A stretch of 64,000 bases of DNA from a virus. Both the position numbers and the translations under genes were made by a program. Numbering within the stretch: the first letter of the stretch is position 1; every line of letters begins with the position of its first letter. The stretch covers positions 1 through 64,000 of IMG/VR virus record IMGVR_UViG_3300047476_001057. The stretch is one strand, 5' to 3'. The notes beneath the pieces were generated by a model. It worked only from the letters and a program-made list of their open reading frames with translations. It did no database searches and was not told the origin of the DNA. Below are positions 1 to 64,000 of this stretch, one piece after another.

Positions 1-102
1 CCATCTACGTTTTTACGAACTTCCCAGAGATTACCATCGTTGCCTACTTTTTGATAGCCCACTGTAAATAAAGTGGCACTTTCTGTGGGAGATGGTCTCA
101 TA

Positions 103-567
103 TCAGAGGTTTGCGAAGGCTGAGAAGGAGTCTGCATCTGATGTTTCTGCAACTCTTTCTGTAACAGTTGAGTTACTGATCTCAGGTAGTTCGTTTGTTG
201 TTCCGGATTCTCTTTTATCAGAGTCAGATACGCTTGCCAAAGACTCTCCATGTCGTGGTTCACTAACGGTACTGGTGGTTGTTCTGGTTTCATCCTTTGT
301 GTCATCTATGATTACAAAAATTCTAGCGGTGGTCTCCAGGTCTTTCAGAGCTGGGTGTTTACGGATAGTCTGAATCTGTACATCAGATGCTTGGTACTTT
401 TCCTGGATAGAACCAAAACCCAGATCATCTTTCTTAAGCCATGTGTAACCGTTGTCTAGGAGTTCTTTGATAGCCGATACGCCAAGCTGTACTTTTTCTA
501 CTGCCATGTTCCTTTGTTTTTGTGTATTACCACGTGATTTTAAATTGAGGCCCGTTGTTTTGTTCAA
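103..567 (-). CDS. hypothetical protein with Ser/Thr/acidic low-complexity C-terminus
   Basis: 154-aa ORF collinear with the minus-strand early genes; overlaps the ung stop region. Confidence 0.65.
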   Translation of the reverse strand: MNKTTGLNLKSRGNTQKQRNMAVEKVQLGVSAIKELLDNGYTWLKKDDLGFGSIQEKYQASDVQIQTIRKHPALKDLETTARIFVIIDDTKDETRTTTSTVSEPRHGESLASVSDSDKRESGTTNELPEISNSTVTERVAETSDADSFSAFANL

Positions 568-1243
568 TTATTCTGTTAGCCTCGTTAAACAGATTGTTAC
601 AGTCCCACTGCGTTTTAGTGTAAGCAGCTGATGCGGGATGAGATGCCTTTAGTATATAGTGACTCTGTGTAATACAGCTTTCCAGTTCCTGAGCTTTTTG
701 GCCAAGCAGGACGAATATTAGCCCGGAGTTAGTGAAACTCAGCATGTCTATTACATACATGATGAAGTCATGCCAGATATCATAATGGGATCCTACCTTG
801 TCTACCTGGCAAGTGAGTGCTTTGTTCAGCATGAGCACTCCCTGGTTAGCCCAGCGTGTGAGATCTGGATCATGATCTACTATCTCACCCGGGTATACCG
901 TCTTATTGATAGCACTAAAGATCTGGTCTAAACTAGGCTGCACCTTACCGGTGTTACCACATGAAAAGGCAATCCCGTCTGCTACGCCCAGGTATGGATA
1001 TGGATCCTGTCCAATGATCACTACTTTAAGCTGGTCTACAGGACACTCTTCAAAAGCTCTAAACACTTGTTTAAGTGGAGGAGTAAACCGTTTACCGGAT
1101 TCTCTTTCATTGTACAAGACTTCCAAGATTTCTGTAAAATGTGTACTGTTTATAAAAGATCTTAGCTTAAGAGCCCAGCCGGATGGCTTCAGTCTTTCTA
1201 TAAGTTTTTCCTTAATTTCTTTAAGGTCTACAGTTTGTGTCAT
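527..1243 (-). CDS. ung: uracil-DNA glycosylase, family 1
   Basis: Catalytic GQDPY motif, GV-L-LN-x-LT segment and C-terminal HPAS motif. Confidence 0.95.
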   Translation of the reverse strand: MTQTVDLKEIKEKLIERLKPSGWALKLRSFINSTHFTEILEVLYNERESGKRFTPPLKQVFRAFEECPVDQLKVVIIGQDPYPYLGVADGIAFSCGNTGKVQPSLDQIFSAINKTVYPGEIVDHDPDLTRWANQGVLMLNKALTCQVDKVGSHYDIWHDFIMYVIDMLSFTNSGLIFVLLGQKAQELESCITQSHYILKASHPASAAYTKTQWDCNNLFNEANRIIEQNNGPQFKITW

Positions 1244-1280
1244 AAAAGTTCTCTATTTTTGTAGGATAACATTATACCCT

Positions 1281-1574
1281 ATGGCTAATACAGTTACTAT
1301 GATGAAAAAGGATGCTGTCATCAACATCCAAATTGGTACTGGCTTTTTGCAAAGAATGCAACAAGTAGTTGCAGGTCTTGCTTCTGAGCATACTGAGGAA
1401 GAACTTGATGCTTTTCACGAACTTGTAAAAAAAGGTCAAACCGAATTTTCTGAAGAGTGGATGGATCACCTTTTTATACTTTCTGCTTTTGTTCACCTTG
1501 TTGAAAAAGAAGCTATAAGTCAAGGTGCTACTTTTGAAAAAGAAGTTGATACTCCTAGTACAGAAGAAAATTAA
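1281..1574 (+). CDS. hypothetical 97-aa acidic helical protein (lone plus-strand gene)
   Basis: 3' part of track ORF 906..1574; ATG at 1281 in the CCTATG context used by many genes here; fills the gap between two minus-strand genes. Confidence 0.6.
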   Translation: MANTVTMMKKDAVINIQIGTGFLQRMQQVVAGLASEHTEEELDAFHELVKKGQTEFSEEWMDHLFILSAFVHLVEKEAISQGATFEKEVDTPSTEEN

Positions 1575-1950
1575 CCTGTTCACCGATTTCTTGTGCTGCT
1601 TGTATAGCTAAGGAAAGTTCTTCTTTGGAACATTCTCCAAAGCTTTTAGCAAGAAAGTATTCTTTTCCTGCTACTTCCCTTGCTATACATAAGCCAGCTT
1701 TATCTTTTACAAGAATCTTCATGTTTTCTACAGTTTCACCAGTATGCATAGCCAGTTGACGTATGATTACGTGTAATTTAGCTAGCTGAGGAAGTGTGCC
1801 ATCTTCGTGTTGTATTTCATAGAAACACTCCACTATACTACCCTCTGGTATTTTACTGATATACAGTTCCATCTGTTTAGACTGAGCACTGCTTATCTGT
1901 TGTAAAACACCATTGCGTTTGACATACTTACCTGTAAAGTGATGTGTCAT
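1555..1950 (-). CDS. NinB/Orf-like recombination-associated protein (tentative)
   Basis: TLPQLAKLH...HTGETVENMK...SFGECSKEELS pattern resembles the NinB family. Confidence 0.45.
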   Translation of the reverse strand: MTHHFTGKYVKRNGVLQQISSAQSKQMELYISKIPEGSIVECFYEIQHEDGTLPQLAKLHVIIRQLAMHTGETVENMKILVKDKAGLCIAREVAGKEYFLAKSFGECSKEELSLAIQAAQEIGEQVNFLLY

Positions 1951-3058
1951 GTTTTTCAGTGTTTACTTCATGATATTTGATTTTCTCGGGGTCCAAATCT
2001 TTCAGAGCTTCATTTACCCACCGTTCATCCACTGTATCTTTGTAACATAATATATGTACAATAGCAGTTTCAGTTGGGTTTAACCTGAGCAATCTACCTA
2101 TACGCTGGTTGGATTTTCTTTCATTACCATATGCATGCATAATGATACCAGCTCTTAAGTTTGGAATGTTTATACCCTCGTTAAGTTGAAGAACACAAGA
2201 AAGCTCATTGATCTCTCCTGTTTTAAACTTAGCAAGGTTCTCATCTGCATCAGGGTTTTCTGAATGCACAGAATATTTACATATCCTGTCTGCCTGTGCT
2301 TGGGTGTTGCAGAAAACAATACATTTGTCTTCTATCTCATCAAGCAGATACTTTGCATACTTTTCTTTGGTTTGGAAATCCATCATAGTCCTCATCCTCA
2401 TTACAGATGATATCTGTTCTTGCTTTTTAGACTGTGCCTCCATAATACGCCTGGTCCAGTATTCATAACTTTTCTGCTCAGAAGTATAAAACGTACCGTT
2501 TTTACCTTTTACAGGAAGTGTGTTACTTTTACCAATAGGCATTTTATGCACTATGATCCTATAATCATTTAAGATGTGATCATCAACAGCATTGTCAGTA
2601 ATATATTTATACAGTATAGGACAGTACATTTGTACCATCTCTCCTTTTTCTGAACGCTGATATCTCGGAGGCGTACCGGTGAGTCCCAGTATTTTTCCTG
2701 CATATACAGCTAGAAAAGTATGATGTCCATACAGTAAGCTGTGACACTCGTCTAGAACTACTACATCATATTCATGAGGATTGTACTTGTTTAGGGACAG
2801 ATAAGTTGTAAAGTCTGTTCTTTGCAGCATTGCCGGATCTATACCAAACCTCACTGCATCATCTTTCCAAGATTCAAAGATGCTAAGCTTTGGAGCAACA
2901 ACGAGAGCCCTCTTAAAAGGACCCTCGTTGTAGTAATGCTCCAAGTATCTGAGCCCAATAAGAGTTTTACCAACACCCATAGAAATGCCCAGACCGCAAC
3001 GTTTTTGTTTGATTGCAACCTGCAGGGCTTCCTGCTGGATTTGGTCTCTTTTAGTCAT
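1928..3058 (-). CDS. superfamily 2 (DExH, ResIII-like) helicase
   Basis: Walker A GVGKT, DECH, LTGTP, EGINIP and QRIGRLLR motifs. Confidence 0.92.
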   Translation of the reverse strand: MTKRDQIQQEALQVAIKQKRCGLGISMGVGKTLIGLRYLEHYYNEGPFKRALVVAPKLSIFESWKDDAVRFGIDPAMLQRTDFTTYLSLNKYNPHEYDVVVLDECHSLLYGHHTFLAVYAGKILGLTGTPPRYQRSEKGEMVQMYCPILYKYITDNAVDDHILNDYRIIVHKMPIGKSNTLPVKGKNGTFYTSEQKSYEYWTRRIMEAQSKKQEQISSVMRMRTMMDFQTKEKYAKYLLDEIEDKCIVFCNTQAQADRICKYSVHSENPDADENLAKFKTGEINELSCVLQLNEGINIPNLRAGIIMHAYGNERKSNQRIGRLLRLNPTETAIVHILCYKDTVDERWVNEALKDLDPEKIKYHEVNTEKHDTSLYR

Positions 3059-3309
3059 TAGTCAAATACTCTTTGTACTGTGTTATCAAATGGATTGAAC
3101 TCCACCTGGTTATACGATCTGTAATCACCAGGAGCAAACACCATACGATCATGCTCATCATGGGTGAGTATACCCATACTGTTGAGCATGAAGCTGATGC
3201 TGTTGTCTGTTTGTTCAAACTCAATGTCTGATTTGGACTCCAGGATGTGTTTGTGTCCTACGATCTCACCCTCTCCGAGGACGATACGTCTTGCTTTCTT
3301 TTTTTCCAT
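3058..3309 (-). CDS. small conserved protein with GEGExxGHxH and THDEH motifs
   Basis: His-rich motifs typical of the small partner of DUF6745-like proteins. Confidence 0.6.
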   Translation of the reverse strand: MEKKKARRIVLGEGEIVGHKHILESKSDIEFEQTDNSISFMLNSMGILTHDEHDRMVFAPGDYRSYNQVEFNPFDNTVQRVFD

Positions 3310-3314
3310 GTGTT

Positions 3315-4052
3315 TTAGGTTTCTGAATACATTAATGATAAATACTGTTCTTTGCTGAGATGGTAGTCCATACTTTTAATGGTAGACTGCTCACCTCTTT
3401 TAACCACGATAATATCACCCTGGCGATAGATGCGTTCAGGATTTTCTATATCTATACGTATAGTCCATGCAATAGCCTTAATGGCATCATACTTAGTGTT
3501 TTCATCACGTGCCCACCAACCGTTAGCATCTGAAGCTGCTTCCAGGGGTACATATAACCAATACTCTCTACTGGTGGTAGTACACCAGCATCTTACTGCA
3601 TACACCGGTCTAGGTTTACTGCCCCAACGGTCCGTTACAAAAAGCTTTTCACCAGGCATTTCATAAAGTTCATATACATCTTCAAACTCATACTCGTAAG
3701 GATCGTTGTTGCTGTCCCAGCGGGTACGTTTTTTCTTGATGGTCTGCTTGTCAAGCAGTGTAGGATCAAGTTGCTTGAACAACTTTTCTACACCAATAGC
3801 ATCAAAGTAAACCCTACGGTCTTCTGTATTTTCTTGCTTAAGAGCTTCTTCTACAGTGACCAGGATGATACTGTCCCACATTTCTTTTACAAAGTCCCTG
3901 AAGTCATGAAGACTTTCATGTGGGGTGACGTCTCTTTCAAAGTCACGGAAGTCTGTTTCATATTTAGTCTTCCATAAACGAAGAGCAGTGGAGAGGTCAT
4001 ACCCCTCCCTGCCATTTACTATATACTGTTGCTTGCTGTAATCAATACTCAT
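3315..4052 (-). CDS. DUF6745-like protein
   Basis: NTEDRRVYFDAIG, VRCWCTTTSREYWLYVP and AIAWT motifs. Confidence 0.6.
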   Translation of the reverse strand: MSIDYSKQQYIVNGREGYDLSTALRLWKTKYETDFRDFERDVTPHESLHDFRDFVKEMWDSIILVTVEEALKQENTEDRRVYFDAIGVEKLFKQLDPTLLDKQTIKKKRTRWDSNNDPYEYEFEDVYELYEMPGEKLFVTDRWGSKPRPVYAVRCWCTTTSREYWLYVPLEAASDANGWWARDENTKYDAIKAIAWTIRIDIENPERIYRQGDIIVVKRGEQSTIKSMDYHLSKEQYLSLMYSET

Positions 4053-4734
4053 CTTCTTGTGTTATAAGTTCTAAATAGATGTCTTTATCATGTGAGCTGT
4101 ATGTACCAATAGAGAGTTCTGTAATAAACGCTACTAGGTTATCATCTTCTTCTTTGAACTCAATACGGTTGATACGATCATTTTGCCACACATTGCGGTA
4201 TTCTGTAGCATTAGGAAGTTTTTGATAGGAAGCAATAGCTTCTTCCACCTGTTCTCCCAGACTTTCTTTAATCTGTTCTGCCACAGCTGTGTGTGTATAA
4301 GTGAGAAAACCATTGCGGAGGATAAAAGCTATGTCTATGATAGGCTCGTCCTGCTCAATGTTGTATTCTATAGCGTCAAACCAAAGATTCTTAGGGACCG
4401 TGATCTTGATAGAACACTCATAATTGTAGGTCTCATCTTCACTGTAATAGTCTGTACCCACAAATGCTTTTTCATTAACATTATAAACAGCTTCACCGCT
4501 TGCTTGAAACTCACCAGCCCAGGATCCATAATCCAACTGGTCATACATCCTGTCTATAAGATTAGAAATCACATCGGTTTCTGCACTATCTGTTACTTGT
4601 TCACCGTCTATTTTAAAATACACCCAACCAGAGTCACCACCACCTTCCCAGGCTATTGATAACTCATGTCCTTTCTCCACCATGTCGTCACACCAACTAA
4701 TCAAATCTTGGGTTGCTACTAACTTTGTTGTCAT
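4042..4734 (-). CDS. DUF6878-like protein
   Basis: WEGGGDSG motif; adjacent to a DUF6915-like gene. Confidence 0.55.
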   Translation of the reverse strand: MTTKLVATQDLISWCDDMVEKGHELSIAWEGGGDSGWVYFKIDGEQVTDSAETDVISNLIDRMYDQLDYGSWAGEFQASGEAVYNVNEKAFVGTDYYSEDETYNYECSIKITVPKNLWFDAIEYNIEQDEPIIDIAFILRNGFLTYTHTAVAEQIKESLGEQVEEAIASYQKLPNATEYRNVWQNDRINRIEFKEEDDNLVAFITELSIGTYSSHDKDIYLELITQEDEY

Positions 4735-5125
4735 CTTCTAAAGTTTTTTCTGTTACGTAATCAAGTTTCTTTTCTGCTATTTCCTTAAGCAGTTTTCTAC
4801 CTTCTCCTGGTTTAAACATCCAACCTTCTACGGTCATGTTGTCCAGGTATTGTTTTATAGTGGGGATAAACCCTATATCTTCTTTGATATGCTGCTCACC
4901 AATAAAGCGGACAGGAACATTCTTCCCGTCTGAGTTAGTGATAACAGTTCCAAAGATTTGCTCACACCAGAAGATGCCTTCTGCATGGTGTCTGAGTGCA
5001 CGGTGTCTCATGTCTGGATAATGAGCTTTAGTTTCATCAAACCAGTCATGGATCTTTATATAATCTTCCCACTTACCTCCGTATGTTTTAGCAGAGGACA
5101 GTGCATGATGATACGGGTGGCTCAT
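4697..5125 (-). CDS. DUF6915-like His-rich protein
   Basis: HPYHHALSS..IHDWFDETK..RHRALRHHAEGIFWCEQIFG..IGEQHIKED motifs. Confidence 0.7.
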   Translation of the reverse strand: MSHPYHHALSSAKTYGGKWEDYIKIHDWFDETKAHYPDMRHRALRHHAEGIFWCEQIFGTVITNSDGKNVPVRFIGEQHIKEDIGFIPTIKQYLDNMTVEGWMFKPGEGRKLLKEIAEKKLDYVTEKTLEDDNKVSSNPRFD

Positions 5126-5126
5126 G

Positions 5127-5330
5127 CTAGAGTTGATTTTTAGTGAACTTATTTACTAGGTATTCCTTGATCCATACACCCAGAATGATCAGCCATGTAA
5201 TAGCTGCCAGTGGCCAGGCAAGGAACCATACCATAGGTAATAAGTAATCACCATCTGTTTCCAGTTTTCTAACAAAAGAGTTTATGAGCCAATATATTAG
5301 CCCAATGAGTAAATAAATAGGTAAGATCAT
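5127..5330 (-). CDS. small membrane protein
   Basis: Two hydrophobic segments in 67 aa. Confidence 0.55.
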   Translation of the reverse strand: MILPIYLLIGLIYWLINSFVRKLETDGDYLLPMVWFLAWPLAAITWLIILGVWIKEYLVNKFTKNQL

Positions 5331-5722
5331 TCTTGTTCTTTTAATCTGTTTTCTGAAAATCCCAGTTCTTTAGCTTCAGCTGGGTTGAGTTCTATCCAAG
5401 TATGACAATTACGACACACTGCTAACCACGTGGAAATCTTAAGATGATTTTCTCCACGACCTGCTTTATGATGTACATCGGTTGCATCTTTTGTACACCC
5501 AACCAGTCTTGCTTGACAGATTGGATGTACAATAAGAAATGCAGCACGTTTTTTACCATACTCATCCAGAGTTTCTCTCATCTTTTTAGAAATAGGAGAA
5601 ACTTTTTTAGGTGGGTCTAGTTTATACCAGCAGTCTTTACAATACTTTTCTTTACCATGGGATTTCCATATGTGCTTAAGTTCTTTGCACCCTGCACATT
5701 GTTTGAGTTTAGCTTGTATCAT
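5327..5722 (-). CDS. HNH endonuclease-like Zn-binding protein
   Basis: CxxC pairs, DVHH and CRNCH motifs. Confidence 0.8.
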   Translation of the reverse strand: MIQAKLKQCAGCKELKHIWKSHGKEKYCKDCWYKLDPPKKVSPISKKMRETLDEYGKKRAAFLIVHPICQARLVGCTKDATDVHHKAGRGENHLKISTWLAVCRNCHTWIELNPAEAKELGFSENRLKEQE

Positions 5723-6240
5723 GCTAGCTGAAAGAAGTTTTTAGGTAGCAGGTTTTCCTCTATGAGTTTAGAAGCTACATCCTGTTGACTTAGACCAAGT
5801 TCTTTGAAAGTGTGTGATTCTTTACTATCACGGTCATAGCCTTTTGTGTCTACCAATATTTTAGTAATAGGAGAGTTTGGGAACAGTGTTAAAAGAATAG
5901 AGTCAACTCTGTTATAGACAATTTCTTGTTTCCAACGATTAAGTATTCTCTGAGTTTTGGCATATTTAGCAAGAACACGAGCTTTTTGAAACTTAGGCAT
6001 AACTTTTACATCTTCTACAGAGTAATAGCCAAGTCCATATACAGTTTCTGCATATAGTTTTTGTTGGATCTTATTAAATGCCGGTTTTTCAAGTTCTTGG
6101 TAACGTGTACGCCCCTGAATCTGAAGTTCTTCTACTTGAAGATTTTCATAAGCTAAAAACTTATGTTTGTTAGCATCTCTAAAGGAGATAATTATACCTT
6201 TAGAGTTAGCAGATGCTGTTTTGTGAGGGTTGATACGCAT
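5719..6240 (-). CDS. hypothetical protein
   Basis: 173-aa ORF, 4-nt overlap with next gene, CCTATG start context. Confidence 0.7.
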   Translation of the reverse strand: MRINPHKTASANSKGIIISFRDANKHKFLAYENLQVEELQIQGRTRYQELEKPAFNKIQQKLYAETVYGLGYYSVEDVKVMPKFQKARVLAKYAKTQRILNRWKQEIVYNRVDSILLTLFPNSPITKILVDTKGYDRDSKESHTFKELGLSQQDVASKLIEENLLPKNFFQLA

Positions 6241-6300
6241 AGGTCTACATTTAGAAGGTTAAAGTTAGAGAACTTGCTACAGTTCTCCAAATAGTCTACA

Positions 6301-6332
6301 AAAAAAAGACCCCAGCCTAAGCCAGGGTCTTT
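6301..6332 (-). terminator. intrinsic terminator
   Basis: Minus strand AAAGACCCTGGC-TTAG-GCTGGGGTC-T7. Confidence 0.75.
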
Positions 6333-6348
6333 ATATAACTGTATAAGA

Positions 6349-6825
6349 TTAAAGGGTGGCCACTTCAGCATTATTTGCTGTAGTCATCCTGCTAATCACT
6401 TTAGAAGCAGCTAACACTTCACGGATTTCTTCCGTATTAGTGTGCATAATCAGTTCATCCTGAGCATTGTCATTGGATGAGTAGAATGTCTGACGATAGA
6501 TAGGTTGATCACCTACACGGCAGATAACACCGGTTTCACCTGCAACCTTAAGATCCCTGTCAGGGTTCTCAGGATTAAAGGGATTATGGCTTTCTACTAC
6601 AATGATTCTGCCTGGAAGTTCCTGGCCTTCTGTAAAGCCAGCTTCTACTAGGTCTTTTACAGTGCCTTTGATTAAAGCTGAACGCTTGGTGTTTCTTAAC
6701 CAACCATTTGCATTAATTACTGTACAACCTTGTTCTACACGGATATATCCGTACTCAGGGTTGTTCTGAGATACTCCAATAATGTTTCCATTCTGGTCTG
6801 CGGTGACTCTCACTTTAGTAGTCAT
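6349..6825 (-). CDS. conserved phage hypothetical protein (beta-rich, possibly OB-fold/SSB-like)
   Basis: 158-aa ORF followed by a terminator; fold is a guess. Confidence 0.6.
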   Translation of the reverse strand: MTTKVRVTADQNGNIIGVSQNNPEYGYIRVEQGCTVINANGWLRNTKRSALIKGTVKDLVEAGFTEGQELPGRIIVVESHNPFNPENPDRDLKVAGETGVICRVGDQPIYRQTFYSSNDNAQDELIMHTNTEEIREVLAASKVISRMTTANNAEVATL

Positions 6826-6903
6826 ACTTTGTTGATTTACATATTAAAAAAAATACCCCAGCTGTATTTACAGCCAGGGTAACACGTTATAGAAAACTGA
6901 GAA

Positions 6904-7164
6904 TTATTCTTCCTCAGGTTCAAAATCTAAGTCAGGATCAGATAGTTTTGTTTCTTCAGGTATATCAATCAAATCTTCTATTGCATCTATTGGATCAACT
7001 GATGAAGACTTATCTTTTTTGCTTAGTACGGATCCAAACCATGGGTTTTCTAAGACTTCTCCGTAATTATATGCAATAAGATATTCAAGTTCTTCATCAG
7101 ACATTTCCAGATACTGTTCAGTACTGATTTCTATTACCTTCCCATTAGGAAGTTGGTATAACAT
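6904..7164 (-). CDS. acidic hypothetical protein
   Basis: 86-aa ORF with CCTATG start context. Confidence 0.65.
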   Translation of the reverse strand: MLYQLPNGKVIEISTEQYLEMSDEELEYLIAYNYGEVLENPWFGSVLSKKDKSSSVDPIDAIEDLIDIPEETKLSDPDLDFEPEEE

Positions 7165-7255
7165 AGGTAGTGGATATTCTTATTAGTATAAAAATAACAT
7201 CTACAATTAGTTATACAAAATATTCTAAGGTAAAGTCAGTATCATAGAGCTATAA

Positions 7256-7420
7256 CTATTTTTTACCCTGTCTGTTTATACCTGCTAACTTCTTTTTCCA
7301 GTAGGCGTTGGTTTTATTTATGTCTTCTTGTCTCTTGTCAAGCTTAGTTTTAAGTTCTGCAACTTCTTGTTCAAGTTGTTTTACTCTGGAGTTACTAAAA
7401 AGTTTTTTCAACCAATTCAT
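7256..7420 (-). CDS. small coiled-coil protein
   Basis: Probable start MNWLKK at 7420 inside track ORF 7256..7447. Confidence 0.55.
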   Translation of the reverse strand: MNWLKKLFSNSRVKQLEQEVAELKTKLDKRQEDINKTNAYWKKKLAGINRQGKK

Positions 7421-7483
7421 ATAGTTATAAAATAAAAAAGGGACCACTATGAGCCCCTTTAGATTAAGTAATAAAATATCAGA

Positions 7484-7834
7484 CTAAAAGTTAATCTCTA
7501 TGTGATCTTTAGAGATGTTTACATTTTTAGCCTTTCCGGATACCTGAACAGATACCCCATTTACAAGAAAATTCATTCCTGATTCTGCAGCAACCTGTAT
7601 TTCTTTTTTTGACTCTGCAACAGAGCTTACACTTTGTACATTTACAGAACCAGTAGGTCTTTTACCTCTTACGTCAGGAAACTTTAATCCTTCTTGTTTA
7701 AACCTGTTCTTGTAATTATGTACAGAAGAAATAGCAATATTAAAATGTTTAGCTATATCTTCTGGTGCAACACTGTTTTGAACCATCACCCTCATTTGCT
7801 GAATGTCATCCAATGATAGACGTTTGTTAGCCAT
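7484..7834 (-). CDS. helix-turn-helix DNA-binding protein
   Basis: PEDIAKHFNIAISSVHNYKNR HTH signature; directly downstream of the integrase. Confidence 0.7.
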   Translation of the reverse strand: MANKRLSLDDIQQMRVMVQNSVAPEDIAKHFNIAISSVHNYKNRFKQEGLKFPDVRGKRPTGSVNVQSVSSVAESKKEIQVAAESGMNFLVNGVSVQVSGKAKNVNISKDHIEINF

Positions 7835-7897
7835 AAACTATAGTTTAATGTACAATATTAATACATTTTCTATAGGATGACCGAGATTTAAGCGGTT

Positions 7898-9010
7898 TTA
7901 ACCCAGCTTATCTAAGATCTTTTTCTCCAACCTTTTGTTGGAGATCCGAGCATAGATAGCTGCGGTTTTCATGGTAACACCTAAAAGTTCTGCTACTTCT
8001 TCAAGATCAAACCCATTGTCCATCAGTAACATAGCAAAAGAGTGCCTGGCTGTGTGCACTTTGATCTTACGATCTACACCAGCCATTTTGGCTATGTCTT
8101 TGACATAGTCTCTCATGTTCTGTTCTGATATGTTAAACGGGTTGTCTCTACAAAATACCAGTATTTCAGATAGTCTGCTGTGCACAGGTATGGAGACCAG
8201 TTTTTTGTTTTTTTTGGTCTTTAGTAATATCCGTCCAGCAGATACCATGTTATCATAGGAGAATTTCTTAAAGTCACTGATGCGGTAACCGGCATAACAA
8301 GACAGCAGGAAGTAATACCCGCTCATTTTCATCATAGGTCTGTTAATAGCATCACAGACTTTTTTAAAGGCAGCTATTTCATCTTCAGATAGATATTCAG
8401 GTATACCTTGTTCATATACAGGAACAACATAACTTTTATACCGGTCTTCTTTGATGAGCCCTTGATTTTTAGCCTGTTTTAAGAAACCTTTGATGTTCTT
8501 CATCTTTTTATGCACAGTGTTATGATGCATCTTTTTAGAACGAAGATGTTGTTCGTACAAGTTTAGCCAGCTTATTGAAATCTTGCTAAAATATAAGTAC
8601 TTGTCATAGTCTTCTAGTTCTCTTCGGATGTCTTCATATACATCAATGGTAGCGTTAGCTTTTTTACCCCGCATTTGTTGTTCATACTCTGCAATAAAGT
8701 CCGTAAAGGTTTGCTTTGAAAGAGCTTCACCACGCACAGCTTTCTGCAGCATTTCCAAGCTCACATGTTGTACATCTAACAAGTCTAAAAGATTTTGTTC
8801 TATCTCTACAACTTGCTTATTTAACATAGCCGTAATCTTGGTCTTGTGAGGATGATTGACTATTTCCCGTCCCTGGAGCTGCTCAGGTCGTAATTTAAAG
8901 TCAGTAGAAGCATAGGCATGCATACGGTTAAATACTACACGGATAGCTAACTTGTGAGTGTTATCTTTATCTGCTCTAGCCTGCAGGTAAGGTTTGATTG
9001 TATATCCCAT
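7898..9010 (-). CDS. int: tyrosine recombinase (phage integrase) with N-terminal arm-binding and SAM-like domains
   Basis: Catalytic R (GYRISD), K, HTARH and Y (TAAIYAR); N-terminal beta domain resembles Bacteroidota integrases. Confidence 0.93.
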   Translation of the reverse strand: MGYTIKPYLQARADKDNTHKLAIRVVFNRMHAYASTDFKLRPEQLQGREIVNHPHKTKITAMLNKQVVEIEQNLLDLLDVQHVSLEMLQKAVRGEALSKQTFTDFIAEYEQQMRGKKANATIDVYEDIRRELEDYDKYLYFSKISISWLNLYEQHLRSKKMHHNTVHKKMKNIKGFLKQAKNQGLIKEDRYKSYVVPVYEQGIPEYLSEDEIAAFKKVCDAINRPMMKMSGYYFLLSCYAGYRISDFKKFSYDNMVSAGRILLKTKKNKKLVSIPVHSRLSEILVFCRDNPFNISEQNMRDYVKDIAKMAGVDRKIKVHTARHSFAMLLMDNGFDLEEVAELLGVTMKTAAIYARISNKRLEKKILDKLG

Positions 9011-9026
9011 ACCGCTAAGCTAAAAA

Positions 9027-9288
9027 TTTACAACAGTTTTTACAACATGTTTACAACACACAGGCTAGAAAATACTATAATGTGCTAGTTTTAACTTTAC
9101 GTAACAGGCTGAAAATGAAGAAAGCCCCTGATTATCAAGGGCTTTCTGCGGACCGGACGGGACTCGAATGTTATTTCAAGATGCTTATCCAGCTTATGTT
9201 TCAGTGTTACGACTATACATTTTACAACTGGTTTACAACAACTGTTAAAACTTAGGGTTGTCACCCATAATCTTCTGTTTGTTGTAAA
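9027..9288. repeat. integrase arm-type repeats TTTACAAC(A/T)
   Basis: Direct copies at 9027, 9039, 9050, 9221 and 9232, inverted copy at 9280-9288, on both sides of the core. Confidence 0.75.
9148..9168 (-). mobile_element. attP core matching the 3' end of a tRNA, probably tRNA-Asp
   Basis: Minus strand TTCGAGTCCCGTCCGGTCCGC = T-loop, T-stem 3', acceptor 3' strand and discriminator G; followed by the inverted repeat 9120-9146; lies between int and xis. Confidence 0.8.
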
Positions 9289-9493
9289 ACCTGGTTCCAC
9301 CTACACCCACCCTGTACATATCAGGGGTGATTCTGCCTTTACTTACATACCCTATAAGGGTTATTTTTTTTATACTGAGCAGCTCACATACTTCTTGTTC
9401 TGTGATCCACTCTTCCTGGGTTACTAAAGCTTGTTTTACCAAGCGTTTTAGCTCAAGCCAGTCTTTACGGGGTACAGTTACAAAGTCGGACAT
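9245..9493 (-). CDS. xis: excisionase-like winged-HTH protein
   Basis: WITEQEVCELLSIKKITLIGYVSKGRI...RFY pattern; borders attP. Confidence 0.75.
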   Translation of the reverse strand: MSDFVTVPRKDWLELKRLVKQALVTQEEWITEQEVCELLSIKKITLIGYVSKGRITPDMYRVGVGGTRFYNKQKIMGDNPKF

Positions 9494-9502
9494 ATAACAG
9501 TT

Positions 9503-10045
9503 TTAGGAAAACTTTTTATAAAGACCGGTAAATCTTCCTTCAGCAGCATTAGTGCCTTCAAACTTAGGAATATCAAGTAGCTCAATATTATCTATAAGCT
9601 CACCGTCTTCATTAACTTGCTTACCTTTTCTCAGTATTTCTTTAATAGTAGTCTGAACACCTTCTTCAGACTCTATACTTATAATCAACACTTCTTTTTT
9701 TACGGGAAGCTTTTTCCAGCTAGACATTAGTTCTTCTTTACTGATATTTTTGGTATCAGCTTCACGCAGCCAAGCTTCAGAAGCCCAGGCTACAGCGTTG
9801 ATATCAAATTCTTTTCTTACTTTATCAGCTATCTGAGGAACAACGTCATCTACAAACTCATCTTTGCCTTCTTCAGTATCCATATACTTAGATGGAATAG
9901 GTACATGAACAATTGCACTTTTACCATCTTCTTTGTGCACACCTAGCAAAGTGATAGAGGGGTTTAATCCGCCTGATTCTATAAGGATTTTAGTTATCAG
10001 TTCAAGATAACCATCCTTCATACTGTTATACTCTTCTGTAGTCAT
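9503..10045 (-). CDS. hypothetical protein
   Basis: 180-aa ORF in tight operon. Confidence 0.7.
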   Translation of the reverse strand: MTTEEYNSMKDGYLELITKILIESGGLNPSITLLGVHKEDGKSAIVHVPIPSKYMDTEEGKDEFVDDVVPQIADKVRKEFDINAVAWASEAWLREADTKNISKEELMSSWKKLPVKKEVLIISIESEEGVQTTIKEILRKGKQVNEDGELIDNIELLDIPKFEGTNAAEGRFTGLYKKFS

Positions 10046-10047
10046 AA

Positions 10048-11094
10048 CTAAAATGCTGCGTCATTAAACGCTTTATGTGTCTTCACTGCTGGTTCAAAGA
10101 AGAACAACTGGTTTTCTACGTATGAGTCTTCCTCATCGTTCACCGGTATATGTTCTACTTCTACAAGCAGCTGCGACTTGTTAATAAATTTAGTTATTGT
10201 ACCAACACGCTTTCTTTGTACATACAAACTATCACCTTCATCATATGCACTGAAGTATGCAGGTGCAACCGGTGCATTACGTGCATACTCTGTACGACTG
10301 CCGTCTTCGTTAATACGGAATATGTTGTACATATCAGCCTGATCACCTTGTACGTTGAAGATGTCTTTGAACAAAGCAGGATCCTGCTGGTGGATGTTGA
10401 CTTCTTCCACTACAGCTTTTACCAGGTCCATCGTGATGATCGGAAGTTCTGAGATCATCTTGATAGTGCAGTCACGCAGGTATGTATGAATAAGTTTATC
10501 ATCCACTACTTCCATGATGACGTCAAGGGTCAGGTCTGTGTAAGACTTAATGTAACGGATGCGGCTTGGACGCTGTAGCATATTACGCTCAATGCTTAGT
10601 TCATTAGTAGTGAGCAGAAACATCTTGCGTGTGTCTGTTCTAAATGCTCCATCCATTACAGAAAGCAGAGAGTTGTCGTATTTGTTATAGATTTTCTCGT
10701 ACTCATCTATAAAAATAATTACGTCCTGCTGTATGGAGTTGAGAAAACTTACCAACCCACCATAATGTTTTTGTACCAATATCACGGGTAGGTTAAGCTC
10801 ATTACAAATCAGCTCAGCGGTAACGGTTTTACCAGTGCCTTTCAAACCATTGAGCAGTATACCCATGTTACTAGTAGTGTTGTCCCAGCTTTTCTTTACA
10901 CGTTGTATAAACTCTGTCTCTACGCCATAGATCTTATACGGGAAAGAAAACTTGTCCTGCACATGATCAAGGTAGAAAAACTGATAGGGTTCATTATACT
11001 CCAGGCGGTATACACCTGGTTCAAGTAGTTCTTGTTGATGGCTGATTTCTGATAACCGGTAACTATTACCGGATTTTGACCAAACATTGTTCAT
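10048..11094 (-). CDS. AAA+ ATPase
   Basis: GLKGTGKT Walker A, IFIDEYEK Walker B, TTN sensor 1, RPSRI arginine finger. Confidence 0.92.
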   Translation of the reverse strand: MNNVWSKSGNSYRLSEISHQQELLEPGVYRLEYNEPYQFFYLDHVQDKFSFPYKIYGVETEFIQRVKKSWDNTTSNMGILLNGLKGTGKTVTAELICNELNLPVILVQKHYGGLVSFLNSIQQDVIIFIDEYEKIYNKYDNSLLSVMDGAFRTDTRKMFLLTTNELSIERNMLQRPSRIRYIKSYTDLTLDVIMEVVDDKLIHTYLRDCTIKMISELPIITMDLVKAVVEEVNIHQQDPALFKDIFNVQGDQADMYNIFRINEDGSRTEYARNAPVAPAYFSAYDEGDSLYVQRKRVGTITKFINKSQLLVEVEHIPVNDEEDSYVENQLFFFEPAVKTHKAFNDAAF

Positions 11095-11366
11095 ACGGTG
11101 ATTCTTTGAGTTTCATTATTAAGATGGTCCACTACATTTTGTAGTTGGTCTATATGACCAGGATTGAGTATAAACTCATCCCATGCTCCATACTTGGATG
11201 TATATCCAAAAATATATTTGACACCATACTTTAACCTATACCAAAAAGATCTTTTGATAAGGTGGACGTGTACATATGCTTCTGGTCCATAAAGTGGATC
11301 AGTTGTTTTATAAATCACCATTTGGTGTTCTGTACTGTTACAGGAACAGATTAATATAGACTGCAT
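11091..11366 (-). CDS. hypothetical protein
   Basis: 91-aa ORF overlapping the next start by 4 nt. Confidence 0.65.
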   Translation of the reverse strand: MQSILICSCNSTEHQMVIYKTTDPLYGPEAYVHVHLIKRSFWYRLKYGVKYIFGYTSKYGAWDEFILNPGHIDQLQNVVDHLNNETQRITV

Positions 11367-11640
11367 GTTATTGATTTACAGTTTTGCAATAAGGACACGT
11401 AGGAACGCTTTTCTTGTTCTTAAAAACGGTCTGCGTAAACCGTTTACGACAATTTCTGCAGAGGATCCACTTGGGAATTATTTTCGTCATCATAGACATC
11501 CATGTTACAGTTTTCTCCCTGGCAGCAGGGACCAATATTGTTACCACACACGGTACATTGTATATGACCGTGTACTTCTACTTGATAAGTGGGTCTGTTA
11601 CAAATAGGACAATAGTTCATAAAATATTTTTAATGATTAG

Positions 11641-11675
11641 AAAAAAAGACCCCAGAGTGGAAACCCCAGGGGACG
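11641..11675 (-). terminator. intrinsic terminator downstream of tmRNA
   Basis: GC-rich hairpin followed by T7 on the minus strand. Confidence 0.7.
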
Positions 11676-11707
11676 ATTTATACTCCTTATTCCAGGTTAA
11701 GCTGGTG

Positions 11708-12122
11708 TGGAGGTGGTGGGAATCGAACCCACGTCCAATAAAGAAGACAACAAGTAAAACGTCTCACATGCTTAGTACTGACTATTACTTGTCTACTACC
11801 GTTAAAGTGATAGTACAAGGTTCATCTGCACCGTAAGAGCTGACCGTATTATGGTCCGATCCACCACCTGGTTTTAGCTATCAAGTGTGAAACCAGGAAA
11901 GTCCACTATACTTGCTCTTTCTGTTGCCAAGCCGAGCAGGCTCCGTAGGTTAGGCAGCGATAGCTACTTCACCGAAGAGAGATGCAAGAATTGCATCACC
12001 TTCTGCTACACGGTCAGACTGTGTCATGCCGTTTATTGTTTGCAGTTTGTTTAAGGACCACTTCTACCAAAGGTCCGCATGTTTACTTGCCTCTCGCTCT
12101 ACTGTCGAAACCAGGCACCCCC
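11708..12122 (-). ncRNA. ssrA: transfer-messenger RNA (tmRNA)
   Basis: 5' GGGGGTGCCTGGTTTCGAC; 3' T-arm GTGGG-TTCGATT-CCCAC and CACCTCC-A acceptor with G3:U pair; tag ORF 12030-11950 GMTQSDRVAEGDAILASLFGEVAIAA*. Confidence 0.93.
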
Positions 12123-12125
12123 ATA

Positions 12126-12443
12126 TTAGTGTATCATTGACTTATGCTGTATTACAAAAGCTTCATCAGTGATGAGATGAACTGTTTTGCTTCTGGTGTT
12201 GTACACATTGTAAGCGTTGATTCTTACTTCAGGGAATACACCATACTCTGAATTAACTGTGCGGTATGTATAAGATCTGCCTACAATGTCACCTACGTAT
12301 TCAATAATAGGAGTGCCCATGCAGGTTGCTATCACTTTATCACCTACATCAAATTTGTAAGGGTTTTTAAGATCTGCTACGTCTTGAAAGAGTGTAGCTA
12401 ATAAATCCTTAAGTTCTTGTTGCTGTTCTTTGTTCTTAAACAT
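12126..12443 (-). CDS. hypothetical protein
   Basis: 105-aa ORF ending 3 nt before the tmRNA 5' end. Confidence 0.65.
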   Translation of the reverse strand: MFKNKEQQQELKDLLATLFQDVADLKNPYKFDVGDKVIATCMGTPIIEYVGDIVGRSYTYRTVNSEYGVFPEVRINAYNVYNTRSKTVHLITDEAFVIQHKSMIH

Positions 12444-12473
12444 GTTTGGTCTTTTATGGATTTTAAAAACTGT

Positions 12474-12541
12474 TAACCAGGGCTGGGTTCCAACCAGCGT
12501 TCATACCACAAAGGGGTGCCTATTCTCTTGGCTACCTGGTT
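12474..12541 (-). pseudogene. degenerate tRNA-like element
   Basis: AACCAGG/CCTGGTT acceptor, GCC/GGC D-stem, GCTGG-TTGGAAC-CCAGC T-arm; anticodon and variable region 3-4 nt short and poorly paired. Confidence 0.55.
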
Positions 12542-12944
12542 AATATCTTCTTTTTACTTTCTCTACGCTGTAGTCCCATTCACTGTCACTATCTAGTTTG
12601 AAGTAGTAATGACCACCGCTTTCTGTAGCCCGCAGCCTGTGTGACCACAGTGCAGTCTTCTTGAGTTCATAGATGATGTCTTCATTTCCAGACCAACCAA
12701 GCGTGTGTATCTCTAACAGTCCATCTTCTTCACGGATGGCATCATCATAAGTCCAGATGCTTTTGATGTAGTCTATGAGGCCACGGTAATCCATATACAG
12801 GTGACCGAATTTATATTTGCCCTCATCTTCTATGAGTATGTGCCAGTTCTTTATATAGTCCAACGCTGCCTCTGTAGGATAACCATCTTGGTCCATCAGC
12901 GTGTCAGGATAAGGGAACGATATTGATTCTAAAGTATCAGACAT
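12540..12944 (-). CDS. hypothetical protein
   Basis: 134-aa ORF. Confidence 0.65.
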   Translation of the reverse strand: MSDTLESISFPYPDTLMDQDGYPTEAALDYIKNWHILIEDEGKYKFGHLYMDYRGLIDYIKSIWTYDDAIREEDGLLEIHTLGWSGNEDIIYELKKTALWSHRLRATESGGHYYFKLDSDSEWDYSVEKVKRRY

Positions 12945-12960
12945 ATTATACTGTTTTATT

Positions 12961-13480
12961 GACTGCTCGTCTCCCCTGACAATATTTGAGGTAGCTCAGC
13001 CCTCGAGTCAAGGAGACGGGAGTCATACTCTTGGTTTTATACACAACCAGATTAACCCATGGTGTGATCCGGGGAGCTAAAAATGACACTCTAACTTATC
13101 CAACTTACAAGTGTCGTGGCTGTCCTCTCAGGATGTACATCTCTGTACAGGGCCTTTTTACTGTCATACAGTGAGAGTAAGGAATAGACCGTTTGCACTG
13201 TGACGCCAGATACCAGGTGATCAGCCTGCCGTTAACAAGTAACGATACTTGACCATACGGTTATCATACCGTTTCTCATCGTCTAGATCCAGACTATCCG
13301 TAGATAAGACGGAACGTAAGTTTTAGGAAAGCAGGAGATGGGTGCGTGGACACCTGCTTTTACAACTGGCATTACTATCCGATTAGGTACACCTGTACCC
13401 AGTCCCAGTTAACCTAAGAAGATTACCCGCACTTAGGATTTTGACTACCTTCCTTTCGGTACGTAGCTTGCTCATCCATA
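12961..13480 (-). ncRNA. candidate large structured non-coding RNA
   Basis: About 520 nt without a credible ORF, containing more than 10 perfect or near-perfect stems. Confidence 0.5.
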
Positions 13481-13490
13481 TGCAGGTTTG

Positions 13491-13605
13491 TTGCAGAGGT
13501 GGGATTTCAACCCACGTCCTCCGGGGAATCAACCCAGAACTCTATTCTCGCGGTAAGGATGACGGATTATCAGTTCCGGTCCTCTGCTTTCTGAGCTACT
13601 CTGCA
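13491..13605 (-). tRNA. tRNA-Ile(GAU)-like gene with a hairpin inserted in the D-loop (115 nt)
   Basis: TGCAGAG/CTCTGCA+A acceptor, GCTC/GAGT D-stem, CTGGG-TTGATTC-CCCGG anticodon arm, AGGAC variable loop, GTGGG-TTGAAAT-CCCAC T-arm. Confidence 0.65.
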
Positions 13606-13646
13606 GGATCCATGTTTAAGGCACACGGTAACCAAGCCTATAGCAT

Positions 13647-14393
13647 TTATGCAGACAATGAAAGTTTTTTACGCTCTCTATAGTTGTATACATCCAATAA
13701 CACTTTGACAAAGTCTTCTGCTTTGGGATAGTCAAACAAACTCACATGACGGATCTGCAGTTTAGCCATAAACTTTTCCCAGTTAAAATCTTTACAGTTT
13801 GAAAGATGGATGAGTGCATATACAAAAGCACGTCTATTCCAACCTTTGTAAAAAGTGCTGATTTCTCTGAGGTGAGAAAGCAAGCTTTTAGCTTTGTTTT
13901 CATGCATGACAACAAAAGTTCCCTCTTGAAAACCTCTTTTAGTCATAGAACCAATCTGAGTGTCTTTGAGTGTATACTTGTTTTCTAATATGGAACACAA
14001 TACACCATCTTTAAGCTCAGGAAACTGTTTCTTGTACTTTAAGAAGATTTCATAATTAGGATTACCCTGCTTAGCATGGTATTCTGCAAAATCAGATGCT
14101 ATCCAACCAGATCCGTTGTTATTGAGCTCAAGCATGTCAGAAGCTTTATAACCACTATCTGCTATTGTGTATTTAACAGGAAGTGCTAATGTTTTACATG
14201 CCATATAACGGTGCTGACCATCAATAATATTACCTTTTTGATCAATCAAGACAGCTTGTAAATTGCCGTTAGTTCTTGTGATACTCTCTTTAAGTTTAGT
14301 AAGCTTATGAGGTTTGATAGTTCTGTTCAAAGGATCAAATTTGAACATGGAATAGTCAGTTGTTAATCTGACTTCTGATACTTTTTTATTCAT
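13647..14393 (-). CDS. ParB/Srx N-terminal domain protein
   Basis: NRTIK...LKESI...AVLID...IIDGQHRY motif. Confidence 0.8.
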   Translation of the reverse strand: MNKKVSEVRLTTDYSMFKFDPLNRTIKPHKLTKLKESITRTNGNLQAVLIDQKGNIIDGQHRYMACKTLALPVKYTIADSGYKASDMLELNNNGSGWIASDFAEYHAKQGNPNYEIFLKYKKQFPELKDGVLCSILENKYTLKDTQIGSMTKRGFQEGTFVVMHENKAKSLLSHLREISTFYKGWNRRAFVYALIHLSNCKDFNWEKFMAKLQIRHVSLFDYPKAEDFVKVLLDVYNYRERKKLSLSA

Positions 14394-14665
14394 GATATCA
14401 GTTTTAATGGATTAATGGTTAAAAAATTAAAAAAGATTAGTTGTCTATCCCAGGGACTACGTTCAGTAACGTGGGCAGTCTTAGTGAGTATGAACCGTTC
14501 GTTTGACGGAGCTCTATCATCATGTCGTACTACTGAGTCGGAACTGGTCGGAGGCCGAACAAAACTTAATAGTAGGCTCCTGGGATCAGACAGACTACAT
14601 TGACTCATCGTAACAGACCATGCCCCTGGAGGACTTAGTGGTTTGAAACAATCGGTCAAAGAACT

Positions 14666-14950
14666 TTATTTGAGCAACACAGTTATTCGTGTTGTCATGA
14701 CACCATTAGGTATTCTTCTAATAACACCTTTTTGTTCAAGCAGCTTGAGATTACGTTTTACTGTGGGTGGTGTAATACCTAACTCAGCGGCCATTCTGTT
14801 TACGCTTACAGTTAACTCATTAGTCAGACCATCTGCATATGTAGATAAGTAAGCATACAAAGCTTTTACAGTGGTATTCAGTTCAGGATCAGACATTACA
14901 GCTTTGGATACCATACCAAACCCACCGGCTATCCGTGGATTCTTTTTCAC
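14666..14950 (-). CDS. winged helix-turn-helix DNA-binding protein
   Basis: KALYAYL...SVNRMAAELGITPPTVKRNLKLLEQKGVI signature. Confidence 0.8.
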   Translation of the reverse strand: MKKNPRIAGGFGMVSKAVMSDPELNTTVKALYAYLSTYADGLTNELTVSVNRMAAELGITPPTVKRNLKLLEQKGVIRRIPNGVMTTRITVLLK

Positions 14951-14979
14951 AGAGTTAACTTTTAAAAGTGTAGAACAAA

Positions 14980-15004
14980 TGTAGAACTATTTATGAGTTC
15001 TACA
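14980..15004. promoter_or_regulatory. palindromic operator-like site TGTAGAACT-N7-AGTTCTACA
   Basis: Perfect 9-bp inverted repeat 30 nt upstream of the HTH gene; near-identical site at 61167-61192. Confidence 0.55.
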
Positions 15005-15055
15005 AAGAAATAAAGAAAAAAATTAAGGAGGTAACTAAGTTACCCCCTTGTATTT

Positions 15056-15640
15056 TTAGTCAAAAAGCCCATTTATGAGCCCGTCTACATCAAAACTACT
15101 GTCATTGCTACCCTGAAGAGGAAAACCAACCAGTTGCATGTATTTAGAGAAGTTGTACTTACTCTTTTTTACAAGCTCGATTCTTTGTACTACGTTTTCT
15201 TCTGTCAGTTTACCGTTAACATCATCTTCTATGTCATCATCTTCTTCTCCTTTGGCTTTGTCAGAAGCTTCTTTGAGTTTGTGAAGAAGTTTTAGAAGCT
15301 GAATCTTCATGGCATGTTCAGAATCTTTGTCGTTTTCCATTTGCCACTGCATAAAAGCAGAACCGGCCATTTTGTGATACATGTTAAACTGGAGAAGAGT
15401 AATTTCATACTCTAAAGGATCGTGTGTCATACTAAGCACACGTTCAAGGTCCCCGCTGACGGTTGTCAGTTGTTTGGGAGTCTCATCTCTGCTTGGAAAA
15501 AGCTCTATGCTCTGCAGAGAGTTTGCAAAATGGCAGAAAAAGATTCTTTCTCTGCATGTAATCATAGTTTCACGAGAAACACCTAATGCTCCGTGAATTG
15601 TTTCTTCATGGTGGTTAAACCGATGGTTTTGTAAAATCAT
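15056..15640 (-). CDS. hypothetical protein
   Basis: 194-aa ORF downstream of the array. Confidence 0.7.
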   Translation of the reverse strand: MILQNHRFNHHEETIHGALGVSRETMITCRERIFFCHFANSLQSIELFPSRDETPKQLTTVSGDLERVLSMTHDPLEYEITLLQFNMYHKMAGSAFMQWQMENDKDSEHAMKIQLLKLLHKLKEASDKAKGEEDDDIEDDVNGKLTEENVVQRIELVKKSKYNFSKYMQLVGFPLQGSNDSSFDVDGLINGLFD

Positions 15641-15685
15641 AACTTAAGATTGATGGATGTAAAAAAAAGATCTTATAAACTATAC

Positions 15686-16066
15686 CTGCCTTAACGTAAC
15701 GAGACTTAACTAACCTATACCCACCTTACCATGCCTACCTTAACTGCCGTAACAAAACTCAACGAACCCGTTCTGACGTAACCCCACCTTGCCTCACCTC
15801 AACCGTAACTGCCACACCAAATAACAACACACCGTTACACAACGCATCGTTCCATTCCGTACCCGTAACTGCCGTACTATACCGTAACGCAACACACCGC
15901 ACCGAGCCTCACCTCTCCATGGGGAACCTCCACATACCGTAACTGCCTTACCTGAGCATACCGCAACTTACCAAGCCCCTCCACGCCTTACTTCTCCGGA
16001 ACTGCCTTACCATAACAATGATTACCGTTACCCACCTCATCTTACCCGGCCTCACCACGTCTCACC
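15686..16066 (-). repeat. non-coding array of six units built from G(G/T)Y-NN pentamers, each closed by GGCAG (candidate guide-RNA array)
   Basis: GGCAGTT(A/C)(C/A)GG junctions at plus-strand 15996, 15937, 15863, 15803 and 15738, last GGCAG at 15686; units 65, 59, 74, 60, 65 and 58 nt; 59 of 65 internal pentamers start with G; T8 run downstream at 15661-15668. Confidence 0.9.
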
Positions 16067-16080
16067 GTATCAGGAAAATA

Positions 16081-16554
16081 TTAGTTAAGTGTGTCAATAG
16101 CGGAAGCTATCAACGTAGTAGTTTGAGAGAGTTCTTTGTAAATAGCTAGTTTGTTTTTTAGTATCAAGAGTTCTTTCTTGGTTCTCATCTTGATAAAGTT
16201 GATGTCATCAGGACTGAATGTCTCTATGTTCTTGTACTGGTTACCAGCTGGTGTACTGATCACTTCATATACAGCAATGTTCTTAGGCTGTCCGTCAGAG
16301 ATGATCTTCACCTCAATGTTGTTCAGGATGGTACGAGCCTGCTGTAGTCTGTAATGCTCTGCTGCCACTGAATCATTCCACTCAAACAGAGAATGAAACA
16401 GTGCGTTCTTGGGTCTTGATGCGTTAAGTACATTCTCGGGAGTTAGAGAGCCATAAAGGCCCTCTATTCTCTCGAGTTCTTGTACAGCATCATTGATGTC
16501 AATACCTTTAGCTAAACCTGCTAGCTTCCAGGCGTAATCTTTGATTAACTGCAT
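16081..16554 (-). CDS. partner protein of the RAMP/array locus, function unknown
   Basis: LTPENVLNASRP...FHSLFEWNDSVAAEHYRLQQARTIL motif; starts 5 nt after the RAMP stop and ends 14 nt before the array. Confidence 0.75.
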   Translation of the reverse strand: MQLIKDYAWKLAGLAKGIDINDAVQELERIEGLYGSLTPENVLNASRPKNALFHSLFEWNDSVAAEHYRLQQARTILNNIEVKIISDGQPKNIAVYEVISTPAGNQYKNIETFSPDDINFIKMRTKKELLILKNKLAIYKELSQTTTLIASAIDTLN

Positions 16555-16559
16555 GTCTA

Positions 16560-17189
16560 TTACATTTTAGAAGTGTCTTGTACATGTGAGTCAAGTTCTT
16601 GAGCAAGTACAAACCTGCCATAGTTAAACTTACCTTTCTCAGGTCTCATCTCACCAATACCACAGCCGTAACCGGCTGCTTTTACTAGTTGGTGGATTTG
16701 GTCCAGGGAAAGAACACCAGCGTTGAACTCAATAGTCAAATTAGCTGACCACTCAGGATATTCAGGACGGAAACGGATATCTGCAGCACCCATACCTACA
16801 CGGACCATGTCTCTACGTAAACGGCTTTCACCATAGATACGTACAAGCTGTGATTGTTCATCATCAGCTTTTACAAAGAAGTTGGTTTGCGTGTCTTTCA
16901 TGACCATGCCGATCATCTTGGCACCACGTACCATAGCTGCTTTGAAACCTGCAGCTGGGAAACCTTCCCAACCATGTTCACTGTAATGTTTTGCATTCTC
17001 AACATCTTCTTCTGGTACCTGTATCTCATGCTTTTTGTTCTTAGCACCACCATTACGGATGCCTATCATCATGTCAATGGCTTTGTTACTAAACTTGTTT
17101 ACAATAAGAGGAGATACACCTGAGATAGGAATGACTACATGTTTGATGTCAAACTGTTTGATCTGAACTGACTTGTTTGCTGTTGCCAT
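16560..17189 (-). CDS. standalone Cas7/RAMP-like RNA-binding protein
   Basis: N-terminal strand with SPL (ISGVSPLIV), FPAAGFKAAM helix (like Cas7 PGSSxKG), thumb-like hairpin RDMVRVG...DIRFRPEY, C-terminal Gly-rich loop GYGCGIGEMRPEKGKFNYGRF. Confidence 0.8.
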   Translation of the reverse strand: MATANKSVQIKQFDIKHVVIPISGVSPLIVNKFSNKAIDMMIGIRNGGAKNKKHEIQVPEEDVENAKHYSEHGWEGFPAAGFKAAMVRGAKMIGMVMKDTQTNFFVKADDEQSQLVRIYGESRLRRDMVRVGMGAADIRFRPEYPEWSANLTIEFNAGVLSLDQIHQLVKAAGYGCGIGEMRPEKGKFNYGRFVLAQELDSHVQDTSKM

Positions 17190-17237
17190 ACAATTGGTTT
17201 TTGAAATTTTACACTGTGAGGAATAAAAAAGGAGGGA

Positions 17238-17447
17238 TTAAAAACGGTCCGACAGGCTTACGTGTTTAACGTGGTTGCCTATTCTGATTGTAAATTCAGA
17301 ACCTCGTGCCATAATGGACACGTTTAAGTCGGCTGACCATTTACTGAAAGCTTCCATGTCTATAGGTTGCTTAGCTTTCATATAGGTTTTAACTTGTTGT
17401 GGAGGCTGTGGATCAGCAAGACCCAGTTTTAGGAGGAACTTTTTCAT
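17238..17447 (-). CDS. hypothetical protein
   Basis: Probable start MKKFLLK at 17447 within track ORF 17238..17513. Confidence 0.55.
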   Translation of the reverse strand: MKKFLLKLGLADPQPPQQVKTYMKAKQPIDMEAFSKWSADLNVSIMARGSEFTIRIGNHVKHVSLSDRF

Positions 17448-17527
17448 ATAGAATATGATTTGGTTACACAAAAAGGTGGTTGCCCCTTGATATAACATCT
17501 CAGGGCAAACCATCCATATTAAATGTT

Positions 17528-17794
17528 TTACTTAACTCTTTCCTGCAGGATGTACTGTCTACCAGATACTCTGATGGTGTCACCAGATCTGAATGCTGAG
17601 TCAGCTTCAATGATTTCTATCTCATCTGAGACATACCTGTTTAAAGTGCTCTCACTGATCCAGGTGTAATGAGCTCTAAAGGGCACATCACGCTCAGCAG
17701 CTGCTAATTGAGAAAGAGGTTTCCTGTTACCGGATTTAGAACCACATGATACCAGCAGTATTGCCAGTATGATGATAGATAAGAACTGTTTCAT
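17528..17794 (-). CDS. putative lipoprotein
   Basis: MKQFLSIIILAILLVS-C signal peptide with lipobox. Confidence 0.7.
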   Translation of the reverse strand: MKQFLSIIILAILLVSCGSKSGNRKPLSQLAAAERDVPFRAHYTWISESTLNRYVSDEIEIIEADSAFRSGDTIRVSGRQYILQERVK

Positions 17795-17822
17795 TTGAAT
17801 AATGTGTATGTTTGGTTATTAA

Positions 17823-18209
17823 TTATTGGTTATCTGCAATGAAAATGCTGTCCAATACACCAGTTTTATGATATGGTACAGCTGCCACTTTACGGCCAAA
17901 ACTGTATATCATTAGACTATCATCTTCAAGAAATAACTGATACTCACTAGTTTCAGTGAGTGTCAGGTTTTCATTACGCTGCCACCTGCCATCAATCAAA
18001 CCCTGAGCTATTTCTTCAGCGTACATATGTTCGTGGCGGGTTCCGTTAGGCTGTCTTACGGTAAACATGGGTCTTTCCTCATCTGATTCTTCTATAATGA
18101 GTATAGAGTCATCATTAATGTCACAAGAGAACAGAGAGAGCATAATGAGGCATAAAACTGTGATGGTAGATTTAGAAAAGTTCATTTTCGGTTTTTTTTC
18201 TGTTATCAA
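17823..18209 (-). CDS. putative lipoprotein
   Basis: Hydrophobic signal ending LSLFS-C followed by an acidic tether; start may be 18185. Confidence 0.65.
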   Translation of the reverse strand: MITEKKPKMNFSKSTITVLCLIMLSLFSCDINDDSILIIEESDEERPMFTVRQPNGTRHEHMYAEEIAQGLIDGRWQRNENLTLTETSEYQLFLEDDSLMIYSFGRKVAAVPYHKTGVLDSIFIADNQ

Positions 18210-18381
18210 GATAAACTATCAAGTAAATAGTGGCTGCTAGATATCCTGCAATACCCGTAAAAATCAGAAAGGATATTTGACCAGTGTCTAGATTTTCAAT
18301 CTTGAGAGGTATTGCTACTAAGATTGTTGTGGTCAAACTGTACATAAGTATACAGATTGACAAAATGACTTTTTGTTTCAT
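18172..18381 (-). CDS. small two-TM membrane protein
   Basis: Two hydrophobic helices in 69 aa. Confidence 0.6.
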   Translation of the reverse strand: MKQKVILSICILMYSLTTTILVAIPLKIENLDTGQISFLIFTGIAGYLAATIYLIVYLDNRKKTENELF

Positions 18382-18384
18382 AAA

Positions 18385-18759
18385 CTAATTATGATTTTGA
18401 GATTGAGATAAGAATGCATTAATACGAGGTAGATGATAGTCTAGCTCGTTAAAGACAGTGGGATGGTTGTCTCTTAAATACTCATATTTCACTCTCTTAA
18501 AGTGATCATACACATCAGCCCATTGTCTGGTTCCTATTACAGTTTCAAACATTTCAGGTGTAATAGCAATCTCAAAACCTATATCACGTTGAGAGCTTTG
18601 GAAAACAACAGCTGTCTCGTCATCGTTAAAATTTCGGTACTGGATCCACATGGGATTTTCACTATCAGACATGCCTATAACCTTGTATAGACACGTATGT
18701 GCTTCCAAGTTGTTAAGGAACTCAGCAGTTACGTATTGTATAACTTCATTTACAGTCAT
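18385..18759 (-). CDS. hypothetical protein
   Basis: 124-aa ORF in operon. Confidence 0.65.
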   Translation of the reverse strand: MTVNEVIQYVTAEFLNNLEAHTCLYKVIGMSDSENPMWIQYRNFNDDETAVVFQSSQRDIGFEIAITPEMFETVIGTRQWADVYDHFKRVKYEYLRDNHPTVFNELDYHLPRINAFLSQSQNHN

Positions 18760-18831
18760 AAAATCAGTTTTAAAGAATAAAAGAAAAGGTAAACCAGAGC
18801 TCTAAGGCCCCAGTTCACCAAAAAAATCAGA

Positions 18832-19038
18832 TTAACTCCAGGTAAGACTGTCTATTATAGCATCTTGTTCTCTATCCCATGCAGTTTCAGCATCAGAAAT
18901 AGAAGTAAATAGATGCATAACAGCAAAACTATCTTTACTGTCTTCAATAAATCTTTGAACATTTTCTTCTCCGGTTACTAAACGGGAGATTCCGTGGTTC
19001 CATCTTTGGAACGCGGCAACGTAAGTGTTGTTTTGCAT
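18832..19038 (-). CDS. hypothetical protein
   Basis: 68-aa ORF with A-rich upstream region. Confidence 0.55.
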   Translation of the reverse strand: MQNNTYVAAFQRWNHGISRLVTGEENVQRFIEDSKDSFAVMHLFTSISDAETAWDREQDAIIDSLTWS

Positions 19039-19062
19039 AATAAAGTTTGAAACTGTTGTTTA

Positions 19063-19326
19063 TTAATCACCCATATCTACACAGTAGATGAGTTTAGAGC
19101 CATGGGACACCATAATAGTGTATGAACCGGACTGATTACGATACTGTTCCATCCAGTCGTCCAGTGCTGGTGGAAAGACACCTGCGTTCAGCCATCCCAT
19201 GTGTGTATAGCCTTCTTTTGAAAGAACTTCTATAATTGTTCTGGGATAGTAATCGTCACGGTCTATTTTACCTGCTTTACACATATTTAGTGTAAGCGGT
19301 GTGTAAGGAACTGAAATGCAATGCAT
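19063..19326 (-). CDS. hypothetical protein
   Basis: 87-aa ORF. Confidence 0.55.
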   Translation of the reverse strand: MHCISVPYTPLTLNMCKAGKIDRDDYYPRTIIEVLSKEGYTHMGWLNAGVFPPALDDWMEQYRNQSGSYTIMVSHGSKLIYCVDMGD

Positions 19327-19841
19327 ATGATATGTGATGGTTTGATGACAAGAAAAAGAGCTGGTGGTTTATGTAAAATGGCCCAGCTTGCTCAAGGCTT
19401 GGGTTGAAAACTGCCAATTGCTTGGCTAGATACAATCGGTACATAATAGGTAATAAGAAAAATCTACCACCTTACCTGTTACATCATAGAGACTATCCGA
19501 TTTGGTTTACACCCAGATATCCCTCCGTAAACAGGAGTTAACAATGAGTCAACATATGTCTACCGTCTCGAGCCGTCATATGACGACCCACTGTGAGCTG
19601 TATCTGTAGCTCAACAGAAACCCGGTTACAATACTTCTGTGCTCCTAACAACCGGGAAGCTCAGAGAAGAGTTAGAACAGCTAACTACTGGACAGTTATA
19701 TAGACCTGACAACTTAGTAATATGTTATAGCCATTTTATCCGCACGCCCTGGCTATGTCTGGGTTTAGAAGAATGGTAAAAGAGGAAGAAAAGAGGTGTG
19801 GGTTGCCTATCAACCTCACACACTCCCCTTCTATGTCTTAA

Positions 19842-19991
19842 TTAGTAGCTAACAGTGCAGTATACACCAAGACGTGAGGTAGTATAACGCACTCTCTTGA
19901 GAACCAGCGTGTTAATACGCTGTTTCATGTAATGATACCAGTTTCTGAACAGAGTGTAACTCTGAAACAGAATTGTTCTGACTCTTTTCAT
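19842..19991 (-). CDS. small basic hypothetical protein
   Basis: Possible start MKRVRT at 19991 within track ORF 19842..20114. Confidence 0.35.
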   Translation of the reverse strand: MKRVRTILFQSYTLFRNWYHYMKQRINTLVLKRVRYTTSRLGVYCTVSY

Positions 19992-20127
19992 CTTAGATGA
20001 TTTTGGATGGTTATAAGTATAGAAGTAGAAGAAGAAAAAAAAGGGTGTATGAACATGTAGCATGAAAAGGAGAACCGTGGCTTTGTGCTCACGGCTCTCC
20101 TGAGTAACGTCCAAAAGAAGAGCACCC

Positions 20128-20364
20128 TTAGAGGGTTGCTACTTCTTTCACGTTCTGGTTGAACACCCAGTAGCTATCGTAGCTGCCTTTAGCCACGAAT
20201 AGCGGTGATGACAGGTTCACCTTTTCTGCAAAGTAGAGTCTGCCTGCAACTGTGTCTGCAAACATTCTACCTGTACCCTTGATGACCTTGATGCTGTCAA
20301 TGCCGTTCATTTCTTTAAAAGCCTGCAATGAGATGCTGTTCAGTGGAGTTTGTTGTGTGCTCAT
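20128..20364 (-). CDS. hypothetical protein, first gene of the minus-strand arm
   Basis: Probable start MSTQQ at 20364 with A/T-rich upstream region. Confidence 0.6.
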   Translation of the reverse strand: MSTQQTPLNSISLQAFKEMNGIDSIKVIKGTGRMFADTVAGRLYFAEKVNLSSPLFVAKGSYDSYWVFNQNVKEVATL

Positions 20365-20684
20365 GTTATAAGTTTTTAAGTTAACACTGGATTTAAGGGG
20401 GGTGCGGAGCTCAGGTGAGTGAGGCCGGGGGTTGTAAAGGGAGAGGTACCCACATCCTCTACTACCCATCTTGCCAGTACACCAAGGGGGGGGTTAGAAG
20501 CTCTAGAAAATGACCCGGGGGAAGAGCTCTCGTGGGATCACCCATGATCCCTAAACATAGTATAGAGTAGAGAATGTATTATATAGGTATGTAAAGGGTA
20601 TCACCAGTGATCCCTTGGAGAATATGTTTTGGTCTACAGAATAGTTCTCTATATCTTTGTATAGAAACATAAATCCTTTATAGT

Positions 20685-20885
20685 ATGACAGACATGCTCA
20701 TCTACACAGATCTTAACTCCCTGATAGAACTGTACAAGAACGATGACCTTCCTATAGACCAGATGGCTTTTCCGTATAGACAGCTTAGCGGGACCACCGC
20801 CTGGGTGCATAGAGACGAGCTCAAGAAGCAGGTGGCTCTACAGGATGCATATCCCCAGGCAAACACACAGAAGGCAAAGAAATGA
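20685..20885 (+). CDS. hypothetical protein, first gene of the plus-strand arm
   Basis: 66-aa ORF after an AT-rich promoter-like region. Confidence 0.55.
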   Translation: MTDMLIYTDLNSLIELYKNDDLPIDQMAFPYRQLSGTTAWVHRDELKKQVALQDAYPQANTQKAKK

Positions 20886-21048
20886 CCGATGTCACCTTTG
20901 GTGTAGTGATAACTGTCTACCTTTACACTTACGCCTGTTTAGTTACTGTATGGTAACTAGATAACATCAAAATGATTTTTTTAGCTAAATCAAGAAATTT
21001 AGCATAAAGTGGTTGTTTTTTTGCAGGTTAACTAAATGAACTACCACT

Positions 21049-21423
21049 ATGCTCGCATCTTATTTAATGAACCAGGCCTCAGAGATGTGGGGTAAAAAAT
21101 GGAGATCTGCTATCATCTGGAATCTTAAAGACGGACCTCTGAGATTTTCCCAAGTAAAATCAAAACTTCCTGGTATATCTATGAAGGTGTTATCAGAGAC
21201 ACTAAAAGACCTGGAAGATTATGACCTGATTGTAAGAACACAATATCCAACTATTCCGGTAAAGGTGACCTATGAACTACATGAAGACACCAAACCACTT
21301 ATAGAAGCTCAGGTTCTTTACGTAAAGTGTCTAAAAGTTTATTTCTACAAGCACCAACATCAGTATGAATTTCCCAATTGGGTTTTAGAAGCTCTTGAAA
21401 AAGAGCAGGTTTCCAACAAGTAA
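21049..21423 (+). CDS. HxlR-family winged-HTH transcriptional regulator
   Basis: GKKWRSAIIWNL..GPLRFSQV...PGIS.KVLSETLKDLE..DLI.R..YPTIPVKVTYEL signature. Confidence 0.88.
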   Translation: MLASYLMNQASEMWGKKWRSAIIWNLKDGPLRFSQVKSKLPGISMKVLSETLKDLEDYDLIVRTQYPTIPVKVTYELHEDTKPLIEAQVLYVKCLKVYFYKHQHQYEFPNWVLEALEKEQVSNK

Positions 21424-21576
21424 CTATCTCACCCCTCTACATTATTCGTGCTGTCTTTTATACAGAAAATAAAAGACGCACGTTTTTTTTGTCCCTGATG
21501 TTATACACACAGGGTGTATAAGTATATAGAACTTTTTAAGCTCTACAATATAAATTTGTAGAGTTTAAACTTATTA

Positions 21577-21587
21577 AGTATATTATA
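21577..21587 (+). promoter_or_regulatory. recurring late-promoter-like motif GTATATTAT
   Basis: Also at 40657 and 56928, with variants at 33543 and 56293; each upstream of a plus-strand transcription unit. Confidence 0.45.
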
Positions 21588-21598
21588 AGTGTACCCCT

Positions 21599-21796
21599 AT
21601 GGAAAATCAAGAACAACTATCGCATTTTAGAGAAGCCAAAAACAAGTATGGTAGGGTGATCTACGTACCTGTAGTTGATGTAAGAGATGGTATGGCCGAG
21701 CGTGCTCTGGCTGAACAGATCATCAAAGCAACAAACAAGTCCAAGTACATAGTGTACAACCAATACCATGTTTCTAAGAAAAACCAAACCTTATGA
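21599..21796 (+). CDS. hypothetical protein
   Basis: 65-aa ORF with CCTATG start. Confidence 0.6.
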   Translation: MENQEQLSHFREAKNKYGRVIYVPVVDVRDGMAERALAEQIIKATNKSKYIVYNQYHVSKKNQTL

Positions 21797-22092
21797 CAAA
21801 CACTGTACACAAGTGCAAGATCTATTGCCACAGTATAGATCCAACCCAGGCAGACATATTGGGAATGTCAGATGACACCGGTAAGTGGTTGCCCTTTGCT
21901 TTCCATATGGATATTGTCATAGCCTGTAAGCTAACTACAGATGAGGATGACAATGAAACATTTGGATGCACCAGCATCTTTACAGAAAACGGTGACACGT
22001 TTATTCTGGATACATCTTACAAAATCTTCCAGGACCTATTTCTCAAATATCATAACGTAGAATCTACAACTGATCCGGAACCAGAACTCTAA
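21793..22092 (+). CDS. hypothetical protein
   Basis: 99-aa ORF, 4-nt overlap. Confidence 0.65.
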   Translation: MTNTVHKCKIYCHSIDPTQADILGMSDDTGKWLPFAFHMDIVIACKLTTDEDDNETFGCTSIFTENGDTFILDTSYKIFQDLFLKYHNVESTTDPEPEL

Positions 22093-22110
22093 CCTATAAA
22101 AAACCAAAAT

Positions 22111-22458
22111 ATGCAAGAAGAAAATGTACAAGAGCAGCAGTCTGCCACACCCCCTACAAAAGAAGAACTAATCCAGTTTTTTCAGGAACAAATTGATGTA
22201 AAGAAAGTGCAATACGAGCTCCAGGAACTGAACACCAAGCTAGCGGTGGCCAGGGCTGAGGAGCTAAAGGCATTGTCTTTTATTTCTCAGATGACCAATC
22301 CTAAAGCTCAAGGATCTGAGTATGAAGGTGGCACTCCACACACCATCACCCAGGAAGACATGGATAATAATCCGGAACTGGCAGAACAGGGCATACAGGT
22401 GGGTGATGAGGTGTTGATTCCTCAAACAAAAGAAAAGAGATCACTGAAGAAGAAATAA
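22111..22458 (+). CDS. coiled-coil protein with a TITQEDMDNNPELAEQGIQVGDEV motif
   Basis: 115-aa ORF; I recall the C-terminal motif from other Bacteroidota phage proteins. Confidence 0.65.
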   Translation: MQEENVQEQQSATPPTKEELIQFFQEQIDVKKVQYELQELNTKLAVARAEELKALSFISQMTNPKAQGSEYEGGTPHTITQEDMDNNPELAEQGIQVGDEVLIPQTKEKRSLKKK

Positions 22459-22461
22459 GTA

Positions 22462-22896
22462 ATGCAAACGCTTTACAATCTAAAGGACATTAAAGAGTCT
22501 TTTAAGTTTGAACGTGAGCATCCCAAAGAGTTGCGTTGGGATGACAAGTACAAAATGTACATGTTGACCCAACATGGTAAATGCCAGGGTGTTTGGCTCA
22601 GGGATAAAACTCACGGACTGGTTGCTGAAATGATTGTAAGCTGGGAGAGTGATAACATCCTGCACGCAGACAGTATAACAGTGTTACCAGAGTTTAGAAG
22701 AAAGGGTTTAGCTACACAGCTTATAGAAGAAACCCTTAACTGGGCAGAAAACATGGGTTTTGAATACATGGTGGGTGAGGCAAGAAAAGGCAGCTCTTGG
22801 AACGTGTTTGAAAACCTTGGTGCGTCACCTCTGTTTGAGCACAAAAACTGGAACGGTACGGGAGAAACGTACATGTTTTTTAAAATGAAGATTTAA
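22462..22896 (+). CDS. GNAT-family acetyltransferase
   Basis: Acetyl-CoA binding motif VLPEFRRKGLATQL. Confidence 0.85.
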   Translation: MQTLYNLKDIKESFKFEREHPKELRWDDKYKMYMLTQHGKCQGVWLRDKTHGLVAEMIVSWESDNILHADSITVLPEFRRKGLATQLIEETLNWAENMGFEYMVGEARKGSSWNVFENLGASPLFEHKNWNGTGETYMFFKMKI

Positions 22897-22897
22897 A

Positions 22898-23269
22898 ATG
22901 GCAATAGTAAATCAGGTGGATAAAAGAGTCAGAATGAACCGCTGGGACATAGTTAAGTACCAGCTGATGACTCATTGCTACCTAACAAAAATACAGGTGA
23001 GTGAAAATGACCTGGAATGTCTCACCCTTCTTGCCATCAATGGGGAACAGGAGCTAACCAGCTTTTGTAATGTAGCCCATGATGAAAAGATCTTTTCTTC
23101 TACGCAATCCGTAAGGAATTGCCTTACCAAAGCAGAAAAAAAGAACTTGATAAAAAAAGAGGGTAAGAACAAAAAGAAGATCTACATCAATCCGGAACTC
23201 AATGTTCATGCAAATGGTAACATTTTGCTTGACTTTAAATTTTTAAGTGTTGAAACCAAGCAAGGCTAA
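22898..23269 (+). CDS. winged-helix-like hypothetical protein
   Basis: 123 aa with QSVRNCLTKAEKKNLI helix and wing. Confidence 0.55.
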   Translation: MAIVNQVDKRVRMNRWDIVKYQLMTHCYLTKIQVSENDLECLTLLAINGEQELTSFCNVAHDEKIFSSTQSVRNCLTKAEKKNLIKKEGKNKKKIYINPELNVHANGNILLDFKFLSVETKQG

Positions 23270-23669
23270 AGACTTTATTCCTGAGGTGGCTGAGGAAACC
23301 GGCTTGTCAGAAGATACAATAACTGCTATAGTTAATTTCTATTGGCAAGAGGTTAGAAAATCACTTTCAGGACTTAAACATAGCCGGGTTCACGTCACCA
23401 ACCTTGGGGATTTTGTAATCAAGCACTGGAAGCTGGATGAGAAAATTACCAAGCTGGAACGCTTTGAAGAAAATAACAGACTGAAAGGTCTGCAGCAAAT
23501 GACTGCTAGGTTTAAAACAGTGGAAACACTGTTTGATCTAAATGCTCTAAAGTCTATTATGGATGAGGAAAAGCAGCGTGCTGAATTTATAAAAATGCAT
23601 AAACGTACTTCTTATGTCAACAAAAGAGAACTTAATCAAGATCTGGAAGAGCAAGAATCAAATACTTGA
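23247..23669 (+). CDS. HU/IHF-like DNA-binding protein
   Basis: DFIPEVAEETGLS...V..YWQEVRKSL...VHVTNLGDF pattern. Confidence 0.65.
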   Translation: MLKPSKAKDFIPEVAEETGLSEDTITAIVNFYWQEVRKSLSGLKHSRVHVTNLGDFVIKHWKLDEKITKLERFEENNRLKGLQQMTARFKTVETLFDLNALKSIMDEEKQRAEFIKMHKRTSYVNKRELNQDLEEQESNT

Positions 23670-23943
23670 GGGTATAACCAATAGTATTTTTAAAAAAGAG
23701 GATGTTGAGCAAATAGCAGAACAAAGAATTGACATCTGTATGGCTTGCTCTTTATATGATGAAAAAGGAACAGGATGTATGGTGCCCGGTACAGAACCAT
23801 GCTGTGATCAGACTAAAGGAGGTTGCGGATGCTCATTGAAATTTAAGACAAGATCATTATCAAGTGCATGCCCTTTGGACAAATGGCAAGCAGAAATGAC
23901 CCAGGATGAGGAAGATAAGCTAAACCAAAAACTGGGACTGTGA
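23614..23943 (+). CDS. Cys-rich Zn-binding protein
   Basis: CxxC...CC...CGC.L..K......CP..KW pattern. Confidence 0.7.
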   Translation: MSTKENLIKIWKSKNQILEGITNSIFKKEDVEQIAEQRIDICMACSLYDEKGTGCMVPGTEPCCDQTKGGCGCSLKFKTRSLSSACPLDKWQAEMTQDEEDKLNQKLGL

Positions 23944-23944
23944 T

Positions 23945-24376
23945 ATGGCTGTAGTGTCAAACAATGATAGTGTCATGCTTGAAGTGGTGCACTCTGTGTA
24001 CAAAAAGAAGGTGAAGTATGAGGTGATGCCTGAAGGTGAGTTGTTTCCTCATGAAAAAGAAGTGCTTCATAAGCAGATACGTGTAAAGAAATGGTTTAAA
24101 AAAGAAGCCATAAGCAGTGTGGAAGAATACGTTACTTCTAAAAATACTATAGCCAAAAACCGCTGTATAGTTTTTGATAAATATTCCGGAAGGTTTTATG
24201 CCACATTTCATCAGCTCAACGAGGTGGTAAAAACACTAGAACCCCAACCCTATAAAAACCAAATTGGATTCACCTATGATACTAAGGTTTACACCACAGG
24301 ACCACAAGTACACCAGCATAAAACCAGAGGATCAACAAGACTGGGTGTCGGTGACAAGCTTTATCGGAAATTTTAA
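23945..24376 (+). CDS. hypothetical protein
   Basis: 143-aa ORF; 3' end overlaps the next gene by about 100 nt. Confidence 0.6.
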   Translation: MAVVSNNDSVMLEVVHSVYKKKVKYEVMPEGELFPHEKEVLHKQIRVKKWFKKEAISSVEEYVTSKNTIAKNRCIVFDKYSGRFYATFHQLNEVVKTLEPQPYKNQIGFTYDTKVYTTGPQVHQHKTRGSTRLGVGDKLYRKF

Positions 24377-25112
24377 ACAACCTTTTGAAGCAGATAAGAT
24401 AGCAGAAAAATCCGCTAAGAATAAAAAAAGCAAATGGTATGGTATGACGCCTCAGGCTATAAAAGATGCCTGGAAAGCAGAAGCCAACCGTGCAACTACA
24501 CTAGGTACATGGTACCACAACTGCAGAGAACAAGACTTGTGTGCATTGGAAACAATAGACCGTTCAGGTGTAACGGTTCCTATTGTAAAGCCTATTGAAT
24601 TAGAAGGCGTCAAATACTCCCCTGATCAGAAGCTCAATGATGGAGTGTATCCCGAGCACATGGTTTATCTGAAATCAGCAGCACTTTGTGGGCAGTCAGA
24701 CTTAGTTGAAGTGGTCAATGGATATGTAAATATTACAGACTACAAGACTAACAAAGAAATCAAGAGTGAGGGATTTACCAACTGGGAAGGTATTACTACC
24801 AAAATGCTACCACCAGTGCATCATCTTGATGACTGCAATCTTAATCACTACACACTGCAGCTTAGCCTGTATATGTACATTATTCTTAAACACAATCCCA
24901 AACTAAAGCCTGGAATACTCACCATTCATCACATTATGTTTGAAGAGGTGGATAAGGACAAGTTTGGTAATCCAATTACTGCCTTGGATACCAACGGTGA
25001 TCCTATTGTAAAAGACATTGTGCAATATGATCTGCCTTATATGAAACAAGAGATAATGTCACTACTACATTGGTTAGAAGACAATCGACATAAACTGAAA
25101 CCCAAAAGCTAA
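24276..25112 (+). CDS. PD-(D/E)XK exonuclease-like protein
   Basis: GT.YH, CGQSDLV, ITDYKT and YTLQLSLY motifs; ATG at 24276 in CCTATG context. Confidence 0.82.
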   Translation: MILRFTPQDHKYTSIKPEDQQDWVSVTSFIGNFKQPFEADKIAEKSAKNKKSKWYGMTPQAIKDAWKAEANRATTLGTWYHNCREQDLCALETIDRSGVTVPIVKPIELEGVKYSPDQKLNDGVYPEHMVYLKSAALCGQSDLVEVVNGYVNITDYKTNKEIKSEGFTNWEGITTKMLPPVHHLDDCNLNHYTLQLSLYMYIILKHNPKLKPGILTIHHIMFEEVDKDKFGNPITALDTNGDPIVKDIVQYDLPYMKQEIMSLLHWLEDNRHKLKPKS

Positions 25113-25759
25113 TGAAAGAACCCAATCGTGTACGTAAGAATGAAATCAAGTTTGGCGTACAGTTAAATGAAGAGCAGAAAGAAGCCAAACAGTTGATAAG
25201 AGAAAATCAAGTGGTGGTGATTACAGGAAGAGCAGGATGTGGTAAGTCATTAGTTTCTGCACAGGTGGCTCTGGACTTTTTATTCCAGAAACAGATTCAG
25301 CAGATCCTGGTTACAAGAGCCACTATAGAAGTGGGTAACTCCCTTGGACTCTTACCTGGTTCTTTAGAAGACAAGTTTAATCCTTACTTGGAAGCATTCG
25401 TAGAGAACCTTCAGAAATGTGTAGACAAAAACCGAGTTGCACAGATGGTCAGTGAACAACAAGTGAGTGCAATGCCGGTGCAGTTTATTCGTGGTAAAAC
25501 CATAGATGATGTACTTATTGTAGAAGAAGCCCAGAATCTGACCAAAGCACAGATGCTGGCTATTCTTACACGTCTTGGTAAAACAGGAAAGATCATTATT
25601 AACGGGGACAATGAGCAGAAAGATATTAAGGATGAGTATAACGGATTGTCTTATGCTATTGAGCTTTCTAAAAAGATCACAGAAATAAAGTGGATCAAGT
25701 TAAAAGAAAACCATAGGTCTGACCTGGTAGGAAAGATCTTAGAATACGAGTATAAATGA
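25112..25759 (+). CDS. phoH: PhoH-family ATPase
   Basis: GRAGCGKS, FIRGKT, EEAQN, LTRLG, GDNEQ and HRS motifs. Confidence 0.92.
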   Translation: MKEPNRVRKNEIKFGVQLNEEQKEAKQLIRENQVVVITGRAGCGKSLVSAQVALDFLFQKQIQQILVTRATIEVGNSLGLLPGSLEDKFNPYLEAFVENLQKCVDKNRVAQMVSEQQVSAMPVQFIRGKTIDDVLIVEEAQNLTKAQMLAILTRLGKTGKIIINGDNEQKDIKDEYNGLSYAIELSKKITEIKWIKLKENHRSDLVGKILEYEYK

Positions 25760-26430
25760 GAGTGGTGTTTGACCATATCAACGGTTTTGGAAAGGTGAGT
25801 GACCAGGATTTCATTTACTCCCAACCTTATGGAGAACTGGAGCCAGGTGAATCAGCCGAGCAAGCACTTGAGCAGGGATGGATTCCCTGGGATGGATCCT
25901 GGTATAACCTACGTTCGGTAAGGATAGATGTTGCTTTATACAAACCACATGAAACTACCCGCAGGCTGGCCAAGAAAGTCCAGTGTAAGTATAAAAAGTT
26001 TGAGGACAAACCTATCTACAGGGAGCTGTATCAGAAGTATTGTGACTACCACGGGTTTGAAAGAACGATTACCTGGGAACAGTTATTTACTGGTGACATG
26101 ATTGCCTACTACGTAGATGAAAACATAGTGGGTTATTCTAACATTGAACGATACGGATCTGCACTGGTAGCTACGCAGTTTGTCTGGGACTATGAAGAGC
26201 CCAAGTTATCTCTTGGAAAAATTGCCCAGATGTACGAGTGTGAAACCGCAAAATCTTTAGGATGCACACATGTGTACATACTGGGTGGATATGAAGAATG
26301 TTGTTTGTATAAATCAGACTTCTACGGGTTTGAATGGTGGACCGGAAGAGGATGGCTTCAAGACAAAAAACTTTATAAAGAACTCTGTAAAAGAGATGAA
26401 AAAGCGGTGGTAAGTTATGACGATATATGA
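25756..26430 (+). CDS. aminoacyl-tRNA-protein transferase-like protein (ATE1/Bpt family)
   Basis: LEQGW...RSVRIDVALYKPHETTRR N-terminal segment and FVWDYEEPKLSLGK...AKSLG..HVYILGGY...LYKSDF C-terminal segment resemble ATE_N and ATE_C domains. Confidence 0.7.
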   Translation: MRVVFDHINGFGKVSDQDFIYSQPYGELEPGESAEQALEQGWIPWDGSWYNLRSVRIDVALYKPHETTRRLAKKVQCKYKKFEDKPIYRELYQKYCDYHGFERTITWEQLFTGDMIAYYVDENIVGYSNIERYGSALVATQFVWDYEEPKLSLGKIAQMYECETAKSLGCTHVYILGGYEECCLYKSDFYGFEWWTGRGWLQDKKLYKELCKRDEKAVVSYDDI

Positions 26431-26611
26431 ACCTGTGAACCGAGTAGAAGTGAGTACACCCAAAGGTGATGGGATCATCTGGCTTGTGACGGACTATGGA
26501 CATGAAACAAACACTATTTATACCGTGATTATAGATGCTACCGGTGAGTTCTGGCAGTTTACACACCAGGACATAAGAGCTAAGAAGAACATAACATTTG
26601 GAAGAACATGA
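26417..26611 (+). CDS. hypothetical protein
   Basis: 64-aa ORF overlapping both neighbours. Confidence 0.6.
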   Translation: MTIYEPVNRVEVSTPKGDGIIWLVTDYGHETNTIYTVIIDATGEFWQFTHQDIRAKKNITFGRT

Positions 26612-27120
26612 TTAGATTATTTGATATACAAAATGGAAAGGTGACAGCTTCAGAACATTGCTATACGCTGAAGTTTTTAAAGGATATTATGGATGAGTAT
26701 CCGGATGAACATTTACGGATATATGCGTATCTGTTTTACATGACTTGTCCTAATCCTGATCTTAATCCATTTTTTGATGTACCAGAACGGGATAAAGAGG
26801 AAATTATTTTACAAGAGGTGGATGCAGATTTTTCTACAGATGATGAACTAATCACACATGCTATAAAAAGATGTAAACAGTTGTATGAAACTCCAACATA
26901 TAGAGCATATGAAGGCATTAAAGTGGCTTTGGATAACATGGCCAATTTTATGAGAACTGAAACAGTAACATCTGGACGTGACGGATCAGCCACCGCTATT
27001 TTAAGAATAGCTGAACGATTTGACCAGGTGAGGCAATCTTTTAAAGGTGTTTATAGAGACCTGATGGAAGAACAACAATCACAAGTAAGAGGAGGACAAA
27101 ACCTAGCATATGATCAATAA
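26608..27120 (+). CDS. conserved hypothetical protein, possible terminase small subunit
   Basis: 170-aa helical protein about 1 kb upstream of terL; TerS role inferred from position only. Confidence 0.45.
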   Translation: MIRLFDIQNGKVTASEHCYTLKFLKDIMDEYPDEHLRIYAYLFYMTCPNPDLNPFFDVPERDKEEIILQEVDADFSTDDELITHAIKRCKQLYETPTYRAYEGIKVALDNMANFMRTETVTSGRDGSATAILRIAERFDQVRQSFKGVYRDLMEEQQSQVRGGQNLAYDQ

Positions 27121-27454
27121 CCTACATCACTACAGAGCAACTGTTACACGAATTTTAGATGGAGACACCGTAGAATTAGTAATTGACCTGGGCTTTACGG
27201 TTCAATGGAAATCTACCTGCAGACTCTTTGGTATTAACACTCCAGAACTGACAAGCAAAGACCCGCTAATTCGTGCTAAAGCACTAGAAGCAAAACAGTA
27301 TTTGATAGACAAGCTACCGCTAGGTGGCCAGGTGTATATCAAAAGCCGTGAGCTAGATAAATACGGAAGACCACTAGCAGATTTATATTATGCTGCAGAG
27401 TTTAAACATATTAACAAAGAGCTGCTTGACCTAGCACTAGCAGTGAAAATGTAA
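27110..27454 (+). CDS. thermonuclease (SNase-like)
   Basis: RILDGDT, RLFGINTPE and DKYGRPLA motifs. Confidence 0.9.
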   Translation: MINNLHHYRATVTRILDGDTVELVIDLGFTVQWKSTCRLFGINTPELTSKDPLIRAKALEAKQYLIDKLPLGGQVYIKSRELDKYGRPLADLYYAAEFKHINKELLDLALAVKM

Positions 27455-27553
27455 GGTGGTGGAACTGGCAGACACGCTACCCTGTCTCGGTGGTGCTCTC
27501 TTAGCGGTTTTTGAACCACGGAGAGTTTGGACGTTCGACTCGTCCCCTTACAG
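27450..27553 (+). tRNA. non-canonical tRNA: Leu-type body, GUC (Asp) anticodon, 35-nt variable arm (104 nt)
   Basis: TGTAAGG/CCTTACA+G acceptor; GTG-GAACTGGCAGA-CAC D-arm; CTACC-CTGTCTC-GGTGG anticodon arm; GCTCTC/GAGAGT long variable stem; GGACG-TTCGACT-CGTCC T-arm. Confidence 0.8.
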
Positions 27554-27576
27554 CTTAACCAATTAAAACCATACAC

Positions 27577-27873
27577 ATGGAAACGATGGATTTCGGTGGA
27601 GCTATCAAAGCTCTGAAAGCAGGTCAGAAAGTAGCACGTACAGGATGGAACGGTAAGAATATGTTCCTGACACTGGCAGGTGGCTACTCCATTCCTAAAG
27701 ACAAACTCAGACCAGGTACGCACATCACTGCTGAGTTTTTAGAAGCTCGTGGTGTAGATGAGATGGTCATCGTACCACATATTGACATGTGGACTGCTCA
27801 AAACAACTATGTATCCGGTTGGCTTGCATCTCAGACAGACATGTTAGCTGAAGACTGGATAGTAATAAACTAA
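27577..27873 (+). CDS. DUF2829-domain protein
   Basis: MDFGGAIKALKAGQKVARTGWNGKNMF...WLASQTDMLAEDW signature. Confidence 0.88.
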   Translation: METMDFGGAIKALKAGQKVARTGWNGKNMFLTLAGGYSIPKDKLRPGTHITAEFLEARGVDEMVIVPHIDMWTAQNNYVSGWLASQTDMLAEDWIVIN

Positions 27874-27885
27874 AGCGGATAAAAC

Positions 27886-27925
27886 GTGCAGTAGCCGCAG
27901 GGGTCCTAGGCCCCACTGCACTCCA
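27886..27925 (+). ncRNA. minihelix-like element ending in NCCA
   Basis: GTGCAGT/ACTGCAC stem, 7-nt linker, GGGG-TCCTAGG-CCCC hairpin, then TCCA. Confidence 0.35.
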
Positions 27926-27941
27926 TTTAAAATCCCAACCT

Positions 27942-28208
27942 ATGAAAAATGAAGTTTACACAGATCTTGAACCGTTTTCTACAGAACACCCTAGTGGACC
28001 TCGGAGTGCTCTTTACGATTTTGTCTTCCATTTTAATCCTTACACTAGCCTCTGGTCTGCTATTCATCGTGATGATTATCTGCAGTATTGGAGTGATGGC
28101 AGTCATTCCCGTGTTATTCGTAGTAAATCTGTTGATACTCTTCAGGAAATTATTATAAAGACAGGCGGAGTGTTGAGTAAAATAGAACAGTTGACCCGTG
28201 AGCAGTAA
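27942..28208 (+). CDS. hypothetical protein
   Basis: 88-aa ORF with CCTATG start, overlapping the terL start. Confidence 0.65.
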   Translation: MKNEVYTDLEPFSTEHPSGPRSALYDFVFHFNPYTSLWSAIHRDDYLQYWSDGSHSRVIRSKSVDTLQEIIIKTGGVLSKIEQLTREQ

Positions 28209-30402
28209 CATTTATAAAGAGGTTCCTACTTACGACAATGGTCAGTGGACAGTTACTACGTTTTATACCCGGGAAGAGTTCCGGGATTTTGTGTTGTTCC
28301 TGTTCAAAGAGCCTGGTCAGTATAACTTTGATGAAACCACCCGGATCTTCAATGCAGAAGGACGTAAGTTTCAGAAACAAGGATACTATTGTAATGCTCC
28401 TATTAAGAGTAAGGACTTCATTGCCTACTGGGATGACCAAAAAAACAAATGTCGCAACGGTATTATTGTAAAAGGAAACGGAAACACCTGGTTTGTTCCC
28501 AGGGATTACTATATGTGGCTAAACTTTCTTCCCATCTATGACAAGGAAGAAAAACGTTTTGACTTTGCTAAGGTGAGAGATGCCCAGTATCACATGGCAC
28601 TCTATGAACACCTGGCTGAACTGCACTACAAGCATGCTGTTATTTTAAAGAAACGTCAGATAGCCTCTTCTTATTTCCATATGGCTAAGCTGATCAACCA
28701 GTGGGTGTTTGAAGCAGGTTCTATTTGTAAGATTGGTTCTTCTTTAAAAGACTACATTAACGAGAAAGGATCCTGGAAGTTTCTCAATGAGTATAGAAAC
28801 TTCTTGAATGAACACACTGCTTGGTATAGACCAGCAGAACCGGACAAAGTGTTTGCCTGGGAACAGAAGATCAAGGTGCGTATAAATGGTCGTGATACAT
28901 ATAGAGGATTAAAGAGTACCATCAACGGATATTCATTTGAAAAAGATCCTACCAATGGTGTCGGTGGACCGGTTACTTACTTCTTTCATGAGGAAGCAGG
29001 TATTGCTCCTAAAATGGATGATACATATGGATTCATCAAACCTGCACTGAAATCTGGTCACATCATTACCGGTCAGTTTATAGCTGCAGGATCTGTGGGT
29101 GATCTGGACCAGTGTGAACCGATGAAAGAGTACATCATGCACCCGGAAGAAAACGGGTTTTATGGTGTAGAAAGTAGTTTATTAGATAAGGACGGTACGA
29201 TTAGTATAACTGGTCTGTTTATACCAGAGCAATGGAGTATGCCTCCTTATATAGATGATTATGGTAACTCTAAAGTGGAAGAAGCTCTGGCTGCTCTTGA
29301 TGCACAGTTTGAAAAAGCTAAGCGTGATCTTGCACCTGAAGCTTATCAGTTAGAAGTATCACAGCATCCTCGTAATATAGAAGAAGCATTTGCTACCAGA
29401 AAGGTGAGCGTGTTTCCTCCACATTTACTTAGTAAACAACTGCAGCGTATATCAGATAAAGTTTATCCCGTAGAATATCTTGATCTGTCAAGAAATGCAG
29501 AAGGAAAGATTATTGATAAACCAAGCAGAAAGATAGCTATATCAGAGTTTCCCATTTCTAAGAAGACAGAAGATAAAGAGGGAGTAATATGTGTGTATGA
29601 ACGACCTGCTAAAGATCCCACGTTTGGTATGTATTACGCTTCTGTGGACCCAGTAGGAGAAGGTAAGACTACAACTTCAGACTCTTTATGTGCTATTTAC
29701 ATATACAAAAACCCAGTAGAGGTTATTAAAGACCATGGTAATGGACAAATAGAAAACCATATAGAGCGTGACAAAATAGTTGCATCCTGGTGTGGGAGGT
29801 TTGATGATCTTAACAAAACCCATGAACGGCTGGAGATGCTCATAGAGTGGTATAATGCCTGGACAGTGGTCGAAAATAACGTAGCCCTGTTTATCCAGTA
29901 CATGATTTCTAAAAAGAAGCAGCGTTATCTGGTACCCAAGGACATGATCTTATTCCTAAAAGACATTGGTGCCAACCGCAACGTGTTCCAGGAATACGGG
30001 TGGAAAAACGTAGGTACTCTGTTTAAGGGAACCATCCTGTCTTATGGGATTGAGTTTTTAAAAGAGGAGCTGGATCACGAGACCAAAGCAGATGGAGAGA
30101 TCGTCAAGACTATCTATGGGGTGGAACGTATACCTGATCCTATGCTTTTAAAAGAGATGCAGGCTTATCAGGATGGTGTGAACGTGGACCGGTTAGTAGC
30201 TTTTTGTGCCCTGATAGCTTTTGCTAAGGTACAGCAGTCCAATAGAGGTTTTACTAAACGTGTAGAAGTTACAGATAAAAAGTTGGATAACTCCCAGAAA
30301 TTTAGTAAATTAAATTGGGGGCCTTTTAGACACATGGGCTCTTCTAAAGGAAGGTCTATAGGTATGCAAAAACCTAGAAACCCTTTTAAAAATCTTAGTT
30401 AA
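28198..30402 (+). CDS. terL: terminase large subunit
   Basis: YYMWLNF, LKKRQIASSY (Walker A region), FHEEAG (Walker B), ASVDPV and VENN nuclease motifs. Confidence 0.92.
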   Translation: MSSNIYKEVPTYDNGQWTVTTFYTREEFRDFVLFLFKEPGQYNFDETTRIFNAEGRKFQKQGYYCNAPIKSKDFIAYWDDQKNKCRNGIIVKGNGNTWFVPRDYYMWLNFLPIYDKEEKRFDFAKVRDAQYHMALYEHLAELHYKHAVILKKRQIASSYFHMAKLINQWVFEAGSICKIGSSLKDYINEKGSWKFLNEYRNFLNEHTAWYRPAEPDKVFAWEQKIKVRINGRDTYRGLKSTINGYSFEKDPTNGVGGPVTYFFHEEAGIAPKMDDTYGFIKPALKSGHIITGQFIAAGSVGDLDQCEPMKEYIMHPEENGFYGVESSLLDKDGTISITGLFIPEQWSMPPYIDDYGNSKVEEALAALDAQFEKAKRDLAPEAYQLEVSQHPRNIEEAFATRKVSVFPPHLLSKQLQRISDKVYPVEYLDLSRNAEGKIIDKPSRKIAISEFPISKKTEDKEGVICVYERPAKDPTFGMYYASVDPVGEGKTTTSDSLCAIYIYKNPVEVIKDHGNGQIENHIERDKIVASWCGRFDDLNKTHERLEMLIEWYNAWTVVENNVALFIQYMISKKKQRYLVPKDMILFLKDIGANRNVFQEYGWKNVGTLFKGTILSYGIEFLKEELDHETKADGEIVKTIYGVERIPDPMLLKEMQAYQDGVNVDRLVAFCALIAFAKVQQSNRGFTKRVEVTDKKLDNSQKFSKLNWGPFRHMGSSKGRSIGMQKPRNPFKNLS

Positions 30403-30405
30403 CCT

Positions 30406-30708
30406 ATGGAAAACACCAGTTTGCACACCCAAAAAGTGGCTATTCTCAGTCGTCTTGTAAAAGAAAGCTCTCTCACCCTGGAGGAAGCTTTGCTTCTTTT
30501 AAAGGATGAGGAGATAGAAGATACACCTGTGCAGGTTTCTCCTTCCTGGATTCCCGTAACATCTACACCTTACACCCAACCTTATTTTGGTAGTGTAATT
30601 TCGCCTTTGACCGGTAGTTCAACAGGAACTGTTACTGTTAATACTAGTGGCTCCAACACAACCACTACGTTTTCTCTTAATACTCCTACAGCTGACCTAA
30701 ATAATTAA
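30406..30708 (+). CDS. hypothetical Ser/Thr-rich protein
   Basis: 100-aa ORF between terL and portal. Confidence 0.6.
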   Translation: MENTSLHTQKVAILSRLVKESSLTLEEALLLLKDEEIEDTPVQVSPSWIPVTSTPYTQPYFGSVISPLTGSSTGTVTVNTSGSNTTTTFSLNTPTADLNN

Positions 30709-30713
30709 GAATC

Positions 30714-33464
30714 ATGCAGATATACAATGCTCTTGACCTCAAGGCAGGGAAGAAAACAGAGTACAACAAAATGGGTACTCTTACTCAACCTATTCAATTC
30801 CTTCCTAACTCGGAAAAGGATGAGGAATGGCGTGCATGGAATCTTGACTGGCTTGAATGGCAAGGTATGAAACAGCTCAGGCGTAATGCCCGCAGGCTGA
30901 TGAAGAACTACAAGCTGGCAAAAGGTATTATAGACAAGACCGATTATATTGTTGAAGAGGATAACCAGATGGCTGATCTTATTGATACTCTTACCAAAGA
31001 AGATCAATCAGCACTGGAACTTAAGTTTTACCCTATTATACCTAACGTAATTAACGTTTTGTGTAATGAGTTTTCACAAAGGGTATCTAAGATTATGTTT
31101 CGTGCTGTGGATGAGCTTTCTTATAATGAGATGTTAGAAGCTAAAAGAGCTGCTATAGAGCAGGTTCTTTTACAGGATGCTCAGAGAAAGATGACTATAC
31201 AAATGCTTGAGCAGGGAATGGATCCTGAGAGTGAAGAAGCACAACAAGCTTTTGCTCCTGAAAGTTTGAAGTCTTTACCAGAGATAGAACAGTTCTTTAA
31301 AAAGGACTATCGTTCTATGATTGAAGAATGGGCAGCTCACCAGAAGAGAGTAGATGAGGAAAGATTTAAGATGGATGAATTGGAAGAGCGTGCATTTAGA
31401 GATATGCTGATCACTGACCGTGAGTTTTGGCATTTCCGTATGATGGAAGATGACTATGAGATTGAGCTTTGGAACCCATTGCTTACTTTTTACCATAAGA
31501 GCCCGGACGTAAGATATATTTCCCAGGGTAATTGGGTTGGTAAAATTGATCTTCTGAGTGCATCTGACATCATTGATAAGTATGGTTGGATGATGACTAG
31601 GGAACAGCTGGAAGCAATTGAAACTATTTATCCTGTAAGATCTGCGGGTTATGCTGTACAGGGATACCAGAATGACGGCACTTACTATGACCCTACAAGA
31701 TCTCATGAGTGGAATACACAAATGCCATCTCTTGCATATCGTCAGTTTACAAGCTTGTATGATACCCAGTTTGGAACCGGTGATATTGTAGAGTGGATCC
31801 TTGCAGATTCAGAAGATACTATTGACTTTGGTAAACAGCACCTACTTCGTGTTACTACAGCATACTGGAAGAGCCAGCGTAAAGTGGGACACTTAACTAA
31901 GATTACTGAAGAAGGTGAGATCATACAAGAAATTGTATCAGAAGACTATAAGGTCACTGATAAGCCTTTGTATAATACAACTTTATATAAACAAAAGACC
32001 AAAGACACGTTAATTTTTGGTGAACATATTGACTGGATATGGATAAATGAAACATGGGGTGGTGTAAAGATTGGTCCCAATAGACCTGCTTTTTGGGGAC
32101 AAAATAACCCTGGTGGTATTAATCCAATCTATCTTGGTTTGAATGGAGGAAAACCAGGATCTATTCCATTCCAGTTTAAAGGAGATGCAACGCTTTATGG
32201 CTGTAAACTTCCTGTGGAAGGTGCTGTATTTGGTGACAGGAACACCCGCAGTATTTCACTGGTAGATCTGATGAAGCCATTCCAGATAGGCTATAACATA
32301 GTTAATAACCAGATTGCTGACATTCTCGTAGACGAGCTTGGCACAGTGATACTTTTGGACCAGAACGCTTTACCACGTCACTCTATGGGAGAAGACTGGG
32401 GTAAAAATAATCTGGCCAATGCCTATGTGGCTATGAAGAACTTCCAGATGTTACCGCTGGATACTACCATTACTAATACAGAGAACGCATTAAGTTTTCA
32501 GCATTATCAAGTACTTAATCTGGAGCAGACACAGCGTTTGCTTTCACGTATACAGCTTGCTACTTATTTTAAGAACCAGGCTTTTGAAGTCATTGGTTTG
32601 AACCCACAACGAATGGGTCAGCAAATGGGTGTACAAGACAGTGCAAAAGGTCTTGAAATGGTGCAGTCTGCATCTTATGCTCAGACAGAGCATTTGTTTA
32701 TACAGCACTCAGATTATTTAATGCCACGTGTACATCAGATGCGTACAGACCTGGCTCAATACTATAACTCTCGCAAGCCTTCATTAAGGCTTCAATACAT
32801 AACATCTGCAGACGAGAAAGTAAACTTTCAGATTAATGGTACAGATCTGCTTATGCGTGATCTAAATATTTTCTGTACTACTAAGGTTAACTCACGCTCT
32901 ATAATGGAGCAGATGAAACAGTTGGCTTTAAGTAATAACACAACTGGTGCTTCTATTTATGATCTTGGAAATATTATTAAGGCTGATTCTATAGCAGAGA
33001 TATCACATGTGCTAAAAGCTGCTGAAGAAAAAACCAGAGCTCAAAAAGAAGCCGAGTTCCAGCAACAACAACAACTCCAGCAGGAACAGCTTGCTTCTAT
33101 GGAAAGACAGAAACAAATGGATCTGCAATTTAGGGCAGAAGAAGCTGAGAAGGATCGTCAAAAAGATGTTACTGTGGCTGAGATCAGGGCTGCTGGTTAT
33201 GGTTCTACTATGGATATCAACCAAAACCAAGAATCTGACTATATGGATGCTTTGAAAGATATTCGTCAGACCGAGCAGTACCAGCAGACTATGAACTTTA
33301 AACGTGAGCAGGAAGTCAACAAGACTAGCATGAATCAGCAGAAACTAACGCTGGATCGTGAAAAACTACAGGCTCAAAAGGAAATAGCTGATAAGCAACT
33401 TGAGATAGCACGTGAGAATAAAAACAAGTATGACGTGCAGAAATCTAATAAGAAAACAAAATAA
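30714..33464 (+). CDS. portal protein
   Basis: 916 aa after terL; YPIIPNVINVL, C-terminal Gln-rich coiled-coil crown; crAss-like size and position. Confidence 0.85.
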   Translation: MQIYNALDLKAGKKTEYNKMGTLTQPIQFLPNSEKDEEWRAWNLDWLEWQGMKQLRRNARRLMKNYKLAKGIIDKTDYIVEEDNQMADLIDTLTKEDQSALELKFYPIIPNVINVLCNEFSQRVSKIMFRAVDELSYNEMLEAKRAAIEQVLLQDAQRKMTIQMLEQGMDPESEEAQQAFAPESLKSLPEIEQFFKKDYRSMIEEWAAHQKRVDEERFKMDELEERAFRDMLITDREFWHFRMMEDDYEIELWNPLLTFYHKSPDVRYISQGNWVGKIDLLSASDIIDKYGWMMTREQLEAIETIYPVRSAGYAVQGYQNDGTYYDPTRSHEWNTQMPSLAYRQFTSLYDTQFGTGDIVEWILADSEDTIDFGKQHLLRVTTAYWKSQRKVGHLTKITEEGEIIQEIVSEDYKVTDKPLYNTTLYKQKTKDTLIFGEHIDWIWINETWGGVKIGPNRPAFWGQNNPGGINPIYLGLNGGKPGSIPFQFKGDATLYGCKLPVEGAVFGDRNTRSISLVDLMKPFQIGYNIVNNQIADILVDELGTVILLDQNALPRHSMGEDWGKNNLANAYVAMKNFQMLPLDTTITNTENALSFQHYQVLNLEQTQRLLSRIQLATYFKNQAFEVIGLNPQRMGQQMGVQDSAKGLEMVQSASYAQTEHLFIQHSDYLMPRVHQMRTDLAQYYNSRKPSLRLQYITSADEKVNFQINGTDLLMRDLNIFCTTKVNSRSIMEQMKQLALSNNTTGASIYDLGNIIKADSIAEISHVLKAAEEKTRAQKEAEFQQQQQLQQEQLASMERQKQMDLQFRAEEAEKDRQKDVTVAEIRAAGYGSTMDINQNQESDYMDALKDIRQTEQYQQTMNFKREQEVNKTSMNQQKLTLDREKLQAQKEIADKQLEIARENKNKYDVQKSNKKTK

Positions 33465-33589
33465 GTCTTTTTAGTTATAGCTCTATTATACGGTCCTTAG
33501 CTCCTAAAGCTCTACAAAACATAAATTCGTAAGGTTTAAAGTTGTATATTTTAAATGTAGAGATATACAACAAAAACCAAACGTAATCT

Positions 33590-34864
33590 ATGGAAAACCA
33601 AACAAATGTACAAACATCTGTACAACAAGTAGATCTTGATATAGACAGCTGGTTAGGAGCACCTGGAGCTGACAGTATTGTTACTCCTGCAACACCACCT
33701 GCAGGATCAGATTCTAAGCCAAATATTTTTTCTGCAAAAGGTACCGATCTCAGTTTTTTGGACAAGGACGAAGAGGATGCTGATGATAAAGATGATGAAA
33801 ATCCAGATGCTGCTTCTAAAGGTCAGGTTTCCCGTGAAACAGTAGATGAGATTGTTAATGACCTGGATGACGAAGATCAGAATGATGCTGAGAGAAAATC
33901 CAAAGGTGGACGTCCCAAAACTGAGAAGTCTGGTCTTGTGGAGTTTTTGAAAAAACGTATAGAGTCAAAGGAAATGTTTGCCTTTGATGACTTTGATGAA
34001 AGTAAACAATCTCTGGATGATTACTTAGGTAGTCTTGCAGAAAAAGATATAGAAGAACTGTGGCAGGCTAATATGGATAACCTCAAAAATGAGGTGGCTG
34101 CCAAGACTCCACAGGAGTTTTTTGAATCTCTTCCGGATGAACTTCAATATGCTGCTAAATATGTAGCTGATGGAGGACAAGACCTAAAAGGACTGTTTAA
34201 AGCTCTTGCTCAAGTGGAGGAAGTTAGAGAGCTAGATCCTACCAAAGACAATGACCAGGAGTTTATTATCCGTCAGTATTTGCAGGCTACACAGTTTGGA
34301 ACTGCCGAAGAGATTGAAGAAGAGTTAACCACTTGGAAAGATCTTGGTGTTCTTGAAAAGAAAGCTAAGCAGTTTAAGCCAAAGTTGGACCAGATGCAAG
34401 AGGAAATTGTGCAGGCCCAACTGGTAGAACAAGAAGCTCGCCAGGCTCAGCAGCAGGAAGCAGCACAGGCTTACATGAATAATGTATTTGAAGCTCTTCG
34501 TCCTGCAGAAATCAACGGGTTAAAACTTGATAAAAAAACCCAGGCTCAACTATACTCTGGTCTTACTCAACCTCAGTATCCATCTATTAGTGGTCGTCCT
34601 ACAAACCTGTTAGGGCATCTTTTAGAGAAGTATCAATTTGTTGAGCCTAACTACCCACTGATTGCAGAAGCTCTTTGGCTTTTGTCTGATCCTGAGAATT
34701 ACAGATCACAATTGGTAAAAACTGGTAAGAATGAAGCTGTTGCTCAAACAGTAAGACAGTTAAAAACAGAACAGTCTAGAAAAAATACCAGCTCACCTGT
34801 TGAAGATAACGATGATCCAAGGCCACGCAAACTTACAAGGCCGGCTAACATATTCAAACGATAA
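33590..34864 (+). CDS. acidic scaffold-like head protein
   Basis: 424 aa, acidic and helical, between portal and MCP. Confidence 0.6.
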   Translation: MENQTNVQTSVQQVDLDIDSWLGAPGADSIVTPATPPAGSDSKPNIFSAKGTDLSFLDKDEEDADDKDDENPDAASKGQVSRETVDEIVNDLDDEDQNDAERKSKGGRPKTEKSGLVEFLKKRIESKEMFAFDDFDESKQSLDDYLGSLAEKDIEELWQANMDNLKNEVAAKTPQEFFESLPDELQYAAKYVADGGQDLKGLFKALAQVEEVRELDPTKDNDQEFIIRQYLQATQFGTAEEIEEELTTWKDLGVLEKKAKQFKPKLDQMQEEIVQAQLVEQEARQAQQQEAAQAYMNNVFEALRPAEINGLKLDKKTQAQLYSGLTQPQYPSISGRPTNLLGHLLEKYQFVEPNYPLIAEALWLLSDPENYRSQLVKTGKNEAVAQTVRQLKTEQSRKNTSSPVEDNDDPRPRKLTRPANIFKR

Positions 34865-34901
34865 GCTATTTATTTTATTAACCCCTTAAATCCGATGCCC
34901 T

Positions 34902-36521
34902 ATGGCAACCCCAGTTCTTAACAATGGTATCTTTCTACGGGATACAAGCTACCAAACTAGCTCGCACGTAGATTCTTACCACCTTTCTAACCTGCTTAAA
35001 TCAGCAGAGCCAACTGACCTCGGTCCAGTTGACCTGTGGGCTATGGCACAAAAGGTAGAAATGCCTTTGTACCAGATGTCTTCTTTTGGCGGAAAGAACG
35101 TAATCTCTGTAGATAACGCACGTGGTGAGTACAAATGGCAAGTGCCTGTTGCACAAGATCTTCCTTATATCGTTGAAGACATTGAGTCTGCTAACGCTAC
35201 TAAAGGTATTGACGGTCAGTCTTTCAAGATCAAGATCAACAAGCGTTCTTTTGGTCATGGTGATATCGTCACTTATGACAAGTACAATGGTGTTGAAATG
35301 TACATCACTGCTGATGACATCATCCCTGCTGGCGATGGTTTCATTTACACAGTTCAGTTGGTGAACAATGACAACGCTAAGTATTTAGACAACAAATACC
35401 TCAAAGTTGGAACTAAAGTATTCCGTAAGGGTTCTGCCCGTGGTGAATACGGTGAAAGGTTCTCTGACTTGGGTAATGTATCAGCTGGTTTCCGTGAATT
35501 CTACAACTACGTTGGTGGTGCAGAAGCTCACGTACACTACAGCATCTCTTCTCGTGCAGACTTGATGTTGAAAGGTGGAATGAAAGCTGACGGAACTGTT
35601 CCTGTTATTGAGATGTGGAGAAACTTCGACAAGAGTGTTGATCCTTCTATTTCTAGCTTGGAAGACATGGCTTCTAAGATGGGTAAAGACTATGTAAAGA
35701 AAGCTTACCAATCTGGCCAGTTGTCTAGAACTTTCTTGACTACTTTGGAAGCAGCTCATTTGACTAAGATTGCTAACGACATCGAGACTTACCTTATGTG
35801 GGGTCAAGGTGGTAAAGTTAAGCAAGACGGTCCAGATGACATCAGACTTTCTGTTGGTCTTTGGAAGCAGCTTGACAACTCTTACAAGCGTATTTACAAC
35901 AAAGGTTCTTTCAACCTTGAGCTTTTCAAATCTGAGATCTTCAACTTCTTCAACGGTAAGGTTGAGTTCCAGGGTCCAGATCCTAAGCGTCAGTTGATTG
36001 TTCAAACCGGTATGGGTGGTATGAAGCTTGTTAACGAGGCAATTAAGAAGGAAGCTATCAACAGCGGACTTGTTATCAATGCTTCTGAGATCGGAGCTAT
36101 CACCGGTAAAGGTATGGATCTCAACTTTGGTTTTGCATACACTCAGTACGTTATTCCTTTCTTGGCTAACGTTAAGTTTGTATTGAACCCAGCGTTTGAT
36201 AACGTACACACTAATGACATTGAGAACCCAATCATTGACGGTTTCCCATTGTCTTCTTACAACTTCATCATTTTTGATATCACAGATAACACTAACGACA
36301 ACATCTTCATGTTGAAGCTTAGCTGGGATAATCAATTGAAATGGTTCTATCAGAACGGTACCATGGATTACATGGGACGTACTCAAGGATTCCAGAGCTC
36401 TGGTAACTTCAACGGTTACAGAGTGTTCATGACTCAAACAATGCCTGCTATCTGGGTGAAAGACCCAACCAAGGTGTTGAAGATCGTTATGAGGAACCCA
36501 ATCACTGGTGGATCATTCTAA
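34902..36521 (+). CDS. major capsid protein
   Basis: 539 aa, strong codon bias, canonical position, followed by a strong hairpin. Confidence 0.85.
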   Translation: MATPVLNNGIFLRDTSYQTSSHVDSYHLSNLLKSAEPTDLGPVDLWAMAQKVEMPLYQMSSFGGKNVISVDNARGEYKWQVPVAQDLPYIVEDIESANATKGIDGQSFKIKINKRSFGHGDIVTYDKYNGVEMYITADDIIPAGDGFIYTVQLVNNDNAKYLDNKYLKVGTKVFRKGSARGEYGERFSDLGNVSAGFREFYNYVGGAEAHVHYSISSRADLMLKGGMKADGTVPVIEMWRNFDKSVDPSISSLEDMASKMGKDYVKKAYQSGQLSRTFLTTLEAAHLTKIANDIETYLMWGQGGKVKQDGPDDIRLSVGLWKQLDNSYKRIYNKGSFNLELFKSEIFNFFNGKVEFQGPDPKRQLIVQTGMGGMKLVNEAIKKEAINSGLVINASEIGAITGKGMDLNFGFAYTQYVIPFLANVKFVLNPAFDNVHTNDIENPIIDGFPLSSYNFIIFDITDNTNDNIFMLKLSWDNQLKWFYQNGTMDYMGRTQGFQSSGNFNGYRVFMTQTMPAIWVKDPTKVLKIVMRNPITGGSF

Positions 36522-36534
36522 GATAATAGTCTAA

Positions 36535-36562
36535 ATCCGGGGGAGCCGTAACTCCTCCGGAT
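36535..36562 (+). terminator. strong 11-bp hairpin after the MCP gene (terminator or stabiliser)
   Basis: ATCCGGGGGAG-CCGTAA-CTCCTCCGGAT; no clean U-run. Confidence 0.5.
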
Positions 36563-36590
36563 GCGGACTTTCACTTAAAACCCCAAAACT

Positions 36591-36776
36591 ATGCAAGCAA
36601 TTATTGCTAAGCTCCTCGGAGCTAACCCTAAGACATCTATTCTCGGACTTTTGATTGCAGCCCTTGGTATCGTTCACGAAGCTTTGAAAGCTGGTGAAAC
36701 TGATTTCATGAATATTGCTATTGCAGTATTGATGGGTGTGCTTGGTCTTAAAGCTTCTGACGGAGCTAACAAGTAA
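36591..36776 (+). CDS. small two-TM membrane protein (holin-like)
   Basis: 61 aa with two hydrophobic helices. Confidence 0.55.
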   Translation: MQAIIAKLLGANPKTSILGLLIAALGIVHEALKAGETDFMNIAIAVLMGVLGLKASDGANK

Positions 36777-36913
36777 AAAAGTAACAGTACTCAGAAAGGA
36801 TAGCGGCCACCAGCTTAGCTGGCTAAAACACCCTCACTAGTCTGAGTCATTTTACCCCTCCTGGGATAGTATCCCCGGACCGTACCCCGCTTGGATCTCA
36901 GTATCCTGGCTCT

Positions 36914-36971
36914 AACCTGTTGTACGCAAACCGTGATGATCACACGGAGAGCTTGCAACTCTCAACAGGTT
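36914..36971 (+). ncRNA. compact three-way-junction RNA, tRNA-like but without a D-arm
   Basis: AACCTGTTG/CAACAGGTT 9 bp, CCGTG-ATGATCA-CACGG, AGAG-CTTGCAA-CTCT. Confidence 0.45.
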
Positions 36972-37024
36972 CAACATGAGGTCGCAGATTGCGGCCACTA
37001 GTTCAAAAACCAAAAAACCAAACT

Positions 37025-38038
37025 ATGAGTGTAACTATTGTAGAGAAGTATCCACAGAACAAACGTTCCAGCATTGCTATCAGACCTTTCTTTGATCCAA
37101 TGGTGGACAATATGGGACTTCAGAAGTATGGCTTATCTCTTTTTGATGGAGCCTTTCATGAAGAACCCATCACTTGTTTAGAGATTAATGGTATTAAAAG
37201 ATACGTTACCGGCCTTAATGAGTTTGCTCCTGAAGTAAAGGATCTTCCTTTAGAAGAACAGGAAGCAAAGATTAAACAGATTAGAGCTGTAGTAGCAGAA
37301 CTTGAAAAACAACTTGCTGCCAATGTGATTGATCCTAATGATGATCAGTTTTGGAACAAGGTGAAGCTTTTAAAACCAAACAATGATGAGTTCTGGGACA
37401 AGATAAAAATCCGTTGTGGTAACGAACCGGTATATCTAGAGCCTGAAAAAGACCCTTATGATCTCATCAGACTTTATGCAATAGACGCAGGTGGGTTTTC
37501 TATCGTAGCTAAATCTTTAGAAGAAGCACGCAGAATGCCAGTACCTCCTAAATTTTATCTGGACAAACTAGAAGAAACAGCTTCTATCCAGACAGAGGTG
37601 AAGAAACTTCGTAACAAAGCTTTGGCTGAATTACAGAAGTTGTTTGACAAAAATCAGAACAAGCTTCTTTATGTAGCTAAGGTTCTTGATCCAAACAGTG
37701 CTCAGTACAAGAAGTCAACTCCTAATGATGTAATCTATGATAACATGGATAAGTACATCAACGGTGAGCTGGTAGATAAAGACAAGCGTAAGACAGGACA
37801 AAGATTCCTGGATGCAGCTAACCTGGATATGGAAACCTTGAAGATCCGTGCTATTGTAAAAGATAGTGGCTACTTTAAGTTTATAGCTCCAAAAGCAGAT
37901 GGATTTATCTATCATATGAAGACTGGTACCATGATGGGAAGAACACCTTCTGATGCTGCAGAGTTTTTAAAGAACCCTATGAACGAAGAGATCCTGATAG
38001 ATCTTACCAAAGCAGTAGAAAAATACTGGAACCAGTAA
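37025..38038 (+). CDS. conserved post-MCP protein (crAss-like head/virion module)
   Basis: Probable start MSVTIVE at 37025; position in structural operon. Confidence 0.6.
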   Translation: MSVTIVEKYPQNKRSSIAIRPFFDPMVDNMGLQKYGLSLFDGAFHEEPITCLEINGIKRYVTGLNEFAPEVKDLPLEEQEAKIKQIRAVVAELEKQLAANVIDPNDDQFWNKVKLLKPNNDEFWDKIKIRCGNEPVYLEPEKDPYDLIRLYAIDAGGFSIVAKSLEEARRMPVPPKFYLDKLEETASIQTEVKKLRNKALAELQKLFDKNQNKLLYVAKVLDPNSAQYKKSTPNDVIYDNMDKYINGELVDKDKRKTGQRFLDAANLDMETLKIRAIVKDSGYFKFIAPKADGFIYHMKTGTMMGRTPSDAAEFLKNPMNEEILIDLTKAVEKYWNQ

Positions 38039-38044
38039 TAAGAT

Positions 38045-38743
38045 ATGACAAACGCTCTCATACAGATTAAGATTAAGCAAAGATTGAATAAGCTGGCATC
38101 ACTGGATTATGATAATCTGGAGTGCTGGCAGATTCAGGAAGCTTTCAATAAAGCTCAGCTAGAATGGGTGCGTAGGATGATCTACGGCATGAACATTCGT
38201 AGAGAAAGTTCAGAGCAAACCACAGGTCTTATAGATGATCTACGCGTTCTTTTAACCAGTAGTAGTCTTGTTTCTGTTGATAAAGGAATCTTCTATGAAG
38301 GTCAATTGCCTGCAGACTATCTCTACTACGTAAGAGTAGACACTATGGCTAAATCTGAATGCTGCCCTGAAAGAAGGATGGTGGTGTATGAAGTGGAAGA
38401 AGCCAACATGGGAATCTTACTTATTTCTGATACAAAGGGACCCAGCTTTGAATGGGCTGAAACACTAAGCACTCTGGTAGGAGATAAAGTGAGGGTGTAT
38501 ACAAATGATGAGTTTGACATAACCTCTATGACACTTGTATACTACCGCAGACCAAGAGACGTAAAGTTTAATGGTTGCGTGGATCCTTCTACCGGTCAGT
38601 CAATAATTGCAGATGTTATCTGTGAATTTAAAGATGATATAGCCGAGATCCTTGTAGACGAAGCAGCAGCTATTTTGGCAGGAGATATAGAAAGTATGAA
38701 TCAGTATCAGAGAGAAACTCAAAATGCACAAAGAAATAGCTAA
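38045..38743 (+). CDS. head-tail ring/adaptor-like protein
   Basis: FNKAQLEWV...EQT....DDLRVL pattern resembles crAss-like ring proteins. Confidence 0.6.
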   Translation: MTNALIQIKIKQRLNKLASLDYDNLECWQIQEAFNKAQLEWVRRMIYGMNIRRESSEQTTGLIDDLRVLLTSSSLVSVDKGIFYEGQLPADYLYYVRVDTMAKSECCPERRMVVYEVEEANMGILLISDTKGPSFEWAETLSTLVGDKVRVYTNDEFDITSMTLVYYRRPRDVKFNGCVDPSTGQSIIADVICEFKDDIAEILVDEAAAILAGDIESMNQYQRETQNAQRNS

Positions 38744-39159
38744 TGGCACTAACTAAGATACCTAGACCAGCTCCTATGGGCCCATGTACAGAGACAGCAG
38801 CTATGATTGCTCATGCTCAGGCACTGACTGTAAGCATACATCAGTTGCACCTGAAGATTTCAGGACCTGGATCATATGCAGCTCATAAAGCTCTTGGTAA
38901 TTTCTACGAAGATTTACCCGGACTGATTGACTCAGTAGCAGAACAATACCAAGGAGCCAGGGAAAAGATCCTGGATATTCCAGCGGTAGCAGCTTACAAG
39001 TGTGGATCTGTACAAGAAGCTCTTTCTCACATGAAAGAACTATATAACGAGATCCAGGAGTTGCAGAAGATCATGCCTTTCTCAGAGATTGTAAACCAGT
39101 TGGATGAGATGAAAAGCCTTATAGCTTCTACCAAGTACAAACTAATGTTCTTACAATAA
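38743..39159 (+). CDS. ferritin/Dps-like four-helix protein (DUF5856-like)
   Basis: HQLHL...YAAHKALGNFYEDL..LIDSVAEQYQG and YKLMFLQ end. Confidence 0.75.
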   Translation: MALTKIPRPAPMGPCTETAAMIAHAQALTVSIHQLHLKISGPGSYAAHKALGNFYEDLPGLIDSVAEQYQGAREKILDIPAVAAYKCGSVQEALSHMKELYNEIQELQKIMPFSEIVNQLDEMKSLIASTKYKLMFLQ

Positions 39160-39197
39160 CTTATTTTTTTATTTATAACCCCTAAATCTAAAGCCCT

Positions 39198-40580
39198 ATG
39201 TATTTTCCTCATGCCTTTAGAAAGAGCTATATTCCTGCCGTATCAGGCGGATCTCTTTCGCTCGCATCAAGTGGCTCTACCGCTGCCCTCACTGCAGGTC
39301 AGTTGGGTGTGTTCAATGCTCAGTCTTTTGCAGCATTGACCTCTGGAGCAGCCACTCCGTTTATCATTGCTCAAGGTTCTTACTTTGCTGCTGACAAAAT
39401 TGGTCCCGTACACGGTGGTTACCAAGAGTCAATCAAGTCTAAAGTGATCAACCCTAAGTACATCAGCCGTGTTATCAAGGTTGCTGGTAAGTCAGCTCAG
39501 AACCAAGTTGTATCTGTATCTGCAGCTGTAGGATGTGACATCGTATGTGACAAGACCTACAGACTCCGTTTGGATATTAAAGGTTCTCCTGCTCTCCGTT
39601 TCTTGAGCCACAACTTGTATCGTACTTTGGATGCTTACACTGGATGTTGTGCAGTTGATGGTCAGGTTAACTTGGTTGACCCGGCTTCTGTACTTCTTTC
39701 TTGGAAAGACCAGATTAACGACTGGCCTTTGATGAAAGATTTTGTTCAGGCTAAAGTGTTCAAGATGTCTACAGCTTCTGTAGCTATCAACCCAACTGCT
39801 GCTTCTGCAACTATCGTTGTAGCAAACGCTGACGCTGCTAGCTTCCAGGTAGGTGAGAAGGTTGTTCATGCTTCTTTGGCTGGCAACTCTATCGTTGTAT
39901 CTGTTGGTGCTGCTGATTCAGCTGGTGCTGGTAATGCTAACATCGTATTGAGTAAAGCTGCTATTGCTTCTACAGACGGTAACGCTAAGATCTACTCTGA
40001 GATTAGCTCTGCTTCTTACGTAGCTGCTACTGGTGCTGCAATTGACTCAGTTGATGCTCATCTTGACATTGCTGTATCTTATGTAGATACTAAGTTTGGT
40101 GCTGCTACTTTCACTCCAACTGACTTCTACGAATTGGAGCCACTTTTTGTGTATCCTTCATTTGTAGATGAGAGCGGTGAGCCTTGTGAAGTTAAATGCT
40201 TCTCTAGTGCAGAAATCCAAGCTCCTCGTCAGGCTTCTGGTCTTGGTGAAACTGTACTTCGTGACCTTATCCTTTCTAGCCGTTATGCTCAGAATGCTTA
40301 CCCTGACAGCGGACGTGTTGAGTCTTTCCGTATGAGAGAGATTGAAACTGATCCAAAGATCCAGGAACTTTCTAGCGTAGCTAACAGGAACAGCTTGTTC
40401 GATCAGGTAATGATCCTTCACTCTGTACCTCGTTTCAACAACCCTACCGGTACATTTGACAATGACCAGTATTTGTTGGTGGTGCATGTTCCTGCTGGAA
40501 CTAACGTATCTGCTCTGACTGACTTCGTAGTCAACTCAGCGGTAGCTGCTGGTAACGCAGTATCTTTGGAAAGCTTCTAA
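39198..40580 (+). CDS. abundant virion structural protein (auxiliary capsid/decoration candidate)
   Basis: 460 aa, Ala/Ser-rich, MCP-like codon bias, followed by a terminator. Confidence 0.6.
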   Translation: MYFPHAFRKSYIPAVSGGSLSLASSGSTAALTAGQLGVFNAQSFAALTSGAATPFIIAQGSYFAADKIGPVHGGYQESIKSKVINPKYISRVIKVAGKSAQNQVVSVSAAVGCDIVCDKTYRLRLDIKGSPALRFLSHNLYRTLDAYTGCCAVDGQVNLVDPASVLLSWKDQINDWPLMKDFVQAKVFKMSTASVAINPTAASATIVVANADAASFQVGEKVVHASLAGNSIVVSVGAADSAGAGNANIVLSKAAIASTDGNAKIYSEISSASYVAATGAAIDSVDAHLDIAVSYVDTKFGAATFTPTDFYELEPLFVYPSFVDESGEPCEVKCFSSAEIQAPRQASGLGETVLRDLILSSRYAQNAYPDSGRVESFRMREIETDPKIQELSSVANRNSLFDQVMILHSVPRFNNPTGTFDNDQYLLVVHVPAGTNVSALTDFVVNSAVAAGNAVSLESF

Positions 40581-40606
40581 GCTCTACAAAATATCCACAG
40601 AAAAAC

Positions 40607-40636
40607 GGGAGGGTGTATGCCCTCCTTTTTTCTTTT
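40607..40636 (+). terminator. intrinsic terminator
   Basis: GGGAGGG-TGTATG-CCCTCC followed by a T-run. Confidence 0.8.
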
Positions 40637-40715
40637 GGACAGGTCCGCAAGATTTTGTATATTATTATTGAGAACCTCTACATATTTCTATATAAATCTA
40701 TAAAGTTTACAACTC

Positions 40716-41258
40716 ATGGCCAGCAAACATCAGTTAAGTTTAGAGCTGCCTGATACAAACAATATCAAGGTATTACGCATTTTTGACACATCTCTTTACG
40801 GAGAAGGTCTGAATGTAGACTGTGCCACTCTCAGAGTAACTGCTCCTGGTTTTAACATGCCTCGTTCTATAGAGGTACTTCCCCACTTTAATTTAGTACT
40901 TAATGCTTGTAGTCTTGGACTACAAAACACCGGATGTGGAGAGATTTCTCAGATCCTTCCTGACGGTATTTACGTTATAAACTATTCTGTTTCTCCTAAT
41001 AATAGTGTGTATGTAGAATATAACCATTTGCGTATGACCCAAACGGTCAACCGGTGGTATAATTTGTTATGTGAAGTGGAGCTGTCAGGTTGTGAACCTG
41101 ATGCTGATGTAAAAGAACAACTTGAAGAATTAAGACAAATAAAGAGCTTTCTTGATGCAGCTAAAGCCAAGGTGGAATATTGTCATGAAGCTGAGAAAGG
41201 TATGGAGCTTTTTCTGTATGCAAAGAAAAGACTGGATAAACTTACAGCTACCTGTTAA
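40716..41258 (+). CDS. virion-module hypothetical protein
   Basis: 180 aa, Cys-containing, PDGIYVINYSVSP motif. Confidence 0.6.
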   Translation: MASKHQLSLELPDTNNIKVLRIFDTSLYGEGLNVDCATLRVTAPGFNMPRSIEVLPHFNLVLNACSLGLQNTGCGEISQILPDGIYVINYSVSPNNSVYVEYNHLRMTQTVNRWYNLLCEVELSGCEPDADVKEQLEELRQIKSFLDAAKAKVEYCHEAEKGMELFLYAKKRLDKLTATC

Positions 41259-41270
41259 AACCAAACCTAT

Positions 41271-41420
41271 ATGAAAACATGTACAAACTGCGGTGCTCAA
41301 ATCACTTGCGGGTGCCAAGAAAGAACAGCTTCAAACGGAAAACAAGTATGTTCTAATTGCATTACAGCTTATGAGAACAGTCTCCAAACACTAACTAATG
41401 AGAAGCCTCCTAGCCAATAA
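41271..41420 (+). CDS. 49-aa Cys-rich Zn-finger-like miniprotein
   Basis: Read by hand, below track cut-off: MKTCTNCGAQITCGCQERTASNGKQVCSNC... Confidence 0.65.
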   Translation: MKTCTNCGAQITCGCQERTASNGKQVCSNCITAYENSLQTLTNEKPPSQ

Positions 41421-41994
41421 AGTCAAATATTACAAGTCTTTTGCTGATACTGTCTACGCAGACTATAAAAAGCTGCGTTATGGGATAGCTACGTGTAAAC
41501 CTACCGCTGATATGGACCTGGCTATGGTACGTAAAGACATTGTAGACTGGCAGAGTAATGAAGATGATGGTGCACTTTCTGATGTGCAGATTCAGTACCA
41601 GACATGGCTACCTGTAGAATATGATGATGTATTGTATTCAAGAGGTGGAACTGGGTATATTCAGACAGGTACACCTACTACTCCTGCACCATTTGGTGTA
41701 AGTTATAATTACGGCAACGGTTCTCAAAACATTATAGAAGTTAATGCCGGTGGTTGTATTACCAGGATTAATCTTAATCCTGCTATTACAATCAACCAAA
41801 ATACTGCTTTTGAGTTTACTCAAGCTACACCAGCTACTACATGGGATATTATACACAACATGGGTATTACTCCTAATGTTTTTACAGAAGATACAAGTGG
41901 TAATGACATAGAAGGTGTAATAGAAGTGGTTAACAGCAATAGGATCAAAATATACTTCACTCAGGCCGTAGCTGGTAAAGCTTTCTTATCATAA
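41398..41994 (+). CDS. virion structural protein
   Basis: C-terminal FTQATPATTWDIIHNMG...AGKAFLS beta domain, related to the C-terminus of the next gene. Confidence 0.65.
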   Translation: MRSLLANKVKYYKSFADTVYADYKKLRYGIATCKPTADMDLAMVRKDIVDWQSNEDDGALSDVQIQYQTWLPVEYDDVLYSRGGTGYIQTGTPTTPAPFGVSYNYGNGSQNIIEVNAGGCITRINLNPAITINQNTAFEFTQATPATTWDIIHNMGITPNVFTEDTSGNDIEGVIEVVNSNRIKIYFTQAVAGKAFLS

Positions 41995-41995
41995 C

Positions 41996-42526
41996 ATGGC
42001 AGTAAAAAAGTATTTACACGACATTGATCTTTCTACTAACCGGTTGTTAAATGCCAGGTTAAGCCCTATTACTTCGGCAGAAAGAACAGCATTAGCATCT
42101 CTTTATAATGCTGATGACAAGGGTGTGTTAGTGTATGATACGGATGAAGAAACTTTTTACGGCTGGACAGGTAATGCCTGGGTTTCTATGGCTGGTATTT
42201 CCACCGTAGAACTTCAGCAATTAGACTTTGCATATAACAACTCGGTTACAAGTGTGGATTTGGTGTCTACTGCTACAGAGATGACTATCACTATTAACCG
42301 TCAGAATGCTCCGTCTATATCCGACTTTAGAAAGTATGCCCACATGCATACCCAGACGTTAGCTTCTGCTACTTGGACTGTAGCTCACAACCTGGGAAAA
42401 AATCCAAGTGTCTCTATTGTAGACAGTGCGGAAGAAGAAGTGATAGGAGAGGTACAACACGTAGATGTAAATAATCTCATCATAAGATTCTCGGCTGCAT
42501 TCAGCGGGAAAGCGTATTTAAACTAA
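41996..42526 (+). CDS. virion structural protein
   Basis: HTQTLASATWTVAHNLGKNP...FSGKAYLN domain. Confidence 0.65.
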   Translation: MAVKKYLHDIDLSTNRLLNARLSPITSAERTALASLYNADDKGVLVYDTDEETFYGWTGNAWVSMAGISTVELQQLDFAYNNSVTSVDLVSTATEMTITINRQNAPSISDFRKYAHMHTQTLASATWTVAHNLGKNPSVSIVDSAEEEVIGEVQHVDVNNLIIRFSAAFSGKAYLN

Positions 42527-42545
42527 ACTAAGAAAAATCTAAGCC

Positions 42546-43748
42546 ATGGCTAAAAAGTTTTTAACTAATCTAGACCTCACGAAAAACCAGATACTCAACG
42601 TAGCGTTGCATAATCTGGCTTCAGCTCCTGGTACACCGGTTCAAGGTCAGGTGTATTTTAACACTACAGACAAGAAGATTTATTACTATGACAGTACTGC
42701 CTGGATAGACATTTCAGGTGATATTCGTGATGTAATAGGTGGTAGTGGTCTTACTGCTGCTAACGTTGATGGTGCAGTTACTCTTGATGTAAATGTAGAT
42801 AATGCTACCATTGAGATTTCTGCAGATACTCTCCGTGTAAAAGATCTTGGTATCAGCACTGGTAAACTTGCAGATAGTGCTGTAACTACAATCAAGATTA
42901 ATGCTAATGCCGTAACCTTTGCTAAGATTCAGCAGATTGCTGCATTGAGAGTACTTGGTAACATGGGTGGCGGTGTTGCTGATGTAGCAGAAGTTACTGT
43001 TATTACAGACATGGCTAATGCCAGTTCAACTACTCTTGCAACATCTTCTGCTATCAAGACTTATATTGATGGTCAGGTTGGTGAACTAGGTAATCTTGAA
43101 GGTGGATGGGATGCTTCAAGCGGATCATTTCCTGTAGGTTCTACACCAGTTTCAGGTACTAAAAAAGGTGATTACTGGTATGTTACTACTGCTGGTACAA
43201 CCGGTGGTATTGTTTTCAACGTAGGTGATGTTATTATTGCCAATAAAAATGCTGCTTCTACATCATCTGCAGCTGACTGGATTGCTCTTGAAGTAAATCG
43301 TGGTCAGGCTTCCACAACTGTACTTGGCTTGGTAACTCTTGCAACAGATGCAGAAGTACAAACAGGTACTGATTCTAACAAGGCGATAACTCCTTCTTCT
43401 CTTTCTGCACGTACAGCTACTGAAACTCGTACAGGTTTGGCAGAGATAGCTACTCAAGCGGAAGTTGGTGCAGGTACCGATGACACCAGGTTTATTACTC
43501 CTCTCAAATTAGTCACTCACTTACAAGGTTATGTTGGCGGTTATGCTACAAACATTGGTGATGGAAGTGCTACATCTTTTGCTCTTTCTCATGGTCTGAA
43601 CTCTTCAGACGTAGTTATATCTGTTTATGATAATGCTACCAAAGAAGAAGTAATTACAGATGTTGCAATTACATCAGCTTCAGTAGTAACTGTAAGTTTT
43701 GCTGTTGCACCGACTACTAACGCCTATCGTGTAGTTATTAAAAAATAA
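42546..43748 (+). CDS. tail/head fibre protein
   Basis: Ala/Thr-rich; ATxAEVxxGTD repeats; C-terminal HGLN..D domain. Confidence 0.7.
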   Translation: MAKKFLTNLDLTKNQILNVALHNLASAPGTPVQGQVYFNTTDKKIYYYDSTAWIDISGDIRDVIGGSGLTAANVDGAVTLDVNVDNATIEISADTLRVKDLGISTGKLADSAVTTIKINANAVTFAKIQQIAALRVLGNMGGGVADVAEVTVITDMANASSTTLATSSAIKTYIDGQVGELGNLEGGWDASSGSFPVGSTPVSGTKKGDYWYVTTAGTTGGIVFNVGDVIIANKNAASTSSAADWIALEVNRGQASTTVLGLVTLATDAEVQTGTDSNKAITPSSLSARTATETRTGLAEIATQAEVGAGTDDTRFITPLKLVTHLQGYVGGYATNIGDGSATSFALSHGLNSSDVVISVYDNATKEEVITDVAITSASVVTVSFAVAPTTNAYRVVIKK

Positions 43749-43757
43749 TAACCCTGG

Positions 43758-44156
43758 ATGAGGTTTTTAACTCAAATACTTGCAAAAGCAGGGATTACAG
43801 TAGATGGTACAGCAACACTAAATAATTTAGCTAATGCTGCAGCAGATACTGATAGATTTCTAGTAAGTGACTCCGGTGTGGTTAAGTACCGCACCGGAGC
43901 TCAACTTATGAGTGATCTTATGGACCGTATGCAGTCCGATTATGATTACAACATAGGAGGAACTAAAAACAGTACAAATAAAACTTTTATATTATCATCA
44001 AATTATATAGCTGGATCAACCAGAGTTTATATGAATGGTATACGTCTTACTCCTGGTGCTGAGTATGATTATGTTGAAGCAGGCACTAACCAAATAACTT
44101 TTACTAATGCACCAGACTCTGGTGATCTTATTGTTGTTGATTATATTAAATCCTAA
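43758..44156 (+). CDS. fibre-associated protein
   Basis: VYMNGIRL...DY.E...ITF...P..GD domain shared with 44176 and 46046. Confidence 0.65.
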   Translation: MRFLTQILAKAGITVDGTATLNNLANAAADTDRFLVSDSGVVKYRTGAQLMSDLMDRMQSDYDYNIGGTKNSTNKTFILSSNYIAGSTRVYMNGIRLTPGAEYDYVEAGTNQITFTNAPDSGDLIVVDYIKS

Positions 44157-44175
44157 CCCATAAAACTATTTAAAA

Positions 44176-46032
44176 ATGCCAGTTACACAAGTAAGAAGTA
44201 AACAGCAGTTCCTCGTCACGGACAACGTGTCATTTCAGGATCTGTATCGTCTCACGAACCTCGTTAACCCTACTAACGCTCAAGATGCAGCAACCAAAGC
44301 GTATGTAGACTCTGTTAAGCAAGCATTGGATATTAAGGACTCTGTAAGAGTTGCTACTACTGGTGCTGAATCTTACACTATTGCTACAGGTGCTGTTACA
44401 CAGATTACAGGTACTACTATTGATGGTGTTACTATTGCACTGAATGACCGTATTTTGATCAAGAATGCTCCAGCTGCTACTGGAGCTGGTGCAGGTGCAG
44501 GATCAGCTAACACTTCAAACCCTGCCAACGGTATTTACGTTGTTACGACTGCAAGTCCTAACATTATTGTACAACGTGCTACAGATGCTGATGTTAGTAC
44601 AGAAGTAACTGCAGGATTGTTTGTGTTTGTTACTGAAGGTACTGCAAGTGCAGATAACGGTTATGTATTAACTACAAATGATGCTATCATCTTAAATACA
44701 ACTGGTCTTACTTTCACTCAGTTTTCTGGTGCAGGTCAAATTACAGCAGGTGCTGGTTTGACAAAGACTGGTAATACTATTGATGTAGTAGGTACTGCAG
44801 GTAGAATTATAGCAAATGCAGATTCTATTGATCTTGCTACAGTTGGTACAGCAGGTACTTACACTAAAGTTACCACTGACGCTTATGGTCGTGTGAGTAG
44901 TGCTACTCAGGCTACAACTTCAGATATTGCTGAAGGTACTAACCTGTATTTTACAAATGCTCGTGCTCAAGCTGCAATTACTGGTGGTGCTTCTTCTATT
45001 GTTACAGCTAACTTAACTGCAAGCCGTGCTTTAGTTTCTGATACAAACGGTAAGGTTGCTGTTTCAACTGTTACTGACACAGAACTTGGATTTGTTGGTG
45101 GTGTTACTTCTTCTATCCAAACTCAGTTAAATAACAAGCAACCGCTTGATGCTGACTTGACAGCTATTGCTGGACTTGCAGGTACAACTGGTTTACTTCG
45201 TAAAAATGCTGCAGACAGCTGGTCTTTAGATACTAATACGTATTTGACTGCTGCCAGTGGTGTAACTACATTCTCTGGTGGTAGTACAGGTCTTACACCA
45301 GCTTCTGCTACAAGTGGTGCTATCACTCTTGCTGGTACTTTAGCTCTTGCTAATGGTGGTACCGGTGCAACTACTGCTGCAGCTGCTAGGACAAACCTCG
45401 GTGCAACAACAGTAGGTGCTAACTTATTTACACTTACAAACCCTTCAGCAATTACGTTTTTAAGAGTAAATGCTGATAACACTGTATCTACTCTTAACGC
45501 TGCTGATTTTCGTACTGCAATTGGTGCAGGTACTGGTAACGGTACTGTAACCTCTGTAGCAGTATCTGGTGGTACAACTGGTTTGACTACTTCTGGTGGC
45601 CCGATCACGGGTGCAGGTACAATTACCCTTGCCGGTACTTTGGTTGTAGGAAATGGTGGTACTGGTCTTGCTACTACACCTGGTAACGGTCAGTTGTTGA
45701 TCGGTAACGGTAGTGGATATGCTTTAGCTAATATTACTGCAGGTGCTGGTATTACAGTGACTAACGGTGCAGGTACTATATCAATTGCAACAACCGCATT
45801 AGCAGCTACAAACTTTGTAACTCGTGAGGTACCTACAGGAGCTGTAAATGGAACTAACCCAACATTTACGCTTGCTAATACACCAACTCTTGGAACTGAA
45901 GAAATTTATGTAAACGGTATTCTTCAGAATGGTGGTAGTAATGACTATGCTATTTCTGGTGCAACTATTACATTCCAAACAGGAGCTATTCCTCAGAACG
46001 GTGATGTTGTTCTTGTTACTTATAGAAAATAA
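44176..46032 (+). CDS. tail fibre protein
   Basis: KDSVRVATT...NGIYVV...RATDAD domain, Gly/Thr/Ala-rich shaft. Confidence 0.75.
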   Translation: MPVTQVRSKQQFLVTDNVSFQDLYRLTNLVNPTNAQDAATKAYVDSVKQALDIKDSVRVATTGAESYTIATGAVTQITGTTIDGVTIALNDRILIKNAPAATGAGAGAGSANTSNPANGIYVVTTASPNIIVQRATDADVSTEVTAGLFVFVTEGTASADNGYVLTTNDAIILNTTGLTFTQFSGAGQITAGAGLTKTGNTIDVVGTAGRIIANADSIDLATVGTAGTYTKVTTDAYGRVSSATQATTSDIAEGTNLYFTNARAQAAITGGASSIVTANLTASRALVSDTNGKVAVSTVTDTELGFVGGVTSSIQTQLNNKQPLDADLTAIAGLAGTTGLLRKNAADSWSLDTNTYLTAASGVTTFSGGSTGLTPASATSGAITLAGTLALANGGTGATTAAAARTNLGATTVGANLFTLTNPSAITFLRVNADNTVSTLNAADFRTAIGAGTGNGTVTSVAVSGGTTGLTTSGGPITGAGTITLAGTLVVGNGGTGLATTPGNGQLLIGNGSGYALANITAGAGITVTNGAGTISIATTALAATNFVTREVPTGAVNGTNPTFTLANTPTLGTEEIYVNGILQNGGSNDYAISGATITFQTGAIPQNGDVVLVTYRK

Positions 46033-46045
46033 TTTGTAATTACTC

Positions 46046-49000
46046 ATGGCAGTAACTAACGTAAGAGGTCGACAGTTAAAAGATGATGACGTATTAAGGC
46101 AAGACCTGAACACTACGGTGTCCGGGTCTGCCGTAATACGCAGAGTTTTTGCTGGTGTTAATGCAGGAATAAGTTTAGCATCAACAGGTGTAGATAGTGG
46201 TACTGGTGATGTGACTATTTCTTTATCTACTTCTGGTGTTAACGCAGGAACATATGGTAGTTCAACTATTGTTCCTATTATTACAGTTGATACTTTTGGT
46301 AGAATTACAAGTATAGGTACTGCAGCAGTTAGTGGTGGAGGTGGAACTGGAGGAAGCTCCGTTCGTTGTGAGCAAAGTTTAACTGCAACAGCTGGTCAAA
46401 CTGTTTTTAGTGGATTAACTTGTACTCTTACTTCTGGTTATTTTGATGTATTTATTAATGGTGTAAAAGTAAACTCATCTAGTTTTACAAATACTACAAG
46501 CAGTATTACATTTGTTGATGGTCTTGCTGCTGGTGATATTGTTGATATAGTTAACTACGGTATATTTTCTACATCTGTAACTACTGCTAATGGTTTTACA
46601 GGTACGGTTGCTAATGCAACAACAACTCCAGAAATTACACTATCTACTTCTGTTGCCGGTATATTAAAAGGTTCTGGAGGAGCTTTAGTGGCAGCAGTTG
46701 CAGGTACAGATTATGCTGCAGCTGTTCACACTCATGTTATTAGTCAAGTGACAGATGCTGCAAGGTGGTGGAATAACTTTGGTGACAATCATGCTACCAG
46801 AACGCAGTTTGATCCAACTACTGCATCTTATGGTTTTGGTTGGAGATTTGTACAAGGTAATACTAACGGACCTGGTACAGGTGGAAGTCAGTTCTATTCT
46901 TTATATGTAGGTCTTGGTAATGACTATCCTGCTACTGGAGCTGGCTCATACGGTATGTATCTTGCCATAGATAGAAACGTAGCTGTTCCTTATTTGTCAA
47001 TTAGGTATAATGAAGCTAACGTACTTTCTAGCTGGAGAAAAATTGCTGCAGGAAGAGCAGACTTTTGGTCAACTGCCCGCACGTTTACAATTGGCAACAC
47101 TGGTAAATCTGTAGATGGTAGCAGTAACGTTTCCTGGACACTTGCAGAAATAGGAGCCCAGGCTGCTTTAGGTTTTACACCTGAAAACAGTGCTAACAAA
47201 GGAGCTGTAAACGGTTATGCTTCTTTGGATGCTGCTGGTAAAGTTCCATCTACTCAGCTTCCTTCTTATGTAGATGACGTATTAGAATTTGCTAACCTAG
47301 CAGGGTTTCCTGCAACAGGTGAGACCGGAAAGATTTATGTTGCAATTGATACTAATAAAAGCTATCGTTGGACTGGTTCTGTTTATGTAGAAATACAAGC
47401 TTCTCCAGGAACTACTGATTCTATAGTAGAGGGTTCTACTAATTTATACTTTACAAACAGCAGAGCAAGAGCTGCTATTAGCATGACTAATAGTGGCACA
47501 TTTGGAGGAGCTACCTACAACAGTGCTACAGGTGTTATTAATGTACCAAACTATACAATTGCTGGATTGGGTGGTCAGCCCTTAGCTACTAATCTAACTT
47601 CTTTAGCAGGATTAACTTTTGCATCTACATCTTTTGTAAAGATGACTGCAGCTGGTACGTTTGCTTTAGACACTAACACATATGCCCTAACAAACCAGAC
47701 TATGTTTATTGGTACCACTTCGGTTACCATAAACAGAGCTTCTGCTGCTTTATCTCTGACAGGTGTTTCTATAGATGGAAACGCAGGTACAGTTACAAAC
47801 GGTTTATATACAACCGGTGATCAGACAATCACTGGTCAGAAGACATTCCCAAGTGCTATTGCAAATCGTCCTATAGTTCCTGGTGGTATTATAGCACTTG
47901 CAACAGGAGATGCAGACGCTGATATCTGGGGTATATCTGAACAATACTATCCTTCTAACCCTACTACGGCTGATGCATGGGGCATGAGATGGAACGCTCT
48001 TAATAATGAAATACAGTTTGTAGGTGGTGGTACTAACAGAGTTATTGTTGATCTTGATCAAGGTGATCTTACTGCTGCTTCATTTATACGCTCAGGTGGA
48101 ACAGCTTCTCAGTTTCTCAAAGCTAATGGAACTGTAGATTCTAATACTTACTTAACAGGTAATCAATCTATCACTTTAAGTGGAGATGCTACAGGATCTG
48201 GTACCACATCAATAGCGGTTACGTTAGCCAATTCTGGAGTTACTGCCGGTACGTATAATAATGTTACGGTTAACGCTAAGGGTCTGGTTACCGCTGGATC
48301 AAACGTATCTTATCTAACTTCTTATACAGACACACTTTCTTCTGTTACAGGTAGAGGTAACACTACTGCCACTCGTATTGGTGTTGCCACCGGAGCTGCG
48401 TTAGACTTTGTAGCTGCTGGAAATACAGGTACTTGGATTGGCGGCATTACAGACTCTACAACAGGTTGGACTATAAGTACAAATGGTATAGGTTTTAAAT
48501 CTGATAACACTACTTATGCTGCTATTGCCATAGCATCAGCTAATGGTCTTTTATACTTTGCAAGAACAGCACAAGCTGCCGGAACCATGAACTCATGGTT
48601 GGAGGTTAATAATGCTGGTGTGGCAAACTTCAAACTTGCCAGACCTCAGCACAACGGTAACAACCTTGCACTATTTAGTGAGATACCTACTAACCTAAAC
48701 CAGCTTACCAATGGTCCTGGTTACACTAGTAACACTGGTACAGTAACTTCTGTAGCTATGACTGTACCAACGGGTTTAACTGTTTCTGGTACACCAATTA
48801 CTACATCTGGTACATTTGCCCTTACTTTTACTGCAGGTTATTCTATTCCAACAACTACATCTCAGACTAACTGGGATACAGCATATACACACAGTCAGGC
48901 TACCACTGGTTCTGTACATGGTAGCACAACAGTAGGTGGCAACCTCTTAAGGTTGGCTAATCCATCAGCAGTAACATTCTTACGTATAAATGCGGATAAT

Positions 49001-49939
49001 ACCGTATCAACCCTGGATGCTGCTACATTCCGTACAGCAATTGGAGCAGGTACAAGCAGTACAACAGGTACAGTTACGTCTGTATCTGGTACAGGTACTG
49101 TGTCAGGATTAACATTATCTGGTACAGTGACCTCTTCTGGTTCCTTAACCTTGGGTGGTACACTTGCCGTTACTGCTTCTAACTTTAGTTCTCAGACAGC
49201 TAACACATTCCTTGCTGCACCAAACGGATCTGCTGGTGTTCCAACATTCAGAACTATAGTAGCTGCTGATATTCCAACACTCAATCAGAACACGACTGGT
49301 TCCGCTGGTAGTGTTGCTAACTCATTTATTGTACGTGCTGATTCAGGTACTATAGAAGGTACCGACATTTATACGTTCAATGGTTCTGCTGGTAAGAACC
49401 TGAATATTGTAGCGGGTACTAACGTAACTATTACCAAAGTTGCAGGTCAATGGACTATTGCAGCAACTGGTGGTGGTGCTGGTGTAACTGATGGAGACAA
49501 AGGAGATATCACTGTAAGTGCATCCGGTGCTACCTGGACTATTGATAACGGTGTAGTGACTGTTGCTAAACTTTCTGCAACCGGTACACCAAGCTCTACT
49601 ACGTTCCTTCGTGGTGACGGTACCTGGGCTACGCCGGCGTCCGGTGGCGGAGGTGGTTACACTGTTACTGCTCATCTTACTTCAAACTATACAGAAACTG
49701 CTACATCTGGAACTAAGATTATAAAGTGTGACACTACAAGTGCTGCGTTTACAGTTACACTTCCGACTGCTGTGGGTAACCAAGCAACACTTATTGTTAA
49801 GAAGTTAGCTGGTACTAATATTCTTACGGTAGACGCTGCAGGTTCTGAAACTATAGATGGTGGTTTGACTGCAGATTTGTATGAAACACAAGAATCTATC
49901 ACTTTAATATCTGATAACGCAAACTGGTTAATTATATAA
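46046..49939 (+). CDS. long tail fibre protein (1297 aa)
   Basis: GTYxxVTVxxxGR repeats, [12 protein letters not shown] and GETGKIYVA modules. Confidence 0.78.
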
Positions 49940-49942
49940 TTT

Positions 49943-50770
49943 ATGGCATATAATCCTAACATAAATGTTGGACCTCTTGATGGTACAGCAGCCAACAACA
50001 CTCTTGCTGAAGCAGTAACAGCCGTAGCTACAGGACCTGGTTATTCTCTAAGATATAATCCTGCAGACTTAGGTACAGCTACCAACTCAACATCTGTTGT
50101 TAACGTTGATGGTGCTAACTCAGTTACTGTTGCAATAAATACAAACACAACAGGAACTTTTATAATTGAAGGTACAGCAGATAATACTAACTGGCTGGTA
50201 CTTGAAGTTTTTGATAGTGCACTAGATATTTGGGTAAGTGGTATTAGTCATACACCAACAGCAGGTAAAGTGTATCAGGTTATTACACAGGGTTATCGTC
50301 AACTTCGATTGAGAACTGTGACGACACTAGGTGCAGGAATGAACCATTTTTTTACACTTACTAACTCTCAGTCTTTTATTGGTGGTATTGATACTGGTGC
50401 AGCTCCGCACAACTTTGGTTATGCTATTCTTTCAAGATCAGGTGAATACACTACTGCTCAGACTGGTGTGGCATTATGGACACCAGGAACAGGAAAAAAG
50501 TTTGTGGTTACTGACCTGACTATTTCTACTGGCGGTACCACTGCAGGTATTGTGACTGTATGGCAAGGAGCTTCAGCTGACACTGCTTATACGGCTGGTA
50601 CAGATCCTGTGTTGTTTAGAGGTGAGTTTGCTCCTTCTGCTACAGTTAGACCAGGTATGGTAAAAAGTTTAAAGAGTCCTTTTTGTTCTACAACCAATGA
50701 TCATATATTGCGTGTAACTACATCAGCAGCTATGACAGTATATATTCAAGTACAAGGATATGAAATCTAA
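49943..50770 (+). CDS. virion structural protein
   Basis: Beta-rich 275 aa inside the fibre cluster. Confidence 0.55.
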   Translation: MAYNPNINVGPLDGTAANNTLAEAVTAVATGPGYSLRYNPADLGTATNSTSVVNVDGANSVTVAINTNTTGTFIIEGTADNTNWLVLEVFDSALDIWVSGISHTPTAGKVYQVITQGYRQLRLRTVTTLGAGMNHFFTLTNSQSFIGGIDTGAAPHNFGYAILSRSGEYTTAQTGVALWTPGTGKKFVVTDLTISTGGTTAGIVTVWQGASADTAYTAGTDPVLFRGEFAPSATVRPGMVKSLKSPFCSTTNDHILRVTTSAAMTVYIQVQGYEI

Positions 50771-50773
50771 TCT

Positions 50774-50971
50774 ATGGAAAAGATAATAGAACTATTTAAT
50801 AAGACAGCAGACGGTAATGGTAACGTCAACTTGATTGCAGAATGCAACGGGTATGTAGATGGTGTATTGAAGATGCAGTTTTCACGTAGTCCGTTTACTT
50901 ATCCGGATACCATGACTGATCAGCAAATTATTGATGACTTAAGATATGGTGTTTACGCAATCTACTTTTAA
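50774..50971 (+). CDS. small hypothetical protein
   Basis: 65 aa in a tight operon. Confidence 0.55.
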   Translation: MEKIIELFNKTADGNGNVNLIAECNGYVDGVLKMQFSRSPFTYPDTMTDQQIIDDLRYGVYAIYF

Positions 50972-50973
50972 GT

Positions 50974-51726
50974 ATGGCAATTAGTATACGTGCAACAGGA
51001 ACATATGTAAGTACTGGAAACAACAATACGCTTACACCAGCTATACCTGCAGGTACAACTGCAGGAGATATGATGCTTTGTTTTGTAGCAGGTAAAGAAT
51101 ATAACTCTGTGCAAACTATGAACCAAAACTGGGTTACTTTAGGTTTTGCAACAGATGGTACTGTAGCATCAGATACAGACCTGGGTTCTATAAGGGTGAC
51201 AGCTTTTTACAAAATACACACAGGAGCAGAAACCAACCCTACTGTTACAGGTACCGCTAACGAAGCGGTAGGTGCTGTAATAATAGTTTTTCAAAAAGCA
51301 GCTGGTGTATTTTGGGGTGTTCCTGTTGGAGCAGGTGGTGGTGATAATACAGCCGGTACTGGTTTTAGTGTAACGGCATCTAGCAACTTTGGCATCACTA
51401 CTAATGATATGGTAGTAGGTTATGCAGGTATACGTTCAGATGCAGGTACACAGTCTGCTATATCTATCACAGCAACTGGTGTCACTATGGGTACATTTAC
51501 TGAGTCACCTACAAATGATTTGGTTAATACAAACCGTGACCAGATGGCAATGAGTGGTGGTTACAGACTTGCAACTGCAGGTACATCAACAGCAGCTCCT
51601 GTCTATGCGTCAACATTAGCAGCATCTCATACTGGATCTGCTTTTATGGTTAGACTTAGAGAGGTTAACTCTGATCCATGGGGAAACAATAATCCTTTTG
51701 GAACTATGGGATTTTTTGGAACATAA
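50974..51726 (+). CDS. virion structural/adhesin-like protein
   Basis: Thr/Gly/Ala-rich beta protein, PAGTTAGDMML motif. Confidence 0.55.
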   Translation: MAISIRATGTYVSTGNNNTLTPAIPAGTTAGDMMLCFVAGKEYNSVQTMNQNWVTLGFATDGTVASDTDLGSIRVTAFYKIHTGAETNPTVTGTANEAVGAVIIVFQKAAGVFWGVPVGAGGGDNTAGTGFSVTASSNFGITTNDMVVGYAGIRSDAGTQSAISITATGVTMGTFTESPTNDLVNTNRDQMAMSGGYRLATAGTSTAAPVYASTLAASHTGSAFMVRLREVNSDPWGNNNPFGTMGFFGT

Positions 51727-51747
51727 AAACAATAAAGAGCTACAGAT

Positions 51748-54700
51748 ATGGCAATGAACAAACAAAGACGGACCAGTAATATACTGAACATAGTATCCTA
51801 TGATACTAGTGGTAATGTTACATTACCTGCAGGTTTGACTGTGTCAGGATTGGCGTCAGCTGGTTTTGTGAAGACAAACGCATCTGGTGTTATGTCTATA
51901 GATACTAATGTCTATCTAACTACTGCCGCTGATTGGTTTGGAGCCGTAACTACTGGTGGTACTCTTGACTTTAATCATGTTACTAATACAAGACCTGGTA
52001 CAGGATATACACTTTTGCTTGGTAGTGCTACCAATGGTCCAGGTAATGGTGGTATTTATTATCACACTTTAAACTTTGAGTATTCTTCTAAGAATGGTAC
52101 CGGTAATATATCTCAGTTTGCTATAGCATATGGATCTCCTGGTAACGACCTTAAAATGAGAGGTCGTTATGATAGTGTTTGGACCTCTTGGGTGACTTTT
52201 TTAAACAGTGGTAACTATAATTCTTACTCTCCAACACTTACTGGTGGAGGTGCGTCTGGAACCTGGGGAATTAATATTACAGGTAGTGCAGGCTCTGCTG
52301 CTGTTCTTAATGGGTCAGGTCAAGGAATAACTTATCAAGCTGGTGATGGTAGTCTTGTATATAGTTATGCTCATCTTACTACTGCAGCGGGAATATTTGC
52401 TACTAGTGATAATGCAAATGGTATTTTAACTGTTAGCAGGCATCCTGGTAATTATTATAGTCAGTTTGGCTTTAGTTCTAACGGAAATCTTTATTACAGA
52501 AACTTTGTAAACACTGCTATCAATACCAGCCAAGCTTGGAAGACTATACTAGATAGTGGAAACTCTCCGTTTGCTGCAAACATGAATCAGAATGTAAGAA
52601 CATCTGATAGTGTTACATTCCAGAATATTTCAGTACAAGGTATTTCTCAAAATGATATAGTAGGTAGACCATATGCTACTTGGGGAGCTACTAGTGCAAC
52701 AGGACCTGTTGTTATTAAGTTTCCAGGTACTAGTGCAAACTACGGAATGATCCATGCTGTCATTGACATCTACGAGTATACCTCAAATAATGTATGTACT
52801 ATTATAGTGGGAGGTCACAACTGGTCTTCTTACTGGGTTAACTATGGAGCACAAGTTTTAGGTTTTACTGATAAACCTGTAAGAGTAGCATTTAAAGATG
52901 GACAGTATTGCATAGTAATTGGTAACTCAACTTCATCATGGTCATATGGTCAAGTTATTTTACGCAAAATAAGCAATGGTCCATTCTATCAAGGCTCGAT
53001 GAACGTTAGTATAGGCTATACAGCAGCTATTGAAGCTGATAGTTACACCTGGGTATCTGAAGATCTGAGAGGGTTGAGAGTACCAAATATTATATCTGTA
53101 AATGGAAATACAGTACTTCATTCAGCTAACTACAATTCTTATGCTCCAAGCTTAACCGGATCAGGAGCTTCAGGAACATGGGGCATCAGTATTTCTGGTA
53201 ATGCTGCTACAGCAACATCAGCTACAAGTGCTACAATTTTAAACAGTAGTCACTATATTCAAAGAACTGGTACATCTGGTAACTATAATACAGATTTTAG
53301 TAACACACCAGTTGGTACGTACAGATTTCTTGGTGATGCTAACGGTGTTACAAATAATCCAGGGGGTACTTGGTGGTTTGTTGAAAACTTTAGGCACATT
53401 AATCCTGACAACTCATGGGGAACTCAAGTTGCTTGGGGTTGGGAAGATAATGCTAATAGGCTAGCTACCAGAAATGTTCAAGCAGGTGCTTTTGGTTCTT
53501 GGGTATATTATCTTAACTCATCTAACTATAACTCATATGCTCCTACATTAACTGGTGGTGGAGCAAGCGGTACGTGGGGTATTAGTATTTCTGGCACTGC
53601 TGCTAATGCTAACACTCTTGATAGTATAGATTCAACTGGTTTTGGAAGAGCTTTTAGTTCTAGCTATAGTTTTCACGGGACAAATGCTTCTATTGATACT
53701 GCTACTTTTATTAATATATTAAATAGTCAAGGAGCATTTAACCAACCGTATTGGGTAGCCCGTGGCAGCTGGTGTTATGCTTGTAACGGTTTTATCAATG
53801 ATACAGGTGTAGGTGCTATTCATCTAGCAGGATGTACTGTAGAGGTTATAGGTGATGCAACTAACTTTACCATACGTGTTCATACACCGACTACATCTAG
53901 TAGTGGACTTCCTAACAGAGAATTTGTGTATGTTCAAAACAGCACAGGGTACAGCCCTGGTTGGAGAGTGTTGTTTAATAATGTAAACTACACAGACTAT
54001 ACTGTTACAAAAACTGGTGGCGGTGCATCCGGTACTTGGGGTATAAATATAACAGGTACTGCAGGATCAGAAACATTAGCTACTGTAATGAGCAGAGGTG
54101 CTAGCTCAGGTACATACATGACATTGTCTGGAGGAGGTATTTTTTACGCAGGTCAATATTATTTTAGAAGTAATGTAGGAAGTACAGTTTATTTAGGAGC
54201 ATCAACTACTACTTCTCCACCCCTTCAAGTATATTCAGATGATGGTGGTCCTGCGTTTATGTCATTTCATAGGGCAGGAGTTTACGCTGTCAATATGGGT
54301 CTTGATCCAGATAGCGTGTTTAGAATTGGAGGTTGGTCTGCAGGAGCTGACAGACTTGTACTAGATATGTCTGGTAACTTGTCAGTGCCTGGTCTTATGT
54401 CAAATGCACAGAGTTATACTGGAGGATGGTTCAGAAATAATACAGCTAACACAGGTCTTTATAACGAGAACACCACAATGCATTTCTCTTCTAAAGATAA
54501 CGGTTACTGGGACGTTTCTTCTACAATGTCTGTATCATCTATCAGGTTTTTTACAGGTGGGCATGTGTATGCTGGAACACTTAGAGGATATGTATATGCT
54601 ACTAATAATAATGAGATTGGATTTTTAGATCAAAGCGGTAACTGGATTTTTAGATGCCTTACTGGGAATAGTTATTTAACTGGAACATTTACAGCAACTG

Positions 54701-55014
54701 GTGACGTAATAGCTTACTCAGATGCTCGTATTAAAACCAATGTTCAGACTATAGATAATGCTCTTGAAAAAGTTATCAGCATGCGTGGCGTTACATACAA
54801 CAGAACTGATATAGAAGATAAGTCTGAAAAAGTAGGTGTAATAGCTCAAGAGATCGAACAGGTACTTCCACAAGTGGTAACTAAGGATGATACCGGTATA
54901 CTAGGTGTTTCTTATGGTAATATTACAGCTGTATTGATTGAAGCTATAAAAGAACAACAGCTTAAGATAGAAGCATTAGAAAACCAGATAAGATTTATAG
55001 TAGAAAACAAGTAA
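51748..55014 (+). CDS. tail fibre with C-terminal peptidase S74 intramolecular chaperone
   Basis: SDARIKTNV...GVIAQEIEQVLPQVV...VSYGNITAVLIEAIKE plus coiled coil. Confidence 0.88.
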   Translation: MAMNKQRRTSNILNIVSYDTSGNVTLPAGLTVSGLASAGFVKTNASGVMSIDTNVYLTTAADWFGAVTTGGTLDFNHVTNTRPGTGYTLLLGSATNGPGNGGIYYHTLNFEYSSKNGTGNISQFAIAYGSPGNDLKMRGRYDSVWTSWVTFLNSGNYNSYSPTLTGGGASGTWGINITGSAGSAAVLNGSGQGITYQAGDGSLVYSYAHLTTAAGIFATSDNANGILTVSRHPGNYYSQFGFSSNGNLYYRNFVNTAINTSQAWKTILDSGNSPFAANMNQNVRTSDSVTFQNISVQGISQNDIVGRPYATWGATSATGPVVIKFPGTSANYGMIHAVIDIYEYTSNNVCTIIVGGHNWSSYWVNYGAQVLGFTDKPVRVAFKDGQYCIVIGNSTSSWSYGQVILRKISNGPFYQGSMNVSIGYTAAIEADSYTWVSEDLRGLRVPNIISVNGNTVLHSANYNSYAPSLTGSGASGTWGISISGNAATATSATSATILNSSHYIQRTGTSGNYNTDFSNTPVGTYRFLGDANGVTNNPGGTWWFVENFRHINPDNSWGTQVAWGWEDNANRLATRNVQAGAFGSWVYYLNSSNYNSYAPTLTGGGASGTWGISISGTAANANTLDSIDSTGFGRAFSSSYSFHGTNASIDTATFINILNSQGAFNQPYWVARGSWCYACNGFINDTGVGAIHLAGCTVEVIGDATNFTIRVHTPTTSSSGLPNREFVYVQNSTGYSPGWRVLFNNVNYTDYTVTKTGGGASGTWGINITGTAGSETLATVMSRGASSGTYMTLSGGGIFYAGQYYFRSNVGSTVYLGASTTTSPPLQVYSDDGGPAFMSFHRAGVYAVNMGLDPDSVFRIGGWSAGADRLVLDMSGNLSVPGLMSNAQSYTGGWFRNNTANTGLYNENTTMHFSSKDNGYWDVSSTMSVSSIRFFTGGHVYAGTLRGYVYATNNNEIGFLDQSGNWIFRCLTGNSYLTGTFTATGDVIAYSDARIKTNVQTIDNALEKVISMRGVTYNRTDIEDKSEKVGVIAQEIEQVLPQVVTKDDTGILGVSYGNITAVLIEAIKEQQLKIEALENQIRFIVENK

Positions 55015-55016
55015 GT

Positions 55017-55538
55017 ATGGCATTACAAAGTTCAGGACCTATCAGTTTGTCCCAGATCAATACAGAGTTGGGTAGATCTTCTACTGCAGCTATTACATTG
55101 AACACTGCTGAAGATGGTGGGTATGTTGCTATTAACAGCTGTTCTACAAACAAACCTTCTGCTACTAACCCGGCAGCCATGAGTGAGTGGTATGGATATA
55201 ATCATACTGCATCTTGTGGTATATCTTGTAGCTCAACTCCTTTTACTATTGACCCACCAGCATGTGGTGTTTTTGAATCTCAACAGGTAAATATTGGTTC
55301 TGCTACTGGAACAGTAACTATTAATTATACGTATTCATTAGCATCTGGTTTTGGATATCATGAAGGATATGTATCTGTTTTTTATGGTCCCGTAGATGAA
55401 GGAAACATAGTTGCCAACACTCCTGTTTTAGTTGTGCAGTCAGGTGGGACTACAACTATAAGCGGTACACTTAGTTTTACTGCCAATGGTTCTTACCCGT
55501 ATTACATTGTCAGATATACTGATTTTTACTGTTATTAA
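55017..55538 (+). CDS. fibre tip/adhesin-like protein
   Basis: MALQSSGPISLSQINTELG N-terminus typical of genes after fibre genes. Confidence 0.6.
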   Translation: MALQSSGPISLSQINTELGRSSTAAITLNTAEDGGYVAINSCSTNKPSATNPAAMSEWYGYNHTASCGISCSSTPFTIDPPACGVFESQQVNIGSATGTVTINYTYSLASGFGYHEGYVSVFYGPVDEGNIVANTPVLVVQSGGTTTISGTLSFTANGSYPYYIVRYTDFYCY

Positions 55539-55549
55539 AACCTACACTT

Positions 55550-55888
55550 ATGCCAGGAATACTTTCTCTTACACTTGCTTGTCCCGTATTAAACACTGTT
55601 TATCTTTCAGGAGATGTTATAGGAACTAACTTAGAACAGATAAGATTCAGATCAAGAATAAACTCTTGTAGTGGTACTATTACTAACACAGGATGTCAGA
55701 TTGATATTAGTTATAATTGGACAGACCAGAGTTTTAACAGCGGAACCGCTACAGCTACGATTGCTGCAGGAGCCAGTCAAACCATTGTTACTCCATCAGG
55801 AGAACCTATTAGTAGTTTTAGTTTTAATAGTATTGCTTTTAACGGAGGCAGTTGTACAGGATATAGTAGTAGTATAAACGCTTGTTAA
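55550..55888 (+). CDS. Cys-containing beta protein
   Basis: 112 aa in the fibre operon. Confidence 0.5.
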   Translation: MPGILSLTLACPVLNTVYLSGDVIGTNLEQIRFRSRINSCSGTITNTGCQIDISYNWTDQSFNSGTATATIAAGASQTIVTPSGEPISSFSFNSIAFNGGSCTGYSSSINAC

Positions 55889-55920
55889 ATATTTTTAATT
55901 TTTAACCTTTATAAATCTTT

Positions 55921-56289
55921 ATGAAAACTTGGATTATTTTTAGCATGGACACTGCTCCCCAGGAAGGAGCTCTTTTAGACGTTGTAAAAAAAGTTTACTG
56001 GATTCGTCAAGGATCTCTAGTAGATCAAAACGGTAATACTTTTTACGGAGACTGTCATGGTTCAACAGTGTGTCCTTCCCCTAGTGAAACTGACTTTACT
56101 GCTTACGCTGATCTTACTGAAGCAACTGTTAAAGGCTGGCTTGATCAGCTGGTTGACGTTGAAGCTGTAGATGGGGTTATTGATGATAAAATTCACAAGG
56201 CTCAGTTTCCTGATATTGTACAGCTGCCTTTACCATGGCAACCTGAACCTGTTTTACCGGTACCACCTGCACCAGAACAGGGTGAATAA
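55921..56289 (+). CDS. fibre assembly-like protein
   Basis: FTAYADLTEATVKGWL...LPW pattern. Confidence 0.55.
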   Translation: MKTWIIFSMDTAPQEGALLDVVKKVYWIRQGSLVDQNGNTFYGDCHGSTVCPSPSETDFTAYADLTEATVKGWLDQLVDVEAVDGVIDDKIHKAQFPDIVQLPLPWQPEPVLPVPPAPEQGE

Positions 56290-56360
56290 GATGTGTATAT
56301 TTTTGTAAAGATCTACAATATAGATAGAATATATTTGTAGAAGTTTAAACTAATATACCC

Positions 56361-56849
56361 ATGGAAAAAATCACCCTTAAATTGTTTGAGTTCTATAACT
56401 TAGATGCTGAACTCAACGGTGCCATCAATCAGCAGACTGGTGCCAAAATCTCTTCAGGTCTTTTGCAGGAAAAACTTCCTCTTGTTACCAAGTACTGGCT
56501 TTCAGACTTGGGCAAGAAAGTAGCTGCTGAAAAAGCTGCTATTGAAGAGCTTAAAAATGATCTTATTAAAAAATACGGAAAGGCTGACGACAAAGGTGGC
56601 TTTACCATTCCTATGCTCATTGACGAACTTGATGAAAAAGGAGAGATAGTAAAGTCTGTTAATGAAGACGGTTCTGAAGTGAGTAAAAAGATATTAAACC
56701 CTGATTTTCAAGCATTTGAGAAGGAGTTTAATGAGCTTCTTCAGACAGAAAAAGATCTGGAGTACAAAGGTTTCAAGCTTACTGAGTTTGAAAAAGTCGA
56801 AACCTCTGAAAACTACGAAACCTTTTTCCGTATGGTAATAGTAGAGTAA
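56361..56849 (+). CDS. tail assembly chaperone-like protein
   Basis: LIKKYG...FEKEFNELL coiled pattern. Confidence 0.5.
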   Translation: MEKITLKLFEFYNLDAELNGAINQQTGAKISSGLLQEKLPLVTKYWLSDLGKKVAAEKAAIEELKNDLIKKYGKADDKGGFTIPMLIDELDEKGEIVKSVNEDGSEVSKKILNPDFQAFEKEFNELLQTEKDLEYKGFKLTEFEKVETSENYETFFRMVIVE

Positions 56850-56877
56850 GCCTGCTTTTTTGATATACGTTGTCTAT

Positions 56878-56907
56878 AACCACCTCCTTTCCAGGGGGTG
56901 GTTTTTT
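56878..56907 (+). terminator. intrinsic terminator
   Basis: AACCACCTCCT-TTCC-AGGGGGTGGTT followed by a T-run. Confidence 0.82.
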
Positions 56908-56997
56908 GTTTTTCTTGTAGAAATTCAGTATATTATATTGTAGACCATCTAAAAAGAAAACTGTACTTCCGGAGTTTACCGGATAATCCTATATTCT

Positions 56998-58233
56998 ATG
57001 TTACCTACTAAGTCCAATACTGCTGAACAGGGCTGTGCTCCTGTATCCTCTAATTGTGTCGTATGGCAGGGTCCTGCATTGCCATGCCTAAACCTTTGCA
57101 ACGGTGACACTGTTTCTGATGTAGTTTACAAGGTAGCTAATGATCTATGCACCATCAAAGATGAACTAGATCTAACAGACCTGGATCTGACTTGCCTGGT
57201 CTCTTTTTGCTCTTCTACTAACCCTGCTCCAACTACCAAGACCCTGTCAGCAGTATTGGATTTTATTGTTAGAAAAGTATGTTGCCTAAGTACTACAATA
57301 GGAGGCATCACTCCAGGGAACAGCTACACAGAACCTAACCTGGCTTTACCCACTTGTTTACAGTATCAGAATGGTCAGGGTCAGACTGTTACTCAACTCC
57401 AGCATTCTCAGTATTCACTTACCCTGGCTCAGAAGATCTGCCAGCTGAATACCACCGTGAACCAGCACACTTCCCAAATCTCTAACCACGAGACTAGAAT
57501 TACCACTTTGGAGAATGCTCCAGGTGCTGTGCTACCTACGGTTACTCCAGAATGTCTGCTTACTCCAGGAACTCCTGTACAAATGAATGTTTTGTTGGAC
57601 GAACTGGAAGCTCAGTTTTGTACACTCAGGGGTGTACTTGGCACTAATAACGCACTGACAGCAGCGGCTGCCCAGCAGTGTGCTAACCTTGGTGCACAAA
57701 ATGCTCTTAGCCAGGCAGGTACGCTTTCGTCTCTTGCAGGATGGAATGGTAGTATTTCTAATCTGGCCCAGTCTTTTCAGAACTTGTGGATTACCGTGTG
57801 TGACATGAGGGCTGCTATAAATGATCTTAAGAATTGTTGTTCACAGGTAGATTGTACTCAATTTATTTTGAGCTACACTGCTTCTGCAAATAGCCTTCGT
57901 CAGGAGGTATACTTAGACTTTAATCCTGGTACAATTATTCCTGCAGGATTTGCAAACTGTTCTCAACTTGGATCTTTGGTTACTATATCAGATGGTGTAA
58001 ATACCAAGGAGTTCCGTGTTGATCTGGTAAGTCTTGCTTCAAGCACTAACACATTCACTGCTATTGTAGCAGGATCTGGTGTAACAGGAGTTGCTTTGAA
58101 TACATCATTGCAATATACAGTCACTGTAAATGGTTGTATTGTAAAAGATGGCAAGACTTGTGAAAAAGCTGTTGTAAGAACTGTGTCTGTTCCATGTCCA
58201 ATTGTATCTAACGTAACTGCTAGCTTGGTATAA
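56998..58233 (+). CDS. Cys-rich virion protein with coiled coil
   Basis: SSNCVVWQGPALPC motif, many Cys, heptad segment. Confidence 0.65.
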   Translation: MLPTKSNTAEQGCAPVSSNCVVWQGPALPCLNLCNGDTVSDVVYKVANDLCTIKDELDLTDLDLTCLVSFCSSTNPAPTTKTLSAVLDFIVRKVCCLSTTIGGITPGNSYTEPNLALPTCLQYQNGQGQTVTQLQHSQYSLTLAQKICQLNTTVNQHTSQISNHETRITTLENAPGAVLPTVTPECLLTPGTPVQMNVLLDELEAQFCTLRGVLGTNNALTAAAAQQCANLGAQNALSQAGTLSSLAGWNGSISNLAQSFQNLWITVCDMRAAINDLKNCCSQVDCTQFILSYTASANSLRQEVYLDFNPGTIIPAGFANCSQLGSLVTISDGVNTKEFRVDLVSLASSTNTFTAIVAGSGVTGVALNTSLQYTVTVNGCIVKDGKTCEKAVVRTVSVPCPIVSNVTASLV

Positions 58234-58234
58234 T

Positions 58235-58801
58235 ATGAATATAAATCTTAACTGGTCAGTTGGAGCAAGTGCTGCATCTCAGGATGTACAATACAAACTT
58301 GCATCTTCTTCAACATGGATAACTCATTCTAATGTTGCAGGAAGCATTACTACAGCTGGTATCACTGGACTTCAGGATAATCTTATTTATGATTTTAGAG
58401 TGGTAACTAATTGTACAGGAGGTACACCTTCACCAGGATCTGCCACTCAACAAATAAATATAATATGTCCTACGGTAACAACTACAGTTACTGATACTAC
58501 ATTTTCTTATAGTTTTTTACATATTGGAGGTTCTGTTACTTCTTATAGTGTACAGCTTTTAGATTCAGCAGGAACCACAGTTTTACAGACACAAAATCCT
58601 GCCGTTAGCTCTACAGTTACTGGAGTGTTTAGTTCTCTTACACAAACAACAGTATATGGAGTTAGGGTGACAGCTGTAGCCGGAACATTTAACAAACAAT
58701 GTTCTATTGTTTATGATACTACAAGTGCTACACCAACATGTAATCCACCAACTAATCTTACAGCTGTTTTAGTAGATGAGCAACCTCCTATTCAAGAATA
58801 A
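58235..58801 (+). CDS. fibronectin type III-like domain protein
   Basis: LNW...VQYK...W...ITGLQDNLIYDFRV pattern, two copies. Confidence 0.7.
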   Translation: MNINLNWSVGASAASQDVQYKLASSSTWITHSNVAGSITTAGITGLQDNLIYDFRVVTNCTGGTPSPGSATQQINIICPTVTTTVTDTTFSYSFLHIGGSVTSYSVQLLDSAGTTVLQTQNPAVSSTVTGVFSSLTQTTVYGVRVTAVAGTFNKQCSIVYDTTSATPTCNPPTNLTAVLVDEQPPIQE

Positions 58802-58815
58802 TAATACTATAAAAT

Positions 58816-59469
58816 ATGTCATGCGGTTGTTATAATAATGATCTTCCTTTGGTAAACTGTAATCCATGTGCAGATTGTGCTCCTTTACCTAATACACCGC
58901 TACCTCCCTGTGTAGGTGGTGAACCTTGTGAGGAGATTCTTGGCGTAGAATGTTCAGGATATACAGGACCTAATCTTCCTGCTTTTGGTATTTTGAACCA
59001 GGATAGATTGCTCACTATGCTTTTAAAGATGCATAAGGTTATTAATCCTTTGTTAGCTAATCCTATTCCTATTGTAAGTTATACAGCTACCTCTACTACA
59101 ACTACTCCTATGGTAGTAAGCTATCTTGGGCTAGGACCGGTATACACTTCAACAGCTGGTGCTACAGGTGCCGGTACAACAATCACTGTAGGATCTACAA
59201 CAGGTCTTGCTGTGGGTATGACGCTAACAGTACTTTCAGGAACAGGTGCTTTTGCTGCTAATACTACTGTAACCGGTATTATAAATGCTACTAGTTTTAC
59301 AGTTTCACAAGCTCCTTCAACTGCTTTATCAGGCGGGGCTACTATTATAAAAGCTGTGGGAAGTAACCACGAAATCTTTACCGTTACAGTTGTTCAGGGA
59401 ACACCACAAAGCTTTGAAGCTTTTGCTACATCACCAGTAAAGCTTTCTGGTACCGGAACTATTGTATAA
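58816..59469 (+). CDS. Cys-rich N-terminus, beta-rich virion protein
   Basis: CGC..CNPCADC...CEE...CSGYTG motif related to the N-terminus of 56998. Confidence 0.6.
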   Translation: MSCGCYNNDLPLVNCNPCADCAPLPNTPLPPCVGGEPCEEILGVECSGYTGPNLPAFGILNQDRLLTMLLKMHKVINPLLANPIPIVSYTATSTTTTPMVVSYLGLGPVYTSTAGATGAGTTITVGSTTGLAVGMTLTVLSGTGAFAANTTVTGIINATSFTVSQAPSTALSGGATIIKAVGSNHEIFTVTVVQGTPQSFEAFATSPVKLSGTGTIV

Positions 59470-59479
59470 AAACTAACCT

Positions 59480-59902
59480 ATGTCTTGTTCAACTTTTAAA
59501 ACACTTCAGGTTTCATTTGTAGCTCCAGAAATTGCTCCCGCCAATGGTTATTTGGTCAAGTGGAGAGTAGTAGGAGACACTCTATGGAATGAAGTGACTC
59601 AATATGGTAATCCTGTAACTATTGCAGGCGTACCAGCATGTTTTAATATAGAAGGTACTATCCAGGCAAATTGTGGTAATGGTAATTTTGGTCTTCCAAT
59701 AAACTTTGCAGCTACAGGTGGTACTACTACTTGCTATCAGTTTACGCTTTTAAATACAGGAAATTATACATATGTTCCTTGCGGACAGGTTGATCAAACT
59801 ATAACTGTTTCTAATAATATCAATTCACCTACACAAATTTGTGCAAAAGATGGTACAGTAACAGGAGGTTCTTTTACAAGAACAGTTCAATGTACTGCTT
59901 AA
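59480..59902 (+). CDS. FN3-like Cys-containing protein
   Basis: PANGYLVKWR domain paralogous to 59915. Confidence 0.6.
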   Translation: MSCSTFKTLQVSFVAPEIAPANGYLVKWRVVGDTLWNEVTQYGNPVTIAGVPACFNIEGTIQANCGNGNFGLPINFAATGGTTTCYQFTLLNTGNYTYVPCGQVDQTITVSNNINSPTQICAKDGTVTGGSFTRTVQCTA

Positions 59903-59914
59903 TACTACACTATT

Positions 59915-61069
59915 ATGGCATTTATACCAGTTACTCCTCCTACTAGTTCTAATAATGAGTGCCTTACATGCACTTCAACTAGAAGTATATCAGTTAGTTT
60001 TACTGCAGCAAGCCCAGCTCCTGCTAACGGGTATATTGTAAAATGGAAAAAAGTATCAGAGCCTATAAGTTCATTTGTTCAGGTGATACCTAATCCTACG
60101 GCATCTCCTGTTACTATTAATAATGTACCTGCTTGTGACGATATTGATGTAGTTGTACAAGCATCTTGTGGTCCAGGTTTTTCTAGTCAAGAAGTTACAG
60201 CTGTAGCAACTGGTTTAGGAGTTGCTTTAAAATGTGGATGTGGGTATCAGGGTGATATAGATAATATGAATTTCTATATTTATCCTTCTATACCTATTGA
60301 TTTTACAGGAATACAGAATGGCAGTACTATTACGCTTGCTTATGATTCTATAAGTAGAATTAACCGTTTTGAAATATATAATGTAACAGACTCAACAATT
60401 ACGGTATCATCAGGTTGGGCAGGTTTAGCTAACTATCCAGGTCCTTGGGGAGCATCTAACAATACACCTACTACAGGAGACATTACTTTTATATATGATA
60501 ATACTAAAACCTATGTACTGAACGTACAAGTGGGTGGTGCTGATCCTAATAATCAGACAAACGATGCATGGAGTGTAGTACTTGGATGTACTTACGTTGC
60601 TCCTCCTCCAACTTATTATTATTATCAAGGAACACTTTGCAGTGGAACCACTACTGAAACTTTCCGTTCAACTGTTAATAATCTGCATACACTGAATGTA
60701 GTGGTGAAAGCCAATGCTACTTCTATGAACAATACAGTGCAGTGTTTTAATCAGATTACCAATAACGCACAGGTTAATACCAATGATGTTATAGATACAT
60801 TTGCTAACTGTTTTATCTGTAATGGTAATGCAGCTTATGTACCTATTACTAACTTCTACAATCCTTGTACATTAAGTGCTACCGGTGGAATAACTGATGC
60901 TGATATATATCTTCCAAATGGTACAGTAGATGTAGCATTGGGTGTAACACTACTCACTTCTACTGGTGCTGCTCATACTACAGTTTCATTGATAGCTTCA
61001 TCTAATGGAGAGATATTTAATGTAAATGAGTTTGGTCAAGTAGTAAGTTCAACTAATCAATTCTGTTAA
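59915..61069 (+). CDS. FN3-like multi-domain Cys-containing protein
   Basis: PANGYIVKWKK domain plus further beta domains. Confidence 0.6.
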   Translation: MAFIPVTPPTSSNNECLTCTSTRSISVSFTAASPAPANGYIVKWKKVSEPISSFVQVIPNPTASPVTINNVPACDDIDVVVQASCGPGFSSQEVTAVATGLGVALKCGCGYQGDIDNMNFYIYPSIPIDFTGIQNGSTITLAYDSISRINRFEIYNVTDSTITVSSGWAGLANYPGPWGASNNTPTTGDITFIYDNTKTYVLNVQVGGADPNNQTNDAWSVVLGCTYVAPPPTYYYYQGTLCSGTTTETFRSTVNNLHTLNVVVKANATSMNNTVQCFNQITNNAQVNTNDVIDTFANCFICNGNAAYVPITNFYNPCTLSATGGITDADIYLPNGTVDVALGVTLLTSTGAAHTTVSLIASSNGEIFNVNEFGQVVSSTNQFC

Positions 61070-61112
61070 AATAATAGTCAGTGGTTTTGTTGGTTTCCAT
61101 CTGACATAACAA

Positions 61113-61147
61113 AGCCCCGGTGTTTCTACACATGGGGCTCTTTTTTT
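61113..61147 (+). terminator. intrinsic terminator
   Basis: AGCCCC...GGGGCT stem followed by C and T7. Confidence 0.78.
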
Positions 61148-61234
61148 AACTATTGTTGATAACTTCTGTAGAACTTTTGTTTAAGTTCTACATAATAGAA
61201 TTAATTTCATACACCGTATACCAACCCTAAACCT

Positions 61235-62551
61235 ATGAATCTAATTAACCAAGTGTACGGCTCACTTAAATGGAAAAAAACAGATGAGTGGTGTGCTACA
61301 AAGTTAGGTATTTCTCTACAAAAATACCAAGAAATTAAGAGACAAATTCTACAGACAAAAGAACTTTTACAGACTGAACTGGACAACAGTTTAGTTGATC
61401 TTGCTGGTAAACGGATGCTTGATCTGATAGATGATGAGCAGATCAAGAATGAGTATATATCAGAACTGGAAGATCAGTTAGTAGAAGCCATCAACCAGCA
61501 TAAAGAAAAGGTGGTTGAGTTTAGAGAAGATCTAGAAAACGGTACAGCTGAAATAAAGGGTGTGGCGTTCTCAGAACCTAAAAGCCCTGAAGAGATAATA
61601 CGTATTCTTAAGATAGACACTACAAAATGGAAGCTGTCATCTTACTGGAACAAACAACACAAAGAGTATTGGTTGATATCAGCCATGGTTTCCCAGGTTA
61701 AACCAGAACCACAAGATTTTATAAAACATACATTAGAAAACTTCCAACCTAAATATGTTCCTGTAAAGGAAGTTCATATTAACACCAAGTTTGAAAACCC
61801 CACCGTTGCAATATTGTCCGTTCAGGACTTACACTTTGGTAAGGAAGGGAACCTTACCGTTACAGAAGACTTTAAGAAAGCCGTTACTAACCTGACACTT
61901 AGAGCTTACATGAGCCACCGGATTGAGAAGATCATCTATGTCTTTGGTGGAGATTTGCTGAACATGGATACGTTCATGGGGCAGACCACCAAAGGCACAC
62001 CGGTGGATAATGACATGCGTGCCCAAGAAGCTTACAATGAAGCTTTTGATGCTCTCTATTGGAGCATTAATCATATTAAGCAGTTCTGTAATTTTTTAGA
62101 AGTGGTTTACCTTCCAGGTAATCATGACCGTCTAAGTTCTTACCATCTGGCTCATGCCTTAAGTAAGTGCTTTAGTGCGGAGAATGATATTGTATTTGAC
62201 GCAGAATATGCAGAGAGAAAGGTAAAGGTATGGGGAGCTAACTTCTTTGGCTTTGAGCATGGAGACGTAACCAAGAAGTGGACACCGTTGGTTTATGCTA
62301 CAGAGTTTCCTCTGTTCTGGGGATCCACCATTTACCGCACCTGTTATACAGGACACTTCCATTCTAAAAAGACTACAGAGTATGTCACAGATAATGAGAT
62401 ACACGGCTTTGCTCTGAAGCATCTTCCTTCTTTATCCAGGTCAGATTACTGGCACTATCATAACAAGTTTACAGGTTCAAAACGCCAGGCAGTTATGGAA
62501 GTTCATGACTACCACACAGGTAAGATATCCGAGTTTACCTACAATGCTTAA
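61235..62551 (+). CDS. calcineurin-like metallophosphoesterase with N-terminal coiled/HTH region
   Basis: DLHFG, GGD, PGNHD, EHGD and GHFH metal-binding motifs. Confidence 0.85.
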   Translation: MNLINQVYGSLKWKKTDEWCATKLGISLQKYQEIKRQILQTKELLQTELDNSLVDLAGKRMLDLIDDEQIKNEYISELEDQLVEAINQHKEKVVEFREDLENGTAEIKGVAFSEPKSPEEIIRILKIDTTKWKLSSYWNKQHKEYWLISAMVSQVKPEPQDFIKHTLENFQPKYVPVKEVHINTKFENPTVAILSVQDLHFGKEGNLTVTEDFKKAVTNLTLRAYMSHRIEKIIYVFGGDLLNMDTFMGQTTKGTPVDNDMRAQEAYNEAFDALYWSINHIKQFCNFLEVVYLPGNHDRLSSYHLAHALSKCFSAENDIVFDAEYAERKVKVWGANFFGFEHGDVTKKWTPLVYATEFPLFWGSTIYRTCYTGHFHSKKTTEYVTDNEIHGFALKHLPSLSRSDYWHYHNKFTGSKRQAVMEVHDYHTGKISEFTYNA

Positions 62552-62611
62552 ACTCTACAAGTTTAACTAGGAAACTTCATGGATTTTACGTAAATTATTA
62601 ATGTAGAACTT

Positions 62612-63199
62612 GTGGCCACAAAGTACAAACAACCAGACCTAAACGCTCCCAGGTATCGCCCTAAAAAGCTAAACCTGACAAACAGCAATGTTTACAACCA
62701 GTTCGTGCAGGAGAATCCCAGGTTTAGTTCACTTACAGCTACCCAGTTCAAAGAGGTAATCAGCAGCTTTAACGGCAAGATCTGGAACAAGGTCATAGAA
62801 AGCCGTGATGGTGTGGAACTACCGGAGCAACTGGGTTATTTGTTTATTGGGACTTGTCCTCGTAAACAAGGTGATAATCCTGACTTTAGGAAGAGTAATC
62901 AATACGGGAAAAAGATCCAGAATCAAAACTGGGAGTCTGATCAGTATGTAGCTAAAATTTTCTACACCAACTTTGAAACTAAGTACCGGTTTAAGCATCA
63001 TGAGATGTGGGGCTTTACCGGACTTCGTGACTTTAAGAGAACAGTAGCTAAGACCTATCCCCAGGAGTGGAAGAAATATGTGCAAGTAGATAACCTGGTT
63101 AAAGTGAGCTTATTGTTCCGTAAGCATAAGTTCAAAGACTTTAAGAAAAACGAAACTCAGAAACTCCTTGAGGAGTATGATGAGTTTAATCTGGACTAA
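62612..63199 (+). CDS. HU/IHF-like DNA-binding protein (GTG start)
   Basis: FKEVISSFNGKIW...DGVELPEQLGYLFI pattern as in crAss-like HU homologues. Confidence 0.55.
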   Translation: MATKYKQPDLNAPRYRPKKLNLTNSNVYNQFVQENPRFSSLTATQFKEVISSFNGKIWNKVIESRDGVELPEQLGYLFIGTCPRKQGDNPDFRKSNQYGKKIQNQNWESDQYVAKIFYTNFETKYRFKHHEMWGFTGLRDFKRTVAKTYPQEWKKYVQVDNLVKVSLLFRKHKFKDFKKNETQKLLEEYDEFNLD

Positions 63200-63202
63200 C
63201 CT

Positions 63203-63874
63203 ATGAAGACCACCATTGGAGATGTACTCTCAAGAATCCGTTCCCAGGTAAAGGCGGTAAGGCAAGATGCTTTACTGACTGACCGGGTTATATACTCTTT
63301 TGTCAATAAGCACTCAAAGTGGTTGTTGAAACGTGAAGATGCAAAAAACCAACTGATGGGATATTCAGGGGTTCTTCAGACAATGGAGTTTGTGGAGTTG
63401 ATCGAAGTAGACAAGGTAGAAGCTTGTTGCACTGGAATAAAATCTGACTGTACTATCAAACGCACCAAAAATAAAATGCCTGTGTTTATGCAGGGTTATT
63501 ATGGTCCGTTAATTCGTACAGTAGCATCTTTGGATGGATCTGAAGAATTGCAACCTACAGTTCCTAGCTCTTACATTGCAATGTCTAAGAGCAAGAACTT
63601 TAAATACAATAAGACTAAGTACTTCTGGTATCTTGATGACTATCTATACTTTCCTGATCTTGAGTGGGATGCTGTACGTATAGAAGGAATTTTTGAAGAT
63701 GATATTTCTGCTTTTACATGTGCTGATGATAGCTGTGTTCAAGGTTCAGACCGCTCACTAAACATTCCTGATTATCTTCTGGGTGAATTAGAGTCTGCTG
63801 TATTTAAAGATTTGGCAGGTATGTTGCAAATGCCTGTAGATCCCATTAATGATAAACAAAATGCTGCCCGTTAA
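63203..63874 (+). CDS. tail ring/tubular-like protein
   Basis: crAss-like position; KYFWYLDDYLY...EGIFED motif. Confidence 0.55.
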   Translation: MKTTIGDVLSRIRSQVKAVRQDALLTDRVIYSFVNKHSKWLLKREDAKNQLMGYSGVLQTMEFVELIEVDKVEACCTGIKSDCTIKRTKNKMPVFMQGYYGPLIRTVASLDGSEELQPTVPSSYIAMSKSKNFKYNKTKYFWYLDDYLYFPDLEWDAVRIEGIFEDDISAFTCADDSCVQGSDRSLNIPDYLLGELESAVFKDLAGMLQMPVDPINDKQNAAR

Positions 63875-63879
63875 CTGCT

Positions 63880-64000
63880 ATGAAAACAGAGCCTAAATAC
63901 CGCACGTTTGATGAGCTGCTTAATGAGGTGGCTGCAGATTTTACTCAGTATAATAATGAGGGTATGATTGAACCTGGACAACTAATCAAAGTTGCTCAGA
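63880..64000 (+). CDS. partial structural protein, runs off the window
   Basis: Open frame MKTEPKYRTFDELLNEVAADF... to the window end. Confidence 0.6.
   Translation, partial: MKTEPKYRTFDELLNEVAADFTQYNNEGMIEPGQLIKVAQ

What the first reader, a model, noticed from the sequence alone, without database searches (positions are those of the whole stretch)
15686..17189. Candidate non-CRISPR RNA-guided system: standalone Cas7/RAMP-like protein, partner gene and a pentamer-coded guide array
Seen in sequence: a compact minus-strand unit of a 209-aa gene, a 157-aa gene, a 381-nt array and a T8 run. The array has six units (65, 59, 74, 60, 65 and 58 nt), each closed by GGCAG and joined by short linkers beginning TT(A/C). 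Each unit has a strict 5-nt period: a semi-constant triplet plus a variable dinucleotide. By hand count, 59 of 65 internal pentamers start with G, 31 are GGY and 13 are GTT. Established: the 209-aa protein has RAMP/Cas7 hallmarks (SPL strand, P-x-x-x-x-K helix, thumb hairpin, Gly-rich loop), and Cas7 proteins polymerise along RNA with a fixed nucleotide period. No cas1, cas2, cas3, cas5, cas6 or true CRISPR repeat is in the window. Inference: subunits bind the constant triplets and display the NN bases, so each unit is a separate guide, probably against competing phages or elements. From memory this matches a recently reported family called VIPR (RAMP protein with GGY/NN repeat RNAs); I cannot verify that here.
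Basis: partly seen in the sequence, partly recalled or inferred. Interest (0 to 1): 0.95.

Follow-up and report, generated by a model that had tools for sequence, protein, structure and literature searches.

The report
Phage VIPR guide-RNA system (known kind)
A 127-kb crAss-like phage carries a genuine VIPR system, the CRISPR-like RNA-guided DNA silencer first described in 2026 preprints: a small Cas7-like protein, an accessory gene and six five-letter-repeat guide RNAs. It is a real new example of a known kind, and its targets are still unknown.

Summary

**What is there (minus strand)**
- A 209-aa gene at 16560-17189, a 157-aa gene at 16081-16554, and a 381-nt array at 15686-16066.
- The array is six head-to-tail units of GGY/GTT+NN pentamers, each ending in GGCAG.
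- It is the strongest 5-nt-periodic spot in the whole 126.6-kb phage genome.

**Why it is VIPR**
- A profile of the 209-aa protein's family hits one solved protein only, the SUSP1 Vipr protein (E 2e-14).
- Its AlphaFold model (pLDDT 91) matches Csm3/Cas7 at Z 11.3.
- The Arg and acidic residues that hold the GGY bases in SUSP1 are kept.
- All 17 related loci with enough downstream DNA carry a same-strand GGCAG-delimited pentamer array. One is a 41%-identical actinophage homologue.
- Guides differ between relatives only at the NN positions.

**How it differs from the studied type II system**
- The units have no structured tail and overlap by 1 nt, as in the preprint's "staggered" arrays.
- The accessory protein is unrelated to vap1.

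**Not settled**
- No target was found.
- Transcription could not be tested.

This scan has already noted VIPR-like loci in over 200 other genomes. Verdict: a new member of a known kind, of modest interest.

The parts
16560..17189 (-). vipr: 209-aa stand-alone RAMP (Cas7-like) protein, the predicted filament subunit that binds one pentamer per protomer
   Evidence: Family profile A1 hits only PDB 36pp_D 'SUSP1 Vipr protein', E 2.2e-14, nearly full length. AF2 pLDDT 91.3. Foldseek and VIA top hits are all Csm3/Cas7, Z 11.3 with 153 residues aligned. Equivalents of SUSP1 R138, D177 and R179 are R141, E180 and R182. Also matches phrog_4652.
16081..16554 (-). vap-like accessory gene (157 aa), function unknown, possibly a winged-helix-like DNA binder with a C-terminal helical hairpin
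   Evidence: Lies directly downstream of vipr in all 16 close relatives whose contig reaches it. A 22%-identical homologue (E 1e-8) follows the array in Gordonia phage ODay. Matches phrog_15946. AF2 pLDDT 87.5. Only weak fold hints: MecI/BlaI at E 0.2-0.5, a DUF4494-like Atlas cluster at TM 0.74 and Rep3_N WH1 at TM 0.39. Not related to SUSP1 vap1.
16002..16066 (-). vrRNA unit 1 (65 nt, 13 pentamers, ends GGCAG); no upstream GGCAG junction
   Evidence: Register parse.
15943..16001 (-). vrRNA unit 2 (59 nt = 5k-1; 12 pentamers when the preceding G is shared)
15869..15942 (-). vrRNA unit 3 (74 nt = 5k-1; 15 pentamers; holds the longest clean G[GT]Y run, 15879-15913)
15809..15868 (-). vrRNA unit 4 (60 nt; linker TTACG, one extra base)
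15744..15808 (-). vrRNA unit 5 (65 nt; linker TTACG)
15686..15743 (-). vrRNA unit 6 (58 nt; last unit, ends GGCAG)
15661..15668 (-). T8 run 17 nt after the last GGCAG: possible weak terminator U-tract, or part of the next gene's promoter
   Evidence: Sequence. No G+C-rich hairpin found; a sigma-70-like -35 overlaps it. Relatives L020 and L010 have clear hairpin-plus-T terminators after their arrays.

Best explanation
The locus is a VIPR (Viral Interference Programmable Repeat) system carried as a three-part cassette (vipr, vap-like gene, vrRNA array) in the early or lysogeny-side region of a distant crAss-like phage.

**Shown here**
- The 209-aa protein belongs to the Vipr family and has the RAMP fold with the GGY-holding residues.
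- The array has the GGY/NN pentamer code.
- The protein-array pairing is conserved across relatives.
- Guide NN positions are hypervariable.
- There is no self-target.

**Inferred from the SUSP1 and P. fulva work**
- The three parts are transcribed as one minus-strand RNA.
- That RNA is cut at or next to each GGCAG junction into six guides of about 58-74 nt. The final G of one unit doubles as the first G of the next, as in a 'staggered' array.
- One Vipr protomer binds each pentamer, hides G-G/T-Y and displays NN.
- The filament pairs with double-stranded DNA by the xNN rule (one target base skipped per pentamer, typically the codon wobble) and blocks transcription of genes on competing mobile elements.
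- The NN composition here fits codon positions 1-2 read in the sense direction, which suggests coding-gene targets.
- The accessory protein probably helps at the DNA, as vap1 does for SUSP1, though it is a different protein family.
For: **Protein**
- phmmer to PDB 36pp_D 'SUSP1 Vipr protein' gives E 2.2e-4. The family profile A1 gives E 2.2e-14 with no other PDB hit at E <= 1. The same profile finds the SUSP1 vipr gene at E 8.8e-17.
- The AF2 model has pLDDT 91.3 and pTM 0.84. All top Foldseek hits are Csm3, Cas7 or Cmr (best E 1.5e-5). VIA gives Z 11.3, rmsd 3.5, 153 aligned residues to Csm3 8do6_E.
- Contact residues named in 10.64898/2026.04.26.720927 are kept: R141, E180 and R182. R182 is invariant and R141 is R in 63 of 64 family members.

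**Array**
- Periodicity z 6.5, and unique in the genome.
- 11-15 pentamers per unit, inside the published 9-16.

**Association with the protein**
- All 17 related loci with enough downstream DNA have a same-strand array with GGCAG unit ends. These include 37-41%-identical homologues.
- 57 of 71 unit lengths equal 4 mod 5, which fits the 1-nt overlap.

**Guides**
- No window unit is shared with any relative beyond the constant positions.
- Two homologous vrRNAs (L003 and L004) differ at 7 nt, all of them NN positions.
- No self-target under the xNN rule in the 126.6-kb genome.
- The NN log-likelihood favours sense codon positions 1-2: -137 against -147 for antisense or uniform.

**Context**
- Viral: portal, major head protein and tail fibres. 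The portal is related to crAss-like phages.
Against: - No credible target was found for any of the six guides. The searches were exact xNN seeds in IMG/VR and JGI metagenomes, and a search allowing up to 3 mismatches in 401 Bacteroidota-family genomes.
- The 1-nt skip rule has not been verified for this clade.
- The window's array is at the degenerate end of its clade. Only 2 of 5 measurable units obey 5k-1, G at pentamer position 2 is 60%, and several pentamers do not start with G.
- The stacking Trp of SUSP1 (W178) is Met here, and H17 is Asn.
- No clear promoter or hairpin terminator was found.
Confidence: 0.87

Rival explanations
1. The cassette is a VIPR by descent but is decaying or idle in this phage. 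The array has picked up indels and non-G pentamers, and its guides no longer match anything.
For: 3 of 5 measurable units break the 5k-1 rule, against 14 of 71 across all the arrays counted, the window's included. There are odd pentamers such as CCCAT, TCATT and TATTT. No target was found.
Against: vipr and vap are intact with the conserved residues. The G1, G2 and Y3 frequencies (0.88, 0.60, 0.82) lie within the range of the relatives. The VIPR preprint notes frequent internal degeneracy in working vrRNAs. Exact-match scans are weak tests.
Confidence: 0.08
2. The RNP acts on the phage's own programme or on the host (self-regulation, the lysogeny switch, or host defence genes) rather than on rival mobile elements.
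For: The cassette sits among integrase, ParB-like and replication-initiator-like genes. Other follow-ups in this scan reported guides that spell host restriction or CRISPR gene motifs (unchecked notes).
Against: No xNN match above background anywhere in the 126.6-kb genome. Unit 3 was not found in 401 genomes of the candidate host family. The host itself is unknown.
Confidence: 0.04
3. The periodic tract is not a guide RNA gene but a DNA-level feature next to an unrelated RNA-binding protein, such as a G-quadruplex-prone or protein-binding repeat.
For: GG every 5 nt could form two-tetrad G-quadruplexes. No RNA structure signal (z +0.71) and no Rfam family.
Against: The tract always lies on the same strand as, and adjacent to, Vipr homologues from 37% to 80% identity in unrelated genomic contexts. 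The constant triplet with variable NN is exactly the published vrRNA code. Absence of structure is expected for an RNA that is held single-stranded.
Confidence: 0.01

Closest known systems
VIPR systems with 'staggered' vrRNA arrays (bioRxiv 10.64898/2026.04.26.720920, fig. S18 legend; type not stated in the held text)
   Same: A Vipr-family protein next to a head-to-tail array of GGYNN units with no spacers. Unit lengths of 5k-1 fit the described 1-nt overlap, where the end of one vrRNA is the start of the next.
   Different: The figure and data tables are not held, so I cannot confirm that the published staggered arrays use the GGCAG junction, carry this vap family, or include crAss-like phages. 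In this window 3 of 5 units deviate by 1-2 nt.
Type II VIPR of Escherichia phage SUSP1 (NC_028808; Vipr structure PDB 36pp)
   Same: Same gene order, vipr-vap-array on one strand. The Vipr proteins are homologous. Same GGY/NN pentamer code with about 10-15 repeats per guide. Phage-borne, with no cas genes.
   Different: - Each SUSP1 vrRNA unit has its own upstream region and a structured 3' tail followed by a T-run. Here the units abut, with only GGCAG plus a 3-5-nt linker and no structure.
- The accessory proteins are unrelated (BLASTP E 13, hhalign probability 0.2%).
- W178 is Met and H17 is Asn here, and pentamer position 2 is T in 29% of cases.
Unannotated VIPR locus of Gordonia phage ODay (MW534375, gene 19) and Vipr homologues in Mycobacterium phages
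   Same: 41%-identical Vipr. GGCAG-delimited pentamer array in the 213-nt gap after gene 19. A homologue of the 157-aa accessory protein (gene 20) is present.
   Different: The order is vipr-array-vap rather than vipr-vap-array. The genome is high in G+C and the host is an actinobacterium.
CRISPR-Cas class 1 backbone subunits (Csm3, Cas7, Cmr4)
   Same: RRM core, thumb hairpin and glycine-rich loop. Best structural matches at Z 10-11 over about 150 residues.
   Different: 9-17% identity. No CRISPR repeat-spacer array and no Cas1. The period is 5 nt rather than 6 nt, and the guide is non-contiguous.

Membership tests
VIPR system | Protein homologous to an experimentally validated Vipr | tested here: met
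   The family profile hits only PDB 36pp_D SUSP1 Vipr, E 2.2e-14, over residues 19-194 of the query and 5-188 of the chain. The single sequence gives E 2.2e-4. The profile finds SUSP1 vipr in its genome at E 8.8e-17.
VIPR system | Minimal RAMP fold: one RRM core, thumb hairpin, glycine-rich loop | tested here: met
   AF2 pLDDT 91.3. Beta-hairpin at 123-131/135-144 carrying R141. G-loop with G173, G177 and G179. Csm3/Cas7 top matches at Z 11.3.
VIPR system | Residues that hold the GGY bases in SUSP1 (R138, D177, R179; also W178, H17) | tested here: met
   R141, E180 and R182 are conserved. W178 is M181 (whole clade reads GEMRP) and H17 is N31, both recurrent variants in the family (9/64 and 15/64).
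VIPR system | Adjacent same-strand array of GGYNN (YNNGG) pentamers, at least 4 repeats and typically 9-16 per vrRNA | tested here: met
   Six units of 11-15 pentamers. 67 of 76 start with G, 37 are GGY and 15 are GTT. Periodicity z 6.5.
VIPR system | Constant triplet with hypervariable NN across related loci | tested here: met
   Position entropies 0.71/1.40/1.45 against 1.79/1.96 bits. No guide is shared with relatives. L003 and L004 differ only at NN positions.
VIPR system | Protein and array co-occur in homologues | tested here: met
   17 of 17 loci with enough downstream sequence. The 5 loci without an array end at the contig edge.
VIPR system | Minimal locus (vipr plus an accessory gene), no cas genes or CRISPR array, mostly viral | tested here: met
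   vipr-vap synteny. No Cas1. No CRISPR-like repeat. Phage structural genes present. Other cas families were not searched individually.
VIPR system | vrRNAs are expressed, processed and bound by Vipr | not testable with these tools
VIPR system | Guides match natural targets under the 1-nt-skip (xNN) rule, with no self-target | tested here: inconclusive
   No self-target. No credible external target: seed hits did not extend (0-6 of 12 and 0-3 of 10 extra positions). The searches were exact-match or limited to 3 mismatches.
Type II VIPR (SUSP1 / P. fulva clade) | Each vrRNA carries an invariant structured 3' tail (pseudoknot) | tested here: not met
   Units abut with GGCAG plus a 3-5-nt linker. 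Array folding z is +0.71. No Rfam hit. SUSP1 tails were seen directly for comparison.
Type II VIPR (SUSP1 / P. fulva clade) | Accessory protein vap1 | tested here: not met
   BLASTP E 13; hhalign probability 0.2%.
CRISPR-Cas (type III-like) | Repeat-spacer CRISPR array and further cas genes | tested here: not met
   No such repeat in the window. No Cas1 in the genome. The two locus proteins have no Pfam, NCBIfam or PADLOC cas hit.

The most novel reading that the evidence does not exclude
The GGCAG-delimited, tail-less, 1-nt-overlapping arrays and the phrog_15946 (DUF4494-like) accessory protein may define a distinct VIPR lineage. It would be shared by crAss-like Bacteroidota phages and actinobacteriophages. 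In it, guide ends would be set by cleavage at the GGCAG junction rather than by a structured tail, and the Met-for-Trp G-loop variant would relax pentamer position 2 from G to G/T.
Probability: 0.25. Interest if true: 0.45.

Novelty: new member of a known kind. Interest (0 to 1): 0.3.

Why it matters
- It extends VIPR to a large, distant crAss-like phage lineage of Bacteroidota. At least five contigs of 127-133 kb carry the cassette.
- The GGCAG-junction array form and its accessory protein recur in cultured Gordonia phages, and Vipr homologues occur in cultured Mycobacterium phages. Those phages are easy to test in the laboratory.
- It offers compact, tail-less guides that could show how vrRNA ends are defined.
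- It does not change the concept, which three 2026 preprints and a large language-model survey already cover.

Tried and rejected
**Target searches (none credible)**
- Self-targeting under skip 0, 1 or 2: background only, 64-77% NN match.
- 83 array units from the window and its relatives against this genome and all related loci: background only.
- Exact xNN seeds in IMG/VR:
  - Unit 2 (20 specified bases): 0 hits.
  - Unit 3 (18 bases): 0 hits.
  - Unit 5: 0 hits.
  - Unit 4: 1 hit, extension 0/6.
  - Unit 6: 6 hits, most with in-frame stops.
  - Unit 1: 7 hits in 4 unrelated reading frames spelling [DE]V[DE]R[KN][DE]GT[KN], extension 0-3/10. My rough estimate is that about 2 in-frame chance hits are expected.
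- Unit 3 seed in JGI metagenomes: 37 hits, extension 0-6 of 12, which is chance.
- Full unit 3, up to 3 mismatches, in 401 genomes of the family of a MAG holding a related contig: none.
- A guide shared by relatives L003 and L005: 0 hits.

**Other attempts**
- Accessory protein fold: Foldseek gave nothing below E 0.2. The wide structural search matched only the C-terminal helical hairpin. No Pfam, NCBIfam or PADLOC family.
- Rfam families, ribozymes included, in 15400-17400: none.
- Solo vrRNAs elsewhere in the genome: none.
- Assignment to one of the seven published VIPR types: not possible, because the supplementary tables are not held.

Full report
**Observation**

Everything lies on the minus strand.
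- A 209-aa ORF (16560-17189) is followed 5 nt later by a 157-aa ORF (16081-16554).
- 15 nt after that ORF's stop comes a 381-nt G-rich tract (15686-16066), and then a T8 run (15661-15668).
- GGCAG occurs six times in the tract. It closes units of 65, 59, 74, 60, 65 and 58 nt, joined by TTCC, TTAC, TTACG or TTA.
- Read backwards from each GGCAG, the units fall into pentamers. Of 76 pentamers, 67 start with G, 37 are GGY and 15 are GTT.
- Positions 1-3 are constrained (0.71, 1.40, 1.45 bits). Positions 4-5 are nearly random (1.79, 1.96 bits).
- Lag-5 self-identity is 0.437 against 0.290 +/- 0.023 in shuffles (z 6.5).
- The tract is the top 5-nt-periodic region of the whole 126,629-bp genome. No other such tract exists in the genome.
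- No ORF of 50 aa or more crosses it.

**Is VIPR real?**

Yes. Three bioRxiv preprints describe Viral Interference Programmable Repeat systems.
- The components are a stand-alone RAMP protein (Vipr), an accessory gene (vap) and vrRNAs of 9-16 GGY/NN pentamers.
- The NN dinucleotides pair with double-stranded DNA while one target base per pentamer is skipped.
- The effect is transcriptional silencing of rival phages and satellites.
- Seven types are reported, with several array forms. One is the 'staggered' array, in which neighbouring vrRNAs overlap by 1 nt.
- A later survey recovered 99 VIPR-like array clusters.

**The protein**

- No Pfam, NCBIfam or PADLOC family matches. It does match phrog_4652, a family of unknown function.
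- Against all PDB sequences its best hit is 'SUSP1 Vipr protein' (36pp), at E 2.2e-4 across the G-loop region.
- The family is large: 3037 representatives at 50% clustering.
- A 64-member profile hits SUSP1 Vipr at E 2.2e-14 over almost the whole length, and nothing else at E <= 1. The same profile finds the vipr gene in the SUSP1 genome.
- The AlphaFold model is confident (pLDDT 91.3, pTM 0.84). It has an RRM core, a helical insertion, a beta-hairpin at 123-144 and a glycine-rich loop at 173-186.
- All leading structural matches are Csm3, Cas7 or Cmr backbone subunits (Foldseek best E 1.5e-5; VIA Z 11.3, 153 residues, rmsd 3.5).
- In SUSP1, R138 (thumb) and D177 and R179 (G-loop) hold the GGY bases, and mutating R138 or D177 abolishes silencing. 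Their equivalents here are R141, E180 and R182. R182 is invariant and R141 nearly so in the family.
- Two contacts differ. The stacking W178 is Met in this whole clade (GEMRP), and H17 is Asn.

**The association**

- Related loci came from IMG/VR (19), from two Bacteroidota MAG contigs, and from Gordonia phage ODay.
- All 17 loci with enough downstream DNA have a same-strand pentamer array whose units end in GGCAG. They hold from 1-2 up to 14 or more units.
- This holds for homologues at only 37-41% identity.
- The 5 loci without an array stop at the contig end.
- Unit lengths equal 4 mod 5 in 57 of 71 cases. So the last G of GGCAG serves as the first G of the next unit's GTTNN pentamer. That fits the published description of staggered arrays.
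- The window's guides are not shared with any relative beyond the constant positions.
- Two homologous vrRNAs in L003 and L004 differ at seven bases, all at NN positions.
- The flanking genes are not conserved, so vipr-vap-array moves as a cassette.

**The accessory gene**

- The 157-aa protein follows vipr in all 16 close relatives whose contig reaches it, at 34-65% identity.
- A distant homologue sits after the array in phage ODay.
- Its model (pLDDT 87.5) shows helices, a four-stranded sheet and a C-terminal helical hairpin.
- Fold searches give only weak winged-helix hints.
- It is not related to SUSP1 vap1.

**Differences from the studied type II system**

I read the SUSP1 locus directly.
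- The gene order is the same.
- Each SUSP1 vrRNA unit, however, has its own upstream region and a structured tail followed by a T-run.
- In the window the units abut. The array RNA folds no better than shuffles (z +0.71), and no Rfam family, ribozymes included, matches.

**Targets**

- Under the xNN rule there is no self-match and no match among the relatives.
- Exact seed scans of IMG/VR and JGI metagenomes gave nothing that extends beyond the seed. So did one 3-mismatch search in 401 genomes.
- Unit 1's seven IMG/VR hits fall in four unrelated reading frames and fail on extension, so I treat them as chance.
- These searches are weak, because published targets were called at 80% NN match or better and most of my scans required exact matches.
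- One indirect clue is that the NN composition fits codon positions 1-2 in the sense direction (purine-rich first base; log-likelihood -137 against -147). The same holds in close relatives. This agrees with the published wobble-skipping logic.

**Context**

- The genome is a single 126.6-kb contig, estimated 97% complete.
- It encodes a portal, a major head protein and tail fibres.
- The portal is 32% identical to that of Leptolyngbya phage Lbo-JY46 and about 22% identical to those of crAss-like phages.
- Earlier notes of this scan also call the genome crAss-like with an integrase.
- Close Vipr relatives sit on several contigs of 127-133 kb.

**Verdict**

This is a new member of a known kind: a VIPR system with a staggered, tail-less array and a non-vap1 accessory protein. 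Expression, processing and targets remain open. This scan has already logged VIPR-like loci in more than 200 other genomes.

Noticed in passing
L073:3110-3322 (Gordonia phage ODay MW534375, about 10973-11185) and gene 20: The 213-nt gap after hypothetical gene 19 (a 41%-identical Vipr) is an unannotated GGYNN array with GGCAG unit ends. Gene 20 is a distant homologue of the 157-aa accessory protein. Twenty-seven Mycobacterium phages (Donkeykong, Quico, Saal and others) also encode Vipr homologues annotated as hypothetical.
   Followed up: partly
L003:4101-4205 vs L004:4226-4325: Homologous 19-pentamer vrRNAs in two related phage contigs differ at 7 bases, all at NN positions and none in the GGY triplets. 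This is a clean natural example of guide reprogramming.
   Followed up: partly
window 16560-17189 (residues N31 and M181): The crAss-like clade has Met where SUSP1 has the G2-stacking Trp (GEMRP against GDWRP), and this protein has Asn for the G1-contacting His. Arrays of this clade use T at pentamer position 2 in 7-29% of pentamers. I did not establish a correlation.
   Followed up: partly
L059 and L064 (IMG/VR contigs of 39 and 42 kb, 36-37% G+C): Unit 1's nine-pentamer seed matches 18 of 18 bases in a roughly 270-aa ORF (peptide ...TKEVDRKDGTKKLV...). The four remaining pentamers do not match, so I judged it chance. It would be worth another look if the last pentamers prove not to be read.
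   Followed up: partly
window 15636-15668: The T8 run overlaps a sigma-70-like -35/-10 pair just upstream of the 194-aa ORF (15056-15640). It may therefore belong to that gene's promoter rather than act as the array's terminator. Relatives have clear hairpin terminators after their arrays.
   Followed up: no
window 13647-14950: Downstream neighbours are a ParB-like protein (phrog_12305) and a 94-aa DnaD/replication-initiator-like HTH protein. None of the flanking genes is conserved next to the cassette in relatives.
   Followed up: partly

Follow-up and report, generated by a model that had tools for sequence, protein, structure and literature searches.

A short-armed phage RNA from a Bacteroidota family of tRNA-shaped RNAs that joins a leucine-type body to conserved aspartate determinants

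The window analysed here is a stretch of 64,000 nucleotides, positions 1 to 64,000 of the IMG/VR virus record IMGVR_UViG_3300047476_001057. Within it, a tRNA-shaped element occupies most of the 122-nt gap between a staphylococcal-nuclease-like ORF and a Tad2-like ORF and lies on the same strand as both (Table 1). The 5' strand of its acceptor stem overlaps the TAA stop codon (27452–27454) of the upstream ORF. Read directly, the sequence gives a cloverleaf with a Leu-type D arm, the loop CUGUCUC, G73 and an extra arm of 35 nt. The acceptor stem pairs as TGTAAGG/CCTTACA, and the D-arm loop, enclosed by the stem GTG/CAC, reads GAACTGGCAGA; the 11-nt D loop GAACUGGCAGA contains A14, A15, G18 and G19 in a tRNA-Leu-like pattern. 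In the variable region GCTCTCT pairs with GGAGAGT to form the outer stem and GGUU pairs with AACC in the inner hairpin, and the arm terminates in AACCAC followed by the 3' strand of the stem, as it does in short-arm bacterial paralogues. CCA is not encoded at the 3' end of the RNA, where CUU comes after G73. A first-pass annotation had reported the loop as CT-GTC-TC with U37, a G discriminator and a 35-nt variable region with a two-part stem, and the sequence reads exactly so.

Table 1. Positions of the tRNA-shaped element, its parts and nearby genes in the window.
Feature	Position	Strand	Description
tRNA-shaped RNA element	27450–27553	+	
Acceptor stem, 5' strand, UGUAAGG (TGTAAGG)	27450–27456	+	U1 and G2 invariant or nearly so in the family
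D arm	27459–27475	+	3-bp stem GUG/CAC, 27459–61 paired with 27473–75
Anticodon-type arm	27477–27493	+	stem CUACC/GGUGG; loop CUGUCUC at 27482–27488, with GUC (G34 U35 C36) at 27484–27486, U37 at 27487 and C38 at 27488
Variable region, 35 nt	27494–27528	+	outer 7-bp stem (27495–27501 with 27520–27526) plus inner hairpin (27506–09 with 27514–17)
T arm	27529–27545	+	stem GGACG/CGUCC; canonical T loop UUCGACU
Acceptor stem, 3' strand, CCUUACA, with discriminator and C74	27546–27554	+	G73 at 27553; invariant C74 at 27554
Staphylococcal-nuclease-like ORF	27110–27454	+	directly upstream; context only
Tad2-like (anti-Thoeris) ORF	27577–27873	+	directly downstream; context only
ATE_C-like aminoacyl-tRNA-protein transferase homologue	25756–26430	+	context; not considered part of the element
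Terminase gene	28198–30402		accessory-gene island with the RNA slot lies just before it

At minimum free energy the RNA folds as a cloverleaf that carries a long extra arm. Its folding-energy z-score is unremarkable (-0.99), so neither the fold nor its energy is proof of the RNA when taken alone. The molecule has the 7-bp acceptor stem, the 5-bp anticodon and T stems, a T loop of the form UUCRA, G18G19, U8 and A14 of canonical elongator tRNAs; of the two loop features expected of an elongator, U33 and a purine at 37, it has U33 but carries U37. When the + strand was scanned, no sigma-70-type promoter-like or terminator-like site belonging to the RNA itself was found.

Standard detectors pass over this gene. 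Over the full 126,629-bp (126.6-kb) virus record default ARAGORN makes no tRNA call, at this RNA or elsewhere, and the Rfam tRNA model (RF00005), run on 401 bases, gives no match to it even at E<=10. With introns allowed, ARAGORN makes a single call in the genome, namely this RNA as a tRNA-Glu(CTC) with a 13-nt intron. We reject that call as an artefact: what it takes for an intron is the anticodon arm, conserved in homologues with compensatory changes. Long-armed relatives of the RNA likewise go unscored by the Rfam tRNA model at its gathering threshold. Rfam 15 has no model that scores the long-armed tRNA-like family, and full-text literature searches and reviews gave no description of it. 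Annotations of phage and Bacteroidota genomes now overlook such genes or give them a wrong label, tRNA-Asp or intron-containing tRNA-Glu among others. The idea that the long arms harbour a small ribozyme or another known motif was also discarded, as Rfam at gathering threshold returns only ordinary tRNAs for eight long-arm loci.

Related phage loci were gathered through their flanking proteins, and the core of the RNA was described by a covariance model, R1. This model matches 13 of the protein-anchored loci together with 6 that have larger arms, and it finds about 75 more in IMG/VR phage loci gathered by sequence pattern, as well as 11 in loci anchored by a motif inside the long arm. By covariance model, homologues in IMG/VR phages number more than 100. 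A sequence-pattern scan of bacterial genomes returned at least 120 stretches, nearly all from Bacteroidota, with carriers among Chitinophagaceae, Pedobacter and other Sphingobacteriales, Cytophagales, Saprospiraceae and Flavobacteriales. From the pattern matches 134 bacterial copies were parsed, some of them arranged in tandem with as many as five in an array.

When 81 distinct sequences from phages and bacteria are aligned, the structure they have in common is the cloverleaf: 98.4% of the cells at stem positions are paired, and 16 of the 20 pairs show compensatory (both-sided) change. None of 500 shuffles matched the real pairing, and sliding the partner columns left only 52–66% paired. All four stems are kept through compensatory changes in phage and bacterial homologues, so the covariation that the first-pass annotation had proposed looking for in related phages is indeed there. 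Among the protein-anchored phage loci, some copies are near-identical in the RNA though their flanking proteins are only 52–64% identical; others show compensatory changes in every stem and have an extra arm that measures 25, 88 or about 80 nt. R1 scores the window RNA at 127 bits (by construction) and bacterial members at 37–80 bits. The core of the window RNA shows 84% identity to short-arm bacterial paralogues; it is nearest to those with arms of 39–44 nt in Sphingobacteriales-type genomes, with which it has the AACCAC-ending arm design in common. It also carries the core signature of the family, which consists of U1-A72, G2-C71, the Leu-type D arm, a loop of the form YNGUCYC, G73-C74 and an enlarged, helical variable arm. 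From these sequence comparisons we conclude that the stretch at 27450–27553 is a genuine RNA gene, and that it encodes a phage representative, with a short arm, of a large family of tRNA-shaped RNAs that is native to Bacteroidota. The same comparisons indicate that the family was cellular first and is not a phage invention, and that the chimeric make-up noted at this locus is a family trait and no one-off. A second odd tRNA-like gene in the window (13491–13605) has no homologues among the gathered loci.

The positions that are invariant or nearly so across the family are U1-A72, G2-C71, the Leu-type D arm, G34 U35 C36, C38, G73 and C74. U1-A72 is present in 134 of 134 bacterial copies and in 78 of the 81 aligned sequences, G2-C71 in all 81 of the latter, and G73 and C74 in every one of the 134 parsed bacterial copies. 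Pair 11-24 is U-A in 67 of the 81 aligned sequences and C-G in 10. Neither U33 nor a purine at 37, the loop features associated with decoding, is conserved: position 33 can be U, G or C, position 37 is U or rarely C (C37 occurs in two close relatives of the window among the protein-anchored loci), and position 32 is C or U. Among the 134 bacterial copies the loop reads UUGUCUC in 59, CUGUCUC in 51, UCGUCUC in 16, CGGUCUC in 6, and UGGUCUC and CCGUCUC in 1 each; phage loops vary in the same way at position 33, and a few of them have C37. To our knowledge, G or C at 33, like a pyrimidine at 37, is nearly unknown in elongator tRNAs.

As the initial search pattern had fixed part of the loop, conservation was rechecked on three samples that were blind to it: the protein-anchored loci, the loci anchored by the long-arm motif, and bacterial loci reached via the neighbouring regulator gene. 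G34 U35 C36 and C38 are kept in all three. The strong aspartate determinants are G73, G34, U35, C36 and C38 (PMC9976931), and given the loop-blind conservation these five are exactly the bases that the family never changes. The first-pass annotation had named the same five as Asp determinants in this RNA; they are present, and in the family they do not vary. The extra arm, by contrast with these fixed positions, ranges from 21 to 131 nt over the family (21–102 nt in phages and 38–131 nt in bacteria). Long arms are built on a frame, GAUAAAC ... GGGU(U/C)GACCAC ... GCUAAC, with a lineage-specific palindrome inside. Some members have a hairpin inserted in the D loop, and in some phage copies this hairpin bears a second UGUCUC loop, which reads UAUCUC in one of them (L256).

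With bacterial class II tRNA-Leu the RNA shares the 7/5 acceptor/T stems, the 3-bp D stem with G13..A22, the D loop GAAYUGGCAGAC (A14, A15, G18G19), U48 opposite A15 and a helical extra arm. R1 cross-matches host tRNA-Leu at up to 51–53 bits, and a normal tRNA-Leu(CAG) fills the same slot in sister phages; the Leu-type class II body proposed in the first pass is supported on both counts. The RNA departs from tRNA-Leu in having G73 in all members where tRNA-Leu has A73, and the loop YNGUCUC where tRNA-Leu has a Leu anticodon (NAG or NAA). It further differs in U1-A72, in a position 33 that is not fixed, in the pyrimidine at 37, in an arm that reaches 131 nt and can branch, and in receiving no score from the Rfam tRNA model. 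With bacterial class I tRNA-Asp(GUC) it has in common the five strong determinants and G2-C71 (PMC9976931). Here the differences are U1-A72 at the pair where tRNA-Asp strictly conserves G1-C72, a class II long arm in place of a 4–5-nt loop, U37 in place of A37, the lack of a conserved U33, and coexistence with normal tRNA-Asp in phage arrays.

The surroundings of the gene differ between phages and bacteria. About half of the distinct phage copies sit in one slot in relatives of the window phage, between a conserved 170-aa gene on one side and a small ORF, terminase and portal on the other. The contents of the slot vary among these relatives, with the nuclease, Tad2 and ordinary tRNA genes occurring in differing combinations. 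The remaining phage copies are found within or next to large tRNA arrays, in unrelated phages that are often jumbo phages. At eight of these array loci the RNA is accompanied by a normal tRNA-Asp of 73–77 nt with the loop YUGUCAC; the RNA thus supplies an additional function and is not the phage's tRNA-Asp. In bacteria, a divergent 156-aa Lrp/AsnC-family regulator gene lies about 150 nt upstream of the RNA in 81 of 110 loci. The best solved relative of this regulator is E. coli AsnC (2CG4, E 1.3e-32), followed by another Lrp-family member at 3.5e-21, and by this comparison the protein is specifically AsnC-like, by a wide margin. Four of its six closest homologues in a class-level sample adjoin the RNA. 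No homologue of the regulator was found in any phage locus or in the whole genome of the window phage; the phage copies are thus uncoupled from it.

The reading that we prefer, and in which we have about even confidence as a whole, is that aspartate is loaded onto the RNA, that the RNA takes no part in decoding, and that it may have a role in Asp/Asn metabolism. Host tRNA-processing enzymes would probably excise it from a longer transcript, after which CCA would be added. It is expected to fold as an L, since none of the tertiary-contact bases is missing and the insertions all fall at sites that an L-shaped tRNA tolerates. Charging with aspartate by the host AspRS is predicted because, apart from the generic tRNA set, conservation is confined to G34, U35, C36, C38, G73 and G2-C71. 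With U33 not conserved and a pyrimidine at position 37, decoding on the ribosome would be poor or absent, and the RNA would accordingly do its work off the ribosome. In bacteria the AsnC-type regulator probably controls the RNA, and this control forms part of the best-supported mechanism. Our most specific guess is that the RNA carries or senses Asp/Asn, possibly by Asp-to-Asn amidation on the RNA itself. It is prompted by the invariant U1-A72, a pair that GatCAB reads on tRNA-Asn, and by the adjoining AsnC-like regulator. In the phage copy, where the regulator and most of the arm have been lost, the core RNA would be supplied free of regulator control during infection. The Asp/Asn idea is coherent but hypothetical.

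A fuller version of this guess can be offered tentatively, as a possibility that we rate well short of even. A discriminating AspRS would charge the RNA (through GUC, C38 and G73), GatCAB would amidate the aspartate (through U1-A72), and the loop would bar the resulting Asn-RNA from translation. The outcome would be an Asn route or sensor under AsnC control, captured by phages in a regulator-free, arm-trimmed form, and phages with such an RNA would keep the asparagine route open during infection. The U1-A72 pair is the determinant by which bacterial GatCAB recognises tRNA-Asn for amidation of its Asp, whereas a supernumerary base at 20A blocks amidation of tRNA-Asp (PMC1635274); the Leu-type D loop of the RNA has extra bases and is longer than that of tRNA-Asn. 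Like the tRNA-Asn of the route that uses a non-discriminating AspRS and GatCAB, the RNA has U1-A72 and G73 (PMC1635274) and is probably charged with Asp by an AspRS, and its bacterial copies adjoin the AsnC-like regulator. It differs from that tRNA in reading GUC and not GUU, in its class II body with the extra D-loop bases, and in that it is probably not delivered to the ribosome.

The distribution of asparagine enzymes can be set beside this proposal. GatB is found in every RNA-positive genome among the matches listed. It is also found in 126 of 151 sampled Bacteroidota genomes, far more than carry the RNA (the number of carriers being an "at least" count, and R1 also matching tRNA-Leu), and so it is not specific to carriers. 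RNA-positive genomes have AsnRS in 5 of 5 cases and an AsnB-type synthase in at least 4 of 5, so an RNA-based route to Asn is not metabolically required. AsnA is absent from 10 carriers, which says nothing because the enzyme is rare everywhere (4 of the 151 sampled Bacteroidota genomes); the notion that the RNA replaces AsnA was set aside as uninformative on the same count. At the four asnA loci examined, a similar AsnC gene was not found within 1.5 kb. AspRS approaches its tRNA from the variable-loop side, and a long arm might therefore clash with it. Finally, as the phage copies are without both the regulator and the large arm, the use made of the RNA by phages may differ from that made by their hosts.

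Other functions were weighed against Asp charging off the ribosome. The first-pass annotation had suggested a tRNA-Asp that resists host anticodon nucleases, that is, a working isoacceptor for GAY codons whose loop flanks and class II body evade the nuclease so that it serves as a backup during infection. Several observations fit: GUC is strictly kept while the flanking loop positions vary, the gene sits in an accessory island next to a Tad2-like anti-defence gene, and in other phages the RNA lies inside tRNA arrays. Phage tRNAs reported to escape anticodon nucleases (PMC10264068) are likewise phage-borne and show this very pattern, with the anticodon kept and the loop flanks changed. However, the same loop, with U37 and a free position 33, is found in chromosomal Bacteroidota copies under the AsnC-type regulator, so the odd loop is inherited and not a phage adaptation; in this the RNA differs from the escape tRNAs, its loop not having arisen in phages. 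The residues allowed at 33 and 37 also speak against an elongator, and a normal tRNA-Asp stands beside the RNA in phage arrays. We know of no nuclease specific for tRNA-Asp in such hosts, and we regard the backup role as unlikely. We are similarly sceptical of a decoy or regulator that could act uncharged, titrating or scaffolding AspRS, GatCAB, a modification enzyme or a defence nuclease. The second UGUCUC loop on the inserted D-loop hairpin of some phage copies would suit such a role, but it reads UAUCUC in L256 and is thus not strictly kept. Lineage-specific palindromes in the large arms could permit RNA dimerisation, and the bacterial tandem arrays of up to five copies suggest a dosage effect. 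Against this, conservation is as strict at G73, C74 and the top of the acceptor stem as it is in the loop, which fits an RNA whose 3' end is used.

Charging with serine (or leucine) through the class II body, leading to mistranslation or recoding of Asp codons, is in our judgement very improbable, and the Ser-charged mistranslator of the first-pass annotation finds no support here. A long variable arm and G73, which SerRS reads (PMC7609411), are both present. The body is Leu-like, but LeuRS needs A73 and the RNA has G73. While tRNA-Ser has C11-G24, the Leu-like U11-A24 predominates in the family at the frequency given above, and the arm, which ranges over 21–131 nt, varies in geometry as well. 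SerRS ignores the anticodon and C38, so their conservation would be purposeless under Ser charging, and a proteome-wide change of Asp to Ser would harm phage and host alike. Least probable of all, in our estimate, is that the RNA is a dedicated aminoacyl donor for the ATE_C-like transferase. In the window the two genes are at most 1.1 kb apart, and dedicated non-decoding tRNAs for aminoacyl-transferases do exist, as with S. aureus tRNA-Gly and the Fem enzymes. Direct BLAST, though, finds the transferase in only 8 of the 34 related loci with both flanks visible; four transferase loci are without the RNA, and seven have a normal tRNA-Leu(CAG) instead. An ATE_C homologue is absent from three RNA-carrying jumbo-phage records (one of them complete) in the same search that finds the copy in the window genome, and it is absent from the recurrent neighbour clusters of the bacterial loci. 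This link, too, had been put forward in the first pass; it is rejected on gene distribution, which already largely refutes it.

If Asp charging off the ribosome is borne out, a widespread tRNA-derived RNA would have left decoding while keeping the recognition code of one synthetase, and it would be tied to AsnC-type amino-acid regulation. Phages would then be shown to gain such RNAs as auxiliary genes beside tRNAs and tmRNA. The family extends over several Bacteroidota orders and more than 100 phage contigs, and it is invisible to standard tRNA and Rfam annotation. It would also make a clear natural addition to the short list of chargeable tRNAs with other jobs. Like the cell-wall tRNA-Gly of S. 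aureus and the allo-tRNAs (PMC5389517), the RNA is tRNA-shaped, predicted to be chargeable and off the decoding consensus, and some of those molecules share a mismatch between anticodon and body. They are of ordinary size, however, and none of them shows an arm of 21–131 nt, a Leu body bearing the Asp set, or a neighbour of AsnC type; the allo-tRNAs, moreover, have 8/4 or 9/3 stems (PMC5389517), whereas those of the RNA are 7/5.

In long-arm members of the GUC RNA family, tRNA-like RNAs with an anticodon-type loop, the variable arm carries a palindrome whose site is constant and whose sequence differs by lineage (e.g. in loci L111, L153, L101, L099 and L298): GCGCGC, GUGCAC, GCUUGCAAGC, ACUGUGCACAGU and GGUCGACC are the forms seen. 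The 6-nt forms are unable to fold into hairpins and may therefore be sites of loop-loop dimerisation. Some phage copies (L101, L090, L087 and L094) have a hairpin of ~21 nt inserted within the D loop, and the UGUCUC motif known from the anticodon loop recurs in the loop of this insert; UAUCUC stands at the same place in the insert of L256.

To GUC RNA the phage adds a full tmRNA and a second non-canonical tRNA-like gene, so that it carries several translation-related RNAs while canonical tRNAs are absent. The second tRNA-like gene, called as tRNA-Leu(GAG) by ARAGORN when introns are allowed, holds a hairpin of ~45 nt in its D loop. Its anticodon loop is UUGAUUC, with U37 and C38 as in GUC RNA, its T loop is UUGAAAU and its position 73 is A; no homologues of it were found among the fetched loci. 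The stretch called as tRNA-Gln(UUG)-like folds into a poor cloverleaf. On one IMG/VR contig (L253), GUC RNA is accompanied by four additional tRNA-like genes. These have a Leu-type D arm and A73, and share their acceptor and T arms, while their middle sections, of 30–90 nt, are irregular and lack a clear anticodon arm.

Further features of the window and of contig L253
Feature	Sequence	Position	Strand	Support
Full tmRNA	window	11705-12122	-	Rfam 90.4 bits; ARAGORN tag peptide, end AIAA
tRNA-Gln(UUG)-like call, low score	window	12472-12542	-	ARAGORN, relaxed threshold only
Second non-canonical tRNA-like gene	window	13491-13605	-	Rfam tRNA 42.9 bits
ATE_C-domain gene (arginyl/leucyl-tRNA-protein transferase type)	window	25756-26430	+	E 2.8e-7
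Tad2-like (anti-Thoeris) gene	window	27577-27873	+	PF11195, E 1.1e-24
Additional tRNA-like gene	L253	1958-2060		
Additional tRNA-like gene	L253	10174-10280		
Additional tRNA-like gene	L253	10395-10517		
Additional tRNA-like gene	L253	10651-10808		

Among the protein genes of the window, the Tad2-like gene lies directly 3' of GUC RNA, and the pairing is seen again in L002, L012 and L013. The ATE_C-domain gene is 69–75% identical across 24 related phage loci, seven of which have a normal tRNA-Leu(CAG) ~1 kb downstream of it. This gene would encode an N-end-rule-type transferase in a phage.

In bacterial genomes the RNA gene can occur in tandem arrays, with five copies at 172-nt spacing in L378 and three each in L402 and L303. 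Short-arm and long-arm paralogues adjoin one another in Sphingobacteriales genomes (L299, L353, L375, L387 and L395). A TrmB-type tRNA (m7G46) methyltransferase gene follows ~200 nt downstream at 13 bacterial loci (e.g. L336:5591-6298), which probably represent a single lineage. The asparaginyl-tRNA synthetase gene is 6 kb from the RNA gene in genome G014 (C2) and 10 kb from it in G004 (C1); the two genes are distant in G142 and G006, and the proximity may be due to chance. As to asparagine routes, GatB_N was not matched at E<=1e-10 in three of the four sampled AsnA-bearing Bacteroidota: G038 is named among the sample's unmatched genomes, and neither G134 nor G138 is on the list of matched ones. 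Most other sampled Bacteroidota have GatB and lack AsnA. Together these distributions hint that the two routes substitute for one another in this phylum.
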